IMG/VR virus record: IMGVR_UViG_3300042569_002607
Location: 1 to 64,000 of that record
From: a virus
Length of the DNA stretch: 64,000 nt
Strand: one strand, 5' to 3'
The notes beneath the pieces are model-generated. The model worked only from the letters and a program-made list of their open reading frames with translations. It searched no databases and had not been told where the DNA came from. A program made the position numbers and the translations under genes. Below are positions 1 to 64,000 of the stretch, piece after piece (within the stretch, counting starts at the first letter, position 1; the number at the start of each line of letters is the position of its first letter).

Positions 1-406
1 TGGTCGCCAGCGGTGGACATTCGCTATGTCGTTCGGCCAGAAGGTCCGCTACGAGCGGCCGCTCGACCACGAGCTGACGTACCAAGGGAGCGAGTACCCA
101 GGCTACGCGTTTCGCCCGTCCATCCACTTGCCGCGCTGGGCCTCACGCCTCACGCTGGAAATCACCGACGTGCGCGTGGAGCGGCTGCAGGACATCAGCG
201 AGGATGACGCGAGGGCCGAGGGATGCGCGTTGCCGCCGTCGGTCAACGAGCAGGCCAGCCGCACGCTGCATCGCGTCGAGTACTTCAAGCTGTGGGAATC
301 CCTGAATGCCGCACGCGGCTACGGCTGGGACGCGAATCCGTGGGTGTGGGTGGTTTCGTTCAATCGTGCCGCCGAGGTATCGGGTGGCCACGCTGCGCCA
401 GTCTGA
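1..406 (+). CDS. ASCH/PUA-like phage protein, 5'-truncated
   Basis: Typical C-terminus RPSIHLPRWASRLTLEITDVRVERLQDISEDDARAEG...WDANPWVWVVSF; frame is open from the window start. Confidence 0.7.
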   Translation, partial: GRQRWTFAMSFGQKVRYERPLDHELTYQGSEYPGYAFRPSIHLPRWASRLTLEITDVRVERLQDISEDDARAEGCALPPSVNEQASRTLHRVEYFKLWESLNAARGYGWDANPWVWVVSFNRAAEVSGGHAAPV

Positions 407-732
407 TGCACCCGCGCCGTCGAACTCACCGGACGCACGCCAAGCCGGAGCCGATGCCCTTCGTCATCGGCACTGTGTGGCGCGCGTTGTGGTCCCTCTC
501 TGGCGGTCCCGGCGACGTGCCCGTGACAGCGGATGAAGTCGCCCACTACATTCGCAGTGCCCACCCGCGATCGGCCGGCATGATGATGATCACGCACAAC
601 GACCTGATTGCCTGCCGGCGCATCCTCGATCAACTCGTCGGCAACGGGACCGCCACGCGCGGCGCCGATCGCCCCGCGGTGACCGGTCGTCGCCCTCGCA
701 CCTACTTCACGCAGCACGAGCCGACGTCATGA
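406..732 (+). CDS. hypothetical protein, possible winged helix
   Basis: ATG overlaps the upstream TGA; C-terminal LDQLVGNG...RRPRTYF resembles a wHTH wing. Confidence 0.5.
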   Translation: MHPRRRTHRTHAKPEPMPFVIGTVWRALWSLSGGPGDVPVTADEVAHYIRSAHPRSAGMMMITHNDLIACRRILDQLVGNGTATRGADRPAVTGRRPRTYFTQHEPTS

Positions 733-938
733 CCGTTCGTTCGGGGGACCGCATTGCCACCGGGGTGAACGACACGCGCCGTCGGCTCGCCGTGGAAGAA
801 GCCCAGGCGGGCGGCCTGCCAGAGCCGTTCACCGCCCGCGAGTGGCGCACCATGCGACGCGCGACGCTCGCGTATGCGCACGCGTTGGGCATTCCCGATC
901 GCATCGAGACCTCGCCACTGGTGGGGAGCGCGCGCTGA
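729..938 (+). CDS. hypothetical protein
   Basis: ATGA overlap with the previous gene; abuts terS. Confidence 0.45.
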   Translation: MTVRSGDRIATGVNDTRRRLAVEEAQAGGLPEPFTAREWRTMRRATLAYAHALGIPDRIETSPLVGSAR

Positions 939-1496
939 ATGGCTTCACGTCGCGCCGCGCAGAATCCGGATCGCCCACGCAAGACCCGCACGAAAAAGGC
1001 CGCAGATCCTGCGGTCTCGGCGAAGCGTGGGCGTGGACGGCCTTCTAAGCGACCATCACCGGATATGGTCGCGCAGGTCGAGCGACTGGCCGCAGTGGGG
1101 TTAAATGAGCAAGAAATGGCGCTCGTGCTCGACATGCACCGTGAGACGTTTGCAAAGTACAAGCCGGTTTTTTTCGACACCGCCATAGCAAAGGGACGCG
1201 CGGTGGGAAAAATGTCGAGCGGGCTTGTGGTGATGCGCGAAATGAATCGTGGTAACATGACGGCGGTCATTTGGTACGAGAAAACCCGATGCGGGTACCA
1301 CGAGAAGACGCACACGGTGCATAGCGATCCGGACGGGCACGCGCTTTCTGCGGGTGGGACGCATGTAGCGGTTGGCATTTTCTTGCCGCCCAACGGACGT
1401 GACATCGCCGCTCCTGGGGAAGAAATCCCGGCGAGTTTTCAGGTCGTGGCGCTGCCGTCGAACGGGCGCGAGACGCCCCCCCGAGCCAACGGCTGA
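939..1496 (+). CDS. terminase small subunit
   Basis: GRGRPSK motif, HTH (VERLAAVGLNEQEMALVLDMHRETF), AVIWYEKTRCGY; lies directly upstream of terL. Confidence 0.75.
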   Translation: MASRRAAQNPDRPRKTRTKKAADPAVSAKRGRGRPSKRPSPDMVAQVERLAAVGLNEQEMALVLDMHRETFAKYKPVFFDTAIAKGRAVGKMSSGLVVMREMNRGNMTAVIWYEKTRCGYHEKTHTVHSDPDGHALSAGGTHVAVGIFLPPNGRDIAAPGEEIPASFQVVALPSNGRETPPRANG

Positions 1497-1505
1497 CGAC
1501 CGATA

Positions 1506-2969
1506 ATGCCGCAAGGATCAGGACGGAGGGCGACGGGGACACGCGAGGTGGTCTCGACAGCACCCGTGTACGTGGCCACGCGCCCCGACGTGGACCCGTT
1601 CGACGAGAATGCGCCACTCACCCCGCAGCCGGGACCGCAGACGCGGTTCCTGTCGGCCAGTGCGGACATCGTCATGTATGGCGGTGGGGCCGGATCGGGA
1701 AAAACTCGAGCACTCGCGATGGAGCCAGCGCGGCACTCGCACGTGAAGGGATTCACGGCCGTGTTCTTCCGGCGCACGTACCCCGAAATCACGAATCCCG
1801 ACGGGCTGTGGGACGAGAGTAAGAAGGTCTACGGGCGTCTCGGGTGGACGATGCGCCTTGGTGACCTGGAGTGGCACACACCGGCGGGTGGCCGTGTGAA
1901 GTTTGCGCACGCGCACACCGAAGCGGATGTCGAATCGTGGAAGTCCGCGCAGATCGCGCTGCTTCTCTTCGATCAGCTGGAGACCTTCTCCGAGTATCAG
2001 TTCTGGTACCTCGTCTCGCGTAACCGCTCCACCTGCGGCGTGCGCCCGTACATTCGCGCGTCGTTTAATTGTGAGCCGGGATGGCTCGCCGATTTGCTGC
2101 AGTGGTGGTGGGACCCTGAGACGGGCTATCCCATCGCGGAACGGGACGGCGTGGTGCGGTGGCTGGTGCGCGTGAGTGGCGAGGTGCACTGGGGCAGCTC
2201 TCGTGAGGAGCTGCTCGAACGCTTCGGTCCCCTCGTGATGCCGCTGTCGTTCACGTTCATCGCGGGACGTTTGAGCGACAACAAGATCCTCGAGACGAAG
2301 GACCCGAGCTATCGCGCGAAGCTCATGGCGCTGCCCATCGTCGAACAAGAGCGATTGCTCGCGCTCAACTTCAAGATCCGTCCAGGCGCCGGCAAAGTGC
2401 TCCCGCGCGCGAAGTTCAACATCGTGCACGCCGTGCCGTCCGACCTGGTGCGGGTGGTGCGTGGCTGGGACAATGCCGCGACGCAGGGCGCGGGCGACTG
2501 GTCGACGGCCGTGAAACTCGGGCAGCGCGCGAACGGGCGGTACATCATCCTGCACCGGTGGCGGGATCAGCTGGCCACAGGCGCGCGCGATGAGGCCATG
2601 AAGAACTTGGCCAAGAGCGACGGGCCGGCGGTGGAGATCGCGATCGCGCAGGAACCCGGTAGCGCTGGCAAGGACGTGGTGTTCTACACCGTCACCGAGC
2701 TCGCCGGCTTCAGCGTCACGGCGTACCGTGACACAGGAGACAAGGTCACGCGTTCGACGCCCTTCGGCTCGCAGCTGATGGTTGGTAACGTGGACATCTT
2801 CTGTTGGGATCCGGTCGAGATGGAGGCCTTTCTCCAGCAGGTCGACGCATTCCCCACAAAGGGCGTACCCGATGACGACGTGGACGCGACAACCAAAGCG
2901 TTCAAGCATCTCACCGCGGATGGCGTCGGCGCGGGCGAGTGGGGCGAGGAAGAGTTCTCGATCATCTGA
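1506..2969 (+). CDS. terminase large subunit (Terminase_6 / T4-like)
   Basis: PQPGPQ Q-motif, Walker A YGGGAGSGKT, Walker B-like LLLFDQ, nuclease motifs RGWDNA and HDD-like PDDDVDA. Confidence 0.93.
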   Translation: MPQGSGRRATGTREVVSTAPVYVATRPDVDPFDENAPLTPQPGPQTRFLSASADIVMYGGGAGSGKTRALAMEPARHSHVKGFTAVFFRRTYPEITNPDGLWDESKKVYGRLGWTMRLGDLEWHTPAGGRVKFAHAHTEADVESWKSAQIALLLFDQLETFSEYQFWYLVSRNRSTCGVRPYIRASFNCEPGWLADLLQWWWDPETGYPIAERDGVVRWLVRVSGEVHWGSSREELLERFGPLVMPLSFTFIAGRLSDNKILETKDPSYRAKLMALPIVEQERLLALNFKIRPGAGKVLPRAKFNIVHAVPSDLVRVVRGWDNAATQGAGDWSTAVKLGQRANGRYIILHRWRDQLATGARDEAMKNLAKSDGPAVEIAIAQEPGSAGKDVVFYTVTELAGFSVTAYRDTGDKVTRSTPFGSQLMVGNVDIFCWDPVEMEAFLQQVDAFPTKGVPDDDVDATTKAFKHLTADGVGAGEWGEEEFSII

Positions 2970-3012
2970 TCTGCCTTGCGCTTTTGGCACGGCTCGCCCA
3001 AACGTTCGCCCC

Positions 3013-4746
3013 ATGTCTGATACCCGGTACACCTCGCCCCAACAGTCCCAGGCCGTGCCTGGCGTCGACGCGAACGCGGTGCTCGTGGCCGCCATCGGCC
3101 CGGATGCCGAGGCCCACGACCGACCCGACTGGCGAGACCCTGAGAGTCTCCACCTCGAGAAGACGTGGGAAACCTGCCGGGAGGCGTACGAAGGGACCGA
3201 CGCGCTCATTGCCAATGCGCGCAAGTATCTGCCCAAGCACAAGAAAGAGAAGGCCGAAGACTACCGCGCACGTTGTGAGCACTCGGCGGTGTTCAACAGC
3301 TTCGCGGCCACCGTCAACGGCCTCAATGGGCTGGCGTTCGCGAAAGAGGCGACCCTCGGCTCCGATGTGCCGCAGAAGCTCCGGGATCATGCCGAAAACA
3401 TCGATGGCGCAGGCACCACGTTGCATGGCTTCGCGCGGCAGCTCAGTCTTGACGGCCTGATGCTCGGTACGACCGGGTTCATGGTGTTGTATCCGACGCG
3501 GCCGGACGGCGCGACCGCGTTCGACGAGAAGCAAGGCACGTTGCGCCCGTACTGGCGCCAGATCGCCGTCGAAGACATTCACTCGTGGGACTTCGCGTCC
3601 GTCGGAGCGCGCGACGTGCTGACGCATCTCGTGGTGCGTGAACAGGTCCGACGCCGGCATGGGCGGTTCGGCAGCCGCATGGTGACGCAGTACCGTGAGT
3701 TCATCCACGATGTGACGTCGGACGAGGGGCTGGCCGCCCCGGTGACGTACATCGTCTGGGAAGAGGTCAAGCTCAACGACCGCGACAAAAAGCCGCCGCT
3801 CGTGCCCGTCTCGATCGGCACGATCATGAATGCGCGGGGCACGTCGCTCTCGCGGATCCCGTACGTCGGCGTGCTCTTCGGCTCTCGGCGTGGCAAGCTG
3901 TTCGCACGGCCGCCGCTCAAGGATTTGCTGGACCTGATGCTGAAGGCGTTCCGCATCGATAGTGACCGCTCCTATCTGATGCACTTGGCGTGCGTGCCTA
4001 TCCCGGTGCGGAAGGGGTACAAGGCGCCGGTGTCAATGACGCAACTCGGCGACTCGCAGGGCGGCACGGTGCAGGTCGCGCGCGCGGGGGGTGGCAGTGT
4101 GGCCGCGCCAAACGTGCTCATGGATCTGCCGGCGGACACGCCGAATGCGTCGGGCGTCGACTTTCGATGGGCAGAGATCCAAGGGACCGCGTTTCAGCCC
4201 ACCAAAGACGAACTCGACAAGCTCAAGGCAGAGATGGGCGCGATGGGGATGCAGTTCCTCGCGCCGTCCTCACGCGCCGCCGAGACCGCCGATGCGCGCC
4301 GCCAAGATGCGCGCATCGAGAACGCGACCCTCTCGTCATTCATGTCGACGCTGGAGTCGGCAATCGAAGAGGGGCTGATCATCCACGCTGAGTATCTCGG
4401 GCTTGAGATCCGCGCGAGCGGCGAGCAGTCGGGCGGCTCGTGGACGGTGAATCGCGATTTCGAGCGCACGATCTTGGGTCCCGAGATGATCAAGACGTAT
4501 TCCGATCTCGTGCTCGCCGATCAGCTCACGCTCGAGACCTTCCTCGACTTGCTGGCGCAGGGCCGGGCGTTGCCCGATGGCTTCGATGCGACCCGCGAAG
4601 TGGCGCGGTTGCGTCAGCTCGCCGGGGATCGGGAGCGTCGCGCGGAAGACCTGGCGATTGAGCAGGCCAATGCGGCGGCCGAGGCGGCTGGCGCCGCAGG
4701 CACCGATCCGACGCCTCCCGCCGACGCGTTGGCCGCGGCTGCGTAA
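3013..4746 (+). CDS. portal protein (DUF4055 family)
   Basis: YLPKHKKEKAEDYRAR, ENIDGAG, RPYW and PPLKDL motifs; follows terL. Confidence 0.88.
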   Translation: MSDTRYTSPQQSQAVPGVDANAVLVAAIGPDAEAHDRPDWRDPESLHLEKTWETCREAYEGTDALIANARKYLPKHKKEKAEDYRARCEHSAVFNSFAATVNGLNGLAFAKEATLGSDVPQKLRDHAENIDGAGTTLHGFARQLSLDGLMLGTTGFMVLYPTRPDGATAFDEKQGTLRPYWRQIAVEDIHSWDFASVGARDVLTHLVVREQVRRRHGRFGSRMVTQYREFIHDVTSDEGLAAPVTYIVWEEVKLNDRDKKPPLVPVSIGTIMNARGTSLSRIPYVGVLFGSRRGKLFARPPLKDLLDLMLKAFRIDSDRSYLMHLACVPIPVRKGYKAPVSMTQLGDSQGGTVQVARAGGGSVAAPNVLMDLPADTPNASGVDFRWAEIQGTAFQPTKDELDKLKAEMGAMGMQFLAPSSRAAETADARRQDARIENATLSSFMSTLESAIEEGLIIHAEYLGLEIRASGEQSGGSWTVNRDFERTILGPEMIKTYSDLVLADQLTLETFLDLLAQGRALPDGFDATREVARLRQLAGDRERRAEDLAIEQANAAAEAAGAAGTDPTPPADALAAAA

Positions 4747-4749
4747 CCC

Positions 4750-6009
4750 GTGGCGGTCTATGACATCCCGCCGCTCGGGCCCGGGTGGCACCTGCAGGCG
4801 CTCGTCGCGCGGTATCGCTTCTCAGAAACGATCTCGCGAGAGATGGTCGCCCTGTTGGAAGACGCGTATCGGCGTCTGGCGCAGCGACTTCAAGGGCTCG
4901 ACGTGCTCGATCGTCGGGACCGCAACGGGCTGGAGGATCGGTTCCTGGAAGTGCGGCGGTTGCTCGATGAGGCGTACGGGACCGCGCAGCGCACCGTCAC
5001 GGCCACCGTGCGCGAGTATGCCGCGCTGGAGTTGGAGATCGCGAACCGTCAGCTTCAGGCCCTCGCCGCCGTGCAACGCGCGACGACCGCCGGCGCGCTG
5101 GTGACCACCACGGCGGAGATGGCCACGGTCATCGGCGCCCCCGGGGCCGTGTCGGTCGTGACCTCGGCCCTGCCTCGTCAGCTGGTGGTATCCGCCGCGC
5201 GGTTGAACGACATCGTGGAGCGCGTGGACGTCGGCGGCATCGGGTTTGGCGAGTGGTGGGTGAAGGCGCGCGATGATGGGATCGCCCGCGTCCGGCGCGT
5301 CATTCAGACGGGGGTCGTGCAGGGGCAGCACCCGACCGAGATTGCCCGCCGCATCTGGGCGTCCCGCACACTGAAAGGGCCGAATGCGTGGCGGCAGTCA
5401 CGCACCGTCGCCGAGACCGTCGCCCGCACCGTGGTCACGGCGGTCCAAACCGAGGCGCAACTGACCACTGAGGCGCAGTTCCCGAATGTCATTCGGGGCT
5501 ACGTGTTCCGCGCCGTCCTCGACAGCCGCACGTCGGACATCTGCCGCTCGCTCGCGGATACCGAGTGGAAGGCCGGCGATCCGCGGATGCCGGTCCCGCC
5601 GTTGCACCCAAACTGCCGGAGTACCCTGGAGCCGATCGTCGATGTGCCAGGCATCGGGCGCACGACGTCGCACCAGCCGACGTACGAACAGTGGCTTCGG
5701 ACGCAGCCGCCGAGGGTGCAGGATCTGATCATCGGAAAAGGGGTGGCCGAGCACTGGCGCGCGGGACAGACGCGCTTGGCCGATCTGCTCTCCGTCGATC
5801 GCCGCCCGATGACGCTCGCGCAGCTCCGGCAATCGCTCGTCACTGCACAACCAGAGAGTTATATAGCGTGGGTCTCGTCCCTGCCGGACGCGAGCCTCCG
5901 CGCCGTGCTCGGGCCGACCCTCGCGCGTGAGGTGCGCAGCGGCCGCGCGTCGATTGCCGATGTGCTCCGCCAGAGTGCGGCGAGCGGCATTGTTGGCCCC
6001 GTCTCCTAG
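4750..6009 (+). CDS. minor head / head morphogenesis protein (SPP1 gp7 / Mu F-like)
   Basis: AVLDSRTSDICRSL...PPLHPNCRS motif, TYEQWLRTQP. Confidence 0.88.
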   Translation: MAVYDIPPLGPGWHLQALVARYRFSETISREMVALLEDAYRRLAQRLQGLDVLDRRDRNGLEDRFLEVRRLLDEAYGTAQRTVTATVREYAALELEIANRQLQALAAVQRATTAGALVTTTAEMATVIGAPGAVSVVTSALPRQLVVSAARLNDIVERVDVGGIGFGEWWVKARDDGIARVRRVIQTGVVQGQHPTEIARRIWASRTLKGPNAWRQSRTVAETVARTVVTAVQTEAQLTTEAQFPNVIRGYVFRAVLDSRTSDICRSLADTEWKAGDPRMPVPPLHPNCRSTLEPIVDVPGIGRTTSHQPTYEQWLRTQPPRVQDLIIGKGVAEHWRAGQTRLADLLSVDRRPMTLAQLRQSLVTAQPESYIAWVSSLPDASLRAVLGPTLAREVRSGRASIADVLRQSAASGIVGPVS

Positions 6010-6123
6010 CCCTTGCGCTTTTGGCACGGGCCGCCCTAGAGTGTGCCCATGGTCGGCGGGATGCTGGCCATCCAGAACAGCGCACGGGACGTGCCCTGTT
6101 GCTGACACTTACCTCTGGAGCCC

Positions 6124-6921
6124 ATGCCCGAAATCATTCTCTCGCCCGTCGTCGATTCGCTGGAGACGGTCCCGGAATCCTACCGGGATCTGTATGAAGA
6201 GCGCGACGGAAAGCACATCCTCGGTAAGCCCATTCGCATCGACGACGTCAGCGAGATCAAAGGCGCGCTGGCGAATGAGCGACGCTTGCGACAGGAGCTC
6301 GCCGGCAAAGCCGGACAGCTGCCCGACGAAGTGAAGGTGAAGCTGCAGAAGGCGGAAGAACTCGAGCGCAAAGAGTTGGAGCGGCAGGGGCAGTATCAGG
6401 AACTCATCAAGTCGGCCGAGCAGAAGGCCGCGACCGAGATCCAGAAGTATCAGCAACGCGCGGACCGACTCAGCACCACGCTGACTCGCACGCTGGAGAC
6501 CAATGCTGCCACGAGCGCCATCAATAGTGCTGGCGGCATCGTGAAGGGGCTGCTGCCGCACGTGCTCCCGGAGCTCAAGGCCGTAGAGAACCCCGACCGC
6601 GAGGGAGAATTCACGGTGTACGTGATCGACCCGAAGGCCCCGGACAAGCCTCGGCTCAATCTCAAGACCGGTGAGCCCCTTACGGTCGATGAACTCATCG
6701 CCGAGAAGCGCGAAGACGATGTCTTGGCCAAGCTGTTCAGCGCCTCGCCCGCCACGGGCTCTGGCGGCGGCGGCTCGAACTTCGCGAAAGGCTCCGCGCG
6801 CATCGTGAAGCTGACCGCTGAGGAAGCGAAAGACACGAAGCGCTATCAGCAGCTCAAGGACCAGAAAGCCAAAGGCGAGATCGACGGCGCCATCGATCAC
6901 ATGGGCCGCAAGATCGTCTGA
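6124..6921 (+). CDS. capsid scaffolding protein
   Basis: DSLETVPESYRDLYEERDGK N-terminus, coiled coil, C-terminal GSGGG; GGAG RBS; lies before the MCP. Confidence 0.8.
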   Translation: MPEIILSPVVDSLETVPESYRDLYEERDGKHILGKPIRIDDVSEIKGALANERRLRQELAGKAGQLPDEVKVKLQKAEELERKELERQGQYQELIKSAEQKAATEIQKYQQRADRLSTTLTRTLETNAATSAINSAGGIVKGLLPHVLPELKAVENPDREGEFTVYVIDPKAPDKPRLNLKTGEPLTVDELIAEKREDDVLAKLFSASPATGSGGGGSNFAKGSARIVKLTAEEAKDTKRYQQLKDQKAKGEIDGAIDHMGRKIV

Positions 6922-7144
6922 GCCGTTCCGCAGGACCGCAGCACACGCAGTCGTAGGCGTAGGACGGTAGGACAATCGGATCCGTGTGCGGGATGCCACG
7001 GGTCACGCCGCGTGAAGCGATTCACGTGCCGCACGCGGGGCGTGCACCAGACCATGCCAACGGATTCCCCGTTGGCGCGATCGGTGCGCGCCCCGCTTCG
7101 CGTTGGGCCGGCGCACCTCACCAACGCAGACGAGGAACGCCACC

Positions 7145-8278
7145 GTGGCAACCAACGACATTGGCAATTACAACGAAACCCAGTTTGCGCAGGAAGCGCT
7201 GATTGCGGTGGAGAAGCGACTCGGCATGGCCTCCCGAGTCTATCGCGAGTACGAGAAGGAAACGAAGGAAGTCGGCGACACCACGCAGATCCGCCGCCCG
7301 TCGACCTTCACGTCGCAGGCCGCCCCGTCCGTTGCACAGGACATCAATACCGGCAAGGTCTCGCTCGTGCTCGATCAGCACGAGGAAGTGAAGATCGAGC
7401 TCACCGACAAGCTGCGCGCGCTGTCGAACGAGAAGCTGATCGAGGATCACATCCGCCCGATGGCCTACGCGCTCGCGGACGGCATCGACAAGAAGCTCGT
7501 CCAGCTCGCGATGCAGGTCCCCTGGTTCTACCAGCTGAACGCCACGTTCACGCTGCAGGAGCTCGCGAACGCGCGTAAGGTCCTGTTCGACAATCAGGTG
7601 CCGATGGATCTGCCGAACTTGTTCGGCATGACGGATGGGCAGCTCGAAGCCAACATGCTCGGCTACCTCGCCGGCCAGAACATCAACGGGGCCAACGTCG
7701 ACGACGCGCGGCGTTACGGCGCGCTGGGCCCGCTCATGGGCGTGAACTGGTTCGCCAATCAGAACACGCCCTCGTTCACGACGACGCAAATGGCGGACGT
7801 GGTCGGTGCGACCAGCGCGGCGGCCGCTCGTGGCGCGCGGACGATCGCGATCACGGGCATCGATGCGGCTGGCACGGTCGTGCGTGGCGACACGTTCTCC
7901 ATCGCCGGCCTCACGCAACGCTTCGACGTGGCGGCCGATGCGACGGCCACCGCTGGCGCGATTGCGTCGCTGTCGTTCACGCCGCCCCTCCCGGCGGCGG
8001 TCTCGTCGGGTGCGGTGGTGACCTTCCACAAGATGACCGGCACCAAGGCCGTGAATCTCGTGTTCCATCGCAATTTCGCCGCGCTCAAGTTCGCGCCGCT
8101 GCCGGACGACATGCCCGGCGTCCAGGTCTCCACGATCCGCAACGAAGACCTCGGTCTGTCTGTCCGCGCGCGGATTTTCTACGAAGGCAACAACAGCAAG
8201 CTGTTCGTGGCCCTCGACACGCTGTACGGCTTCACGATGCTCGATGAGAATCTCGCCGCGCGCGTCTACTCTGCCTGA
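7145..8278 (+). CDS. major capsid protein (P22 coat-like, with insertion domain)
   Basis: GDTTQIRRP, IRPMAYALADGID, NLVFHRNFAAL, DTLYG; GTG start after GAGGA. Confidence 0.88.
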   Translation: MATNDIGNYNETQFAQEALIAVEKRLGMASRVYREYEKETKEVGDTTQIRRPSTFTSQAAPSVAQDINTGKVSLVLDQHEEVKIELTDKLRALSNEKLIEDHIRPMAYALADGIDKKLVQLAMQVPWFYQLNATFTLQELANARKVLFDNQVPMDLPNLFGMTDGQLEANMLGYLAGQNINGANVDDARRYGALGPLMGVNWFANQNTPSFTTTQMADVVGATSAAAARGARTIAITGIDAAGTVVRGDTFSIAGLTQRFDVAADATATAGAIASLSFTPPLPAAVSSGAVVTFHKMTGTKAVNLVFHRNFAALKFAPLPDDMPGVQVSTIRNEDLGLSVRARIFYEGNNSKLFVALDTLYGFTMLDENLAARVYSA

Positions 8279-8383
8279 TCACTCGGCGCCCCTGTGAAGC
8301 GGTGACGCGTTCGCGCGTCTCGCCCCGCACGGGCGCCGTGTGTCGTTCCTCAGACCCACTCAATCACTTGAGGTATTCGTATC

Positions 8384-8656
8384 ATGGCTCTCGATATCGC
8401 AGCCCCCACGGTGGAACTGTTCGTCCCGAATCTCGGGAAGGTGGTCGCGGTGAACGCGACCGACGCGGCCTACATCCGCGCGACGGCGGGCGCCGTCAGT
8501 AAGGCGGAGTACGAGGCCGCGCAGGCGCCTGCCACGAGCGCCGGCAAGCCGTTCAAGACGAAGGCGGAGAAGGAGGCGGCCGAGAAGGAAGCCGCTGAGA
8601 AGGCGGCGGCCGAGAAGGCGGCGGCCGAGAAGGCGGCGGCAGGCGCCACCACGTAA
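8384..8656 (+). CDS. small head-associated protein with EKAAA helical repeats
   Basis: GAGG RBS; C-terminal (EKEAA/EKAAA)x5 encoded by 15-bp repeats. Confidence 0.65.
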   Translation: MALDIAAPTVELFVPNLGKVVAVNATDAAYIRATAGAVSKAEYEAAQAPATSAGKPFKTKAEKEAAEKEAAEKAAAEKAAAEKAAAGATT

Positions 8657-8667
8657 GGCGCTGACTC

Positions 8668-9180
8668 ATGCCAGTGAGCCTGGATCCCACCGCGGGCGGG
8701 AGTGCCGCGAATAGCTACGTCGCCGTCGACACGGCCGACGCGTACTTCGCGACGCGCCTCTATGCCAACGCGTGGACCAGTCTCGCCGGTGCGGGCGGCC
8801 TCGATACCAAAGCGCAGGCCCTAATCATGGCCACGCAGCGTCTCGACGTGTTGCCGTGGGATGGCACGCCCTCGTCACTGACGCAGCGGTTGCAGTGGCC
8901 CCGGATGGGGCTCTGTGATCGGGGTGGGCGGTCGCTTCCCCACACGACCGTGCCGGACGACATCGTGCTGGCCACCTGTGAGGAAGCGTTGTCGTTGCTC
9001 GTGAAGGGCAAGGACCCGGGCACGACCGACGCGCTCGCGAATTTCAGCGCGCTCAAGGTTGGTCCCGTCTCGCTCTCGCTGCGCGACACGGCTCCACGCA
9101 CGAACGACGGGCTCCATCCGGCGGCCGTGCGCCTCGTGCTGCCGTATCTCGCCGACGCCTCCGACTTCTCGCGAGGCTGA
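8668..9180 (+). CDS. head-tail adaptor (DnaT-like phage family)
   Basis: ANSYVAVDTADAYFATR...QRLQWPR, KVGPVSL motifs. Confidence 0.8.
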   Translation: MPVSLDPTAGGSAANSYVAVDTADAYFATRLYANAWTSLAGAGGLDTKAQALIMATQRLDVLPWDGTPSSLTQRLQWPRMGLCDRGGRSLPHTTVPDDIVLATCEEALSLLVKGKDPGTTDALANFSALKVGPVSLSLRDTAPRTNDGLHPAAVRLVLPYLADASDFSRG

Positions 9181-9182
9181 CC

Positions 9183-9623
9183 GTGTCGCTTCTCGATTCG
9201 CTCGCCGCCGCACTGGGCCCCGTCGTGCGCCAGCTCGCCGCCGATCTCGGATGCGAGGTGGCGATCTACCGTGCCGTGATGGGGGGGGCGGCCGATGGGA
9301 CGCCCACGCGCACGTATCCCGCCGTAGATGCGGCGTGGCCCGCGGCGCGGGCGTTCTTCGAACCGGGGTCTGAGGGCGCCAGCACGCCGACGGAAGCAAT
9401 CGCAAAGCCCTTCGGTGTTCGCACCACCGCGTTTGGGACCCTCACGTTCGTGGCAGACGACCTCGGTGCACTGCCCATCGTGTCCCCGTTTGATGGCTTC
9501 CGCATTCTGACGGGCCCCTTCGCCGGCTATACGTGGTTGGCACAGGCGGATCATGTGCCGGACCCACTCGGGACCACCGGGGCCGTCCGCGTGGTGTCCG
9601 CGCCGTCCGGAGTGATCACGTGA
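9183..9623 (+). CDS. putative head closure protein
   Basis: Position and size between adaptor and tail-completion gene. Confidence 0.55.
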   Translation: MSLLDSLAAALGPVVRQLAADLGCEVAIYRAVMGGAADGTPTRTYPAVDAAWPAARAFFEPGSEGASTPTEAIAKPFGVRTTAFGTLTFVADDLGALPIVSPFDGFRILTGPFAGYTWLAQADHVPDPLGTTGAVRVVSAPSGVIT

Positions 9624-10243
9624 CGCAATGGAGCACGGGCTCTGGGGATGCGCCGGACGTCGCGCTGTGGCGCTTTCAGCAGGCCATCAAGGCGCGACGT
9701 GAGTCCGCGGTCGTCACGCTCGGGGCGTTACTCAAGACCGAGATCGTGCGGCAGCTCTCGACGCCGGGGGCCGGGCGCTACTACGCGAAGACCGCGCGAA
9801 CGGCGGGTGAAACCCCGCGCGGCCCGCGCAACACCGCCGAGCGGACGGCCTTGGCGCGTCGACGGCTACAGAACCGCCGCCTCAATGCGAAGCGGCAACA
9901 GACTGCCGACGCGCTGAACGCCGGCACGATTACGCGTGATGCCATTCGTTCTGCGCGTGTGTTGACCGGCCTCCACCGCGCGTCGAAGCCTGGCGATCCC
10001 CCCGCACCAGACACGGGCACGTTGCGGCGCTCCGCCTTTCTCGAGCGCACCGCGAACGGGGTGCGGGTTGGGGTGGCGATGCCGTACGCGGCCGCGCTTG
10101 AGTTCGGGACCACACGCGCGGGCAAGCAACGCAACGTGACCATTGCGCCCCGTCCGTTTCTGCGCCCAGCCATGGCAAAGATACGCGCGCAGTTCGGCGT
10201 CTTGTTTCGCGCCACGCTGCAGACCGGTGGGCCGCGCGCATGA
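9620..10243 (+). CDS. tail completion protein (HK97 gp10-like)
   Basis: HRASKPGDPPAPDTGTLRRS, YAAALEFGT, APRPFLRPA; GTGA overlap. Confidence 0.8.
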   Translation: MTQWSTGSGDAPDVALWRFQQAIKARRESAVVTLGALLKTEIVRQLSTPGAGRYYAKTARTAGETPRGPRNTAERTALARRRLQNRRLNAKRQQTADALNAGTITRDAIRSARVLTGLHRASKPGDPPAPDTGTLRRSAFLERTANGVRVGVAMPYAAALEFGTTRAGKQRNVTIAPRPFLRPAMAKIRAQFGVLFRATLQTGGPRA

Positions 10244-10668
10244 CGACGATCGATCCGGTGCAGGCGTGGAGCGAGCACACCGTCGCGATTGTCACCGCCG
10301 ATGCCGAACTCCGCACGCTGATGGGGCGCCCCAGCGGTCTCATCGTGCCGTGGTCCACCTTCACGCTCGACGGCCCGTTGCCGGTGATCTGCTATGCCGA
10401 GATCGCCGGCCCTTCTCCCCTCAGCTCGCGCACCCAGCGCTTTTCCGCCGGGTTCGCGGTCTTCGCCGCGTCGCGATCGCTCGCCAACACGATCTGCAAG
10501 CGGCTCGACAACCTGCTGAAGTACCCGGCCTACGCGGCGCGCGGGGCGGACATCGCGCGCGACCCCGCCTCCCCGGCTGACCGCTCGTGGCCCCCCGCCG
10601 AGCCACGGCAAGATGACGCCGCGCAGTTTCGCGCCGACGTCGACCTCACGTTCCTCGTGCCCGGGTAA
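10240..10668 (+). CDS. putative tail terminator
   Basis: Size, position before the tail tube, ADAELRTLMG...LPVICY pattern. Confidence 0.6.
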   Translation: MTTIDPVQAWSEHTVAIVTADAELRTLMGRPSGLIVPWSTFTLDGPLPVICYAEIAGPSPLSSRTQRFSAGFAVFAASRSLANTICKRLDNLLKYPAYAARGADIARDPASPADRSWPPAEPRQDDAAQFRADVDLTFLVPG

Positions 10669-10691
10669 TCCCGGCCCTTCCTGGAGAACAC

Positions 10692-12143
10692 ATGGGTATT
10701 CTCGACAAGCAATTCGACGTCGTCACGGGCTTTCACCTCTTCGTCGACACCCCGACCGGCGGCAATACGACCCTGTCGGCGGCCGCGCTGGCGGGAGCCA
10801 GTACGCTGGTCCTCACGTCGGCCACCAACTTTGCCATTGGCGACGACATTCGCGTCGGCTCCGGCGAAGATGCGGAGCTCTGCCGCATTCAGAACCTCGT
10901 GACGAACACCGTGACGTTGGCCAAGCCGCTGCTGTTCCCCCACCCGATTGCGGACCCCGTGGTCGAGCAGTCGGCGTTGGATCTCGGCGTGCCGGAAGCC
11001 GATGGCGCGCGCTTCAACTGTCAGGTGGAGAACACCGACGTGTTCTCGGCGCTGCAGAAGCTCGCGTATGGCACGCTCGTCGGCTACGGCGACCTGACGG
11101 TCTCGTGGCGCTACATGGCCATCACAGCGGACGTGATCGCGGCCGCCCTCGGATTGCCGCGCTCCAACGTCCTCGGCAACGGGACGGCGGCCGCGCAGAC
11201 CGGCACCGCGGGCCCTCGGTTGTTCACCACCGACGGCACCACGCTTGGAGCGGCGGCAAACTTCTCGGTCGTCATCACGGGTACGCTCAATGACGGCAGC
11301 AACGTGAAGGCGACGTTCAACGGGCTCAGCTTCAACCCGACCGTGTTCACCACGACGTTCTCGCGTGGGCAGCTCGCGACGGTGCCGGTGGCGGCGCTCG
11401 CTGCAAGTGCGGCCTTCGACTTCACCAACGTCACGTTCACGCCGGCGAACGTCATCAACACGTTCGCCTCGACCAACGCGGATCTCTTCGCCGAGATCGT
11501 CGCGGTGGCGCAGCTGACCGACTCCGGGACCGCCACCACGCTGAACGGTGCGGTGGCCGCTGGCGCATACAGTGCCGTCGTCGCGTCGGCAGCGGGCATT
11601 GTTGCGGGCGACTGGGTGCGCGTTGGCAATGAGTTCCACCTCGTGCACGGCGTCGTCACGAACACGCTGAGCTTCCGGACGCAGGTGCAGCGCGCGCAGG
11701 CCACCGGTGTGGCCGTCGTAAAGCAGAACGTGACCGACGTCGGCGGCATCGATGGCGGGTTCACGATCGCGACGCCGGGTCAGGTGACGCCGCAGCGTTC
11801 GGAAACGCGCCGACTCTCGCTCAAGTACCGCACCGGCAACATCTCGGCGCAGCTCAATTTCAACGCCACGGGGGTGACGCCCGAAAACCTGCAGCGGGCC
11901 TTTGGTATTGCCCCCGCGGCGTACGCCAACAGCGTACTGCCGATCACGTCGGCCACGGTGGCGAAGAACCTCACGGGCACGTTCGTGTTCACCGGGCTGA
12001 CGCAGGGGGGGCGGAGCGTCACCATCTGCGGCTGGAACGGCACGTGTCAGCCGAATGGCGAACTGAACATGACCCAAGCGTCGGCGCTCACGGTGCCGAT
12101 CGCGTACAAGCCGCAGGCGCTGCAGGTCTTCGTCAACACGTGA
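10692..12143 (+). CDS. major tail tube protein with internal duplication
   Basis: GGAG RBS; position; Thr/Ala/Val-rich; two homologous halves. Confidence 0.7.
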   Translation: MGILDKQFDVVTGFHLFVDTPTGGNTTLSAAALAGASTLVLTSATNFAIGDDIRVGSGEDAELCRIQNLVTNTVTLAKPLLFPHPIADPVVEQSALDLGVPEADGARFNCQVENTDVFSALQKLAYGTLVGYGDLTVSWRYMAITADVIAAALGLPRSNVLGNGTAAAQTGTAGPRLFTTDGTTLGAAANFSVVITGTLNDGSNVKATFNGLSFNPTVFTTTFSRGQLATVPVAALAASAAFDFTNVTFTPANVINTFASTNADLFAEIVAVAQLTDSGTATTLNGAVAAGAYSAVVASAAGIVAGDWVRVGNEFHLVHGVVTNTLSFRTQVQRAQATGVAVVKQNVTDVGGIDGGFTIATPGQVTPQRSETRRLSLKYRTGNISAQLNFNATGVTPENLQRAFGIAPAAYANSVLPITSATVAKNLTGTFVFTGLTQGGRSVTICGWNGTCQPNGELNMTQASALTVPIAYKPQALQVFVNT

Positions 12144-13054
12144 GCACGTCGCCGGAGGGAAAGCCCCCGCGATCCCGCCGGCGCGTCGCGCCCGATCCTA
12201 TCCGCGAGGACGGGGTCGGGCGTGACGTGTTGCAGGCACGCTGTCAGGTGCTCGAGCTGGCCGTGTCGAAGCAACCCGGCATCACGCCGGAGCTGGTGGC
12301 GGCCAACCGCCCCGGCGGCGCCGACAATAAGGACCAGAGTGGGACCGGCTGGCTCACCTATCTCTGTTGGCTGCACGGACAGTACGCGCGCGGCCCGCAG
12401 ACCCCGAAGGGCAACGCCGCCCGCTGGGATGCGCGCGCGATGGACGACATGCGCGCCGCGATGGCGGCGGAGCCGATCTATCTGACGATGGAAAACGGGC
12501 GGCAGATCGGCGTCTACCCCAAGGGCGAGGCGGCCCTTAACCGGCTCGTCGTGAACCAGATGGCGTTGCAGTGGGCGACCATCCGCCGCGTGGCGCTCCA
12601 TGATCTTGCCGACGAGCACACGACGACGACGCTCGACACCCTCCGGGATGTGACCCGGTTCGAAGCGTTCTTGCAGGCCGAGTTCATCACCATCGTGACG
12701 CATCCCGGCGCGTATCTCCCGTGGGACGACGTGGGCACGTGGGAGCATCCGCTCCCGCGGTGGACGCTCGAGGCCTCGCCGTTCGATCTCCTGGCGATTC
12801 GCGCCGCGTACTACGACGTGAACCTGTTCCGCATCAACGCGATTGCCGAGCGGTCGCGGCACTTTGCCAGCAGTGGTGATCCCATGCCGCTCGCCGCGTT
12901 CCTCGGCGTGATGGCCGACGAGCTGAAGGTGAAGCCGGAAGAGTTGGCCCGCCGCTACTCGCTCGGCGAAGTGTTCGCGATGAGCTACGCGAAGTATGAG
13001 GCGACCGAGCGCGCAAAGGCTCGCGCGGCCGCTGACGCGCCCCCGAAGACGTAA
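12140..13054 (+). CDS. putative tail assembly chaperone
   Basis: Lies between tail tube and tape measure; GTGA overlap. Confidence 0.5.
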   Translation: MSTSPEGKPPRSRRRVAPDPIREDGVGRDVLQARCQVLELAVSKQPGITPELVAANRPGGADNKDQSGTGWLTYLCWLHGQYARGPQTPKGNAARWDARAMDDMRAAMAAEPIYLTMENGRQIGVYPKGEAALNRLVVNQMALQWATIRRVALHDLADEHTTTTLDTLRDVTRFEAFLQAEFITIVTHPGAYLPWDDVGTWEHPLPRWTLEASPFDLLAIRAAYYDVNLFRINAIAERSRHFASSGDPMPLAAFLGVMADELKVKPEELARRYSLGEVFAMSYAKYEATERAKARAAADAPPKT

Positions 13055-13077
13055 CCTCGCCCGCACCTGAGACGCTG

Positions 13078-16000
13078 ATGTCCACCGAGACCAAGCTCGA
13101 TACGGTTTTCTACGAGATCGAAGCGAAGACCGACCTGTTCGATCGACAGATCGACCGGGCGCGGCAGAGCTTGCGCGCGCTCACCGGGGAGAAGCCCCCG
13201 GCCATCTCGGTGAAGGCCGATACCACGACTCTCGATCGCGACATCGACCGCACGAAGCGGAAGATCAAAGAGGAGTTCGGGCCCGGGAACGCCACGACGG
13301 TGAAGCTGTCGGGCGACATTCAGCAGCTTGAAAAGGCACTGAACGAGGCGAAGCGATCGGCAGCGGAACTCGGGGCGACGCGGGCCGGCAAGCCGATGGT
13401 GGCGAAGCTCGACGCGCAGATCAGCGCCTTCGAAGCGAAGATCACGCGGGCGAAGGCGCAGATCGCGCAGCTGACCAGCCAGCCGCAGTCGGTCAAGTTC
13501 GATGCGCAGGCCACATCGCTCACGTCGGCCCTCAAGAAGCTGTCGCTCGATATCGGGGACTTCGGGGAGCAGACCGCCGGTCGCCTCAATGTGTCGCCGC
13601 CGCTGGAGGAGAGCACCAGCGCCGCCAAGGCGTTCGCTGACGAGTTCGAAGTCGCCGGGACCCGCGTGGGCGCGAGCGCGACCGAGATGGCCGCCAAACT
13701 CGCGAACCCGTACACGGCGGTGGCCGCGCTCACCACTGCGCTGGCCACGCTGACGGTGATCGGGACCCAAGAAGCGGCGAAGCTCGATACCGCATTCCGC
13801 TCGCTCGAATCGGCCTTGCCACAGGGGACGAGTGTCGAAGGGCTCGGCTCGCTGAAGACCGAGATCGTGGAGTTGTCGAAAGTCACGCCGCGCTTGCCGG
13901 GCGAGCTCGCGGCGACTGCGAAGGCGATCACCGACATGGGCACCGCCGATCCCGCGGAAGTGGGCCGGAATCTGCGCACGCTCGCGCTCGTGGGCGACGC
14001 CCTGGGCAAGACGGATCTCAACCCGCTCGCCGATCAGCTCGACCTCATTGGGGATGCCTTCGGGCTCACCGGGGAGGGCGCCCGGCAGGCGTACGTGCAG
14101 ATCGTGGCCATGGCCAAGGGCCGCATCGACATCGACGATCTGAGTGGCGTGCTGTCGAAGAGCGCGACGCGCATGAACGCGCTCGGCATTTCTGCCCAAG
14201 AAGCGGCCTCGGCGATGGTCGTGCTGGTGGATGCCGGGGTGAACTCGCGGCAGATCACGACGGGACTGATTGATCTGCTCGACAAGGCCGGCAACGCACA
14301 ACGCGCCGCGCTGGAGGCAGCGTCCGCCGGGAAGGCTGGCGACGCAAAAGCCCTTGAGGTGTTTGCGCGCACGGTGAACGACACCAACGTGCGCGCGCTC
14401 GGTCTTGTGGGCACGCTGGGCCGATTGTTTACGGAGTTCAAGGGCAGCCGCGAAGCGTTCCAAGCGGCGGGGCTCTCGCTGAATGACTATCAGATTGCCC
14501 AGAAGGCGGCGGCGGCGTCGGTGGATGCCGCAAGCACGAAGACCCTCTCGTACGCCGACTCGCTGGCGAAGCTCGGCGCTTCGGCGCAGACCAATCGGGA
14601 ATCGGCCGGCGCGTTGTCGCAGATCATCAAGAACGAACTGGGTGCGCAGCTGGTCGACTTGGGCAACATCTTCCTGCCGAAGGTGATCAGCGGGCTGAGT
14701 ATCATGGCGGACCTACTGTCGCGCACTCGTCGCGAGGCAAAAGGCGCCGCCGAAGCGATGCCGGAAATCAAGGCGCTCTTGGATAGGGGCTCACTCGGCG
14801 CGGCCGTGCGGAAGGTCCAGCCGATCGTTCAGAGCGTGAATACGACGCCAGGCGTCATCGACGGCTACAGCGTTGAGCAGCTCCGTGACCTACAGGCGAT
14901 CTTCCGTCGGGTGGCGAACGCCGGCGAAGGTGGTGACGGACTCACGTCGGCGCTGCAAAAGGTGGAGGATCGCATTCGGTCGCTGTCCGGCGCGACTGCC
15001 GCGCTCGTGGTGGAGACGAAGCCAGTCCCGAACGCCTTCGAGAACGCATCCGCCAAGGCCGCCGCGCTCGCCACGAAAAACGCCGAGCTCGAGCAGCGCT
15101 TCCAATCGGCGATCGAAGGGGTCAAAGACTACGGGGAATCGCTGAACGATAGCGATCAGCCGATGGCGGCATTTGAGCGCCGCCAAGACGCGATCCGCCG
15201 TGAACTCGACAAGGTGATCGGGACGTTGCCGAAGGTCCGGCAGGCCTCGGCGCGGCTGCAGGCGAACACGATACTCGACCAACTGGCTGACGCCGGCGAA
15301 CGACTGCGCGACTCGCAGGGAATCGACCTCGCGGGAAAGTTGGCCGAACTGTTGGCCGGCCAGTCCACCAACGCGGTCGATGCGATCGCCCGCCAATATG
15401 CAGAACTCGAGAAGCGGCTGCGGGCGGTGGCGACGGCGGCAGACTCTCTCGGGACGGAAGAAGGCAAGCTGACCGCGAAGCGGGCGAATGAGGGCATCAA
15501 AGCGCTGGAGGGCCAACGCGACGCCCTCATCGAGGTCGAGCGGGTCGCGCAGGAATTTGCGCGGTCGCTGCAGACGATCACGACGTTCGAGCGGCAGAGT
15601 AATGCGGGGTTCGCGGAGGCCGGCGTCACCCTCGCCGATTACCGCAAGGCGCTTGGCGATCTCGCACGCGAAGAAAGCCGGCTGCGCGAGATTCGGGACC
15701 GCGCAGCGGAGGGCACTGTCGCGCGCACGAAGGCGGAGGAAGCGCTCAAGGCGGTGCAGGCCAAGCGCCTTGAGATCGAGAAGAACGGCGAGCAGGCCAT
15801 CCCGAAGTCGGCTGAAGCCGTCGGGCTCACGCAACGGCTCGGCTCCAGCCTCAAGGTGGCCGCACAAGCGGGGCTCGGTCTCGTGCAGATCATTGGGCAA
15901 GGGAACAGTGAACTCGGCGCCATGCTCGCGGGCGTCGGCTCGCTCGCGGCGGGCATTGAGGGCATCGCGGCGGCCGCGCAAAAGGCCGGCGGCTTCTCGA

Positions 16001-18504
16001 AGCTGTTTTCGAGCGGTGCTGGTATCGCGTCGGTCATTCCGGCGCTGACGCAGACCGTCGGCGGCATCGTCGCGGTCTCGCAATCCCTTGGTGGCAATGA
16101 CCAAGCGGGCAAGGCGCTCCGTGACACGATGGAAGCGAATACCGCCGCGATCGTGCTCCTCTCCCGCAACCTGAACGATCTGGGCGCGAGCTTCAGCGGT
16201 ACGCAGCTGCGCGGGGTGTTCGATGGCATTCAGCGGCTGTTCAGCGAGGGGCGCACCCCGAGCAACTTCCTGAATCTCGGCGTGGCCAAGATCGGGCAGA
16301 AGTACAACAACTACAGCCTCGGTGACGAGCGGCTGCCGGACTACGTGAAGATCGATCCGAACAAGTTCTTCGCGTCTGTGGGCACCAGCATGGCCGATGT
16401 CGAAGCGGTGGCAAAGAAGCTGGGGATCACGTTGGACGGCTCGGTGGGCAGCTACCGCAAGCTGGCGGAGGCGCTCGCCAAAGCCGACTTCGAAGCGCTG
16501 TCGAACACGCTGGAAGGGATCACGCGCCGGTTCTCGATTCTGAACAAGATCGCCGGCACGTCGAACGACCCGCTCGAGCAAGTCGCCAACAAGTTCCGCA
16601 GCATCGTCGGCATCGCCCCGGAGATCGCCAAGATCTTCGACGTGAACGACGTGTTTACGTCGGAAGGGCGTGCCCGACTGCGCGCGGGGGTAGCGGACCT
16701 ACTCACGGAGGTGCTGTCGTTCGACGCCGATTCGGAAGAGGCGAAGGACTTCATGCTAAACAAGCTCGGCGGGCTTTCGCTGGATGAGTTCCTGACGCTC
16801 TTCGGCGGGATCCTTGATGGGCTCGATGATTTCCGCGATGGCTTGGAGTCGTTCGTCGACGGGCTCGACGTGTTCCAGAAGGCCGCGCACGTGTTCGGCG
16901 CACAGGGGCTGAGCTACGTCACCGGGCTGATCAATGCCTACGGCAACAAGTTCGGCTCGCTGCAGGGGCTGCTGGATGGCGTGGATCTGTCCACCGCGGA
17001 CGGCGTGGCCACGGTGCTCTCGCGACTGCGGGCGCGCTTCGCCGAACTGCTGGAAGGCGGCCTGACGCTGGAGGAAGCGGATATCGCGGACGCGATTCTC
17101 GACATCATTGGCACGCTCGAGCAGCTGCCGGCCGCCCTGGATCCGCTGTCAGAGGCCATCAATACCGCGTCCGAGAAGTTCGGGATTTTCGGCACGTCGG
17201 CGAAAGATCAGTTCACCGAGCTCGGGGCGTACTTCAAGGCGAAGTTCCCGTTCAAGGGACCGACTGGACTTGCCGACGTGTTGGGCCCGGACTTCCAGAA
17301 CGAAATTGGTACGGAGGCCGGCCGCACGAAGCTCAAGGACAACATCGGCGCCGCCATCAACGCGATTCTCGCCGACGGCAAGATCACGGACGCCGAGCGC
17401 CCGTTGTTGGATGCGTTAAAGCAGCTGTTCTCCCTGGTCAACCAGACGATCAAGGATGCGGCGGATGAAGCCCAAAAGAATGCGGACGACGTCGCCAACA
17501 CAGCGGCCACGACCGAGCAGACGCGGCAGGCGGGCTTGGGTGGGCGGGCGCGCGACGCGCGGATGAACATCGGCCTGAATGATCTCACCGGCGCCGAGGC
17601 GTTCACGGCTTCTCTGCAAGGGTACAGCGCCGCCTTTGCGGCGCTCTTCGCCACGTTCGATGTGACGACGCTCGAAGGCATCGACGCGGCGAACGCGGGG
17701 CTGATCGACATTTACAACAGCCTCGCCACGATGACGGACGCCGAGATCCTCGACAAGTTCGGGATGACGCGCGATGAGGTGCTGACGGCGCTGGCCGACG
17801 TGGAAGGCGGTTTGGATGGCCTTTCGAGCACGCTGCAGGATTTCAAGAAGCGCGGCGTCGACTTCGTGAAGGACCTGAACATCGAATTCCTGAACGCCAC
17901 CGGGCAGGGCTTGGAGGCGGTCAAGATCCAAACAAAGCTCTGGGTAGAGCAGATGATCGCCACCGCCAAGACACTCGGCGTGTGGACCCAGGAGATCGAG
18001 AATCAGATCCGGGCGGTGGGCACGTCGCGCATCAACAACGCGGCAAGTGCCGCGGCGCCCCAATCCTCGGTGTCGTTCAGTAGTGCGCGGGCGGAGTCGA
18101 CGGCGGCAGACGTGAGAACGATCGACGGGGAGATCACCGCGCAGCGGGTCCAATCGATCACGGCCGCGGAAGCGATGACCCTCACGAACGTGCTCGCGTC
18201 GTCGTTGGTGGAGCACCGCGCGATCCGCGTCGCGTCCGAGCAAATGGCCGCCATGCTGTCGGTCCTCGTCGGCGGCCCCCTCCCGTCACTGCAGGTGCCG
18301 TCGTTGCCGATGGGGACCGGGCAATACGGCGCATCGGCGCCTGGCATGTTCACGCTCATCGTGAACGTTAACGGCCCCATTCTCGGCCAGTCCGCCAGCG
18401 ACGCTGGCCGGCAGCTAGCGGAAGCGGCGTTGCCCTATCTGAACGAATCGCTTGCGCGCGCGGCGGGCGTTCAAGCGCAGCTCGCCGGGGTGCCACTGTC
18501 ATGA
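13078..18504 (+). CDS. tail tape measure protein (1808 aa)
   Basis: Very long Ala/Leu-rich helical ORF with a TP901-type core region; position. Confidence 0.9.
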   Translation: MSTETKLDTVFYEIEAKTDLFDRQIDRARQSLRALTGEKPPAISVKADTTTLDRDIDRTKRKIKEEFGPGNATTVKLSGDIQQLEKALNEAKRSAAELGATRAGKPMVAKLDAQISAFEAKITRAKAQIAQLTSQPQSVKFDAQATSLTSALKKLSLDIGDFGEQTAGRLNVSPPLEESTSAAKAFADEFEVAGTRVGASATEMAAKLANPYTAVAALTTALATLTVIGTQEAAKLDTAFRSLESALPQGTSVEGLGSLKTEIVELSKVTPRLPGELAATAKAITDMGTADPAEVGRNLRTLALVGDALGKTDLNPLADQLDLIGDAFGLTGEGARQAYVQIVAMAKGRIDIDDLSGVLSKSATRMNALGISAQEAASAMVVLVDAGVNSRQITTGLIDLLDKAGNAQRAALEAASAGKAGDAKALEVFARTVNDTNVRALGLVGTLGRLFTEFKGSREAFQAAGLSLNDYQIAQKAAAASVDAASTKTLSYADSLAKLGASAQTNRESAGALSQIIKNELGAQLVDLGNIFLPKVISGLSIMADLLSRTRREAKGAAEAMPEIKALLDRGSLGAAVRKVQPIVQSVNTTPGVIDGYSVEQLRDLQAIFRRVANAGEGGDGLTSALQKVEDRIRSLSGATAALVVETKPVPNAFENASAKAAALATKNAELEQRFQSAIEGVKDYGESLNDSDQPMAAFERRQDAIRRELDKVIGTLPKVRQASARLQANTILDQLADAGERLRDSQGIDLAGKLAELLAGQSTNAVDAIARQYAELEKRLRAVATAADSLGTEEGKLTAKRANEGIKALEGQRDALIEVERVAQEFARSLQTITTFERQSNAGFAEAGVTLADYRKALGDLAREESRLREIRDRAAEGTVARTKAEEALKAVQAKRLEIEKNGEQAIPKSAEAVGLTQRLGSSLKVAAQAGLGLVQIIGQGNSELGAMLAGVGSLAAGIEGIAAAAQKAGGFSKLFSSGAGIASVIPALTQTVGGIVAVSQSLGGNDQAGKALRDTMEANTAAIVLLSRNLNDLGASFSGTQLRGVFDGIQRLFSEGRTPSNFLNLGVAKIGQKYNNYSLGDERLPDYVKIDPNKFFASVGTSMADVEAVAKKLGITLDGSVGSYRKLAEALAKADFEALSNTLEGITRRFSILNKIAGTSNDPLEQVANKFRSIVGIAPEIAKIFDVNDVFTSEGRARLRAGVADLLTEVLSFDADSEEAKDFMLNKLGGLSLDEFLTLFGGILDGLDDFRDGLESFVDGLDVFQKAAHVFGAQGLSYVTGLINAYGNKFGSLQGLLDGVDLSTADGVATVLSRLRARFAELLEGGLTLEEADIADAILDIIGTLEQLPAALDPLSEAINTASEKFGIFGTSAKDQFTELGAYFKAKFPFKGPTGLADVLGPDFQNEIGTEAGRTKLKDNIGAAINAILADGKITDAERPLLDALKQLFSLVNQTIKDAADEAQKNADDVANTAATTEQTRQAGLGGRARDARMNIGLNDLTGAEAFTASLQGYSAAFAALFATFDVTTLEGIDAANAGLIDIYNSLATMTDAEILDKFGMTRDEVLTALADVEGGLDGLSSTLQDFKKRGVDFVKDLNIEFLNATGQGLEAVKIQTKLWVEQMIATAKTLGVWTQEIENQIRAVGTSRINNAASAAAPQSSVSFSSARAESTAADVRTIDGEITAQRVQSITAAEAMTLTNVLASSLVEHRAIRVASEQMAAMLSVLVGGPLPSLQVPSLPMGTGQYGASAPGMFTLIVNVNGPILGQSASDAGRQLAEAALPYLNESLARAAGVQAQLAGVPLS

Positions 18505-21500
18505 TCACACCCACGCTCGAAGTCATCTCGGCATTCGCCACTGGCAGCGCCAATGGTAAGCTTGAACTTGTACGCGCGGTCTCGGTGCAGCAGATCGACA
18601 ACAACGACGCCCTCGTGGCGGCCGTGCGATTGCCGACGAATGTACCCGTGAAACAGCGCACGAAGCTGCGGTTCACCGGAAACGACGGTTACGTCCGCGA
18701 GTATAGGGTGCGGCGCTACCGTACGAACACGCAAAATCGCGTGATGGAGATCGAAGCCGGCCCAGTCTGGATGGACCTCGCGACCGCGGGCGACACGGCT
18801 ACTACCAACGCCAACGCAACTACCTTCACGATTGAGGCGACGCTCAGCGCGAGCGATTGGCTGACGTCTCTGGTTCTCACCAATCTCGCCAGCGACGGCC
18901 TGACGTGGCTCGACACCGTGCTCGGCACGATTGAAGCTACCGGCACGCGGTACTTCAAGTTCGTCAATGCGACGCGTCTTGAAATTCTGCAAGCGGTCGC
19001 TGCGGCGTTTCAGGTCGAGTGGTCCATTGCTCAGCCGAGTCCGGGTGCCCTGTATCGTATCAATCTGTTCACGCAGCGCGGGGCCTCTGCTGGCGTCTCG
19101 TACTTTGCGCTCGCACGCAACGTGATGCTGAAAGACACGGAGAGTGCGGACGACCAATTGGTGACGCACGTGAAGCCACTCGGCGACACACCGAGCGGTG
19201 GTGTCGATTCGGCAACGCTCGCTGACAATCTGTGGCGTGTGTCCGCTATCACGAGCGGATGGGTGTCTCTGGTTGATCCTGCTGGTGGCAGCGCGCCGAT
19301 CGCTTTGGATGATCTGGCAAATACGATGACGCTGTTTGGTCCGATGACCGGATCAACCGCGCCCTTGACGTACCAGGTGCTCGACAGTCGCGCCAGTGAT
19401 GGCGCGGTCTTGCTGTCGTCGACGAGCGGACTCGCCGTGGGTGCCCTTGTGTCGCTGCGCCGCAATGCATCCGGAGACGGCGTGTACGAGCTGATGCACC
19501 CCGTCGCGGCAGCGGAATACGACCGCGTGGTGGCGACGCCGGAGATGAACGGGATGCGCGGCGAGGCGAACTACGTGGAGGACGGGCGCTTTGTCAATGG
19601 GCTCGCCAACTGGGCCGCAATCAACGGGACGACGCCGCCGAACTTCGTCGAAGTGAAGCGCAGCGAACTTGGTGTCACGCTGAGCGGTCAGGCGAACGGC
19701 GCGCGCGCGGCGGCAACTGGGACGGGGACGCCATTTGCCATCAAGGGACTTCCGGCGAATAGCTTCGTGCGACAGCAAGCGCTCATAAAAGTTGGTGGGG
19801 CGACGCTGCCGGTCACCGCTGACGCGATTCCCGACACGAGCGGCGCGCTCACGCTGGCACTCGGCGGCGCTGGATTGCCAGGCAGCTACCCAGACAACAC
19901 GCCGTTCACGTTGATTCGGCGGGAGGTGCGGACGTGGACGCTGGACGGCGAGCATTCCGTGCTGGCGACGAACCTCCGCTTCACCGACAGCAACACGGAC
20001 GGCATCTTCGCGGTCAATACGGGGACGCTCACGAGCACGTCGGGCGGGTTTGTTGCGGGGATGCAGACCGTTCAGTACGTGGACGCGCCCCTGTTCGCCG
20101 GACGCATTCGGGTATCCCCTCCGTTCGGGTTCTTTCAGGCGCTGGACCTCGGCGCCTCAAGTGTTACTCCGGACTTCGCGTTCGTGCGCTTTGTCAATGC
20201 ATTCTTCGGGGCTACCGTTGGGTCAATCCGCATCATCGGCACGCAAGCCACGCCTGTTGTCGTCGGCACGACGCGCCTGTCGTTTCGCGGGACAAATGGC
20301 GTGGTGGTCTGCGCGAGAGTAAGCGCGAATCTCGGAGGGGGAGATTTTGAGATTACGGCGGAGAATGGGTCCGTGTTCTACGGATTCAACGGCCAAGGGT
20401 ATGATGCCGTAAACGATTGGTTCGTGATGACGGTCAGCAACGGCGTCATGGCAAGCGGATCGACGTGGACCGCCACGCTCACCCGCGAAACGCGCACCGT
20501 GTTCTGCAACGGACCCGTGAGCGCGGGCGCAATGTCGTTGCCGTGCAAGGCGCAAGCGAACCTTGCCACGCGCAATTGGACGGCGAGCGACACGATCTCC
20601 ATGACGCGCGACATTGCGTGCACGGTAGACGTGACCGCAGCGGGCAGCATCGTCGATGAGTTTGAATTCGACATCGATCTCGGGATGGACGTGTTTATTG
20701 GCAAGAGCCATAGCGTCACATTCAACGCGGCCACTAGCACGTTTGACGAGGTCGATGCCGCCGACCGCCCCAACCCGCTATTCCTCGGTGAGTGGCGGTT
20801 TGTTAGCATCGTCGGCAGCACTATCAATCTGTTCAAGGCGCCGGATGATCCGGGCCCCTCCAATCCGCTACCGACCGGCGTTCTTAACCTCGCGTGGGCC
20901 GTCACGGACACCTACGCGCTGACCGGGACGGCAAGCTGGGGCACGAATGGTCGCGTCACGCTGAACTTGGCTAGCGCTATCCCGGCGGGCAGAAGCTACG
21001 CCCGTGGGCTGCCGGTTGGGTCGAATTGGGTCAGCGGGTTTATGCGGCTTCACGCCGCGCGCTCTGGTGGCAACAGCACGGTCGAACTGTTCGGTCATGA
21101 CGCGTTCTTCTCCAACACCGACCCGTCTTCCGCCTCACGCGGCGCATTGTATCGCATCACGGCGAGTGGTAGCACCATGCCGATCCCCGGCAACACGTTG
21201 ACGGCAGCGGCAACCGCGCAGGCAGACGGGAGCGGCAACGCGAGCGTGACGCTCACGGCGGCGAATGCCAACGCGATCGCCAACAACGAAACAGTCACGA
21301 TCGCGACGCCGCAGATGCTGCGCCCGAGCGATCCGCGTACGGGTAGCATCGTGCGCCTGCTCTACGCGGTCGGGAACAGCAGCATCCCACTCACGGCCAC
21401 ACCGGGCATCCGATCCAACTACTGGTGGGTGCCGGTGCCCGTCGGCGGCAGCAAGGTCGTGACGGTGTACGGCGTGATCGCGATGAATACTGGCGCATAC

Positions 21501-22037
21501 ACGCTCGGCCAACTGCCCGCCGTGGCCGTGGTCGGCACCGCCCGCGAGATCCTCGGGTATACGCGCTTTGCGGATGCTACGGTAAATGTTGGCACCTTGG
21601 TCCATGGCACGCTGATCGCAAGCGCCACCATCACAACGTCACGCGCCGTTGCCATTGCCGCCTACGGTGGCTTTGTCGACACACCAGGATCGTGGCACGC
21701 GTTGATTGAGGGGTGGGGGATCATCTCGCCGGCGACGGACGTGCCCTTCGTCAACGGTTCGCACGCGAATGCGCTGTGGCTGTCGGCGATCAAATACCTG
21801 CAGGTCTACGGGCGCGCGGTGTCGAAGCTCTCGGTCACGGTCGCTCAGCTGCAGGCCGCCACCGGCATGACGTTGTTGCCCACGGCTCCGGTCATCGGCC
21901 AAACCATTCGCGATGAAGACACGGGCGACACGGTACGTCTTGCCGCGGTATCGATCGACCATTTTGACTTTACGCGCACAGAGTACACCCTCGACTCGCT
22001 GCGCCCAACCGCCGCTCGCCTACTCGGGGTACGATAA
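18501..22037 (+). CDS. tail tip / Tal-like hub protein with inserted beta domains
   Basis: Follows the TMP; RINLFTQRG...FALARNV...LVTHVKPLG prophage-tail motif; C-terminal IGQTIRDED. Confidence 0.7.
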   Translation: MITPTLEVISAFATGSANGKLELVRAVSVQQIDNNDALVAAVRLPTNVPVKQRTKLRFTGNDGYVREYRVRRYRTNTQNRVMEIEAGPVWMDLATAGDTATTNANATTFTIEATLSASDWLTSLVLTNLASDGLTWLDTVLGTIEATGTRYFKFVNATRLEILQAVAAAFQVEWSIAQPSPGALYRINLFTQRGASAGVSYFALARNVMLKDTESADDQLVTHVKPLGDTPSGGVDSATLADNLWRVSAITSGWVSLVDPAGGSAPIALDDLANTMTLFGPMTGSTAPLTYQVLDSRASDGAVLLSSTSGLAVGALVSLRRNASGDGVYELMHPVAAAEYDRVVATPEMNGMRGEANYVEDGRFVNGLANWAAINGTTPPNFVEVKRSELGVTLSGQANGARAAATGTGTPFAIKGLPANSFVRQQALIKVGGATLPVTADAIPDTSGALTLALGGAGLPGSYPDNTPFTLIRREVRTWTLDGEHSVLATNLRFTDSNTDGIFAVNTGTLTSTSGGFVAGMQTVQYVDAPLFAGRIRVSPPFGFFQALDLGASSVTPDFAFVRFVNAFFGATVGSIRIIGTQATPVVVGTTRLSFRGTNGVVVCARVSANLGGGDFEITAENGSVFYGFNGQGYDAVNDWFVMTVSNGVMASGSTWTATLTRETRTVFCNGPVSAGAMSLPCKAQANLATRNWTASDTISMTRDIACTVDVTAAGSIVDEFEFDIDLGMDVFIGKSHSVTFNAATSTFDEVDAADRPNPLFLGEWRFVSIVGSTINLFKAPDDPGPSNPLPTGVLNLAWAVTDTYALTGTASWGTNGRVTLNLASAIPAGRSYARGLPVGSNWVSGFMRLHAARSGGNSTVELFGHDAFFSNTDPSSASRGALYRITASGSTMPIPGNTLTAAATAQADGSGNASVTLTAANANAIANNETVTIATPQMLRPSDPRTGSIVRLLYAVGNSSIPLTATPGIRSNYWWVPVPVGGSKVVTVYGVIAMNTGAYTLGQLPAVAVVGTAREILGYTRFADATVNVGTLVHGTLIASATITTSRAVAIAAYGGFVDTPGSWHALIEGWGIISPATDVPFVNGSHANALWLSAIKYLQVYGRAVSKLSVTVAQLQAATGMTLLPTAPVIGQTIRDEDTGDTVRLAAVSIDHFDFTRTEYTLDSLRPTAARLLGVR

Positions 22038-22390
22038 TGGGACGTTACACGGTGGAACCCGGCACAGGCCGGATCATTCGTGAAGAGCCGCTACTCACGC
22101 AACGCGAGTTCATGAAGCGGTGGCGGGAGAGTGGCGCCGGGGCAGTCTTGTCGATGCTCTTTGCGTTGGAGGTCAAAGACTCGGCGGCCGGCGCGCAGGC
22201 GCGCGAGTGGCTGACGGAGTTTCGAACGGCACGCGGGATCGATCCACTGTTGGACGAGACCGCCACGAGTACGGATGCGGCGCTGTCGTTCGGTATCGCC
22301 ACAGGCGTCATCACGTCTGCGCAAGCGGCGGCCGCTCGCCCGCTGATTCTTGCGCCGGTGCCCGACCCCCCACAGTGGAACGAGGAATAA
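22037..22390 (+). CDS. hypothetical tail-associated protein
   Basis: TAATG coupling; LTQREFMKR motif seen in fibre-associated chaperones. Confidence 0.55.
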   Translation: MGRYTVEPGTGRIIREEPLLTQREFMKRWRESGAGAVLSMLFALEVKDSAAGAQAREWLTEFRTARGIDPLLDETATSTDAALSFGIATGVITSAQAAAARPLILAPVPDPPQWNEE

Positions 22391-22393
22391 CGG

Positions 22394-23197
22394 ATGCCGT
22401 CGATCTATCTCGATGATACCGCGATTGAGGATATGGGGATGATCCTGTACGAGGGCGCTCCATACCTCGGTGGCTTCACGCGCACCCGCGAGCACACGCC
22501 ATGGCCAGGTCGGGCCGGCACCGTCGCCGCGTCTCAGGCCACCACGGGACCGCGGCTGATCCGGATGGTCGTCGATGTCCCCTGCTCCACCCCGGCGCAG
22601 CGCACCGCGTTGCTGGATCTGTATGGAGACTTGCTCACCGGCACCAAGGAGGTCCGCTACGCTGACGCGCCCGACCGCGTGATGCGTGGCCAGTGTCGCG
22701 TCTTCGAAGCGGACATTCCGGTCGCGCCACGCTGGGTGAACCTTGAGCCGCGCGTCGTCGTCGAGATCGAGTGCCCGATCGCGCACCGGTGGGACGCGCA
22801 GCCGCAGTCGCGCGTGCTCAGCAGCACGCCGACCCCGATCCCGGTGGGCACCCTTGCGCATGGTGGGCTGGTAACCGTCATGGGGGCGAGTGCCGGCGCC
22901 CTGTCCACGACGACCACGCTCCGGTACCGCGGGATCTCGGGGGTGGTGCTTGGAGAACTGACGCTCACGCCGGCCTTGCTCGCCGGGGAATACGCGCTCA
23001 TCGATCTCAACCTCGCGACGATCACGAAGGTGAGCACCGCAGGGGTGCGCAGCGACGCGTACGCCTGGAAGACCGGCGGCGGCACATGGTTCAAGCTGTA
23101 CCCACGCGACGGCACCCGCGCACTCGGCGCGTGGCCCACGCTCGAGCTCACGGCGGGTTCCGGCTTGTATGTGTTCCGCCGCAACTGGGTGAGCTGA
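22394..23197 (+). CDS. distal tail protein (Dit)-like
   Basis: PGRAG...GPRLI...EVRYADAPDR...IECPIAHRW; ends FRRNW. Confidence 0.65.
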   Translation: MPSIYLDDTAIEDMGMILYEGAPYLGGFTRTREHTPWPGRAGTVAASQATTGPRLIRMVVDVPCSTPAQRTALLDLYGDLLTGTKEVRYADAPDRVMRGQCRVFEADIPVAPRWVNLEPRVVVEIECPIAHRWDAQPQSRVLSSTPTPIPVGTLAHGGLVTVMGASAGALSTTTTLRYRGISGVVLGELTLTPALLAGEYALIDLNLATITKVSTAGVRSDAYAWKTGGGTWFKLYPRDGTRALGAWPTLELTAGSGLYVFRRNWVS

Positions 23198-23946
23198 TGA
23201 CGATCCCCATCACGCCGGCGGAGTTCGATGCCGCCGACCTCGAGATCACCAGTCGGTGCATCGCGCACTGGCGCGGCGATGACCTCGCCATCGATTTGGT
23301 CAGCGGACAACCGGGGACGTTTTCCCGCGGGGCCACGGCGACGGTCTTCGATTCGAACGGGGTCAGCATTACCGTGGCGAATGCGATGCCACGCTTCGAA
23401 CCGCGCGACTGGCTCGGCACGAGTGCGCGGACACACATGGGGCTCCTTATGGGCACCAGCGACCGGCTACACTACGCGGCCGACTGGCGCCCGCGCGCGT
23501 GTGCCTTTTGGATCGAAGGGATCGAAACCGGAGGCGCGGCCATTGTGGGCGGCGGCGTGCTCTCGGTGACGATTGATGCGGCCACCGGCGCCTACCTGAT
23601 CGTCGACTCCAACGGGACGACCTATCGCGTCCGGCACAGCAACGGCGTCAATGCCGAAGTGGTGCAGGCGCTGGCGGTCGCCCCGACGGTCGGTCAGCGG
23701 TTCGTGCTCCGGGGGCAGTTGTATGCCGATGGATCCGTCCAGCTCTGGCAAAGTCTCAACGAGGGGGCCGAGACGAATACCGCGCGTTCGACGGCGCCGG
23801 CCGCCGGGCTCGCGGCCAGCTGGGGGGCCGGGGCACGACTCCGGCTCAACAGCGTCGGCACGGGCAACGGCGGCAGTCTGTGGGCTCGCCGGTTCAAAGT
23901 GGTGCCTGGTGTCCCCGACTACACAACACTCAACCGATTGTTCTGA
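23197..23946 (+). CDS. tail protein with lectin/LamG-like beta sandwich
   Basis: TFSRGATATVFDSNG...ANAMPRFE...GLLMG phage tail motif. Confidence 0.6.
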   Translation: MTIPITPAEFDAADLEITSRCIAHWRGDDLAIDLVSGQPGTFSRGATATVFDSNGVSITVANAMPRFEPRDWLGTSARTHMGLLMGTSDRLHYAADWRPRACAFWIEGIETGGAAIVGGGVLSVTIDAATGAYLIVDSNGTTYRVRHSNGVNAEVVQALAVAPTVGQRFVLRGQLYADGSVQLWQSLNEGAETNTARSTAPAAGLAASWGAGARLRLNSVGTGNGGSLWARRFKVVPGVPDYTTLNRLF

Positions 23947-24317
23947 TGGCGCCTCTTGATCCTGAAGCCGCGAAAGTCGGCCACGCGCTCACCGACTCCG
24001 TTGCGGAGACCGGTCTGATCGCCCTCGTCACGGCGGTCATGACGTGGGTCATTTCCCGCCTCACGGTGTCGGCACGGATCGCTCAGCTGGAGCACACGGT
24101 GACCGAACGGCTGGATGTGTTCCAAGCGGACATCCTGCGTCGCCAATCTGAGATCGAGGGGCGCGTGCACTCGATTCACCAAGAGCTCTATGGCGCGCAG
24201 GGAGACGGCGGCATGATGCGCAGCTTGGAACGCCTCCAGTCCGACGTGGAGATCATCAAGGAAAGCACGGCGCGACTGAACGCGAACCTCGAAATCCTTC
24301 TGCGCCGCGTGCCGTAG
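23946..24317 (+). CDS. membrane protein, holin/hemolysin XhlA-like
   Basis: One N-terminal TM segment followed by coiled coil. Confidence 0.5.
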   Translation: MAPLDPEAAKVGHALTDSVAETGLIALVTAVMTWVISRLTVSARIAQLEHTVTERLDVFQADILRRQSEIEGRVHSIHQELYGAQGDGGMMRSLERLQSDVEIIKESTARLNANLEILLRRVP

Positions 24318-24413
24318 GTTTCCCCTTGCGCTTTTGGCACGGCCTTCCGCACCCTTCCCGAGTCCAACACGCCGGGCCCGGACGGCCTAGCGCCGCACAC
24401 TCTGCGCAGGGAG

Positions 24414-24677
24414 GTGATCGTGTTCCAGTTGTCGAAGGCGTGGGGGTGGTACCTACTCGCCATCCAGATCCTGAACGGCGTCGCCGCGGCGCTGGCCGTT
24501 TTTGCGATGAAGCTGCCGCCGGAGACCCAGGCCACCGTGCTCGGGTGGAATGCCGCGATCGCCGGCGCCGTCGGTGGCGTACAGGCGTTCACGAAGTCGC
24601 TGAGTGATACGGACGGCGATGGCACCCCCGACCTGTTCGACGCCACCCCCAACGGCCCGCCCCCGGGCGCGGGGTGA
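24414..24677 (+). CDS. putative holin (2 TM)
   Basis: Two hydrophobic helices; GGAGG RBS; start of the lysis cassette. Confidence 0.55.
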   Translation: MIVFQLSKAWGWYLLAIQILNGVAAALAVFAMKLPPETQATVLGWNAAIAGAVGGVQAFTKSLSDTDGDGTPDLFDATPNGPPPGAG

Positions 24678-25171
24678 CGGTGCCTACCGCGTTGTCGTTC
24701 CCGATGGCGTCGGTGCCGCAGCTGGCATCGACGCTTTCGTCGACCGCCTCTTCGCGTCCGCGATTCCTCGCGCCGGCCGACGAACTGTCCGTGACGTTCC
24801 TACGCGGCGGGAAGGTCCGCCTCGAACAGCCGATCGTGTTCGCCGATGTCGACGGCATCCACGTCACGCCGTCGGGCGTGATCAGCGATGGCACCACGTC
24901 CCCCGCGCCGTTCTGGCCGTTCCTCGGTCATCGGTTGAGCTACAGCCTGTTCCCGCCCAGCGTGCAGCACGACTACCAGCTCGAGCAGGCCCAACGCCAG
25001 CGTGCGCGCGGTGAGCCACATCAATCCCGTGTCGCCATTGACCGGCGCTCCTATCGCGCGCTGCGGGCATGGGGCAATGGCCGGACTCGCGCAGGGTGGC
25101 ACTACGCCGGCGTGCGCGTCAAGGCGCTCACGGTCGGTCCGAATTGGGATGGGGAGGAGGTCACGTCTTGA
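24674..25171 (+). CDS. DUF1353 family protein
   Basis: PSGVISDGTTSPAPFW...VQHDYQ...RVAIDR...HYAGVR. Confidence 0.7.
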   Translation: MTVPTALSFPMASVPQLASTLSSTASSRPRFLAPADELSVTFLRGGKVRLEQPIVFADVDGIHVTPSGVISDGTTSPAPFWPFLGHRLSYSLFPPSVQHDYQLEQAQRQRARGEPHQSRVAIDRRSYRALRAWGNGRTRAGWHYAGVRVKALTVGPNWDGEEVTS

Positions 25172-25692
25172 GTACGATCGCCCCTCTTCCGGATCTGGCC
25201 CCGTGGCTGCCGTCGGCCACGGACGCGCGCGTGGCCGCCGTCGTGCGGCACGCCCTTGCGCGCGTTGGCGTGTGTGAAATGCCACTCGGCTCGAATCGCA
25301 GTACGCTCATTGACGAGTGGGCGCGCGAAGCCGGCGCTGAGCTGGGGTCGTTCTGGTGCGCGAACCTTGCCACGAAGGTCTGGCGCGCGGCGGGCCTGCC
25401 CACGGCGGGCAAAGGGAAAGATCCGTCGTGTGATCTGCTGATGCATTGGGCGAAGGATACGCAGCGATGGAGCACGACCCCGGCGCTCGGTGCCCTCGTG
25501 TTCTACGGACCCAACGCGAACGACGCGACGCACGTCGCCGTGGTGGTGCGCTTGTCGCCCGCCGCGCTCGTCGTCGGGGGCAACGAACGCTGGGGCGCGC
25601 TCGCGTCGCGGAATGGTGTCGCCGTGCAGCTTCGCGCCGAACAGCGCACGGACATTCTCGGCTATGCGCATCCGTTTCCGGTGGCCGTATGA
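25168..25692 (+). CDS. endolysin, CHAP-like amidase
   Basis: VGVCEMPLGSNRS...FWCA (catalytic Cys), THVAVV (His), VGGN. Confidence 0.75.
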   Translation: MSTIAPLPDLAPWLPSATDARVAAVVRHALARVGVCEMPLGSNRSTLIDEWAREAGAELGSFWCANLATKVWRAAGLPTAGKGKDPSCDLLMHWAKDTQRWSTTPALGALVFYGPNANDATHVAVVVRLSPAALVVGGNERWGALASRNGVAVQLRAEQRTDILGYAHPFPVAV

Positions 25693-25909
25693 AGCGCCCG
25701 CTCGTGACCGCCGCACTGTGTGCCCTCACGGCGCTCGTGACCTACCTGCTGACGTACTTCCAGCTCAAGGGGTTGTCGTGACGTACTTCCCGCGCATCCG
25801 CCCCGTGCTCCGACTCTCGCAGTGGTGCGCCTTCGTGCTGGCCGCGTTTCTCGCCGCCGTGGTCGGGATGATGGCGGGCACACTCGCGGCAGCGGCGGTG
25901 TGGACATGA
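25689..25909 (+). CDS. two tiny TM ORFs (25689-25781, 25778-25909)
   Basis: Chained ATGA/GTGA overlaps; each is a single hydrophobic helix. Confidence 0.4.
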
Positions 25910-26232
25910 GCAAGCTCAAACACGCAACGGGCAACGACCATCACGTTGCATGGTGGTGCCCCGGATGCAGTGCCGTGCACTCGATCCCTGTAACCGGTTC
26001 GAAGGCCTGGCAATGGAACCGTAGCGATGATGCGCCGACGTTCTCGCCGAGCGTGCTTGCGCATCCCCATCCAACGCTCGGGGAGGGGGACATCCCGACG
26101 ATGACGCCGCTCTGTCACACATTCATCACCGACGGCGTGATCGACTTCCTGAGCGACTGCACGCACGCGCTCGCGGGGCAGAAGGTGCCGATGGTCGAAT
26201 GGCGCGGCTACAACGCTGAGGCGTACACATGA
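25906..26232 (+). CDS. DUF6527-like Zn-binding protein
   Basis: WWCPGC..VH...WQWN...PTFSPSVL...CHTFITDG.I.FLSDCTHALAGQ. Confidence 0.75.
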   Translation: MSKLKHATGNDHHVAWWCPGCSAVHSIPVTGSKAWQWNRSDDAPTFSPSVLAHPHPTLGEGDIPTMTPLCHTFITDGVIDFLSDCTHALAGQKVPMVEWRGYNAEAYT

Positions 26233-26810
26233 AGCCGACCTACTACCGCCCCCGCTACGCCCCTGTGGTGTGGGGTGTCGTGATCGCCCTCGCGCTCGCC
26301 GCCGCCCTCGTCTTCGCACATCGTGCCGCCGTGGCGTCTGCCGTGGCCGCTGAGCGGGCGACGGTGCTACGGGAAGGGGAAGGGCTGCTTCGCGTCGCCT
26401 TGTCGCACAGCGCGGCCCTCAAGCGGGAAGCGGATTCGCTGCGGGTCGTCGTGGCGCGCGTGGACACGGTCCTCGTGAGTCGACTGCGGACCGTGCGCGA
26501 TACCGCATGGCTCCCCGCCGACACGTCGCCCGTGGTGCGCCTCGCTGCCTGCCGTGCCACGCTCGACACCCTCGCCACCGACTGCGAGCGGTTCCGCGCC
26601 ACGGCAACCGCCGCACTCGCCAACGCCGACAGCCTACACCGCGCCGACAGCGCCGCCGCACACGCGCAGTCAATCATCACCGCTGGCATCACCCGCAGCC
26701 GTGACGCCGCGCTCTCGCAGCTCGCGTCCCACGGTAAGCGCCGGTCTTTCGAGCGGGGCGTGTGCGTCGCGTCCGGCCTTCTCAACGTCCTGCAATGGAG
26801 AGCGCGATGA
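26229..26810 (+). CDS. Rz-like inner-membrane spanin
   Basis: N-terminal TM followed by a long Ala-rich coiled coil, in the lysis cassette. Confidence 0.5.
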   Translation: MKPTYYRPRYAPVVWGVVIALALAAALVFAHRAAVASAVAAERATVLREGEGLLRVALSHSAALKREADSLRVVVARVDTVLVSRLRTVRDTAWLPADTSPVVRLAACRATLDTLATDCERFRATATAALANADSLHRADSAAAHAQSIITAGITRSRDAALSQLASHGKRRSFERGVCVASGLLNVLQWRAR

Positions 26811-27436
26811 AGTTCCTCTGTCTGCTCCTGCCGTTCCTCATCGGCTGCGGCCGTGTCGAGGCTAGCACCACCGACCTCCCGACCCTCACGGTCGAGATGC
26901 AAGCCGACTCGGCGCGCGTCATCGCGACCTGGCGCCGTCCGTGCGACGCGCGCGGCTGCGCCGATGGCTACCGCGTGCAGTGGACCGCTGGCGCCGTCTC
27001 GCGCCTCCGCACCACGGCGGCACTCGCGGACACACTGTGGGTGCCCCGCCCCTCCGTCGGTGACACGCTCGTCGCGACGGTCGCCGTCACCGCGTCGCGT
27101 CGTGGCATCGTCGGCGCGACGCGCACCGCTACCGCTGTCGTCCGCCATCCCGACGCGCCGCCGCCGGCGGTGGATTCGCTCCGCACGGATACGCTCACCG
27201 TCGAAGGCGCGCTACTCGACTCGTTCCCCGTCGTGGCGGTGCGGGACACGCTGGGCCGCTCCGCCAGAGACCTGCCGCTGTACGGCGCGCTGCGCCTCTG
27301 CGCCCTCGCGCGCAATCGCTACACGGGCCTCGTCACCATTCTCATCCCCGCGTCGATGGCCGAGGACGATGAAACGCGTGAGGCGGAACGCTGCGAGCGC
27401 GCGCGCGCCTCGTACAGCGTCGAGCGTGCCGGATGA
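26807..27436 (+). CDS. lipoprotein with FN3-like domain (possible o-spanin)
   Basis: Signal MKFLCLLLPFLIG-C lipobox; W...DGYRVQW FN3-like pattern. Confidence 0.55.
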   Translation: MKFLCLLLPFLIGCGRVEASTTDLPTLTVEMQADSARVIATWRRPCDARGCADGYRVQWTAGAVSRLRTTAALADTLWVPRPSVGDTLVATVAVTASRRGIVGATRTATAVVRHPDAPPPAVDSLRTDTLTVEGALLDSFPVVAVRDTLGRSARDLPLYGALRLCALARNRYTGLVTILIPASMAEDDETREAERCERARASYSVERAG

Positions 27437-27990
27437 CGACGCCGAGCCCCGAGACGGTGGCGACGTGGTGGCGCGCGGGGGACTTCGACCGCGCGCTGCC
27501 CGTGCTGCGGACATGGGGCCAGCAGCTGACGCGGCGGCTTCCGGCCGACGTCGCGGACGACGTGTGCGCGACGTTGTTGGTACGCGCATGGCGGTCGCCC
27601 ACGATCCCTGACGACCCGCTGCGGTGGGCCGCGCGCGTCGTGCAGAATTTGCAACACGATGTCCGCAAGCCGGTCTGGAATCGCCCCGGCCGCATCGTGT
27701 CGCTGGAGACCGACCAGTTGGCCAGCGCGTTCCCCGCGCCCGATGCGTTTATCGACGCGGAGCATGACGCGGCTATGGTGCAGCTGGCGCGCGCTGCGAT
27801 CCGTCGCCTGCCCGATGTCACGCGCCGGTGTTTTGTCCTGACCGTGTGGCACGGACAGACCAGCGCCGTCGTCGGCGACGCGCTTGGGCTGTCCCCTGCC
27901 GCCGTGCGGATGTGTGTCACGCGGGCGCGGCGCACCCTCGCGCGCTCGACGCGCCGTGCCGCGCGGCAGCTGTCGGTACTGGCCCGATGA
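27433..27990 (+). CDS. ECF-type RNA polymerase sigma factor
   Basis: Region 2 (ADDVCATLLVRAWR...WAARVVQN) and region 4 (LPDVTRRCFVL...VGDALGLSPAAVRMCVTRARRTL). Confidence 0.8.
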   Translation: MTTPSPETVATWWRAGDFDRALPVLRTWGQQLTRRLPADVADDVCATLLVRAWRSPTIPDDPLRWAARVVQNLQHDVRKPVWNRPGRIVSLETDQLASAFPAPDAFIDAEHDAAMVQLARAAIRRLPDVTRRCFVLTVWHGQTSAVVGDALGLSPAAVRMCVTRARRTLARSTRRAARQLSVLAR

Positions 27991-28178
27991 CGCTGCGCCT
28001 CCGTGTGCAACCCAAACCGCACAACAAAGTGCGCGTCTCTGTGTTTGTGCCGTGCAACCACGGGCACCACGGCGCGGGCGCGCTCGATCTGCCGGAACTG
28101 CTCTGGCGGACCCTGCTCTACCCCATCCTCACCGCTGGCGCCGCACGGCACGGCGTTACCCTGACACTGGAGCCCTGA
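27987..28178 (+). CDS. small hypothetical protein (CxHxHH)
   Basis: ATGA overlap with the sigma gene; TGATG coupling downstream. Confidence 0.45.
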   Translation: MTLRLRVQPKPHNKVRVSVFVPCNHGHHGAGALDLPELLWRTLLYPILTAGAARHGVTLTLEP

Positions 28179-28603
28179 TGGCTGACGCAATTCTCGACGC
28201 GCACATCGCGCAGCGCCGCGCGGCGCTCGTGGCGGCGTTTCCGCAGATCGACCCGACGCACTACGTCGACGGCGTATTGCAAGACCGCGCCGACCGCTAC
28301 GCGGCGCATCTCGCGACGATGACCATCGCGCCCGACATGGTGCAGTGGGCGCTCACGATGGGGCGCCGCTATGGCCCGTGGGTCAAGGTGCATCACTTCG
28401 TCGCGGACTGGCTCACGGCGCTGCTCATCATCCGCTACGGCGAAGAGCCCGACGCCGCGCGCTCCGACGATCCGAACTTCCACGGCTGGCCGGTGGCGTT
28501 CACGGACGACGATACCGCGCGCGCGAGTGAGTTGCTCGCCGGTACCAAGTGGCCGCAGGCGCTGACGCTGCTGCCGAAGAACCCGCTCGCACAGGAGGGC
28601 TAA
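28178..28603 (+). CDS. hypothetical protein
   Basis: GGAG RBS; coupled ORF. Confidence 0.55.
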   Translation: MADAILDAHIAQRRAALVAAFPQIDPTHYVDGVLQDRADRYAAHLATMTIAPDMVQWALTMGRRYGPWVKVHHFVADWLTALLIIRYGEEPDAARSDDPNFHGWPVAFTDDDTARASELLAGTKWPQALTLLPKNPLAQEG

Positions 28604-28606
28604 GCC

Positions 28607-29038
28607 ATGTCGCAGATGACGGATATCGCCGAGAACGACTTTATCGACGTCTACATTCGCAATCAGGCGAGCGGCAAGCCCACGTCGTGGAACATCCGCC
28701 TGTATACCGCTGCTCCCGGTGAGACCGGCGGGGGCACCGTGGCCAGCTACACCAACTACGCCGACGTCTCGGTCGCCGCGTCGCTCGCTAACTTCGCCGG
28801 CACGCAGGGCGCTGGCACCACGACCGCCAGCACCGGCACCGGTGGCGTCACGTCGAACAACAACGTGCTGACCTTTGGCACGGCGGCAGGCTCCGGCCCC
28901 CAGACGCTGACCCACTTCGCGTGGTGCAACGCGACGACCCCGTGGTACTACGGCGCCCTCACCACGTCGCGCACGATCAACAACGGCGACGTGGCGCCGA
29001 GCTTTGCGGCGGCGGCGTTGACGTTGACGGCGGCGTGA
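28607..29038 (+). CDS. phage fibre structural protein (Gp80-like)
   Basis: LYTAAPGETGGG...THFAW...YYGALTTSRTINNGD..SFAAAALT. Confidence 0.75.
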   Translation: MSQMTDIAENDFIDVYIRNQASGKPTSWNIRLYTAAPGETGGGTVASYTNYADVSVAASLANFAGTQGAGTTTASTGTGGVTSNNNVLTFGTAAGSGPQTLTHFAWCNATTPWYYGALTTSRTINNGDVAPSFAAAALTLTAA

Positions 29039-29499
29039 TGACCGCCGCCGAGATCCGCACCGCCATTACGAACGATCCGGCGGTGCTCGCGCTCATGCCG
29101 GATACGGTCGCGATCACGGCCGCGCTCTCGGCAGGACGGACCACGCTCACGCTCACGATGATTACCGAACGCCGGATCTTGTCGGCGCTCGGCGTCGTCG
29201 CGGGGGCGGTGTTCCTCGACGCGCTCGACGCGTTTGCGGCGGCGACGCTCCCGCCCGAGCATCCCCTTGCCGCGTATCACAGCGGCATCCGTCGCGCGGT
29301 TGGCTGGCTCAAGACCGACGACGGCATCGACATCGGTGACCCGACGTCGCAGGCCATGCTCGACGCCCTTGCAGCGGCTGGCGTGGTGACAGCGGAAAGC
29401 GCCGCCATCGTCAAAGGCATCGCGCGCGTCCCCGATCCTCTCTCTGAACTCGACGTGCGTCGTGCGGTGTTCGCCGACGACGGCACGCCACTGGTGTAA
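29038..29499 (+). CDS. hypothetical fibre-module protein
   Basis: TGATG coupling; DIGDPTSQAMLDAL motif. Confidence 0.6.
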   Translation: MTAAEIRTAITNDPAVLALMPDTVAITAALSAGRTTLTLTMITERRILSALGVVAGAVFLDALDAFAAATLPPEHPLAAYHSGIRRAVGWLKTDDGIDIGDPTSQAMLDALAAAGVVTAESAAIVKGIARVPDPLSELDVRRAVFADDGTPLV

Positions 29500-29501
29500 T
29501 C

Positions 29502-29894
29502 ATGCCGAAGACACAAACACGGACTGTACTCGTCTCTAGCACCAGTCGTGCGGCCGGTGCAGCAGCCACGCGCGGCACACTGGACGTGTCTGCCGTCGAT
29601 GGCGGCATCGTCACGTTCCGCATCACGAATGGGCCCACGGGGCCGACGGCGCAATGCGTCGGGCGCATCATGATCGCGCACAAAGATTCGGCAATGCCGG
29701 CAGCCGCGGCCGAAGGCACGGGCGATACCGCGTGGAAGCAGGTCTATGAGATCGGCGCGGGGCTCGCTGCCAACGCGAACGCGCGTGGCGTGTACCGCTT
29801 CGGTCCCGAGGTCGCGTACATCCAGATTGAGTGTACGGGCAACACGGGCCAACCCGTGACCGTAGAAGCCCACGCGACGACGTTCGTGTACTGA
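29502..29894 (+). CDS. hypothetical beta-sandwich fibre-module protein
   Basis: ITNGPTGPT...GNTGQPVTVEA. Confidence 0.6.
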   Translation: MPKTQTRTVLVSSTSRAAGAAATRGTLDVSAVDGGIVTFRITNGPTGPTAQCVGRIMIAHKDSAMPAAAAEGTGDTAWKQVYEIGAGLAANANARGVYRFGPEVAYIQIECTGNTGQPVTVEAHATTFVY

Positions 29895-30832
29895 TGCTGC
29901 TGCTTGACGCGCCGTTCGACAGCCAACCGCAGGAAGCGGTTGAAATCGACTGGGGAAACTCGATCACAGATGGGTTGCTGTGGGCGCAGAACGGGTCGTC
30001 TCTGCTGAACACGTTCGGACGGCAAGACATTATCCAAATCAATGGAACGATCTCGCCATCGGAAGCGAATGCCATCGGGTCAGGCTTGCAGTTCAGTGCG
30101 TCGCAGTGGGTTCGCTGTTATGAAACAGGCGCACCACGAGGAGACAGGCAGTTCACCGGCCTTGTGGTAATGACGCGCATTGGCTCGGGACGCGCCACGG
30201 TTATGGGAGCGTTTCCTGGCGCGGGCGGTACGGGTATGACGTACTTCGGCTACACGGTAACGGGACAGCTAGAGGTAGACACGAATGACGGGCAGTTCCG
30301 TGTCAATGTGTCGTCCTTTGCGCCGATCGCCGTCGGCGCATCCGGTGTACTCTGCGCCCGTTGGCGAGGAGACAACGGCGCTGACGTGTTTTGGAATGGT
30401 ACCAGAACCGACAACCCGTACACGACCGCGCTCGGGACACTCGCCCCGCGTGAGATTCAGCTGGGCTCGTGGAATGCAGGCGGCGACGCGTTGTTCAATG
30501 GCATTCTTCACTCATCGTTCTTTTGGGATCGTGAGCTGTCAGACGAAGAGGTCAGGAGCGTAAGCGCGAACCCGTGGCAGCTCTTCCGCGCGCCGGTGGA
30601 TTACTGGGTTCCGAGCGTCTCCCCGACGATTCTCACCCCCGACGCCACCCTCAGTAACACGAATTGGAGCGCTGTCGGTGCCGCCTCGTTACACGCGGCG
30701 CTCGCCGCTGGCGATAGCGACTACATCACCGCGAGCACGGCGGGCGCGGTGGCGGAACTGTCGCTGACGAACCCGTCGCCCCTGCTCACGCTGACCGACG
30801 CGTCGTTTACCGTGCGCGCACGCCTCAACTAA
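29894..30832 (+). CDS. LamG/concanavalin-like receptor-binding protein
   Basis: FNGILHSSFFWDRELSDEEVRSVSANPWQLF LamG C-terminus; AT-richer core. Confidence 0.65.
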   Translation: MLLLDAPFDSQPQEAVEIDWGNSITDGLLWAQNGSSLLNTFGRQDIIQINGTISPSEANAIGSGLQFSASQWVRCYETGAPRGDRQFTGLVVMTRIGSGRATVMGAFPGAGGTGMTYFGYTVTGQLEVDTNDGQFRVNVSSFAPIAVGASGVLCARWRGDNGADVFWNGTRTDNPYTTALGTLAPREIQLGSWNAGGDALFNGILHSSFFWDRELSDEEVRSVSANPWQLFRAPVDYWVPSVSPTILTPDATLSNTNWSAVGAASLHAALAAGDSDYITASTAGAVAELSLTNPSPLLTLTDASFTVRARLN

Positions 30833-30849
30833 CCCCTACTCACCCGGCC

Positions 30850-31284
30850 ATGGCAGACGACGTACAGATTACTCCCCGTAGCGGTGACAGCGCCCTCGAA
30901 AACATCAGTACCGAGGAAGTCACGACGCTGAACGGCAGCACGGTGACCGCGAAGCAAGTGCAGCGCGTCGCGCCGGTGCTCATCAGTGGCGACGCGACAG
31001 GCGTCGACGTCGGCCGCAACAACCCGATGCCGACCGAAGTCTACGGCGAACTGGTCGAGGCCATCGAAGCGATGCGCTTCGCCGTGCAATCGCTGACGCG
31101 CAGTGTGGGGCTGCTCACCGTCGACGGCGCGGGCCGCGTCCGCATGGTATCGGACTCGATCGCAATCGCGTCCGGCAACCTCACCAATCAGGGGCAACTC
31201 GGCGGCCTGTCGGCCAACGATGCGATTCCCTCGTTCCTCGGAATGCGCGCGGACGGCCTGCGCGCGAACATCACCATTACCTGA
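30850..31284 (+). CDS. hypothetical fibre-module protein
   Basis: MADDVQITP...QVQRV...DVGRNNPMP phage motif. Confidence 0.6.
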   Translation: MADDVQITPRSGDSALENISTEEVTTLNGSTVTAKQVQRVAPVLISGDATGVDVGRNNPMPTEVYGELVEAIEAMRFAVQSLTRSVGLLTVDGAGRVRMVSDSIAIASGNLTNQGQLGGLSANDAIPSFLGMRADGLRANITIT

Positions 31285-31295
31285 GCCCATAGCCC

Positions 31296-32726
31296 ATGCC
31301 TACGACCAACGGCAACCGAAAGCTCCTCGATCTCAAGCGCTGGGAAATGTGTGCACCGCTGCCGCAGATCACCAACAGCGCGATGTTCGTCGCGTCTTCG
31401 CGGCACTTCCGTCAGCAACAGATGCTGGTGTCGAGCGCGACGGTCGCACAGCTGCATAACCCTGGCGAAGACGGCTGGGTTGCGGTCCCGTCGCCCGCGC
31501 TCGGCAGCTTCGCCGTGGGCGCGTGTGGCGTGGGCGGCGCGATCTCGACGGGCGCCACGGCGGGTGTCGCGTCGCTGACGGCCACGGGCGGCACCACGTC
31601 GACGATCGTCACGAATCAAACGCTCGCGCGCGCTCTGCGCGGCTATCACGTGCACATTCTCGCGGGGCCGAACGCGGGCGTCACGTTGGAGATCCTCAGC
31701 AACACGATCGGCGCCAACGCGACGATTATCGTGGACGAGCAAGGCAGCGCGTTTACCGCGTCGACGGTGTATCGCCTGATCACGCCGGTGTGGTACGTGT
31801 TCGGCGGCGGGACGCTGGCGGTTGGCAGTTTCCGCAAGTACGACTACGCGACGAATACATGGGTCACGCTCGCGAACACGGGGTTGCCCGCCTCGTTCGG
31901 CACCGACGGCAAGCTGTTTAACACGCCATCGTGGATTGATACCGGCTACAAGCAGTTCGCGACGGGCACCGCGACGGCGGGCGGCGCGAGCACGCTGACC
32001 AACAGCGCGCGCAACTGGACCACGAATCAATGGGCGAACTGTCAGGTCCGAATCGTCTCCGGCACGAACGCGGGGCAGATTCGCACGATCGCGAGCAACA
32101 CCGCCACCGTGCTCACGACGACGGCCGCGTGGCCGACGCCCCCTGATGCGACGACGGTCTATAGCATCGAAGGCAACGACGATTTCCTCTACCTGCTCGG
32201 CAACAACGCGGTGACGCTCTACCGCTACTCGATCGTCGGCAACACGTGGACGACCCTCGCGCCGACCCTCGCGCGCGCGGGCGTCGCGAACAACGCGGTC
32301 TCGGCGCACTGGATTCACAGCGCCACGGCGGCCGAATGGAAGGCGGAGAACACGATCCAAAACGGCCGCTACGTGTACAGCTTTCGCGGCGGCGGCTCGG
32401 CGGCGCTCGATCGGTATGACATCGCGCTCAACACGTGGGCCGCGCTCACGTATGCGCCCGCGACCGAGACGCTCACGACCGGCACCAAATACTGCTACCT
32501 GAAGGACCGCATCTACATCACGAAGGAAGCGACCGGCCGCTGGTTTGTGTTTGACGTCGTGGAGAACGCCATGCACCCGTGGTCGACAATGCTCTACCCG
32601 CAGGGCGGCGCCGTGATCGGGGACACGTCCTGGGACGCGACGTTCCGAGACGGCACGACCGAAATCGACTTCGTCTACATGGCGCTCAATACCAGCGCCA
32701 TCGTCCTCCGCCAAATGGTGATCTGA
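31296..32726 (+). CDS. Kelch-like beta-propeller virion protein
   Basis: Repeats YVFGGG..RKYDYATNTW, YLLGNN..YRYSIVGNTW, YSFRGGG..DRYDIALNTW. Confidence 0.65.
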   Translation: MPTTNGNRKLLDLKRWEMCAPLPQITNSAMFVASSRHFRQQQMLVSSATVAQLHNPGEDGWVAVPSPALGSFAVGACGVGGAISTGATAGVASLTATGGTTSTIVTNQTLARALRGYHVHILAGPNAGVTLEILSNTIGANATIIVDEQGSAFTASTVYRLITPVWYVFGGGTLAVGSFRKYDYATNTWVTLANTGLPASFGTDGKLFNTPSWIDTGYKQFATGTATAGGASTLTNSARNWTTNQWANCQVRIVSGTNAGQIRTIASNTATVLTTTAAWPTPPDATTVYSIEGNDDFLYLLGNNAVTLYRYSIVGNTWTTLAPTLARAGVANNAVSAHWIHSATAAEWKAENTIQNGRYVYSFRGGGSAALDRYDIALNTWAALTYAPATETLTTGTKYCYLKDRIYITKEATGRWFVFDVVENAMHPWSTMLYPQGGAVIGDTSWDATFRDGTTEIDFVYMALNTSAIVLRQMVI

Positions 32727-32727
32727 C

Positions 32728-32898
32728 ATGACCGTTGATGATCTCATCGAGATGGCGGACGCGCGGCTCGCGCTGTGCGCGCAGCGTCGGAGCGTCGCGG
32801 TCGCGGACGGCGACGTGCAAGCCGTGATCCGACTGGACGCCGAAATCGCGCAGACCGAAGCGACGCGCACGGTGTTGCTCACGTCGCGCCCGTCGTAA
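32728..32898 (+). CDS. small coiled-coil protein (56 aa, below the ORF-track cutoff)
   Basis: MTVDDLIEMADARL...DAEIAQTEATR fills the gap between coupled genes. Confidence 0.55.
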   Translation: MTVDDLIEMADARLALCAQRRSVAVADGDVQAVIRLDAEIAQTEATRTVLLTSRPS

Positions 32899-32910
32899 CC
32901 GGATCGCCGC

Positions 32911-33921
32911 GTGTCGCTGCTCCTGCTGCTGCGGCCCAGTACGGAGCCTGCCGCCCCGCTGACCGTCGCGCTGCTCCAAGGCGCGACGGTCATTGCGACA
33001 CGCATCATCAGCGGGCTGACGACGACCGAGACGGACTACGCGTTCGTCCTCACGGCCGGCGAGCGCGCGGCGATTACCGATCAGACCGCCCTCCGGCTGC
33101 GCTGGACGCTCGGCACGGCCACGGCGGTGCGCGTCACCGAGGCGCGGGTCTCGCTCACAGGGACGCCATCGACGACCGGGGCGGCCCTCGCGGGCGACGT
33201 CGTGGTCACGATCGCGGCGACCGGTGCTCTCACGGTCGACAAGCCGCTAAGCGGTACGGCAGCGGTCGCGCTGGTGACGAGCGCCGCGTTGACGGTCGGG
33301 AAGCCGCTCGCGGGCGCGTCCTCGGTTGCCGTCACCACCAACGGCGCGCTGGCGGCGGTGGGGATGAGCGCCGCGAGTGCGGTGTCGGTCGGTACCGCCG
33401 GCGCGCTCGAGGTCCCGAAGCCGCTGAGCGGGGCCGTGCTCGCGGCGATCACCGTGAGTGCCGCCCTCACCGTGGCCAAGCCGCTGGCCGGGAATGCGGC
33501 GCTGGCCCTTACGACGGCGGGGGCCCTCGACGTCCCGAAGCCGCTGGCGGGCACCGTGTCGGTCTCGGTGGCGGCCGTCGGCAGTGTGGTGGTGCCGAAG
33601 CCGCTCGCGGGCGGGGTCAGCGTCAGCGTGGTGGGCGCGGGGGCGCTGCGGGTGCCGAAGCCGCTATCGGGCGTGGTGGAGATTGCCGTCACCACCAGCG
33701 GCGCACTGCTCTCGCTGACGATCGGCCGCTACCTCAACGGCGTACAAACCGTCGTGCCGCGCTACGCGGGAGTGTTGTGGGTCGGCGCCCGCGCTGACGC
33801 GGACCTCACGGTGGATGAACGATTGGCGAGCGTCGTGGCGCTCATCGCCCGCTTCGAAGCGGACGCGCTGCATTCCGCTGGCGGCGGTGCGCTCGCCGTG
33901 ATTGCCGGCGAACCTACATAA
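32911..33921 (+). CDS. fibre shaft-like protein with 20-aa KPL(A/S)G repeats
   Basis: Seven KPLxG repeats at about 60-nt period. Confidence 0.7.
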   Translation: MSLLLLLRPSTEPAAPLTVALLQGATVIATRIISGLTTTETDYAFVLTAGERAAITDQTALRLRWTLGTATAVRVTEARVSLTGTPSTTGAALAGDVVVTIAATGALTVDKPLSGTAAVALVTSAALTVGKPLAGASSVAVTTNGALAAVGMSAASAVSVGTAGALEVPKPLSGAVLAAITVSAALTVAKPLAGNAALALTTAGALDVPKPLAGTVSVSVAAVGSVVVPKPLAGGVSVSVVGAGALRVPKPLSGVVEIAVTTSGALLSLTIGRYLNGVQTVVPRYAGVLWVGARADADLTVDERLASVVALIARFEADALHSAGGGALAVIAGEPT

Positions 33922-33932
33922 CGCGAGGCCTT

Positions 33933-34313
33933 ATGGCGAACAACATCGCGCCCGAATGGCCCGTCGATAACGACGGCCTGTGGTGGTGCAAGATCACGCA
34001 GAAGCAGCCGAATCCCACCACGGGCGAGATCGAAGATATCGACGTGATCGGTCGGAACGACGTCATCGCCTTCCCGTCCGCGACCGAGACGCTCAGCGAT
34101 GCGGAGACAATTCACGCAGACCTGCAGCTCACGTTGACCAACGTCGCGGGCACCAACGTGTACTACGCCTATCCGCAGGGTGACAAGGCGCGGCTCCGTT
34201 TGTTGCCGACGTATCTCGACCAACCCGTGTGGATCCACTTTAAGGCGGGCGACGGGGATTGGCACGAGGCGGCACGCACGATGGTGCGCAACAAGCGCAC
34301 GGCCACGGGCTGA
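33933..34313 (+). CDS. hypothetical Ig/BppU-like virion protein
   Basis: GAGG RBS; beta-rich. Confidence 0.5.
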   Translation: MANNIAPEWPVDNDGLWWCKITQKQPNPTTGEIEDIDVIGRNDVIAFPSATETLSDAETIHADLQLTLTNVAGTNVYYAYPQGDKARLRLLPTYLDQPVWIHFKAGDGDWHEAARTMVRNKRTATG

Positions 34314-34315
34314 GT

Positions 34316-34708
34316 ATGGCACGCCCCGCTCAACCGCTTACGCCGGCCGAACCGACGCTCATCGTGGATGGGCGTTCGGTGTTTCTCGCGCGCTCTCCCG
34401 TCCTCGAGGATGCCCGCGGCGCCCCCTACGATGGGCGCCAGGTGTCGCTCTCGCTGACGGCCACCGACGACCCCGTCGGGGCGCCTCCCATTCACCCAGC
34501 CCTCGCGGGTCCGGGGGTCGGCATCGGCGGCGGGGTGTACACGCTCGCCCTGCTCCCGCGTGACTTGTGGTTACGCCTCGCCGCCTACGCGCACGAGCGC
34601 ATTTACGTGTGCACGGCGACGCCGGAGCATCCGCCGCACTTCAGCCCCGTGCGCGTCGTATGGCGCGTAGCCGAATACCCCACGCCTGCGATCGAGGCAC
34701 GCGCATGA
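34316..34708 (+). CDS. hypothetical protein (possible paralogue of the previous gene)
   Basis: IHPAL...GVYTLAL..DL..RL resembles IHADL...NVYYAY...RLRL. Confidence 0.45.
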   Translation: MARPAQPLTPAEPTLIVDGRSVFLARSPVLEDARGAPYDGRQVSLSLTATDDPVGAPPIHPALAGPGVGIGGGVYTLALLPRDLWLRLAAYAHERIYVCTATPEHPPHFSPVRVVWRVAEYPTPAIEARA

Positions 34709-34932
34709 CTCGGCGCCGCAGCACGCTCACGCTCGGGTACGAGGAGACGCAGGCGTCGCTTGACCGCGAAGACGTGGTCTTGCAGCAGCGCCGCGCGCAG
34801 CATCGGCCGAGTACGTCGCGCCCCCTTGCCCGCTGCGCCACGTGTGGGCAGTGGCCGCGCTGGCGCGAGACGGTGACGGGGACGCTTTGCGTGGGGGATG
34901 GGGGCTCGGGACATCCATACAGCACGCAGTAG
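34705..34932 (+). CDS. small Zn-finger-like hypothetical protein
   Basis: ATGA overlap; CxxC...C...H. Confidence 0.35.
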   Translation: MTRRRSTLTLGYEETQASLDREDVVLQQRRAQHRPSTSRPLARCATCGQWPRWRETVTGTLCVGDGGSGHPYSTQ

Positions 34933-35061
34933 GCGGCGAAACGTCCGCCAATTCGGGAGCCGACCCCGAGGATTTTCGGAGCCCCCCGCCACGCTGGAAT
35001 CGCGTAAAGCCCACGTTTTCAATCGTTTCCGGCCCTTTTGAACCAGTGTACCCCGTGCCAC

Positions 35062-35090
35062 TTGCGCAAGGGGTAGCCTTGGGATATCCT
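35062..35090 (+). promoter_or_regulatory. sigma70-like promoter of the DUF932 operon
   Basis: TTGCGC-17-TATCCT; overlaps an inverted copy of the 17-bp motif. Confidence 0.5.
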
Positions 35091-35162
35091 TATTGTGTGG
35101 CCAGCGCGGAGACACCACCTCCGGCACTGACGGCCCACTCCCATTTCCCGAGGATACACACC

Positions 35163-36218
35163 ATGGCTCACGAACTCGACACCCGCGACAACGGCGCCGC
35201 CGCCTTCGTCTCCCTCCGCCAGTCCGCGTGGCACCAGCTCGGCACGATCGCCGCCGACGAAATGACATTCGACGAAGCGATGCATCTGGGCGGACTCGAT
35301 TACCCGTTGGCCCTTCGTCCGCTCACCACGTCGCTGTCTATCGAAGGCGCGAACGGCGACGAAATCGATACGCTCGCGATCGACGTCCCGGGACATCGCG
35401 CCGTAGTCCGCGCGGACCGGAATCTGGTGCTTGGCGTGGTCTCCGATCGCTACGAACTGGTGACGAATCGCGAGGCCATGCAGATGGTGGACGTGCTCGT
35501 GAATGACGGCCTCGCCGTGATCGAAACGGCGGGCGTGCTTCGCGAAGGCGCTGATGCGTGGATGGCGCTGCGCTTCACCGGTGAGCAGATCGACGCGGCT
35601 GGCGAGAACGGCGGCGACGAGATCAAGTTCTACGGGCTGGTTCGCACGAATCACAACGGCAAGGCCTCGGTTCAGGTCGCGACGACCCCCGTGCGGGTGG
35701 TGTGCGCGAATACACTGGCCATGGCGCTGGGCAACGGGCAGACGACGGTCCGCAGCGTGCTCCACATGGGGGCACAGGCACGGAACAAGGTGCGCGACGC
35801 GGCGCAGTCGCTGTGGTCCGGCACGTTGCAGGACGCCGAGAAGATGGCGGCGGCGTTTGCCACGATGCGCCGCACAAGCATTTCCGAAGCGCAGTTCGAA
35901 ACCGCGGTACTCGATGTCCTCTGCCCCATGCCGGCCGAGCCGGACGCCGACGCGTCCAAGCTGGCCCACGCGCTGTTCCCGTCGCGCGTGCTGAAGGCCA
36001 CCGAAACGCGCTTCCGCATTCAGGAACTGTGGATCAGCGGCACCGGCCAGCAGGGCGCGTGCACCGCGTGGGATGCCTATAACGCCTGCACGGAAGCGCT
36101 GGACCACTTCGACGCGGTGACCGTGAAGGGCGAGCGCCTGACGGCGCTCCTGCCGACGGGCAAGCTCGCGCAGCTGAAGGCCACCGTGTTCGATCGCCTG
36201 CTGTCGCTGGCCGTCTGA
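35163..36218 (+). CDS. DUF932 (LGT_TIGR03299-like) protein
   Basis: MAHEL...AWHQLG...LGVVSDRY...ETAGVLREG...TPVRVVCANT...TAWDAYNACTE. Confidence 0.9.
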   Translation: MAHELDTRDNGAAAFVSLRQSAWHQLGTIAADEMTFDEAMHLGGLDYPLALRPLTTSLSIEGANGDEIDTLAIDVPGHRAVVRADRNLVLGVVSDRYELVTNREAMQMVDVLVNDGLAVIETAGVLREGADAWMALRFTGEQIDAAGENGGDEIKFYGLVRTNHNGKASVQVATTPVRVVCANTLAMALGNGQTTVRSVLHMGAQARNKVRDAAQSLWSGTLQDAEKMAAAFATMRRTSISEAQFETAVLDVLCPMPAEPDADASKLAHALFPSRVLKATETRFRIQELWISGTGQQGACTAWDAYNACTEALDHFDAVTVKGERLTALLPTGKLAQLKATVFDRLLSLAV

Positions 36219-36225
36219 TGACCTC

Positions 36226-36264
36226 ACGCCGGCGCGGGACACCACCCCGCGCCGGCGTCTTTTC
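36226..36264 (+). terminator. intrinsic terminator
   Basis: 13-bp stem ACGCCGGCGCGGG/CCCGCGCCGGCGT followed by CTTTT. Confidence 0.7.
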
Positions 36265-36285
36265 CCCTCTCCCGAGATCCGCCCG

Positions 36286-36564
36286 ATGACCTGTCCCATT
36301 CCCGTGCGCCGCGCGACGCGTCGGCGCCCCAGTGTTCCCGCGACGTCCAGCCCGGCGTGCACGCTGCAGCGCATTACCGTCGTGATTCGGCTCGGTGACG
36401 TCGTTGTCACCGCGTGCCGCGTGGCGGGTGCGCGCTATGTCCTTTGCTTCGATCGCGGCGAGCGTCGGCCCCGATTTGTGACGATGCCACGCAAAACGCT
36501 CGCGACCATGCTTCGCTACGCGCGCCGCGTGGGGCTCCCGTCGCGCATTCTCGGGAGGGTGTGA
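36286..36564 (+). CDS. hypothetical protein
   Basis: ORF in a co-oriented run. Confidence 0.4.
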   Translation: MTCPIPVRRATRRRPSVPATSSPACTLQRITVVIRLGDVVVTACRVAGARYVLCFDRGERRPRFVTMPRKTLATMLRYARRVGLPSRILGRV

Positions 36565-36566
36565 AT

Positions 36567-36938
36567 ATGCCCACCTTACAGGGAAACACGCTGCGGAGTG
36601 CATTGAGCCTCGCCGCGCAAGTCATGAGTGATCTGGACGGCGACCTGGCTTTTGCGCTGCATATCGCCAGCATCGGGCACGCCGCGATGACGGATATGCT
36701 GGCGGACGTCGTTCTTGCCGTCATCACCCGCGTGGTGGACGAGACGGGATCACTTGAGACGTATTGGGAGGGCATCGAGCATCGCGGGATTCCGCTCTAC
36801 GAATGCGCGAACGCGATCGCGACCGTGATGCAGGACCGCGGGCTCAGTGACGCGGCGACGTTGGAAGCCGCTGCCATCGACGCGTGCCTGGCACTGCTCC
36901 AGCCGATCCCGACGGCGGAGGACCGGCACCATGGCTAA
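36567..36938 (+). CDS. hypothetical protein
   Basis: GGAGGG RBS; acidic, helical. Confidence 0.5.
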   Translation: MPTLQGNTLRSALSLAAQVMSDLDGDLAFALHIASIGHAAMTDMLADVVLAVITRVVDETGSLETYWEGIEHRGIPLYECANAIATVMQDRGLSDAATLEAAAIDACLALLQPIPTAEDRHHG

Positions 36939-37191
36939 ATGGTACGCAGGCTATCGCACAGCGCTCGGTCTCGAGAGTGAGCCGGTGGCGCATGACACGT
37001 GGTCCGACGCACGCACGTCGTTGCGAGACATCGCCCATGTGCAGCTCATGAGCGCCATATGCGCCGGGCGGGCTTCTGCGGTGCGCGAGATGGAGGCGGT
37101 GCTCGATGACGTCGACGCGTGCACGGCCGATGCAGAACACGAGTTCGAAGGGGAGGGGCTCACCTTCTTTCTGGAGGAGCGCGCCCCATGA
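36931..37191 (+). CDS. small acidic hypothetical protein
   Basis: GGAGGA RBS; overlap coupling. Confidence 0.55.
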   Translation: MAKWYAGYRTALGLESEPVAHDTWSDARTSLRDIAHVQLMSAICAGRASAVREMEAVLDDVDACTADAEHEFEGEGLTFFLEERAP

Positions 37192-37577
37192 CGATCCTCC
37201 CGCCCGCGGGCGCGGTTCCGGCCGTTCCTTGCCCGTCTCCCGACACTTCTCCCGTTTCCCCTTCCCTACCTCCTTGCGCACCAGATGCGTCGGTTCACGG
37301 GGCCATTCCGCGGCGTATTGCGCCGGCCGCGCTTGACCGATTTATGACGGTGTACGAGCGGCAGCTCCGCGCGCTCGTTGTCCGGCCATCGCTCGGCTAC
37401 GGCTTCACGCTCGACGAGGTCCCGCGCGTCGTCGCACGAATGCGCGAAGCCTTCCGCACGGGCACTTACAACCGGAAGGGACATGCGCTCAACGGGACGT
37501 GCCGGAGTCTCGGGATCTCCACCTCGCGGCGGTCAATCGACGCGTACCTCAGCGGAGGGCGCGGTCATGGACCATAA
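37188..37577 (+). CDS. hypothetical phage protein
   Basis: GGAGGAG RBS; ends TCRSLGISTSRRSIDAYL. Confidence 0.55.
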   Translation: MTILPPAGAVPAVPCPSPDTSPVSPSLPPCAPDASVHGAIPRRIAPAALDRFMTVYERQLRALVVRPSLGYGFTLDEVPRVVARMREAFRTGTYNRKGHALNGTCRSLGISTSRRSIDAYLSGGRGHGP

Positions 37578-37905
37578 CGATCCCGCCTTCAAGCAATGGC
37601 TCGTCAGCGTCTCGGCGGCCGCCGCGCGTGAGCTGGCCGACGTCGTCACGCGCCCGTGTAGTGTGGCCGTCGTGCGCCGTGCCGTGCGCGCGGCGCTGCA
37701 GGACGACGCCTGTCCGTCGGACATCCGTGGCGAGCTCGTGACACACCTGACGCGTCTGACGAACGCGAACAAACCGGCGCGACGTGATGCGCCGGTGTTG
37801 GTGAAGTTCTCCGCCGAAGAAAAAGCGCGCGTGGCGGAGCGCGCCCGTGCCGCGAATGTCGCGGTGGCGACCTATATCCGGGCCTGTGCCCTAGGAGAAC
37901 TCTGA
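37567..37905 (+). CDS. ribbon-helix-helix (MobC-like) DNA-binding protein
   Basis: RRDAPVLVKFSAEEKARVAERARAANVAVATYIRACAL. Confidence 0.65.
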   Translation: MDHNDPAFKQWLVSVSAAAARELADVVTRPCSVAVVRRAVRAALQDDACPSDIRGELVTHLTRLTNANKPARRDAPVLVKFSAEEKARVAERARAANVAVATYIRACALGEL

Positions 37906-38561
37906 TGCCCCCGCGTTCCCCCGCGAACAAGTTGAGACCGCCGATGCCACCAGCCTCACCGGAAACGGCAGCGCTTACAATGCAGATGGTCCCAACTCTG
38001 TCCCTGCAGCCAGCGCCGTGGAACCCGCGGCGCATCGCGCCAGATGCGCGACAACGGCTGCGGGCAGGCATCGAACGGTTTGGCTTTGTACAACCCGTCA
38101 TCGCGCGCGAGGAGGACCGCCTCATTGTTGGCGGACATCAACGTTGGGACATCGCCGTTGAACTGCAGCTGCCCACCGTACCCGTCATCTTTCTCGCCGG
38201 TCTGACGGACGCGCGTGCAAAAGCGCTGGCCGTGCTGCTCAACAACAAAGATGCCCAGGGAGAGTGGGAGATGTCGTCGTTGACCGCTCTACTCGAGGAG
38301 CTTGCCGTGGATCCGCTGGAGGAGTTGCTGTCGGCGACTGGCTTCGAAGCGAGCTCGCTTGAAAAGCTGCTTGGGACTGGCGCGAGTGACGCGGCGGTGC
38401 TCACGCCGCTCGAAGTGCGGCCGCTCCCGAAGATGGTGTGGGTGCTGATCGGTGCGCCGTCTGGCCAGTACGCCGATATCGCCGACCGCGTCCAAGAGAT
38501 CGCGACCGTCTCGGGCATTCTGTGTGAGGTGGTGTCCAGTGACCACGGAGCGCCGGCGTGA
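37905..38561 (+). CDS. ParB N-terminal (ParBc/Srx) domain protein
   Basis: LQPAPWNPR...IERFGFVQPVI...IVGGHQR...LNN..GEW. Confidence 0.85.
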   Translation: MPPRSPANKLRPPMPPASPETAALTMQMVPTLSLQPAPWNPRRIAPDARQRLRAGIERFGFVQPVIAREEDRLIVGGHQRWDIAVELQLPTVPVIFLAGLTDARAKALAVLLNNKDAQGEWEMSSLTALLEELAVDPLEELLSATGFEASSLEKLLGTGASDAAVLTPLEVRPLPKMVWVLIGAPSGQYADIADRVQEIATVSGILCEVVSSDHGAPA

Positions 38562-39205
38562 GCGGCACGGGCAAAGTCGACAACGACTACTTCGGCGCGA
38601 AGCTGGCGCTGCGTCGGTACTTCCTTCGCACCTACCACGCGGGGCAGACCACGAAGGTGTTCGATGCGTGCCAGGCGACAGGACAATTGTGGAAGACCCT
38701 GCGCCAGGAGTTCGCGGTCTCGTACTTCGGCGTGGATCGTACGCCGCAACCCGGACGCCTGCAGATCGACTCGGCGCGAGTGCTGGCCACGCCCGGGTGG
38801 TCGTTCGACGTGATCGACGTCGATACCTACGGCGCTCCGTGGACGCACTGGGAACAGATTCTTCGGCATGGCCGCGCGCCGGTGTCGGTGTTTCTGACGA
38901 TCGGTTCGACGATGTTCAACGGGAGCACCGACAACGTCGCGCTACGCGCGATTGGCCTCGGGCCGATCATCAGCAAGATCCCGCCGTCGTTTCGCCGCCG
39001 GCTTGACGAACTTGGCGTAGATTATTGTCTGGCAATGAGTTACACTTACCGCTGGCGCGTGGTTGACGCACAAGAGGCACCCCGTGGACGGTCTGCGCGG
39101 TACCTCGGTCTCCACTTGGTACCCGAGGCTGTCGGCACGTCCGTGCCAAACCCGCAAGCGACCGGACACCACCCGGCGCCTGCGTCACCTTTCCCGAGGA
39201 CCTGA
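38558..39205 (+). CDS. Rossmann SAM-methyltransferase-like protein (TcmP/Trm1-like)
   Basis: VFDACQATGQLW (motif I-like), YFGVD (motif II), FDVIDVDTYGAPW (DPYG-like motif IV). Confidence 0.55.
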   Translation: MSGTGKVDNDYFGAKLALRRYFLRTYHAGQTTKVFDACQATGQLWKTLRQEFAVSYFGVDRTPQPGRLQIDSARVLATPGWSFDVIDVDTYGAPWTHWEQILRHGRAPVSVFLTIGSTMFNGSTDNVALRAIGLGPIISKIPPSFRRRLDELGVDYCLAMSYTYRWRVVDAQEAPRGRSARYLGLHLVPEAVGTSVPNPQATGHHPAPASPFPRT

Positions 39206-39207
39206 AC

Positions 39208-40098
39208 ATGGCAGAAGGCTCAATCATCGCGTGGACCAATCACACCCTGAACCCGTGGATGGGGTGTCTCAAGATCAGCGACGGCTGTAAGAACTGTTAC
39301 GCCGACACGCTGGTCACCAATCGCATGAAGCTGAACGTGTGGGGGCCTGCCTCCACAACCACGCGTAAGGTGACCAGCGCCGCTATCTGGGCGAAGCCGC
39401 ACAGCTGGAATCGCGCCGCCGCAAAGGCTGACGAGGAGACGTTTGTGTTCTGCGCGTCGCTCTGTGACGTCTTCGAAGATCATCCGGTCGCAGACGCCAC
39501 GCGGCCACGTCTCTGGGACGTCATCCGCGCTACGCCGCATCTCACCTGGCAGCTCTTGACCAAACGTCCTGAGCGCATTGCGGCACACCTGCCAGCGGAT
39601 TGGGGTGAGGGCTGGCCCCACGTGTGGCTCGGCACGTCGATCGAGGACATGCGCGTGGCGAGTCGCGCGGATCATCTGCGCCGCGTGCCGGCGGTGGTGC
39701 GCTTCATCAGCTACGAGCCGGCGCTCGGCCCGCTCGACGATCTCAACCTGTCCGGCATCGATTGGGTTATCTACGGCGGGGAGTCGGGACCCGGGTATCG
39801 AGCGCACGATCTCGCGTGGCCGCGCGTTATGCGCGATCGCTGTGCCGCGGAAGGCGTTGCCTTCTTCTTCAAGCAGTCGGCCGCGCCGCGCACCGAGATG
39901 GGCATTCGACTCGACGGAGAGTTGATCCGCCTCTGGCCAACGCCACGCACGGTGCAGCATCCGTCTTTTCCGGACTACCGACCAGCCAGCATTCGCCGCA
40001 CCCCGCCGGATAAGGACTACTCCCCGCGCTACTCCACAACGACACCGGCGGAACCGCCGGCGCTCGGCGCCGAGATAGCGGAAGGGCTGCTGCTGTAG
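39208..40098 (+). CDS. DUF5131 / Gp37-Gp68 three-Cys radical-SAM-like protein
   Basis: IAWT..T.NPWMGCLKISDGCKNCYA, FCASLCDVF, WQLLTKRPER, RFISYEP, WVIYGGESG, FFFKQ. Confidence 0.92.
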   Translation: MAEGSIIAWTNHTLNPWMGCLKISDGCKNCYADTLVTNRMKLNVWGPASTTTRKVTSAAIWAKPHSWNRAAAKADEETFVFCASLCDVFEDHPVADATRPRLWDVIRATPHLTWQLLTKRPERIAAHLPADWGEGWPHVWLGTSIEDMRVASRADHLRRVPAVVRFISYEPALGPLDDLNLSGIDWVIYGGESGPGYRAHDLAWPRVMRDRCAAEGVAFFFKQSAAPRTEMGIRLDGELIRLWPTPRTVQHPSFPDYRPASIRRTPPDKDYSPRYSTTTPAEPPALGAEIAEGLLL

Positions 40099-40109
40099 CG
40101 GCGCACGCG

Positions 40110-40592
40110 ATGAACGCGCCGCCGTATCCCGAACCGGTGAACGCGCCACGCGAGAAGCGACCGGATGGGTCGGTGCTGCTCCATGCAGCGCCGCCCCTGC
40201 GTCGCTTTCCCATCGCGGAAGCCCCAGGCTTCGCCGTCGAAGTCACCGATCGCCCCGAGGCGGTCTACTTGCTGGGGAAACCTGACGGCTCGGAGATCCC
40301 GGTCCCGTGCCGGCTCTGTGGCACCTGGAACCCTGCCACCATCAGTGGTCGGCACTTCTTCTACGCGTGGGAACCGGACGTCGCGCTCGAGCTCACCAGC
40401 GTGCGCCGCGTGGAGTGCCTTATCGGCCGCCTGGCGTTTCCCAGCGGCTGGGCGGCGTCGCCGTGGTTCGCGAACACGTCGCGCCGTGCCCTGCTCCGCC
40501 AGTTGAGTGCATTCACCGCGGCATTCCTCGACGAACGCCTCACGAAGTCGGTGGCACTCATGCGCGCGGTCTCACGGCAAGACGCGCGATAG
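40110..40592 (+). CDS. hypothetical protein
   Basis: Co-oriented ORF with CxxC. Confidence 0.45.
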   Translation: MNAPPYPEPVNAPREKRPDGSVLLHAAPPLRRFPIAEAPGFAVEVTDRPEAVYLLGKPDGSEIPVPCRLCGTWNPATISGRHFFYAWEPDVALELTSVRRVECLIGRLAFPSGWAASPWFANTSRRALLRQLSAFTAAFLDERLTKSVALMRAVSRQDAR

Positions 40593-40639
40593 CGTCCAGA
40601 CTGGCGACGCCGGCTACGTGCGTCGCCTATCTTTATCTA

Positions 40640-40876
40640 ATGTCTCAACGATCCCCGAAGAAGCTGCGCATTGCCGATGACACGCCACTGGGGCACCTGA
40701 TTGGCGCCGAACTTCTCAGACCGCGAACCGTTACCGCGCTGACTCGCACGATGTGGACCGTGGGGCAGCTTCGCGCGTGGTGGCGAGATCACGAAGCCGG
40801 ATCGGCCGCGGTGCTGCCCTGGGTCGGCCCGGCGGCGATGGACGACATTCGCCGCGCCATGCGTCGGATCGCATGA
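40640..40876 (+). CDS. small protein, RNAP alpha-CTD/HhH-like
   Basis: LRPRTVTAL...TVGQL...LPWVGPAAMDDI pattern. Confidence 0.45.
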   Translation: MSQRSPKKLRIADDTPLGHLIGAELLRPRTVTALTRTMWTVGQLRAWWRDHEAGSAAVLPWVGPAAMDDIRRAMRRIA

Positions 40877-40978
40877 CGCCAGCCCTCCCACGTTTCCGGT
40901 CGGTCTTCGTCCGCCGCAAGTGACGCGAAGCAGCGCTCGCGGGCGCGGCGCGGGATGCGCGGCCGGTGACTTATCGCG

Positions 40979-41007
40979 TTGACAACATAGGGGTATGCCC
41001 CTATTTT
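40979..41007 (+). promoter_or_regulatory. sigma70 promoter with palindromic operator
   Basis: TTGACA-17-TATTTT; ATAGGGG-TATG-CCCCTAT inverted repeat at 40987-41004. Confidence 0.7.
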
Positions 41008-41073
41008 TATGGTGTCGGCGCGAGTGGCGCCGGCACGAACCGCCCACTGGGGCGCTGCCCCGAGGATACCGAG

Positions 41074-41685
41074 ATGACCGCTTTCTTTGCCGCCTACACC
41101 GACGCCATGATCTGCGCCGTCGGCACGTCGCCCGCCGAGGCCATCGCGACCGCTCGCCGCGAGATGCAGGAGCCGGACGCCGAGCTGGAGACGGCGCGCA
41201 TTTCCGAGACGCTGGCCGCGTACATCGCCAGCGGTCACACGCCCCGCCGCTGGGACATCGTCGGCGGCTCGCTCATCGACACGACGCACGCCGATGCCGA
41301 CGCCGATTTCGTGCGGTGCGACTCCGACGCGGGCGACGGCGGGTGGTCGCTCCACGCGCCGGACAGCACGGACGAGGATATTGCCGAGGGGCTCGCGCTC
41401 GAACTGGCCAGCGGCACCGGCAAGCCCACGCGGGAGGACTACGACCTCGCCCGGGCGCAGATGGCGAGCCCGGCCCGCGCGTCGACGTGGGCGCTTCGGC
41501 GCCTCGTCGCCGCCTCCGGCCTCACGCCGACCGAGCTGTCCCGCGTGCTGGGCCGCGATGACCGCACGATGCGCCGCTGGCTGTCGGGGGAGCAGGACGT
41601 GCCCGACACGCTGGCGCAGCAGGTCGCGCGGCTCCGCGTCACGGCGGTGGACCCGGAGTGGGTCCACCTGACGTATCGCCGCTGA
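41074..41685 (+). CDS. acidic N-terminal domain(s) fused to a C-terminal XRE/Aca-like HTH
   Basis: SGLTPTELSRVLGRDDRTMRRWLSGEQDVP; GAGGA RBS. Confidence 0.65.
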   Translation: MTAFFAAYTDAMICAVGTSPAEAIATARREMQEPDAELETARISETLAAYIASGHTPRRWDIVGGSLIDTTHADADADFVRCDSDAGDGGWSLHAPDSTDEDIAEGLALELASGTGKPTREDYDLARAQMASPARASTWALRRLVAASGLTPTELSRVLGRDDRTMRRWLSGEQDVPDTLAQQVARLRVTAVDPEWVHLTYRR

Positions 41686-42485
41686 TGGCGCGACCGAAAG
41701 CCACGGTCCCGGACGAGCCGCTCCCGAGCGAGGACTACATCACGCTGTTCGACGGGCAGGGAGCGAGCCCGTCGCGTGGCTACATGCTCGCGATGACGAT
41801 GGACGGCACGCACCGCAAGGTGTGGCACGGGGTCGCCAAGTACGGATCGTGGGCGGCGGCGCTTGCGGCCGCGCGTCAGGCGCGGGAAATCTGGCTGGCG
41901 ACGCGCGACCCGCAGGATGCCGTGCCCGGCCGGGGGAAGCGGGCGCATACGCGCGGGTGTCGGTATGACGCAGTGCGGCGGCAGTGGGTCGCACGCTGGA
42001 CCGATCCCATCGTGCGGCGCCTGTACTCCGTCGGCTGTGGCGACGGCGAGGCCGGCCGGGAGCGTGCCCACGCACTGCGCGCAGAGGCCGAATCCCGGAT
42101 TGCGTCGCATCGCCCGACGATGGACCTGGTGCCGCCGAGGGGACGGGCGCCGGCGATCCGGCGCCAGACGAAAGAGGCGCTGACAGAGCGGTTGGCCGAT
42201 CTCCAGCGCAAGATTTGGGCGCTCAAGTCGGAGCAGCACCGGGTGCGCCTGAGCCTGCGCGCGCTTGAGGGCGACGACGGGCCAGCGCCGGCCATGCCGC
42301 AGCACGAGAGCCGCACGCTCCGCGCCGAGGTCGCGCGCATGTCGCGGGCCGGGTACAGTGTGCGCGACATCGCGTCGCATCTCGGCATCACCGAGCGCGC
42401 GGTGTATTCGCACCGGCACAAGGCGGGGGTAGCGACGCCCAGAGCGGAAACGCCGGGCGAGCCGCAGCCGCCAGACGGGGGTTGA
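41685..42485 (+). CDS. AP2-like domain(s) + coiled coil + HTH protein
   Basis: KYGSWAAALAAARQAR, GCRYDAVRRQWVARW, GYSVRDIASHLGITERAVY. Confidence 0.55.
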   Translation: MARPKATVPDEPLPSEDYITLFDGQGASPSRGYMLAMTMDGTHRKVWHGVAKYGSWAAALAAARQAREIWLATRDPQDAVPGRGKRAHTRGCRYDAVRRQWVARWTDPIVRRLYSVGCGDGEAGRERAHALRAEAESRIASHRPTMDLVPPRGRAPAIRRQTKEALTERLADLQRKIWALKSEQHRVRLSLRALEGDDGPAPAMPQHESRTLRAEVARMSRAGYSVRDIASHLGITERAVYSHRHKAGVATPRAETPGEPQPPDGG

Positions 42486-42510
42486 CTAATTAGACGGTCA
42501 GTGTTATTAT
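42482..42510 (+). promoter_or_regulatory. sigma70 promoter for radC
   Basis: TTGACT-17-TATTAT. Confidence 0.65.
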
Positions 42511-42581
42511 CATGATGTCGGGCGCAACGAGCGCTGACCAGTGGCGGGCCGCTGATTCGGTCCGGTAGCGCAGGAGCAACA

Positions 42582-43037
42582 ATGGAAGCTGTGTCCCTCC
42601 CCTCGTGGTGCCGCATTGTCCGGGAGACGTCGCCGGAGCTGGTGGCCGCGTTCGCCGCACGCCCGACAATCGCCGGCCCGACGGATGCGGCCGCGTACCT
42701 CGCCCCGCGCCTCGTCGCTGAAGAGGTTGAGGTGTTTGCGGTCATGATGCTCGACGCACAGAACCGTGTCATGGCGATGCACGAAGTCACGCGCGGGTTG
42801 GTAAACTCCTCGCTGGTCCATCCGCGTGAGGTGTTCCGGCTCGCGATTGCGGTCGGCGCGTCATCCATCATCGTCGCGCACAATCACCCGAGCGGCGTGC
42901 TGACGCCGAGCCCGGAAGACATCGAGGTCACGCGCGCGCTCGTGGCCGCCGGCGAAGTGCTGGACATCCCCGTCCGCGATCACCTGATCATCGGCCTCAG
43001 TGGCCACCGGTCGCTGGCGTCGGACGGGTACATCTGA
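42582..43037 (+). CDS. radC: RadC-family JAB domain protein
   Basis: EVFAVMMLD...SLVHPREVF...AHNHPSG..PSPED...DHLII. Confidence 0.9.
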   Translation: MEAVSLPSWCRIVRETSPELVAAFAARPTIAGPTDAAAYLAPRLVAEEVEVFAVMMLDAQNRVMAMHEVTRGLVNSSLVHPREVFRLAIAVGASSIIVAHNHPSGVLTPSPEDIEVTRALVAAGEVLDIPVRDHLIIGLSGHRSLASDGYI

Positions 43038-43111
43038 CGATCATCAGGCGCCGCCACAGTGGCGGCGCCCATGCGGCTCCCCTCGCCGAATCCCTCACCG
43101 AGAGCACGATC

Positions 43112-43498
43112 ATGTCTGACGGACCTCCCATCACCTACAGCACGACGCACCCAGAGCCGAGGCGCACGGTCGATCACGCAGAGGCACCGCGTGTGCCGAC
43201 TCCTGCGGCTCAGCAACGCCTGCGCGACCTCGTCAATGACCCGACGCCGAGCGGAGACACCAGGGGCTCCGCATTGCCGGCGCCGCATTCGGGGGCGCGA
43301 TTTTCGCAGCGGCAGGCGGCGCGAAAGCTGCTGGCCGGACGCAGCTATCAGGCCGTGCAAGCGTGGCTGAGAGGCGAGCCCGTCCCGACCGCCACGGCCG
43401 AGTTCCTCGAGCACGACCTACAGCGCGTCGACGCGCGCCTCGAGGATCGGATGATCCGCATAGCCGAGGACGAGATCGCGATTGTAGTGAAGCGGTAA
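43112..43498 (+). CDS. HTH protein (Aca-like)
   Basis: FSQRQAARKLLAGRSYQAVQAWLRGEPVP. Confidence 0.5.
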   Translation: MSDGPPITYSTTHPEPRRTVDHAEAPRVPTPAAQQRLRDLVNDPTPSGDTRGSALPAPHSGARFSQRQAARKLLAGRSYQAVQAWLRGEPVPTATAEFLEHDLQRVDARLEDRMIRIAEDEIAIVVKR

Positions 43499-43596
43499 AG
43501 CGGCCAGAGTAACCTTCATAATCAGCTTTTGACGGTGGGACAAACGCCAGCGTAATTGTTGGAGAACAACGCGTTAGCAGTTTTTACCTGTGGAGT

Positions 43597-44235
43597 ATGC
43601 AAGATTTTTGCAGAAATTCCGACATCATTTCCGAGGTGAAAGTGTCCCACGCAAAGAGCTGGTGTGAGGCGGTGCGGCAGGCGGAAGCGCTGTGGATCGA
43701 CGCGATTATCGCTGCGGATGCACGACTGCCAATGGAGATTCGGCCTTTCCTGAACCTCAGCTTGGCGAAGCAGAATCTGTCGCACCTGATTCGGCGCGAG
43801 CTGATCCAGAGCGGCTTGCCCGTCGTGGCGCAGCCGTCCGGGAATTCCGATGTCGATTACTTCGTGCTGAAGGGGACGGCGGTAATCCGGGTGAAGGGCC
43901 TCAACAAGCAGGGAAGGCCGTCTAACTACGCGACAGATACCGCCCTGCAGTATCACCTTGGCGATGCGGTTGACAGCCTGCCGGATCTACCGCCGCTTCC
44001 GCGAGTCGATGTGTCGTACCATCTCGACGAGGTGCTCTTCGTGGTTCGCGCAGTGGAACTGCTCGAATGGCGAGAGAACCGCGCGGTTCGGCGCTACCAG
44101 TTGCCTGCGTTTGGGATGCCTCGGGAAATCGAGGTGGCCGAGGAGTTGCCGTTCGAAGTCGCGCCGGCGACCATTCGCCCGAAGCGCGAGGAGATGAACC
44201 GTCGTCGTCGCGCGAGGCGCGAAGGAGAATCGTGA
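43597..44235 (+). CDS. putative toxin partner of the XRE-ImmA protein
   Basis: RVKGLNKQGRPSNYAT...LP.LPRVDVSYHL; GTGA overlap with the next gene; AT-richer. Confidence 0.5.
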   Translation: MQDFCRNSDIISEVKVSHAKSWCEAVRQAEALWIDAIIAADARLPMEIRPFLNLSLAKQNLSHLIRRELIQSGLPVVAQPSGNSDVDYFVLKGTAVIRVKGLNKQGRPSNYATDTALQYHLGDAVDSLPDLPPLPRVDVSYHLDEVLFVVRAVELLEWRENRAVRRYQLPAFGMPREIEVAEELPFEVAPATIRPKREEMNRRRRARREGES

Positions 44236-45290
44236 ATAGGGTTCGGGTGAACGGGGAACTGTTGCAGCTGGCTCGCCAACGCGAAGGGCTGACGCAGACG
44301 ATGCTTGCCGAGCTCAGTGGAGTTGGGAGTCCGCTGATCTCTCGCGTGGAATCGGGCCTCGTCACGCACCTGCCAGAGGAGTCCGCACGCAAGTTGGCTG
44401 ACGCGACGCATGTGAGCGTGCGGTTTTTCGATAAAGACCCTACGGTGCGCCATCTCGGCTTCCATCGACTGTATCGTCTTCAGCGGAAAGTCGGCGTTCG
44501 CGCACTTGAGCGTCTTGAAAGCGAGATCAACGCACGTCGGCTTCACATAATCAGCCTGCTCAAGAAGTTCGACGTGGAACACGCGATGCCGTTGCCATCT
44601 CGCTCAGACTTTGAGGGCCTATCGCCGATGCAGGCCGCTCAGGAGATCCGCCGGATGTGGCTTGTAAAGCGCGGAGTCATCGGCCCCATCACGCCGTTAC
44701 TCGAGGCGGCAGGCATTCTCGTTGTTGAGGTCGATGTTGCAGAAAAGGCATTCGAAGGACTGGCGGTTCACGCCTTCGATGGCATTCCACTCGTTTTCGT
44801 TCGCAAGGGGCAAACCGCTGATCGGCGACGCTACACGCTCGCACATGAGCTGGCACACCTGCTGCTGCATCAGTCGACGACAGAAGAACAGGAGAAAGAA
44901 GCCGAAGAGTTCGCGGCCGAGCTGATCATGCCCGAAGAATATGCTCGGAATCTGTTGGCAAACTTCACCATCCAGAAGGCGCTGGAGCTCAAAGCTCGCT
45001 ACCAGATATCCGTACAGTTCTGCATCATGCGCGCAGCACAACTCGAACTCATCGGAAAAGACGAGAAGACGAGGCTGTTCAAGTATGTGTCCATGAAAGG
45101 CTGGCGGACCGAGGAACCGTATGCGATGCCTCCGGAACGACCGACCATCCTCAGTGACATTCTACGTTCAGTCATCAAGCAACTCGCCTATACGGTTGAA
45201 GAGCTCGCAGACGAGTTCGGCGAAACTCCAGATCGAGTGCGTGATTACTTCTTCACGGAAGATCAACCCAATCGCCTCCGCTTGGTGTGA
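44232..45290 (+). CDS. XRE HTH + ImmA/IrrE (DUF955) metallopeptidase
   Basis: ARQREGLTQTMLAELSGV...ISRVESG; RRYTLAHELAHLLLH (HExxH); EAEEFAAELIMP. Confidence 0.9.
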   Translation: MNRVRVNGELLQLARQREGLTQTMLAELSGVGSPLISRVESGLVTHLPEESARKLADATHVSVRFFDKDPTVRHLGFHRLYRLQRKVGVRALERLESEINARRLHIISLLKKFDVEHAMPLPSRSDFEGLSPMQAAQEIRRMWLVKRGVIGPITPLLEAAGILVVEVDVAEKAFEGLAVHAFDGIPLVFVRKGQTADRRRYTLAHELAHLLLHQSTTEEQEKEAEEFAAELIMPEEYARNLLANFTIQKALELKARYQISVQFCIMRAAQLELIGKDEKTRLFKYVSMKGWRTEEPYAMPPERPTILSDILRSVIKQLAYTVEELADEFGETPDRVRDYFFTEDQPNRLRLV

Positions 45291-45301
45291 GCCAAGAATC
45301 G

Positions 45302-45330
45302 AACGCCCCACCGTCACCGGTGGGGCGTTT
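45302..45330. terminator. bidirectional terminator between convergent genes
   Basis: AACGCCCCACCG-TCAC-CGGTGGGGCGTT. Confidence 0.7.
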
Positions 45331-45334
45331 GCAT

Positions 45335-45811
45335 TCACGGCTCTGGCTGCTTTGCGGCGAACGTTTTAGCAACTAGCGCGTGGGTTCGAAAGACACACGT
45401 AATTTGAAAGGCCATGCGAGAAGACATTGTGCCGTACGATTTGAACTGTTTGGGTATCGAGAGTTGCCCGATCAGGGCCTTTACATCATCGAATGAGTGG
45501 ATCGAAATCGTGTGGGCGAACTTGTTCCGGATTTTGAAGATGGTCCTGAGCTCTTGATGCTCATCGTCATCAATCAATCCAAAGGCGTGTGCGACCGTGA
45601 GATGCCGTGAAACTTGTTCTTCACACAGCGATCTAGCGGACGCGTTAGGCCTCGTGCTTGCGGCGATCAATCGCGCAAGCTGATCCTCAATCTGGCCGGC
45701 CAGCAGAATGGCCACCTCGCGATCGCTAAGAACGTTCCACGCATTGAAGCGGGTGTTCATTTCGGCGACCTGCTCAAGCAAGTCCCTTTCTTTCGAAGGC
45801 ACCTCAGTCAT
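45335..45811 (-). CDS. MtlR/DUF4145-like helical protein
   Basis: SDREVAILL...AHAFGLID....L..I.KIRNKFAH. Confidence 0.65.
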   Translation of the reverse strand: MTEVPSKERDLLEQVAEMNTRFNAWNVLSDREVAILLAGQIEDQLARLIAASTRPNASARSLCEEQVSRHLTVAHAFGLIDDDEHQELRTIFKIRNKFAHTISIHSFDDVKALIGQLSIPKQFKSYGTMSSRMAFQITCVFRTHALVAKTFAAKQPEP

Positions 45812-46119
45812 AGCGGCGCCCACCTCGTCACCGCCCCAATCCACTTCCGCCCCGTCCCGCTGTCGTCATTCCACGTGACGATCACCTTGCACGCCCACGG
45901 CCCGGGACCCTGCAGGATGCGCAGCGCCGTCCGTTCGCCACGGCCGAGCGACGCGGGGAGCTCTCCGGCGAGCAGCTCCGAGACGTCGTCGCCGTTGTGC
46001 TCGAGTGTGCACCGCAGCTGCACCGCAGTGTCATCACCAGTGTTCTCGATCACCAGCTGGCGACGGTGTCCGGCTCCATCGGGGCGCGCGGAGAGGGCGG
46101 CGGATTTGCCGAAGGGCAT
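45808..46119 (-). CDS. hypothetical protein
   Basis: LVIENTG...VTWND Ig-like pattern; coupled ORF. Confidence 0.45.
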   Translation of the reverse strand: MPFGKSAALSARPDGAGHRRQLVIENTGDDTAVQLRCTLEHNGDDVSELLAGELPASLGRGERTALRILQGPGPWACKVIVTWNDDSGTGRKWIGAVTRWAPL

Positions 46120-46121
46120 GG

Positions 46122-46370
46122 CTAGCGGATGTGCACGGTCTCAACCCAACCACAGTGGCGATTGGGACACGTAACCACTGCTGACCGTAGCCCGACCGGT
46201 ACAAGCGATCCGCGGGGGGCCGCGATCGCCTCCCATGTTGTCTCACAGCTCTCGCACTCGACGGTGGCACTCAGAATGGGACCGGTCAAAGGACGGGAGC
46301 CCATCGGTGATCGGCTGATCAGATTCGACGCGATCTGTTTGAAGCGCACGTTTCGAAGATTAAAGGCCAT
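46122..46370 (-). CDS. small Zn-ribbon protein
   Basis: CESC...CPNRHC; GGAG RBS. Confidence 0.5.
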   Translation of the reverse strand: MAFNLRNVRFKQIASNLISRSPMGSRPLTGPILSATVECESCETTWEAIAAPRGSLVPVGLRSAVVTCPNRHCGWVETVHIR

Positions 46371-46431
46371 TGCCGCTCCTGATATCGAGAAGGTGTTTCA
46401 CGTGCATTCCGCGCATGGACGTTTCGGGGGG

Positions 46432-46824
46432 TTAGCGACCTAGGCATTTTGTCCGGTACTGATTAAACCGAGCTTCGGCCGACGTCCCCGCCGCGCCTTT
46501 TTCCGTGATGACATCACCGCGACGGCCAGCGAATGATTCAAATCCGGTATAGGCGCCGAAGGAGTTTCGCGCGTTGAACTCGCCGCACACATAGAACACG
46601 GAATCAGACTCGGCCGACACGATGCCTTGCCATTGCACGGAACTCGGGTCCTTCATGCGACTTGCGAGTTCGTCTTTGACCATCTGTTCGGCCACCGGCT
46701 GCCGGTAGCGCTCGCGCGTTTCCTCCTCGCTGGGCCCCAGCGCACAGAATCCGGCGACCAGGAGAAGCACGACGAGGATCGTCCCCCCGCATCCGACTTG
46801 AAACGCCTTTCCAACAGTTGACAC
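46432..46824 (-). CDS. membrane-anchored protein (superinfection-exclusion candidate)
   Basis: N-terminal TM; MKDPSS...VCGEFNARNSFGAYTGF family motif; AGGAGG RBS. Confidence 0.65.
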   Translation of the reverse strand: MSTVGKAFQVGCGGTILVVLLLVAGFCALGPSEEETRERYRQPVAEQMVKDELASRMKDPSSVQWQGIVSAESDSVFYVCGEFNARNSFGAYTGFESFAGRRGDVITEKGAAGTSAEARFNQYRTKCLGR

Positions 46825-46938
46825 AGTCTCCCTCCTTCGAATGGGTAACTTCCCACAGATTTCCACACCGTCGCGAGCTTGCCGCGTCCCACAATTGCGG
46901 CTGTCAGATCAGCCCGCCATACTCCGGCAACCCCAAAA

Positions 46939-47265
46939 ATGCCCCGAATGGTGAAGCCGTCCGCGACCTGCTATTTCCGTCTTGAGCGCCCAATGCGCTT
47001 CCCCATCGCCGGCGAGGCTGGGGACTTCTTGGCCGTGATGCCGCCGGCCTTCCGTGAGAACCTCTGGATGCTGCAGGCGGAGTCGCTGTGGGTCATTCGC
47101 CGCCGCGCGTTTGAGGAAGGGAAGCTGTGGTCCATGCTGAACGACAAGGTCGACGATGGCACACTCACTTTGCTGCACGCTCCTGGTCGTCGGTTTTTAG
47201 GTCATCTGGTCGAATCTGGGCAGCTGTCGACTGCTCAAGCGCTTCGGGTGTTACGGGCGGGGTAG
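46939..47265 (+). CDS. hypothetical protein
   Basis: Plausible composition; convergently overlaps the repressor 3' end. Confidence 0.4.
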   Translation: MPRMVKPSATCYFRLERPMRFPIAGEAGDFLAVMPPAFRENLWMLQAESLWVIRRRAFEEGKLWSMLNDKVDDGTLTLLHAPGRRFLGHLVESGQLSTAQALRVLRAG

Positions 47266-47617
47266 CCTTTCGCTCGCCAGAGGCGTCGACCGGCGCGCGC
47301 ATCGACTCTGCGATGGACGCGAGGCGCGCCGCGAGATCAACCGCGTATCCACGCGCTTCCTCGACACGCCCACGCCAGTAGTCGAGACTCTCAGAGCCCG
47401 TGACCAACAGCGCGTTCACCAGCGTTCCCGGCTCGAGCTCGTACGCTCGCTCTACGACGGACAAGGTTTCGTCCTCAAGTGGCAGACCACCGGTTTCCCA
47501 GTTGTACACCGTTTGTCGCGTCTTCCCGGACGCTCTGACAATGTCCGGAATGCTCTTGCCAGACTGTATGCGCGTCGACTGAAGAAAATGGCCGGCTCGC
47601 TGTCGGAGTAGTGTCAA
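47165..47617 (-). CDS. CI-like XRE repressor lacking an S24 domain
   Basis: GKSIPDIVRASGKTRQTVYNWETG HTH; divergent from the Cro-like gene; start uncertain (TTG 47617 or 47644). Confidence 0.7.
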   Translation of the reverse strand: MTLLRQRAGHFLQSTRIQSGKSIPDIVRASGKTRQTVYNWETGGLPLEDETLSVVERAYELEPGTLVNALLVTGSESLDYWRGRVEEARGYAVDLAARLASIAESMRAPVDASGERKATPPVTPEALEQSTAAQIRPDDLKTDDQERAAK

Positions 47618-47665
47618 ATTTATACTTGACAGTTGACAATGCACGGCTGTACACTTGTAAAGCGC
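47612..47665. promoter_or_regulatory. lysis/lysogeny switch with operators and promoters
   Basis: AT-rich; TGTCAA-N8-TTGACA palindrome, second TTGACA, TTGACA-18-TACACT. Confidence 0.65.
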
Positions 47666-47706
47666 CTGTTTAACAGGTGGATGCCAGTCGCTTTACATGA
47701 GGATGT

Positions 47707-47988
47707 ATGCCCCGACACCAGTCTCCCGCCAAGCGCGCGACCGGAAAGAAGAAGCGGTCTCTCCCATGGAGTGGACCCATTCCGCTTGGTCCCATGTCGC
47801 TCCGGCTTGCCGCCAAGATCATTGGCGGCGTGAACTCCTATGGAGTGATGCGGTTGATCGCCGAAGGAGAATTGAGCGGCCAGAAGGTGCACAACACCGC
47901 CGGTGGCCATGCCCTCCAGGTTTTGGGGGAGTCGGTGGCCGCCTACGTGGCCAGGCGTGAGGCCGCGCCGCAGCGCGGTATCGCGTGA
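47707..47988 (+). CDS. Cro/excisionase-like HTH protein
   Basis: MSLRLAAKIIGG....VMRLIAEGEL; GAGGA RBS. Confidence 0.6.
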   Translation: MPRHQSPAKRATGKKKRSLPWSGPIPLGPMSLRLAAKIIGGVNSYGVMRLIAEGELSGQKVHNTAGGHALQVLGESVAAYVARREAAPQRGIA

Positions 47989-47990
47989 TC

Positions 47991-48473
47991 TCACGTCTTT
48001 CGTCCCCGTTCGCTGGCGCGGATGGCGCGCAGCGTCCTCCCGCTGATCTCCACACCATCCGGTGTGGTCTCCGGCCGCAGCAGGCAATCGGCCGGGATCT
48101 CGGGCGGCACGGCGCCAGAGAGGCGGCCATACGTCACCCAGCCGGGATCGACGGTCAGCCCGAAGTCCACGCGAGCCCACTGCACCAGCGCCATGATCAG
48201 ATCGGGGGTCCAGCGCCGATGCGAGCGCACCAGCCGCGAAACGGTCGTGTACGACTGGATGCTCTGCGAGTCGACGTAGGCATTGAGCCCTTCGGCGACC
48301 ACCGGATGGCTCAGGTGCGGGGTCTCGCGCGGCAAGTCGGCCCGCTGATCCAGCAACGACAAGACCAATCGGGCGCGGTTCGCCATCGCCAACTGCAGCG
48401 GGCTGGAGCTCCGCAGCGATTCGGAGGCGCCGTACTTCTTTCCGGACGGGCGGGATGTCGTAGCCATGGGCAA
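47991..48473 (-). CDS. second XRE-like regulator
   Basis: YTTVSRL...LIMAL...VDPGWVTYG pattern typical of XRE C-terminal helices. Confidence 0.5.
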   Translation of the reverse strand: MPMATTSRPSGKKYGASESLRSSSPLQLAMANRARLVLSLLDQRADLPRETPHLSHPVVAEGLNAYVDSQSIQSYTTVSRLVRSHRRWTPDLIMALVQWARVDFGLTVDPGWVTYGRLSGAVPPEIPADCLLRPETTPDGVEISGRTLRAIRASERGRKT

Positions 48474-48854
48474 ACGCTCGGGACGTGTGGTGGTAGTCAG
48501 CTCCTACGCGGTACCCCTTCGCTCCGCACGATCAACGCCGGGACGATAGCGCACGGCCCCGGGTTGCGATCTCCGCAAGGAGTTCGCCGCGCATGGACGT
48601 TTCAGCAGGGGCTGACGAGCGGAATATGTCGCGCGGGTGCGCAATCCGACAGGCGGAACGCCGCGCGGATGCGCCAACGCAAAGCGGCAGGAGCCGAGGC
48701 CCCTGCCGCTGCGACCACCGCACCACACGGTGGATTTGTTTGCGCGCTCCCGAGGACGAATCCCCCACGCGCTCTCACAAAGTAGGCAGTCCCCCCCTGT
48801 GGCGCCAGACCACCACATCGGCGCGACACTCCTTCCCACAATCCCGAGGACCTG

Positions 48855-50345
48855 ATGGCGATTCAATTCCAACGCGCGACACGTCGTCGCGTGAAGATCA
48901 AAATGCTGTTGAAGGGCCCTACCGGTTCGGGCAAGACGTATGGCGCCCTGCACATCGCCGACGGGCTCGCGCCTGGCAAGATCGTGCTGATCGACAGCGA
49001 GCACGATCGCTCCGAGTTCTATGCCGACGTGGTGCCGTTTGATCGTTCCTCGATCGACGATCACACGCCGAAGGCCTACGCAGCACACATTCGTGCCGCC
49101 GTCGATGCCGGCTACGAAGTGGTAATCGTCGACTCCCTCTCGCACTGCTGGATCAACGTGCTCGAGCGGAAGGACGCGTACGACAAGGCCAATCCGCGAT
49201 CGAATCAGTGGACGAACTGGGGCTTGTTCGGTGGCGAGTGGGATGAACTCATGCGCACGATCCTAGAGGCGCCGATCCACGTGATCTGCACGGCGCGTTC
49301 GAAGATGGCGCACGAGCAGGTTGAGCAGAACGGAAAGAAGCAGGTCGTGAAGCTCGGCCTCGCACCGCAGCTGCGCGATAACACCGAGTATGAGTTTGCG
49401 ATCTGCTTCGATGTGGAGCAGACGACCGATAAGCGCCACCCCGCCCAGGTGTCCAAGGACAATACGAACCTGCTGAGCGAACCGGGTCGCGTGTGGGATC
49501 TCACCGACGGGGCCGTGCCCGCACTCATTCGCAAGTGGATGGAGACGGCGCGTGAGGTTGAGCGCCCGCTTCCGGAGACGCAGCAAGCGATTGATGATGC
49601 GCTGTTGGATCTACCCGAAGGGCTCCAGGCAAAGTCTCGGAAGAAGATCGCGCAGTACAAGCAACAAGGCTTCCCCGAAACGAAGGCGCAGGAAGTGTTG
49701 GCACAGCTTCGCGTGCTCGTGCAAGGCGCGGTGGCGCCGACGGCACCGGCCGTCGCGGCGGCACCGACGCCGCCAGCAGTCCCGCACCCGCCGGTCGACG
49801 ACGCGCCGCCGCTCACCAACGACGCACACGAGACCTCTGATGACCGCACGCCCCTGCCCTCGATGTCGCTCAGTGAAGCGGCCTCGATGACGGTGACGCT
49901 GTCAGACGGCGCGAAAGCGCTCGGGGATCTGAGTACGAAGTCCCTCAAGAAGCTGCGCCCGCTCGCTGTCGAGCGTGAGAACCTCGCATTGGTACAGGCG
50001 ATCGATGTGGTCCTGGCCGATCATGCCGCGCTCGCGTCCCCGGCCGCTCCGCCTGCCGTCACTGCGTCACGTGGTGTCGCGCCGGATCTCGGCGAGCCGT
50101 CCTTGACTATCGCTGGGAAGATGCAGGTGAAGACGGAAGCCGGCTCGTATCAGCTCCAGCAGTTGCCACGGCGGTACCTCGAGCGATGCCTACAGCACCG
50201 CACAGACCTCACGCACGAGATGCGCGCGGGCATCCGCGTGGTGCTGGCGTACCGCGACGGCAACCCGATGGATCCGCACGTGATGGAAGTGGAGTCCAAG
50301 GACGCGCCTGACGAGGTCCAGCACGTGAGCACCGCCGGCACCTGA
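48855..50345 (+). CDS. AAA_24 / Sak4-like ATPase
   Basis: GPTGSGKT, IDSE, IVDSLSH, HVICTARSK, EYEF. Confidence 0.8.
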   Translation: MAIQFQRATRRRVKIKMLLKGPTGSGKTYGALHIADGLAPGKIVLIDSEHDRSEFYADVVPFDRSSIDDHTPKAYAAHIRAAVDAGYEVVIVDSLSHCWINVLERKDAYDKANPRSNQWTNWGLFGGEWDELMRTILEAPIHVICTARSKMAHEQVEQNGKKQVVKLGLAPQLRDNTEYEFAICFDVEQTTDKRHPAQVSKDNTNLLSEPGRVWDLTDGAVPALIRKWMETAREVERPLPETQQAIDDALLDLPEGLQAKSRKKIAQYKQQGFPETKAQEVLAQLRVLVQGAVAPTAPAVAAAPTPPAVPHPPVDDAPPLTNDAHETSDDRTPLPSMSLSEAASMTVTLSDGAKALGDLSTKSLKKLRPLAVERENLALVQAIDVVLADHAALASPAAPPAVTASRGVAPDLGEPSLTIAGKMQVKTEAGSYQLQQLPRRYLERCLQHRTDLTHEMRAGIRVVLAYRDGNPMDPHVMEVESKDAPDEVQHVSTAGT

Positions 50346-50412
50346 CACGAGCACCGATGACCTTGCTGGTAGGCATACCGCCTGCCGGCAGCCAAACCTT
50401 TTGGAGCGTTCC

Positions 50413-50982
50413 ATGAATATCGATCTCAAGGCCCTCGGCATCACCGAGGAGCAGCTCGTCGAGAAGATCATCGACAAGACCGTCGAGCGGCTACTCACGT
50501 CGGTCGGCTACGATGAGGACGGCGACGAGTTCGTCGTAGACTCGCGCCTCGTGAACAACCTCAACGATCTCACGAAGAAGCTTATCGACGCGAAGGTAGA
50601 GCAGCTCGCGGACACGCACGTGAAGCCGCTGATAGAGTCGCGCCTCGAATCGCTCGTGCTGCAGCAGACAAACGCATGGGGCGAGAAGACGGGCCAGCCG
50701 GTCACGTTCATCGAGTATCTGATCAAGCGCGCCGACGCGTACATGACCGAGCCTGTGGACCACAACGGCAAGGCGAAGGGTGAGGGCAACTCGTACGACT
50801 GGCGCCAGAGCACGACGCGCGTGTCGTACCTGATGGACAAGCACCTGCAGTACAGCATCACTGTGGCGATGCAAGAGGCGCTGAAGACGGCGAACAGCAG
50901 CATCACGAAGGGCCTCGCTGACGCTGTAAAGATGTCCCTCGCTGAAGTACAGGCGAAGCTGAAAGTCGAGGTGAAGGTATGA
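50413..50982 (+). CDS. hypothetical phage protein
   Basis: GGAG RBS; TNAWGE..G motif. Confidence 0.65.
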   Translation: MNIDLKALGITEEQLVEKIIDKTVERLLTSVGYDEDGDEFVVDSRLVNNLNDLTKKLIDAKVEQLADTHVKPLIESRLESLVLQQTNAWGEKTGQPVTFIEYLIKRADAYMTEPVDHNGKAKGEGNSYDWRQSTTRVSYLMDKHLQYSITVAMQEALKTANSSITKGLADAVKMSLAEVQAKLKVEVKV

Positions 50983-51458
50983 GCCGCTCGCTGAATCGCG
51001 TCACGCTTATTGGCCACGTTGGCGGTGATCCCGAAGTCCGCGACGTAAACAACGGCAGCCGCGTCGCGACGTTCTCATTGGCCACGAGTGAATCGTGGAC
51101 CAACGACGCGGGTCAGGCAACAGAGAAGACCGAGTGGCATCGGGTCGTCGTGTGGAACAAGGGGAAGCGCACCCTGGCCGATTTCGTTCAGCAGTACATC
51201 AAGAAAGGCGAGAAGCTCTACGTCGAAGGGAAAGTCACGTATCGACAGTGGGAAGACAAAGACGGGCTGAAGCGCACGACGACCGAAATCAACGCGAGCG
51301 AGCTCATGCCGCTCGGTGGACGACGCGACAATGATGCAGGTGCGGAAGCACGAGCGCCTCGCGCGTCGGCAGCGCCAGCTACGCCGAAACCGGCGCCAGC
51401 GGGTGACAGTTTCCCTGACGCTCTGCTGGATGACGACGACGATCTCCCTTTTGACTGA
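50979..51458 (+). CDS. ssb: single-stranded DNA-binding protein
   Basis: LNRVTLIG..G.DPE...FSLATSE...TEWHRVV...DDDLPF. Confidence 0.95.
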   Translation: MSRSLNRVTLIGHVGGDPEVRDVNNGSRVATFSLATSESWTNDAGQATEKTEWHRVVVWNKGKRTLADFVQQYIKKGEKLYVEGKVTYRQWEDKDGLKRTTTEINASELMPLGGRRDNDAGAEARAPRASAAPATPKPAPAGDSFPDALLDDDDDLPFD

Positions 51459-51470
51459 CGGGTGACGATC

Positions 51471-51896
51471 ATGAGCAAGACCTGCTTCAAGTGCGGCGAG
51501 CTAAAGCCGCTGGAGCAATTCTATCGTCACCCCCAGATGGCCGATGGGCACTTGAATAAGTGCAAGGTCTGTACGCGGAAGGATGTTCGCCTCAATCGTC
51601 GTGCGAAGCGAGTGTACTACAACGAGTACGACGTGCAGCGATACCGGAAACAGCACAGGTGGCCAGATCGCGATCCACAGAAGGCACGTGCCACGGCCAT
51701 GGTAAACATTCGTGTACAACGAGGGACGATGATTCGGCCGAAGCGATGCTCGCAATGCGGCCGATCGGATCTCGCGATCGAAGCGCATCACGATGACTAC
51801 AGCAAACCGCTAACGGTTCGATGGCTCTGCACTTCGTGTCACGACAATCACCACGCAATGGAGAACATCCCGGTTCCCCATGTCGATCATGATTAA
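51471..51896 (+). CDS. HNH-like Zn-finger endonuclease
   Basis: CFKC...CKVC...CSQC...EAHHDDYSKPLTVRWLCTSCH. Confidence 0.7.
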   Translation: MSKTCFKCGELKPLEQFYRHPQMADGHLNKCKVCTRKDVRLNRRAKRVYYNEYDVQRYRKQHRWPDRDPQKARATAMVNIRVQRGTMIRPKRCSQCGRSDLAIEAHHDDYSKPLTVRWLCTSCHDNHHAMENIPVPHVDHD

Positions 51897-52215
51897 CGAC
51901 GACACCGCCGATCTCGGCGCCGCTCCCTTTGCGCGGGCCCGACGCGGCCGGGTGCAGATCGAGCTCCCGCAGATCGCGGTGCAGACGCAAGACGCGGCGC
52001 GCATCGCGGGCATGGGCGACGACGTGCTCCGAAAGATCCCGTGGCGCGTGTTGCCCTTTGCGCGCCACGGCAAGCACCGGTGGTACCTGGTGGCCCACGT
52101 GCAGCTCTTCGCGGAACGACTGATGGCCCTGCGCATCGCGCGCGGCGAGCCGAAACACATTGAATCCCTCTTGGCACTCGCGGTTGAGCTGCCGTCCATG
52201 GAGCACGACATATGA
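51880..52215 (+). CDS. hypothetical (HTH/xis-like) protein
   Basis: DAARIAGMGDDVLRK. Confidence 0.45.
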   Translation: MSIMINDDTADLGAAPFARARRGRVQIELPQIAVQTQDAARIAGMGDDVLRKIPWRVLPFARHGKHRWYLVAHVQLFAERLMALRIARGEPKHIESLLALAVELPSMEHDI

Positions 52216-53192
52216 GCGCGATGGCAGATCAGTCGGCAGCAATCGACGAGGCGATCAGCTTGCTGGGGGAGAACGGCTATCGCGTGTTGCGCCCGTTCGT
52301 CGGGCGCGCGCGCGATTACGTGGAGGTGGCTGACGTGCCTGAGGCATCACCACACGTGGGATGTGGCATGATGGTCGATACCGAAACGACGGGGCCCGAC
52401 GTCTCGGTTGACGAGATCATTCAACTGGCCGTGACGCCGTTCCTATTTGACCGGCAGACCGGCGCGATCCTGCACGTGCACGCGGCCGTAGTGATGTACG
52501 AAGAACCCTCGCGCCCGATCACGGAGGCGGCGTCCGCCGTCCATGGGATCTCGCCCGATCGTCTGGTGGGGCAGCGGTTCCATGCGGATCTCGTTGCAGA
52601 GCTCTGGACCATGGCCGAGGTGATCTGCGCGCACAACGCGGCGTTCGATCGGCCGATGCTCGATCGACGGTTCGGGGCCACACTGCCCGAGCGCGCCTGG
52701 GGGTGCACCTACGTCGACGTACCATGGCGGCGGGCGAAGTATCCGAGCGCAAGCCTTGGCGCGCTGCTCATTGAGCACACGGAGCACTTCTTTGCGGGGC
52801 ATGATGCCGCCGATGATTGCTACGCGGCCCTGCACTGCTTGGCGATGCCATTCCACACCCCCGGCTTTGACGCCACCGAGCAATACCCCTTCTGGCACGT
52901 GCTGCAACGCGTCCAGCAACGCGTCGTGCGCCTGTTCGCCACCGGTGCCCCGTTCGAAACGAAGGACGCGCTGCAGCGGCGCGGCTACAAGTGGAACGAT
53001 CCGAGCAAGCCTGGGGCGCAGTTCAAGGGGTGGCACCGGAAGGCGTGGTGGCGTGAGGTCCCCGAGGAGGCCCTTGAGGAGGAATACGCGTGGATGACGA
53101 CCGCCGTCTATGGCGGACGACCGGCGGCATTGCTGAGCGGTCGGGAAGACGTTCCGGCCACGAAGCGCTTCGCGAAGGGCGGCGCGCCATAA
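52212..53192 (+). CDS. DEDDh 3'-5' exonuclease (DNA pol III epsilon-like)
   Basis: DTETTG, AHNAAFD, HDAADD. Confidence 0.9.
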   Translation: MSAMADQSAAIDEAISLLGENGYRVLRPFVGRARDYVEVADVPEASPHVGCGMMVDTETTGPDVSVDEIIQLAVTPFLFDRQTGAILHVHAAVVMYEEPSRPITEAASAVHGISPDRLVGQRFHADLVAELWTMAEVICAHNAAFDRPMLDRRFGATLPERAWGCTYVDVPWRRAKYPSASLGALLIEHTEHFFAGHDAADDCYAALHCLAMPFHTPGFDATEQYPFWHVLQRVQQRVVRLFATGAPFETKDALQRRGYKWNDPSKPGAQFKGWHRKAWWREVPEEALEEEYAWMTTAVYGGRPAALLSGREDVPATKRFAKGGAP

Positions 53193-53494
53193 TGCGAGAC
53201 TCGGTACTCCTCCGGCGCGATGACGCGAGCTGCAACACGACGACGGCGGTGCAGCAAACGCGCATTGCCATCGAGAAGGTCGCACGGTCGCAGACATGGG
53301 ACATTGAAGGCGCGTCGCCGTTTCCCATGGACGTGCTCCCGCTCCTACAGGACGCGAGTAAGCTCCTCGCCAAGGCGCACGCGAAGATCCGCGCCCACGC
53401 TCAGGAGCATGTGTGGCCGGCGCACCGCGTGCATCATCAGCGTGAGCGCATGACCGAGACGTTCCGTGCAACCGAGGATCCCACCCATGGGTGA
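53192..53494 (+). CDS. hypothetical protein
   Basis: TAATG coupling. Confidence 0.4.
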   Translation: MRDSVLLRRDDASCNTTTAVQQTRIAIEKVARSQTWDIEGASPFPMDVLPLLQDASKLLAKAHAKIRAHAQEHVWPAHRVHHQRERMTETFRATEDPTHG

Positions 53495-53783
53495 CGCGGG
53501 TGACGTGTGGAACGCCGCGCGCAGCAATCGACAGGAGGCGAACGCGGCTCGCTACCACCGGTGTGTGGCGCAGCTCGCGGAGTATCCGTATCACGTGCAG
53601 CAGTTCAATCATGGGGCGCACTGGCGTGTGGATGTGCTGGGCGTCGCCTTCGACTTCTGGCCGCACACCGGCAAGTATCGCAGCCAGACGAGCGGTCCGG
53701 TCATGCAGGGGACCGCTGCGGATTTCGTGGAGTTTCTCGCGCGGGCGCGCTCGGCGCTCGCCACCTTGGTGACCGTGAGGTAG
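53487..53783 (+). CDS. hypothetical phage protein
   Basis: MGD.GD.W...NHGAHW...DFWPHTGK common phage family. Confidence 0.65.
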   Translation: MGDAGDVWNAARSNRQEANAARYHRCVAQLAEYPYHVQQFNHGAHWRVDVLGVAFDFWPHTGKYRSQTSGPVMQGTAADFVEFLARARSALATLVTVR

Positions 53784-53790
53784 CAGACCG

Positions 53791-54162
53791 ATGGCACTCC
53801 CTTTGTTGGCAACATCAAGCATGGAAGAGCTGCTCGAGGAATGGGCACGTGATGCCGCGACGCTGCGCAAGCACGGCCAGTCCGCGCTCGCGCAGCAGTT
53901 GGAGACCGTGGTGACGCGCGTGCGTGAGGTCGCCGAAGAGTGGCTGGACACGCTCACTGAAGGAGAGGCCGCATTGTACTCGGGCCAGTCGACGCGATGG
54001 CTTGCACAGCGCTTCGAGTCGTACGCGCGTCGAGGACTGGCGTTCAAGCGTGGGCGCGCCCGTGTGTATCGCCGGTGTGCCCTCCCTCGGCGGTCAGAGA
54101 TCGTGGCGGCGTACGTGGCCGGCCAAGAGGCGGCGCGACAGACGCGTGCGGTGTCGCTGTGA
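53791..54162 (+). CDS. putative excisionase
   Basis: LTEGEAALYSG...WL wHTH; coupled to the integrase. Confidence 0.55.
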   Translation: MALPLLATSSMEELLEEWARDAATLRKHGQSALAQQLETVVTRVREVAEEWLDTLTEGEAALYSGQSTRWLAQRFESYARRGLAFKRGRARVYRRCALPRRSEIVAAYVAGQEAARQTRAVSL

Positions 54163-55493
54163 GCGAGACGAAGGCGAGAAAGGAACTGTACCGCGCCGGC
54201 GGGCGCGGGGATCTCGTGCGTGTGGTGGTCGACACGGGCGAGAATCGCACGATCGTGTACTATCGCGACGCCGACGGCATCCCACGGAAGAAGAAGTATC
54301 CGAACACGAAGACGGGGCGCGATGCCGCCAGGGCCTTCGGCGAAGGGTGGTTGTCGGCGCGTGATCGCATGGTGCGCGAGCGGGCAACCGCCGCAATCAA
54401 TGCGGGACCAACGCTCACGGTCCGCGGGCTGTGGGACGCGTATAAGGCGGCGGAGTTCTCGCTCGAAGTCGGGCACGGGCTACGGGAAGCCACGCAGCGC
54501 TCGTACACCCAGCACTGGCGTCGCTTCGAGCTCTTCATCGGCAAAGATCGCTTGGCGGAGACAATCAAGGTCCCGGAGCTCGCCGAGTTGAAGCGGCAAG
54601 ACTTAGACGCCGAGCGCGCCCTGAATCAGATCAAGCAGACATTCAACGTGGTGCGCACCGTGTTTCGGTGGGGCGTCGAACAGGAGCTGATGATCCGCTC
54701 GCCGCTGGCGCTCATGCGGTGGAAGTCGCGCAAGGATGAACCCAAACCGCTGGAGCCCGACGAGTACACGGCGGACGAGAGCGAGCGCATCCTCGCCGCG
54801 TTGGACAAAACGGACACCCGCCAGTGGAAGGCGTGGGTGTTCGTGATGCTGGCCGCGCACTACGGCCAACGCGCCAACGCCGTGCTCCATCTCCGGTGGC
54901 AGGACATCGATTGGGAGGCGGGGATCATCCGGTGGCCGGGACGCTTCCAGAAGCAGGGGCGCGATCTCGTGCGCCCGATCCTGTGGGAGGCGTATTCCGC
55001 ACTGCTGACGGCGCAGCAGGAGCGGGAGCGGGCCGCCGGCTTCCGTCGCCTGAAGCACCACAAGAGCGCTCACAGCACTCGCGAGCGACTCGAGTCCGCG
55101 GACTGGGTCCTCTTTGCCGAGCGCGATCGCGCCAAGCCGATGTCGTACCAGTCGCTGCATTACCACATCTGCCAGGCGGAGATTCGCGCGAAGGTGGACG
55201 CGAAGCCCTACCGGAAGGCGCACGGGCTCCGGCGCATGTTGCTCGGCAAGGTGCTCGAAGAGACCGGCGACCGCGCGTTGGCGTTGGAAGTCATTGGCGA
55301 TCGCGATCTCTCGCAGCTGGCGAGCTATGACCGGCGCATCGACGTGCGGACGGCCGCTGCGCTCCGGCAGGTCAGCATCGAGGGGCAAATGGAAGCCAGT
55401 GCGAAACTGTCCCCGAAACGTCCCGACGTCCCCGAAAACGAAACGGCCCCCGGAGGACCGGAGGCCGTAACTTCAAACGTGGAGGCAACTTAG
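54159..55493 (+). CDS. int: tyrosine integrase
   Basis: YGQR (Arg), LRWQDID, AHGLRR (HxxR), C-terminal Tyr (ASYD). Confidence 0.85.
   Translation: MSETKARKELYRAGGRGDLVRVVVDTGENRTIVYYRDADGIPRKKKYPNTKTGRDAARAFGEGWLSARDRMVRERATAAINAGPTLTVRGLWDAYKAAEFSLEVGHGLREATQRSYTQHWRRFELFIGKDRLAETIKVPELAELKRQDLDAERALNQIKQTFNVVRTVFRWGVEQELMIRSPLALMRWKSRKDEPKPLEPDEYTADESERILAALDKTDTRQWKAWVFVMLAAHYGQRANAVLHLRWQDIDWEAGIIRWPGRFQKQGRDLVRPILWEAYSALLTAQQERERAAGFRRLKHHKSAHSTRERLESADWVLFAERDRAKPMSYQSLHYHICQAEIRAKVDAKPYRKAHGLRRMLLGKVLEETGDRALALEVIGDRDLSQLASYDRRIDVRTAAALRQVSIEGQMEASAKLSPKRPDVPENETAPGGPEAVTSNVEAT
55443..55468 (-). terminator. terminator downstream of the tRNA 3' fragment
   Basis: ACGGCCCCCGG/CCGGAGGCCGT stem followed on the minus strand by TTCGTTTT. 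Confidence 0.55.
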
Positions 55494-55508
55494 AAATGCA
55501 ACGCTCAG

Positions 55509-55539
55509 AGCCACAGATCGGGATTGAACCGATGACCGC
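55509..55539 (-). mobile_element. attP core: 3' half of a tRNA (probably Thr)
   Basis: Minus strand reads GCGGTC-ATCGG-TTCAATC-CCGAT-CTGTGGC-T (variable loop, perfect T arm, acceptor 3' strand); 15 nt after the int stop. Confidence 0.8.
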
Positions 55540-55719
55540 ATCGTTGGAGAAATCGGACGAATCGCGGGCTTCCCTCTGTCGCACCCCGACTCGCCTTGCG
55601 GGTCTGGCACAAGAAACCCCGGTTTTTCGCGCAAGTCAAGACAGAAGTGGCAACGAAATGGCAACCGGCGACGGGATGGCAACGGACGCGGTGGAACGCC
55701 GCCACGCCGGAGCGTCCCG

Positions 55720-56238
55720 GTGCCGATAACGACCGACGACGTCGCCATCCTGTCCGCCCAACTCGCCTTTATCCGACGCGAGCGGTTGGCCCAGTGGACG
55801 AGCGCGCGTGCGTTCCGATCGTTCCGTGGCGCGCCGACGCCGAGACACCGTGCCCTGATCGACTTATGCGATGCGCTGGCCGCGGCGCAGCTCGCCCAGT
55901 TGCACGACTCGCCGACCTGGGCGGCGCTGGAGTCCGCGGGGCAACGCGTGTGCCTGGAGGTCCTGACGCAGGTGGTGGAACGGGTCACGCGGTATGGGAC
56001 CGGCCTCGGCAGTGACGAGCTGGAGACCCTCGAGGCGTGTACCCGCCGCCGGCTGTTGGCGGCGCTCCCGCCTGACGCGCAGGACGGTGCGGATACCGAG
56101 TGGTGGAGCGTCGCGCACTCCGGGCTGCTCTACGCGATGGAGCTCCGGGATGGGGTCCGGCAGTGGTGGCCCGTCACGGTCCCGCTGGCGATCGCCAGCG
56201 AGTCGCTGCCGGCGGAGGTGCGCCAGTATGTCGCGTAA
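55720..56238 (+). CDS. hypothetical protein
   Basis: GGAG RBS with GTG start. Confidence 0.5.
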   Translation: MPITTDDVAILSAQLAFIRRERLAQWTSARAFRSFRGAPTPRHRALIDLCDALAAAQLAQLHDSPTWAALESAGQRVCLEVLTQVVERVTRYGTGLGSDELETLEACTRRRLLAALPPDAQDGADTEWWSVAHSGLLYAMELRDGVRQWWPVTVPLAIASESLPAEVRQYVA

Positions 56239-56635
56239 CGCCTCTCGGCAGGATCTGGCCGAAGAGCAGATTGCGCGGTCGCGCCGGATGCCATCCGACG
56301 ACGACTTGGGGCCGCTCTTTGCGCCAACGCTCCCCGAGGCGGCCCCCGTGGCCGCCGTGGATCACGGTACCAGCCGGGACGCGGCTGACCGGGTGCTCCC
56401 GATTACCGGCGCGCTCCGTCGTCGCATCCTGGTGTTGCTCATCGACGCCTACGACGAAGGGATGACGGACAAAGAGCTCGAAGATCTGCCGGAGATGAAG
56501 CGGTACGGATTCTCAACGGTGCGAAAGCGCCGGAGCGAATTGTTCAAGGCGGGGTTGCTGAAAGCCGCCGGCTCCCGCGGTGGGCTGACCGTGTGGGTCG
56601 CGCTGCCCCATGCCTCCGCCGTCCTCGGGCCCTAA
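56228..56635 (+). CDS. winged-helix phage protein
   Basis: TSRDAA...GMTDKEL...STVRKRRSELFKAGL. Confidence 0.65.
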   Translation: MSRNASRQDLAEEQIARSRRMPSDDDLGPLFAPTLPEAAPVAAVDHGTSRDAADRVLPITGALRRRILVLLIDAYDEGMTDKELEDLPEMKRYGFSTVRKRRSELFKAGLLKAAGSRGGLTVWVALPHASAVLGP

Positions 56636-56800
56636 CCCTTGCGGGTTTGGCACGTCGTAGTCACATTCGTGCATCCAGTCCTGAACCCACTGGATGCCTC
56701 GCCGGAAGCGTCTTTCGCGCCCCACGGCCACCGGCCCTACACGTCTCGCGCGTGTTGGGGGGTTCACCGGTGGTCGGGGGCGTGTTCTTTGGGAGGCAGT

Positions 56801-57016
56801 ATGGCCGTCAGCACGGCCGCTCGACTGGTGGTCCCGATCGCGCCGGATGATACCGCGCCGGATCGCCCCCTGTCGGAAGACGATCAACGATTGGTCGCCG
56901 CGTGGTTGCGGCGTTTGGAACGCGAAGCCCCCGCAGGCAGCGCGGACCTCACGGTCCCGCGGTATCTCGCACGTCGCATCGCGGCCACCTTTGCGCCCGC
57001 GGAGCCGACCGCATGA
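56801..57016 (+). CDS. hypothetical protein
   Basis: GGAGG RBS; ATGA overlap with the helicase. Confidence 0.5.
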   Translation: MAVSTAARLVVPIAPDDTAPDRPLSEDDQRLVAAWLRRLEREAPAGSADLTVPRYLARRIAATFAPAEPTA

Positions 57017-58353
57017 CGGTGCCTATTCGCCATCGTACCTGCGTGTTCCCCGGCTGCGGCCTCAGCTTCGATCCGCCGGCGGAGCCGTTGGAGCACGAAG
57101 GGCATCTGTTCTGTGGCCAGCATCGGATCGGGGGACAGATGTTCCTGAAGCGCGGCTGGTCGCTCGACCTGCTGGTGCACTGGCCACGTTGCCGGTGGTG
57201 TCGCACGGTGCTGCCGCAGAAGCGCTATGAGCACTACATCGACGACGGCTGGGAGCCGGGCGGCTACGTCTACTGCGACGCGCACGCCGTCATCGAAGGC
57301 CGTGACCCGGAACTCATTGCGCTGCGGGGGCTCGATGAAGCGTCCGCGATCGACGAGATCTCTGACGAGAAGCTCGTCCGGTTCCCCCAAGCCGCGTTAC
57401 ATCGACTCGCCGGCCCCATGGCGCCGGGGCGTCTGTGCTACGTCTGCGCGTTCAGCGGGGGCGGCAAGACCGTGTCCGTCACGAACTGGATCTGGCATTG
57501 GGTGAAGGTGGCGGGGCTTCGCGTGCACTACCTGCCGACGGAAGGCAGCATCGGCGAGGTGCTCACGCGCTTCGCGTGCTTTCTGGCGGGTGCCGACGCG
57601 GACGAGGCGCTGTCGTATCGCTACCGCGATGCGGAACGAGCCGGCGACGTGCGGGCGAAGATCATGCGCCAGGAGATTGCGCTGGCCCGGGAAGAGTTGC
57701 GCCGTGATCGCGAGTTCCTCACGAACCTACGCATCGATCCCATTGAGACGCTCACCCCGTCCAGCTTTCGCACCGCGATTGAAGCGACGCGCGTCATGGA
57801 GAGCGAGCTCCTCATTGTGGATCATGTGGACCACATGGAGTCTGATGCCGATGATCAGCACCCCGACATCGTCATCTCAAACCGCGTGCAAATGATGGCG
57901 CTGCGCGCGGCGAAATCGCTGAACATTCCGGTCCTCGCGTTGTCGCAACTCAACAGTCGGTATGCCGGGGCTGGGCAAGATCCGCTGGTGAAGTTCCGCC
58001 CGCCATCGCCTGACTGGATGTACAACAAGGGCAAGAAGGAAATGCTCGGGGCGCAGATCATCGGACTGCATCGCGTCCTCGATCCGCGGGCGGACCCGAG
58101 CGCGCTGCGCAAGGTCCGCAACCGCGAGCTCGATCCATGGCGCGTGAGCTTGCCCAACGTGATGGGGTGCTCGGACATGAAGTTTCGCTTCGGCCGTGGC
58201 ACCGCGCGCGGCACCGTGCTGCTGCAGTACGCCGAAGGTCGCCTCAGCGACATGCCGCAGGACTTGTTCGACCTCGCTGACGACGCGGCCACACCGCCAC
58301 CAACCGCGCCGACTCCCGCCGCTCCCGACCCTCTCGCTTGGATTCACGATTGA
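57013..58353 (+). CDS. DnaB-like (SF4) replicative helicase with Cys/His-rich N-terminus
   Basis: Walker A AFSGGGKT, Walker B IVDHVD, LALSQLN, K.RFG. Confidence 0.75.
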   Translation: MTVPIRHRTCVFPGCGLSFDPPAEPLEHEGHLFCGQHRIGGQMFLKRGWSLDLLVHWPRCRWCRTVLPQKRYEHYIDDGWEPGGYVYCDAHAVIEGRDPELIALRGLDEASAIDEISDEKLVRFPQAALHRLAGPMAPGRLCYVCAFSGGGKTVSVTNWIWHWVKVAGLRVHYLPTEGSIGEVLTRFACFLAGADADEALSYRYRDAERAGDVRAKIMRQEIALAREELRRDREFLTNLRIDPIETLTPSSFRTAIEATRVMESELLIVDHVDHMESDADDQHPDIVISNRVQMMALRAAKSLNIPVLALSQLNSRYAGAGQDPLVKFRPPSPDWMYNKGKKEMLGAQIIGLHRVLDPRADPSALRKVRNRELDPWRVSLPNVMGCSDMKFRFGRGTARGTVLLQYAEGRLSDMPQDLFDLADDAATPPPTAPTPAAPDPLAWIHD

Positions 58354-58371
58354 ACCGGCACGACTGCACCC

Positions 58372-59334
58372 ATGCCTAACCTCTGCATCATCCCCGCGCG
58401 CGCACTCGCCGACGACCGCGTCACTCCGACCCAACTCCGCGTTCTCCTGGCGGTAGGCACCTTCACGTCCCGCGACGGCGGCGGCGTGTGGGCGAGCAAC
58501 GCCACCATTGCGGACGTGGCCGGCCTTCATGTGCGACACATGCGAGACGCCCTCAAGGCGCTCGTCAGCTTTGGCTATGTCCGCAAAATTGCTCGCCCAG
58601 GACGCACCGCCATTATGGCCATCGTCCTCGATGACCCCCTCGAACCACCCTGCACAGAATCCGTGCAGACCCGAAAAGTGAAGCCTTCGGCACCCTGCAC
58701 AGAATCCGTGCAGACCACCTCGCACGAGATCGGTGCACCCGGGTGCACGAAATCGGTGCACCAAACGACCTCCTTAGCGGCCCCAGTGAACGAGATCCTT
58801 TCAGCTGACGCTGAAAGGCCATCAGTCGGCGTAGACCCCGCAATGGTGTTTGACCTCGCCGAGGATGACGAACTGGTGGCCCCACCGATCGACAAGCGAG
58901 CCGTAGAAGCGCCGCCCAGACGCCGCGCACCAGCGAAGCCGAAACCGCCCGCGCAGTTCCCGCACTTCACGCCGGAGCTTCGTGGACAGCTTCTCACGAT
59001 TTGGGAAGAGGGCGTGCGTCCATTGGCCAACGGGGAGCACGGGCGACTGTTCGCGACGTTCGGCCCCTTCTTCCGGATGCCGGAAGCTGAGCGCCCCCCA
59101 GAGCATCCGCGCGACGCCGAGGTCATGGCAGCGCTCATGGAAATTCTTTCTGCTCGGGCCGATGGCTTAGGGGGCGACAAATACGGGTCCCCAACGTTCG
59201 CCGCTGAGAAGATCCGGCCAGTAGTCCACATCCTCCGAGAATGCACGTACGACCCTGCTGCTCGTCTCGAACGTGTTGATCGCGCGCTTGGGCTACGCCG
59301 TCACCCGTCAGCTGGTGGACCTTCGTTTCGCTAG
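58372..59334 (+). CDS. replication initiator (N-terminal wHTH)
   Basis: IIPARALADDRVTPTQLRVL...WASNATIA...LKALVSFGYV; internal iterons. Confidence 0.75.
   Translation: MPNLCIIPARALADDRVTPTQLRVLLAVGTFTSRDGGGVWASNATIADVAGLHVRHMRDALKALVSFGYVRKIARPGRTAIMAIVLDDPLEPPCTESVQTRKVKPSAPCTESVQTTSHEIGAPGCTKSVHQTTSLAAPVNEILSADAERPSVGVDPAMVFDLAEDDELVAPPIDKRAVEAPPRRRAPAKPKPPAQFPHFTPELRGQLLTIWEEGVRPLANGEHGRLFATFGPFFRMPEAERPPEHPRDAEVMAALMEILSARADGLGGDKYGSPTFAAEKIRPVVHILRECTYDPAARLERVDRALGLRRHPSAGGPSFR
58646..58762. repeat. iterons / probable origin of replication
   Basis: CACCCTGCACAGAATCCGTGCAGACC x2 (58646, 58691) plus two GCAC-N7-GTGCA variants. Confidence 0.75.
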
Positions 59335-59469
59335 ACCTGTCATTGCGGGTTTGGCACGCTCTACACGTCCCACCTCACACCACTCCGAGATCCCGATGAC
59401 GACGTTTCACGAGTTTCTGCAAACCACAGCGCCCACGACACGCGATACGCGCTACGTGGAGGTCCTGGC

Positions 59470-59724
59470 ATGAAAAACAAACTGACCGATCTGAACGACC
59501 TCCTCTTTGCGCAGCTCGAACGGCTGGCCAGTGACGACCTTGACGCGGAGCAGATCACGCAAGAAGTGCAGCGGGCGACGTCCATGGTGCAGATTGCCGA
59601 CCGCATCGTGGATACCGCCCGGCTGCAACTCGACGGTGCCAAGTTCGTGGCCGATCATGGCGGGAAGTTGGCGCAGCTGCCGGCCACGATGGCGATCCCC
59701 GCGACGACCGGGCCCAAGGCATGA
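59470..59724 (+). CDS. conserved phage protein
   Basis: MKNKLTDLNDLLFAQLERL family, usually found upstream of HNH genes. Confidence 0.75.
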   Translation: MKNKLTDLNDLLFAQLERLASDDLDAEQITQEVQRATSMVQIADRIVDTARLQLDGAKFVADHGGKLAQLPATMAIPATTGPKA

Positions 59725-60557
59725 AGGGCCGACACATCGCGTACCGCGCGGACGAGCTCGCGTTCATCCAAGCGCGGCAGGCAGAGTCCCGTCAGGCGAT
59801 TCATGAGGCCTTCGTGATCGCGTTCGGTCGGACCGATGTGGCCGTGACGCACATCAAAGCGCTCTGCACTCGCATGGGGTGGACGTCTCGCGCGCCGTAC
59901 ACGCCGGACGAGGATGCCATCATTCGCGCGAGGTATGCCGACTCCCCTACCGAGGCGGTGGCGCGGGCCATCGGGCGAACCACGCGGTCGGTGTACCACC
60001 GGGCGCGGCAGCTTCACCTGACGAAGTCGGCCGCGTTTCTGGCCAGTGCGCAATCCGGTCGCCTCACGCCAGGCGATTCCCGTGGCGCGAGCACCCGTTA
60101 CGCCAAGGGGCAGACACCGGCCAACAAGGGCGCGAAGCGTCCCGCCGGATGGGCACCTGGACGGATGCGGGAAACCCAGTTCTCCGCGGACGCGCAAAGC
60201 TGGAATACCCAACCCGTCGGCGCCGAGCGCATTATCGGCGGCTACCGCTGGACGAAGGTCCGCGACGAACGCCGCGTGCGGTGGGATCAGAACTGGCGGC
60301 AGACGCATATCCTCTCGTGGGAATCTGTCCACGGACCGATCCCAAGCGGCTGGTGCCTGAAGTGCCTTGACAGTAATCGCCTCAACTGCGATCCGAGCAA
60401 CTGGCATCTGATCGAGCGCGGCGTCCTCCCGCTCATCAACGGCGGCAAGGGCTCCCGACTCAGCTACGATCACGCGCCCGAGGATCTCAAGCCGACCGTC
60501 CTCGCCGTCGCCAAACTCCGCCGTGCGGCGAAGCAGCGACGCGGGCAACCGGCATGA
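59721..60557 (+). CDS. HNH endonuclease
   Basis: KGQTPANKG...PVGAER...WESVHGPIPSG...LDSNRLNC..SN. Confidence 0.75.
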   Translation: MKGRHIAYRADELAFIQARQAESRQAIHEAFVIAFGRTDVAVTHIKALCTRMGWTSRAPYTPDEDAIIRARYADSPTEAVARAIGRTTRSVYHRARQLHLTKSAAFLASAQSGRLTPGDSRGASTRYAKGQTPANKGAKRPAGWAPGRMRETQFSADAQSWNTQPVGAERIIGGYRWTKVRDERRVRWDQNWRQTHILSWESVHGPIPSGWCLKCLDSNRLNCDPSNWHLIERGVLPLINGGKGSRLSYDHAPEDLKPTVLAVAKLRRAAKQRRGQPA

Positions 60558-60838
60558 CGATGACGGATGGTCAGATTCAACTCGCCACCCTCGTGCTGGT
60601 GCATGGCGGGGTGTACACGATCGAGTTGCAGGGCGGCGCGCAGTATCACGGCGTGCGGTGGGACCGCCCGCTGCTGTCGTTCATGCTGAATGCCAGAGGC
60701 GGCGTCCCGCTGCGATTCACCGAGCGGGTGCGACGGACCGACGACGACGCGCTCTGGTTCGACTACGCGCAACTCCGGATGGCGGCGGTGCCCGTGCCGG
60801 CGTCACCTGACGCCGCCGCCCTCGTCCGGCGAGGCTGA
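60554..60838 (+). CDS. hypothetical protein
   Basis: ATGA overlap. Confidence 0.5.
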   Translation: MTMTDGQIQLATLVLVHGGVYTIELQGGAQYHGVRWDRPLLSFMLNARGGVPLRFTERVRRTDDDALWFDYAQLRMAAVPVPASPDAAALVRRG

Positions 60839-60839
60839 G

Positions 60840-61121
60840 GTGCAGTACCGTCTGTGCTCGTCCCGCCGCGTCCAGCCGTTGCCGGTGGATGCGCCCGCGT
60901 GGAGCTTGGCGGAGCGCATGTTCGCCGGTTCGTGGGCGTGCGAGTTCCGATCGATCGAAGAGGCGAGCGTGGCCGAGGTGCTCTGGCAGGCCGGTCTCGT
61001 GGTGCGGCTTGAGCACTTGCCGGGACCGCGGCGGGTGCGGTACACCCTGTCCCAGGCCGGCGCGGCCGCAGTCCGCGATCGCGTGTACGGCCCCGTACTC
61101 CCCGTGCAGAATCTGCGCTGA
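60840..61121 (+). CDS. hypothetical protein
   Basis: Co-oriented; ends just before a motif copy. Confidence 0.4.
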   Translation: MQYRLCSSRRVQPLPVDAPAWSLAERMFAGSWACEFRSIEEASVAEVLWQAGLVVRLEHLPGPRRVRYTLSQAGAAAVRDRVYGPVLPVQNLR

Positions 61122-61232
61122 TACCTCTTGCGGGTTTGGCACGGCAGACACATTATTGCGCAGGACGCTCCACCGCGCGGGACATGCCACCACCGTGATC
61201 CGCGTCGACCCTTCTCCCGAGTCGCAATGCCT

Positions 61233-61487
61233 ATGACCTCCGAGCGTGCCAAACCCGCATTCTCACACCGCGCCGACGGTGTGCTCTCCGACGAGAGCGC
61301 GGCGGTGACCTTAGCCGAGTTTGAGCGCTGGCGCTCCCTCGCGGGCGTTGGCGCGCCCGTCCAGTTTCCGCAGGCGCTTGGGGTCGCACTCCTCGATCTC
61401 GCGATTGCCGAGCTCCGCGCGTATCGCGCTCAGGCGGCGCTGTCCGCCATCGTGCGCGGCGAAGCGCGACCGACCACGGTGCCATAG
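61233..61487 (+). CDS. hypothetical protein
   Basis: Downstream of the motif promoter. Confidence 0.4.
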   Translation: MTSERAKPAFSHRADGVLSDESAAVTLAEFERWRSLAGVGAPVQFPQALGVALLDLAIAELRAYRAQAALSAIVRGEARPTTVP

Positions 61488-61608
61488 CACGTGGGCGACA
61501 GTCTCCGGCTCGTCAGTGCGAGTGTCGACGCGCTGCTGGCGGCGGCGACGATCAATCGTGCCCTCGAGCGCGTGCAACAGGCGTCGCGGTTGTTTGGGGG
61601 CCGTCCCC

Positions 61609-61949
61609 ATGCGTGATCGCCTTCCCGTGCTCCTCCTCGCGCCGTGGTGGCCATATGCCGTCGCGGTCGCGTGCCTGATCATCGCCGTGATCGTGTCGTC
61701 GCGCCATCGCGAAACCGCGCGTCGCGAACTACAGCGGTTCACCGCGCGCATTCCTCGGAAGGGCGCATGGCGCGTATGACCCGAGGCGACACGGCCGCGC
61801 GCTTAGCGGCCGCGGACGAGGCCGCGCGCGAGGAACGGTTCGATCGCTTTATGGTGCGATTCCTCGCCGTGTGTGTTTCAGGGTTCGTACTGCTGGCTCT
61901 GTTGCTGGTGGTGCGCGCCGTGATCTTGGCGTGGAGTGTGGCGCCATGA
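61609..61949 (+). CDS. two small TM ORFs (61609-61779, 61776-61949)
   Basis: Single TM each; ATGA coupling. Confidence 0.45.
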
Positions 61950-62479
61950 GTCGCGTCCCGCCCATCGACGCGTTGGCCACTCGCGTCGTTCCGGTCATCC
62001 TTGGTAGCCCCGGGCTGCCGACGTGCGCGTACCGCGCGCGCGTGCCTGGTGCCTCGGAGCGTTCCCTGTACCGCGCGCTCGCCCGGTTGCGCGATCGCGG
62101 CGTCGTGCGAAGCGAACGAGCGCTGACGCGCAGAAGCGATGCCGTGCGGTGGTATCCGACGCCGCTCGCGCTGACCTACACCAGCGAGATTGTGGGGGAG
62201 GCGTCTCGCTTACGCGCAAGCATGATGGAGCTGATGGCGGACGGTGTCTGTCGCGCGCTGCGCGAGACGGCGGACGCCCTCCGCGTGCCGGTTCCCCGCG
62301 CCTATCGCGCGCTGTACGATCTGAGTCGCACGGGGGCGGTGGTGCGGGTCGGCGAAGGCCGAGGCTCACGGTGGGTTGCCACCGATGTGGACGAGCCGTT
62401 TGTGCCGCAGCCGTACATGACAAGTCTTCGCGCCCAGGTGCTTCGGTTGCCGCCGGCGTCGAACGGACGGCGGGCATGA
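61946..62479 (+). CDS. tandem winged-helix protein
   Basis: SERSLYRALARLRDRGVV and RAYRALYDLSRTGAVVRVGEGRGSRW. Confidence 0.55.
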   Translation: MSRVPPIDALATRVVPVILGSPGLPTCAYRARVPGASERSLYRALARLRDRGVVRSERALTRRSDAVRWYPTPLALTYTSEIVGEASRLRASMMELMADGVCRALRETADALRVPVPRAYRALYDLSRTGAVVRVGEGRGSRWVATDVDEPFVPQPYMTSLRAQVLRLPPASNGRRA

Positions 62480-63006
62480 AGGCGACGTGTCCAGGTTGCC
62501 ACGGTGCGGTGCGTACCGCGCGTGACGCCACTGGCGCCCCTGAGATGCGCTACTGCGTGACGTGCGGAGATCGCAGCTACGTCAATGCTGATGGGAAGTG
62601 GTCGCCGTATGCCAGCGATACGCTCTGGCGTCAGCGGTTCCTCACGCGGCGGTATGTGGATGCGTGGATCAAGGGCGATGCGGAGCGGAGCGGACGCTCC
62701 GTGAAATCTTCACGTGCAGCGGTCATGGCCGCACTCGCCCCGTTGTTCGCCGACCATCGCGTGCCCCACTGGCACACGTGGAGCGCCACAGCGTGCGACA
62801 CGATCACGCGCGTGGCCATAGTGCGCGTCACTCAGGTGGCTGACGCGATCGTGTCTGGCCCCGAGCGCTTTGGGTTGCATGTGGCGCGCGCGAAGCAGAG
62901 CCGGTGGCCGCGCGCCATGATGGCGTGGTTGCTCTTCCGAGATCGTGCCCGGGTCGCCCTTGCGCGGTGGACGACGCGCACACGCCTCACCGACGGCGTT
63001 GACTGA
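62476..63006 (+). CDS. Zn-finger phage protein (DUF3268-like)
   Basis: CPGC...CVTC N-terminus. Confidence 0.45.
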   Translation: MKATCPGCHGAVRTARDATGAPEMRYCVTCGDRSYVNADGKWSPYASDTLWRQRFLTRRYVDAWIKGDAERSGRSVKSSRAAVMAALAPLFADHRVPHWHTWSATACDTITRVAIVRVTQVADAIVSGPERFGLHVARAKQSRWPRAMMAWLLFRDRARVALARWTTRTRLTDGVD

Positions 63007-63404
63007 TGCCGCGCGATACGCGTCCCCTGCGTCCGATCGTGCGCACGCAGCTTGAGCGCCTGCTCGCCGTCAGTCCCGACGGCCGCACGATCACGGAGTT
63101 GCGCGCCTTCCTCGTGACGCAGCGTCCGGCGTCACGCGACACGATCGCTCGCGTGCTGGCGGATCTCGTCGCCGAGGCCTTGGTGCACCCCACCAGCGAA
63201 CCCGCGTGGCGGCGTCGCGTCCGCACGCGCCTCACCGCGCCCGCGCGCCGATCCCTCCGGGGCCGTGCGCATGTGCTGTACGTCCCCACCCGTGCGCTGC
63301 ACGACCGTGTGCGCTCGTGGTTTTTGCTCGAGGCGCCGACTGACGCCTCAGCGGTTTCTCACCCTGCACACTCTGAGGTCGTAGTCGATGGCGAACACGT
63401 TTGA
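63006..63404 (+). CDS. hypothetical wHTH-like protein
   Basis: TGATG coupling. Confidence 0.45.
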   Translation: MPRDTRPLRPIVRTQLERLLAVSPDGRTITELRAFLVTQRPASRDTIARVLADLVAEALVHPTSEPAWRRRVRTRLTAPARRSLRGRAHVLYVPTRALHDRVRSWFLLEAPTDASAVSHPAHSEVVVDGEHV

Positions 63405-64000
63405 CTTCACGCCGTTTGATCGGCAGCTGCTGAAACTCGCGGCCGAGTCGGCGTCGGCGGTGGCGAAGACGGCGAAGAAGGCGGCGCAAAAGGCGTATCT
63501 CACCGCCGCCGAATCCGAAGCGCATGAGATGGAAGGGTACGCGGACGAGGCGATCCGCTTTCTGAACAATCCCGACGGCATCGTGGAAGAGAGTGCGACC
63601 GACGACGCCACCGAGGAGGAGCGCAAGGAGGCCGTGCAACTGATGTTCGGCCATCGCGCGGCTCTCCGCGTCGGTTGTCTCATCCTGATCAAGGATGCCG
63701 AAGGGTTGATCGAAAAGCAGACCGAGATCTTTGCCGACTCCGACGGGACGCACGAACGCGTGAAGGATTTCCGTCGGCTCGAGTCTCGGCTGCGTGGCAT
63801 GAACAGCGATCAGACCGAGCTGCCGCTCCCAATCAAGGATCCCGACGCCGCCCCGTCCGAGGCCGCTGCCGACGAGGACGCGGAGATCACCGACGGTCCG
63901 CTCGGCCCGTTCGATGCGCCGCCCGTTGCCGCGCCGCTGGCCCTTGGCTCTGGGACCGCGGATCCCATCGACATCCCCGATGCCGAATTCGAAATCCTCG
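63388..64000 (+). CDS. acidic hypothetical protein, 3'-truncated
   Basis: GAGG RBS; MANTFDFTPFDRQLL... frame open to the window end. Confidence 0.6.
   Translation, partial: MANTFDFTPFDRQLLKLAAESASAVAKTAKKAAQKAYLTAAESEAHEMEGYADEAIRFLNNPDGIVEESATDDATEEERKEAVQLMFGHRAALRVGCLILIKDAEGLIEKQTEIFADSDGTHERVKDFRRLESRLRGMNSDQTELPLPIKDPDAAPSEAAADEDAEITDGPLGPFDAPPVAAPLALGSGTADPIDIPDAEFEIL

Follow-up and report, generated by a model that had tools for sequence, protein, structure and literature searches.

A phage operon encoding a ParB-domain protein, a predicted methyltransferase and an exchangeable radical-SAM-like DUF5131 protein: a candidate nucleic-acid modification module

Genes and repeats at the locus

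The stretch of DNA analysed here (the window, 64,000 nucleotides) comes from the complete genome of an environmental phage (IMG/VR IMGVR_UViG_3300042569_002607), the record of which is 73,670 bp long and has terminal repeats. Terminase, portal, capsid and integrase genes are present in this 73.7-kb genome. Three consecutive genes of the window encode ParB-N, a protein with a ParB-type N-terminal domain, the middle protein (MID) and a DUF5131 protein (Table 1). The three had been described in an earlier note as tightly coupled, and this can be read directly from the sequence: ParB-N and MID overlap by 4 nt (GTGA), and a 2-nt gap separates MID from the DUF5131 gene (TGA-AC-ATG).

The coupling extends further upstream, where the stop codon of an ORF with a ribbon-helix-helix (RHH) domain overlaps the start of ParB-N (TGATG). 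This ORF matches PF21983 (E 6.6e-8, residues 135–173) and the MobA model NF041264 (E 1.7e-5), has a counterpart upstream in the nearest related locus (L036) too, and is probably the first gene or the regulator of the operon. The 160-aa ORF at the other end is kept only in L036 (tblastn E 1e-47) and may close the unit. From 37,378 to about 40,979 we found no sigma-70-like promoter and no plus-strand terminator-like site; the sole terminator-like matches in the operon span are two on the minus strand, at about 37,823–37,846, within the RHH ORF.

Table 1. Features of the locus (nucleotide positions refer to the window, residue positions to the protein named)
Feature	Position	Strand	Description
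Upstream RHH ORF	37378..37905	+	NikA/MobA-like ribbon-helix-helix at C-terminus; start codon uncertain
ParB-N gene	37905..38561	+	218 aa; PF02195
ParB-N, ParB/sulfiredoxin-fold N-domain	residues ~26–113		NPR and GGHQR motifs; followed by linker
ParB-N, C-terminal domain	residues ~160–215		conserved; PxMxWVLIG (alignment of 50 partners)
MID gene	38558..39205	+	215 aa; GTG start; class I SAM-methyltransferase fold
MID, KLxLRR helix	N-terminal		in predicted ParB-N interface; K15/R19/R20 invariant
MID, motif I	residues 35–42		FDACQATG; family form FDxCQGxG
MID, DS	residues 71–72
MID, motif IV	residues 87–92		DVDTYG
17-nt element copy	39142..39158	-	TTGCG-N4-TGGCACG type; recurrent in phage genome
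DUF5131 gene	39208..40098	+	296 aa; PF07505
160-aa ORF	40110..40592	+	11 nt 3' of DUF5131 gene; no family match

The operon also carries a copy of a repeated 17-nt element, which the earlier note had reported as an inverted regulon motif. The 17-mer indeed recurs, with nine copies at up to three mismatches against 0.3 expected and none in 100 shuffles, and the copy at 39,142 is oriented opposite to seven of the other eight. It falls within codons of the MID tail (residues 195–201), 50 nt before the DUF5131 start; this tail (about residues 190–215) shows no conservation. In L036 an inverted copy occupies the equivalent position (6589–6604), after the stop codon of MID and ahead of the DUF5131 start. 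A local palindrome, GGCACGTCCGTGCC, was considered as the repeated element and rejected, as its two matches against 1.2 expected are not significant; the true repeat is the overlapping 17-mer.

A ParB-domain protein and its predicted methyltransferase partner

The ParB-N protein passes the gathering cut-off of PF02195 (E 1.9e-8; 34.7 bits against 26.3) and matches phrog_620 and phrog_498 at E of about 1e-29. Within phrog_498, annotated as 'DNA methyltransferase', the match covers the N-terminal 140 residues, and residues 9–146 of the protein match the N-terminus of PADLOC MTase_II. These matches bear out the proposal that the ParBc domain is of a kind found in fusions with phage DNA methylases. 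Neither ParB-N nor MID matches the methylase domain PF01555 itself. A canonical partition ParB is not indicated, as TIGR00180 gives 27.9 bits of the 58.45 needed and covers the N-domain alone. Moreover, the C-terminal domain is family-specific, unlike the HTH/dimerisation domains of partition ParB. We predict that the protein serves as an adaptor that binds MID.

MID itself gave no significant family with Pfam, PHROG, NCBIfam or PADLOC models, and no match in GenBank phages or PLSDB plasmids; the three-gene set is absent from cultured phages. We collected 137 homologues, and the family comprises at least 887 cluster representatives at E≤1e-3. The family profile retrieved nothing from PDB sequences at E≤10; MID was placed by fold comparison only. 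Its AlphaFold model (pLDDT 87.7) has the Rossmann-like seven-strand α/β fold of class I methyltransferases. Foldseek returned 355 PDB matches at E≤1e-3, nearly all of them methyltransferases among the matches listed, with Trm1 (3axs) on top (E 1.3e-7), and 801 chains reached Z≥8. In VIA comparisons MID aligns with RsmD (2fpo) over 140 residues (Z 13.2, rmsd 2.6 Å) and with Trm1 (3axs) over 172 (Z 12.6, rmsd 3.6 Å). The close structural neighbours are all RNA methyltransferases: RsmD, Trm1, Trm5, TYW2 and RlmI-like proteins. Viral structures in BFVD yielded only generic methyltransferases (TM 0.4–0.6). At the sequence level, weak matches to PrmC (23/40) and TRM1 (9/40) were seen among 40 family members, and hhalign aligned MID with an archaeal Trm1 across motifs I–IV (E 0.002). 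The question of whether the middle ORF has a SAM-binding fold is thus answered in the affirmative by Foldseek, by VIA and by the Trm1 alignment, and we regard MID as a predicted SAM-methyltransferase of a previously undescribed family.

The conserved residues agree with this assignment. Among 40 homologues, Asp 36 of motif I is invariant and the last Gly is conserved, while the first Gly is replaced by Ala in the clade to which the present protein belongs, leaving a degenerate motif (DACQATG, not GxG). Asp 60 is the invariant acidic residue that ends strand 2. After strand 4, Asp 87, Asp 89 and Tyr 91 are invariant and Thr 90 is nearly so, and D87-V-D89-T-Y91-G supplies the acidic/polar and aromatic residues typical of motif IV in amino-methyltransferases, with Thr where those enzymes carry Pro. 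The earlier note had recognized the Rossmann fold, a DxxxxxG motif (within FDACQATG) and DVIDVDTYG, and in this it was correct. Its statement that a canonical catalytic motif is lacking has to be revised: DVDTYG aligns with DLDPxG of Trm1 (DLDPCG in the archaeal protein), and a variant motif IV is therefore present, not missing. One MID homologue (P0112) is fused to an HNH domain.

Trm1 (tRNA m2,2G26) and RsmD (16S rRNA m2G966), both N2-guanine methyltransferases, are thus the nearest folds to MID. Motif I of Trm1 reads DALAGTG against DACQATG in MID, and in the aligned motif IV region MID has FDVIDVDTYGAP and Trm1 FDVVDLDPCGSP. The differences are also considerable. MID falls far below the Trm1 cut-offs (PF02005, 11.5 bits against 27; TIGR00308, 11 bits against 280.65) and, at 215 aa against 375 profile positions, lacks the C-terminal RNA-binding domain; residues 3–190 of the model align with residues 17–230 of the 387-residue Trm1 chain, that is, with the catalytic domain only. 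Furthermore, in contrast to Trm1 and RsmD, MID has Thr in place of Pro in motif IV, and its gene sits in a phage operon next to that of a ParB partner.

In 74 of the 88 loci with enough flank, the gene that immediately precedes MID encodes ParB-N, mostly with gaps of −8, −4 or −20 nt. A model of the ParB-N–MID complex scored 0.67, the best control reaching 0.27; at least 60% of the contacts are shared between runs, and the pLDDT of the partners is at least 73. In the calibration of this score, 58 of 80 solved complexes attained the mark, as did 2 of 110 mismatched pairs; these counts apply only roughly here because our own alignments were supplied. The predicted interface involves residues 162–181 and 206–212 of ParB-N, in its conserved C-terminal domain, and the MID helix with the invariant basic residues. 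The model supports binding of ParB-N to MID. We found no fused ParB–MID or MID–DUF5131 protein among proteins of at least 514 aa, none among the top 150 MID representatives, of which none exceeds 295 aa, and none in 112 loci. An apparent 513-aa MID–DUF5131 frame in L036 proved to be an artefact of a tblastn alignment that passed through a stop codon.

Phages and prophages are enriched in fusions of a ParB fold with a methyltransferase (PMC12704722). The ParB-N6_N4 fusions (PF02195 + PF01555; phrog_498; MTase_II) have the same type of ParB-N domain as the present locus, and in both arrangements the ParB fold is combined with that of a SAM methyltransferase. In contrast to the fusions, ParB-N and MID are separate, translationally coupled proteins that are predicted to be joined through a dedicated C-terminal domain, and the methyltransferase belongs not to PF01555 but to the unnamed Trm1/RsmD-like family.

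Radical SAM genes downstream of MID

The DUF5131 gene clearly belongs to PF07505 (E 1e-68; 231.9 bits, cut-off 28.9), and its product also matches phrog_2045 and the PADLOC models PDC-M41B (E 1e-56) and PDC-M30B (E 7e-52). The Cx6Cx2C pattern singled out in the earlier note corresponds to C20-x6-C27-x2-C30, which is invariant in 44 sequences, as is G190-G-E-S-G of the YGGESG segment (residues 189–194). The protein therefore carries both a three-Cys cluster and a GGE-type SAM motif, the motifs of radical SAM enzymes. In its structural model (pLDDT 90.9) the last ~50 residues are disordered. The nearest structure is spore photoproduct lyase (SPL; Z 13.3, rmsd 3.2 Å, 203 residues aligned), itself a radical SAM enzyme that acts on DNA, followed by SuiB, a viperin-like enzyme and RlmN (Z 10.6–11.3), and a partial TIM barrel is present. 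Fold and motifs thus predict a radical-SAM-like enzyme. In the literature we found DUF5131 named only as a radical SAM subgroup, and no function for it. The family is represented in 159 of 50,697 GenBank phage records and in at least 595 IMG/VR stretches.

How regularly does a radical SAM gene accompany MID? Such a gene was found downstream of MID in 70 of 101 loci and was absent from the flank in 31. It encoded DUF5131 in 52 loci, a PA0069/Rv2578c/SPL-like protein in 18, and never both; the hypergeometric probability of this exclusion (3e-7) is indicative only, since the loci are related and their counts are not independent events. DUF5131 directly adjoins MID in 31 of 103 loci, and in many loci the stop codon of MID overlaps the start of the radical SAM gene or is separated from it by 1–3 nt. 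The genes thus do co-occur elsewhere, as the earlier note would have it. The idea of a three-gene unit holds for ParB-N and MID, a pair that we call obligate, but not for DUF5131, which is facultative and exchanged for the other radical SAM type in part of the loci.

DUF5131 genes are also found next to other methyltransferases. In sibling phages with DUF5131 proteins 58–70% identical to ours, a ParB-N–N6_N4 methylase fusion is encoded directly upstream of DUF5131 (L148, L156) or directly downstream of it (L164), and a Dam-type methylase upstream (L184, L196). Another association is the TcmP–DUF5131 pair (TIGR04474 + PF07505; PDC-M30, PDC-M41), in which the genes are direct neighbours and often overlap. 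TcmP, which we found in the literature in tables only, is methyltransferase-like, as MID is: its profile weakly matches RlmJ (E 0.007) and contains YIDxFAGxG and DPFG motifs. However, TcmP proteins are 280–390 aa long, MID proteins about 190 aa, and TcmP loci, unlike MID loci, have no ParB-N partner. A relationship between MID and TcmP was considered and rejected, as there was no TIGR04474 match at E≤1 and hhalign gave E 0.15–0.29. TcmP–DUF5131 pairs, to which the earlier note referred, do exist, for example in Gordonia phages, but the middle protein here is not TcmP.

An SPL-like radical SAM protein with a role in phage DNA has been described: the isomerase gp53 of phage M6 edits a thymidine hypermodification after replication (PMC8989533). 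The DUF5131 protein resembles M6 gp53 in its structural affinity to SPL. On the other hand, its Cx6Cx2C departs from the canonical radical SAM CX3CX2C, and it falls short of PF04055. The 5-hmdU kinase, aGPT-Pplase and PLP genes of thymidine pathways are all missing from the operon, and the partner of DUF5131 here is a methyltransferase-fold protein. We also considered the alternative radical SAM protein as a homologue of M6 gp53 and rejected this, as a search of GenBank phages gave two records, neither of them M6.

Possible function of the module

We put at roughly 0.5 the probability that these genes form a phage nucleic-acid modification module, acting most likely on the replicated DNA of the phage itself and consisting of a split ParB–methyltransferase and a facultative radical SAM enzyme. 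ParB-N and MID would together make up an enzyme of two subunits, corresponding in split form to the ParB-N–DNA-methyltransferase fusions. The ParB/sulfiredoxin-fold N-domain would supply DNA or NTP binding, and the C-terminal domain of ParB-N would dock on the KLxLRR helix and the last β-strands of MID. MID would then act as a Trm1/RsmD-like SAM-dependent transferase; as its Asp 89 and Tyr 91 are positioned where amino-methyltransferases hold the exocyclic amine, a base amino group is probably methylated. DUF5131 would be a frequent, exchangeable third component, carrying out a radical step on the DNA, at the methylated base or elsewhere. The likely purpose would be to shield the phage DNA from nucleases of the host, as the anti-restriction role suggested in the earlier note would have it.

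A more specific version of this scheme, which we consider doubtful, envisages a new DNA base modification: ParB-tethered MID would alkylate an exocyclic amine, and the SPL-like radical SAM enzyme would elaborate the product. Our guess for the amine would be guanine N2, in the minor groove, because the nearest relatives of MID are N2-guanine methyltransferases. A comparable order of events is found in the wybutosine pathway, in which Trm5 first methylates the base and the radical SAM enzyme TYW1 acts next.

It is also conceivable, if unlikely, that only ParB-N and MID form a unit, an orphan DNA methyltransferase, and that DUF5131 works independently, for example in SPL-like repair of UV lesions or in nucleotide metabolism, sharing the operon through timing. 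Consistent with this, DUF5131 is absent from about half of MID loci, and its best structural match is a repair enzyme. Moreover, about 52 of 80 sampled phage DUF5131 genes have no MID, TcmP or ParB-domain gene within ~5 kb, so DUF5131 can work without such a partner. Independence, however, does not readily account for two radical SAM families filling the same slot after MID, for their close coupling to it, or for the proximity of DUF5131 to ParB-N6_N4, Dam and TcmP methyltransferase-type genes as well.

Defence or superinfection exclusion by a temperate phage, in which the module would mark or damage incoming DNA, or mark self DNA for some effector, seems less probable still. The present phage has an integrase, DUF5131 matches component B of the candidate systems PDC-M41 and PDC-M30, and in the cultured Gordonia phages Fairfaxidum and BaxterFox the TcmP–DUF5131 pair is flanked by the integrase and the immunity repressor, in the lysogeny module, where a role in defence would be just as plausible; the HNH fusion of one MID homologue would also fit. 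However, the PDC systems are themselves candidates, and we found no A-component match for MID or the other neighbours scanned. MID and ParB-N match no PDC partner model, the sole PADLOC match of ParB-N being the ParB-like N-terminus of the generic MTase_II. In addition, the module is not accompanied by a conserved nuclease or other effector, and in 32 of 101 loci it lies just upstream of terminase, among the lytic genes. Least likely is an RNA target, in which MID, like Trm1 and RsmD, would methylate a base of tRNA or rRNA, to be elaborated by the radical SAM enzyme in parallel to wybutosine: the structural neighbours and the weak TRM1 and PrmC matches of MID agree with it, but the missing RNA-binding domain, the ParB-N partner of the DNA-methylase-fused kind, the ParB-N6_N4 DNA methylases that take the place of MID in sibling loci and the absence of tRNA genes from the window all argue against it.

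The preferred reading, modification of the phage's own DNA, would have several implications. The locus links the widespread DUF5131 family with the ParB–methyltransferase combination common in phages, and shows that either of two SPL-clan radical SAM types can fill the place behind MID. If DNA is indeed modified, DUF5131 would join the very small group of radical SAM enzymes with known activity on DNA, and the module could represent a new phage route around restriction. The more specific scheme, if true, would be a DNA counterpart of the wybutosine logic and would provide the first function for DUF5131 and, by extension, for TcmP–DUF5131 pairs. With three genes in about 2.2 kb, the locus offers a compact set for the expression and assay of a possible new DNA modification.

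Operon layout and a repeated 17-nt element

The window, whose G+C content is about 66%, is part of a complete virus record that spans 73,670 bp and has direct repeats at its termini. The genes of this virus include those for terminase, portal and head proteins and an integrase. The earlier note described three successive, tightly coupled genes, and this layout holds: the ORF for the ParB-N protein overlaps that for a middle-gene protein of an unnamed family (MID) at a GTGA, and 2 nt separate the latter from the ORF for a DUF5131 protein. An upstream ORF encodes a NikA-like ribbon-helix-helix (RHH) protein and its end overlaps the gene 1 ATG as TGATG, while a 160-aa ORF begins 11 nt past the end of gene 3. 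Between 37378 and about 40979 we found no sigma-70-like promoter and only two terminator-like sites, both on the minus strand within the RHH ORF. DUF932, RadC-like JAB and HTH genes surround the operon, a gene set that mobile elements typically carry in their early or leading parts.

The inverted motif previously noticed at 39142 proved to be one of nine copies of a 17-mer (39142-39158) in the window, counted with up to 3 mismatches; 0.3 were expected, and nine were reached in none of 100 shuffles. The seven plus-strand copies read CTTGCG(G/C)(G/T)T(T/C)TGGCAC(G/A), and at least six of them lie in intergenic gaps, a few bases past stop codons. The copy at 39142 overlaps the part of the MID reading frame that encodes its unconserved tail, which is modelled with low confidence, and lies 50 nt 5' of the DUF5131 gene. 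In the nearest related locus, L036 (MID about 70-75% and DUF5131 81% identical), MID stops earlier, an inverted copy sits in the 72-nt spacer 5' of DUF5131, and another copy, in forward orientation, lies 3' of that gene. The element is genuine and occupies a conserved position. It contains TGGCACG, but no sigma-54 -24/-12 arrangement.

Features of the operon, its surroundings and related loci
Feature	Position	Strand	Remark
ORF 1 (ParB-N)	37905-38561	+	218 aa
ORF 2 (MID)	38558-39205	+	215 aa, GTG start
ORF 3 (DUF5131)	39208-40098	+	296 aa
DUF932	35163-36218		flanks operon
RadC-like JAB	42582-43037		flanks operon
Two HTH proteins	40966-42485		flank operon
17-nt element, forward	2975, 6012, 24325, 55595, 56638, 59342, 61127	+
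17-nt element, inverted	39142, 61245
Alternative radical SAM	L047:3095-3892		about 265 aa, in DUF5131's place right after MID; 20 loci in all, e.g. L009, L046, L052, L073, L090
ParB-N-N6_N4 DNA methylase fusions	L148:3740-5008, L156:786-1973, L164:5435-6790
TcmP-DUF5131, Gordonia phage Fairfaxidum	L227, gp42-gp43		gp43, annotated 'methyltransferase', is TcmP (E 1e-38)
TcmP-DUF5131, Gordonia phage BaxterFox	L228, gp42 and unannotated DUF5131 frame		frame beneath three small opposite-strand annotated genes
AAA+ clamp-loader-like protein	L012:6797-7573
Second ParB-N protein	L085:4648-5247

The ParB-N protein and MID

Pfam assigns a ParB_N domain (PF02195, E 1.9e-8) to the gene 1 product. Further matches are to the N-terminal ~140 residues of phrog_498 ('DNA methyltransferase', E 1.3e-29) and to PADLOC MTase_II at positions 9-146, in line with the proposal that its ParB domain is of the type fused to phage DNA methylases. 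Across an alignment of 50 orthologues, a further block (PPPxMxWVLIGxP...) is conserved at the C-terminal end. The protein is not a canonical partition ParB.

For MID, nothing significant was detected in Pfam, PHROGs, NCBIfam or PADLOC. It has 137 close homologues, and its profile, searched against 1.84 billion cluster representatives, detected 887 at E<=1e-3 and 264 at E<=1e-30; the best 150 are all stand-alone proteins of 142-295 aa. Invariant residues include D8, N9, K15, R19, R20, D36, C38, D60, S72, D87, D89 and Y91. The AlphaFold model (pLDDT 87.7) shows a class I methyltransferase fold, in keeping with the earlier note's description of the protein as methyltransferase-like. Foldseek placed Trm1 first (3axs, E 1.3e-7); VIA-align gave Z 13.2 for RsmD/YhhF 2fpo (140 aligned residues, rmsd 2.6 A) and Z 12.6 for Trm1 3axs (172 aligned residues, rmsd 3.6 A), with RlmI-like, TYW2 and Trm5 proteins tying within 1 Z. 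The MID profile also matches an archaeal Trm1 sequence (E 0.002, 79 columns), pairing FDACQATG with ADALAGTG and FDVIDVDTYGAP with FDVVDLDPCGSP. MID had been said to lack a canonical catalytic motif. The motif is indeed not canonical, but the Trm1 alignment identifies it as a Thr-for-Pro variant of amino-methyltransferase motif IV, and therefore not as an absence of a catalytic motif. Weak matches among family members are to PrmC (23/40) and TRM1 (9/40). MID is probably catalytically active. Homologues P0112 (293 aa), P0127, P0134 and P0136 bear N-terminal extensions of 70-110 residues; that of P0112 forms an HNH domain (PF01844).

With the MID alignment as query we retrieved 35 loci from genomes, all metagenome-assembled (Planctomycetota, Verrucomicrobiota, Gemmatimonadota, Acidobacteriota, some Alphaproteobacteria and others), and 80 from IMG/VR viral contigs; MID was found neither in 50,697 GenBank phage records nor in 72,556 plasmids. 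Among the 88 loci whose upstream flank spans 700 nt or more, a ParB-N gene lies immediately 5' of MID in 74 and 0.2-4 kb away in 8 more. In most loci the ParB stop and MID start overlap (-8 nt, n=31; -20, n=10; -4, n=9). No fused ParB-MID protein was found in 112 loci, among the best 150 representatives or among proteins of 514 aa or more. ParB-N and MID are an obligate pair. A large terminase gene lies within 3.5 kb downstream in 32 MID loci, and a second, different ParB-N protein immediately 3' of MID in 5.

Three complex prediction runs for ParB-N and MID, each given both alignments, reached scores of 0.67, 0.68 and 0.65 (controls 0.00, 0.00 and 0.27). The mark for this score is reached by 58/80 solved complexes and 2/110 mismatched pairs, counts that hold only roughly because custom alignments were used. 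Contacts agree by at least 60% between runs, and partner pLDDT is at least 73. The predicted interface comprises ParB 162-181 and 206-212, that is, the conserved C-terminal block, and MID 14-21 (the invariant KLxLRR helix, outside the methyltransferase core) and 132-185. These predictions support ParB-N-MID binding, and we consider it likely that the complex forms.

DUF5131 and the alternative radical SAM protein

Gene 3 encodes, as claimed, a Cx6Cx2C DUF5131 protein (E 1e-68); C20-x6-C27-x2-C30 and GGESG are invariant across 44 DUF5131 sequences. The SFLD/RadicalSAM.org scheme counts DUF5131 as a radical SAM subgroup (PMC9477430). The structure nearest to its model (pLDDT 90.9) is spore photoproduct lyase (SPL; Z 13.3 over 203 aligned residues, rmsd 3.2 A), exceeding the next radical SAM enzymes by 2 Z units; Foldseek by itself is weak (E 1e-3).

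The co-occurrence of the genes elsewhere, raised earlier as a check, extends to DUF5131, present in 52 of the 101 MID loci whose downstream flank is 1 kb or longer. In 31 loci its distance from MID is at most 300 nt, and often -8 to +3 nt. A further 18 of the 101 encode an alternative radical SAM protein (PF04055, E 1.6e-8; weakly similar to the Rv2578c, PA0069, mobile-pair B and SPL models), whose gene usually comes directly after MID. The two types never occur together (hypergeometric P 3e-7, only indicative given the kinship among loci). By comparison, 159 of the 50,697 GenBank phage records contain DUF5131 and 2 contain the alternative protein. Between MID and DUF5131, about 10 loci encode an AAA+ clamp-loader-like protein, often with an unassigned 344-aa protein, and 6 encode DUF932.

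In the reverse view, covering the 80 IMG/VR loci with the DUF5131 most similar to gene 3, ParB and MID are present in 13, which cluster among those with the closest DUF5131 sequences. A ParB-N-N6_N4 DNA methylase fusion adjoins DUF5131 in 3, upstream in L148 (DUF5131 70% identical to gene 3) and L156 and downstream in L164; a fusion-like match lies 0.7-2.7 kb away in L182 and, more weakly, in L187 and L193. TcmP, the three-Cys-motif partner protein, adjoins DUF5131 in 5; in two of these a Dam-type methylase also adjoins DUF5131, on the opposite side. Within about 5 kb, some 52 of the 80 have no MID, TcmP or ParB-domain gene. DUF5131 therefore recurs beside methyltransferase-type genes of several unrelated families without requiring one. 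We regard it as unlikely that DUF5131 is independent of ParB-N and MID; functional coupling of MID/ParB with the radical SAM enzyme is the favoured view.

TcmP is itself methyltransferase-like (YIDxFAGxG and DPFG motifs; profile match to RlmJ, E 0.007). MID shows no detectable kinship to it (E 0.15-0.29). In two cultured temperate actinophages, both Gordonia phages, TcmP-DUF5131 pairs lie between integrase and immunity repressor.

A candidate DNA-modification module

Each of the three operon proteins has a fold associated with nucleic acids. The ParB-N and MID pair mirrors phage ParB-DNA-methylase fusions, which replace it in sibling loci, and an SPL-clan radical SAM enzyme is a frequent, exchangeable third member of the module. 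Phages and prophages are reported to be enriched in ParB-fold-methyltransferase fusions, some of which bind ATP (PMC12704722). A precedent is M6 gp53, an SPL-like radical SAM enzyme that edits phage DNA bases post-replication (PMC8989533). The module's ingredients are of known kinds; our literature search found no description of the MID family, of its dedicated ParB adaptor domain or of two radical SAM families alternating behind MID.

The most economical reading is a DNA-modification module in which an amino-methyltransferase, split into two proteins and tethered by ParB, may be followed by a radical step; to this statement as a whole we assign a probability of about 0.5. DNA is the likelier substrate. 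A role in prophage defence seems improbable, and RNA as the target slightly more so. The putative DNA-modification module may serve anti-restriction, a purpose we suggest tentatively, at a little under even odds. The small size of the operon and its simple read-outs make it worth a bench test.
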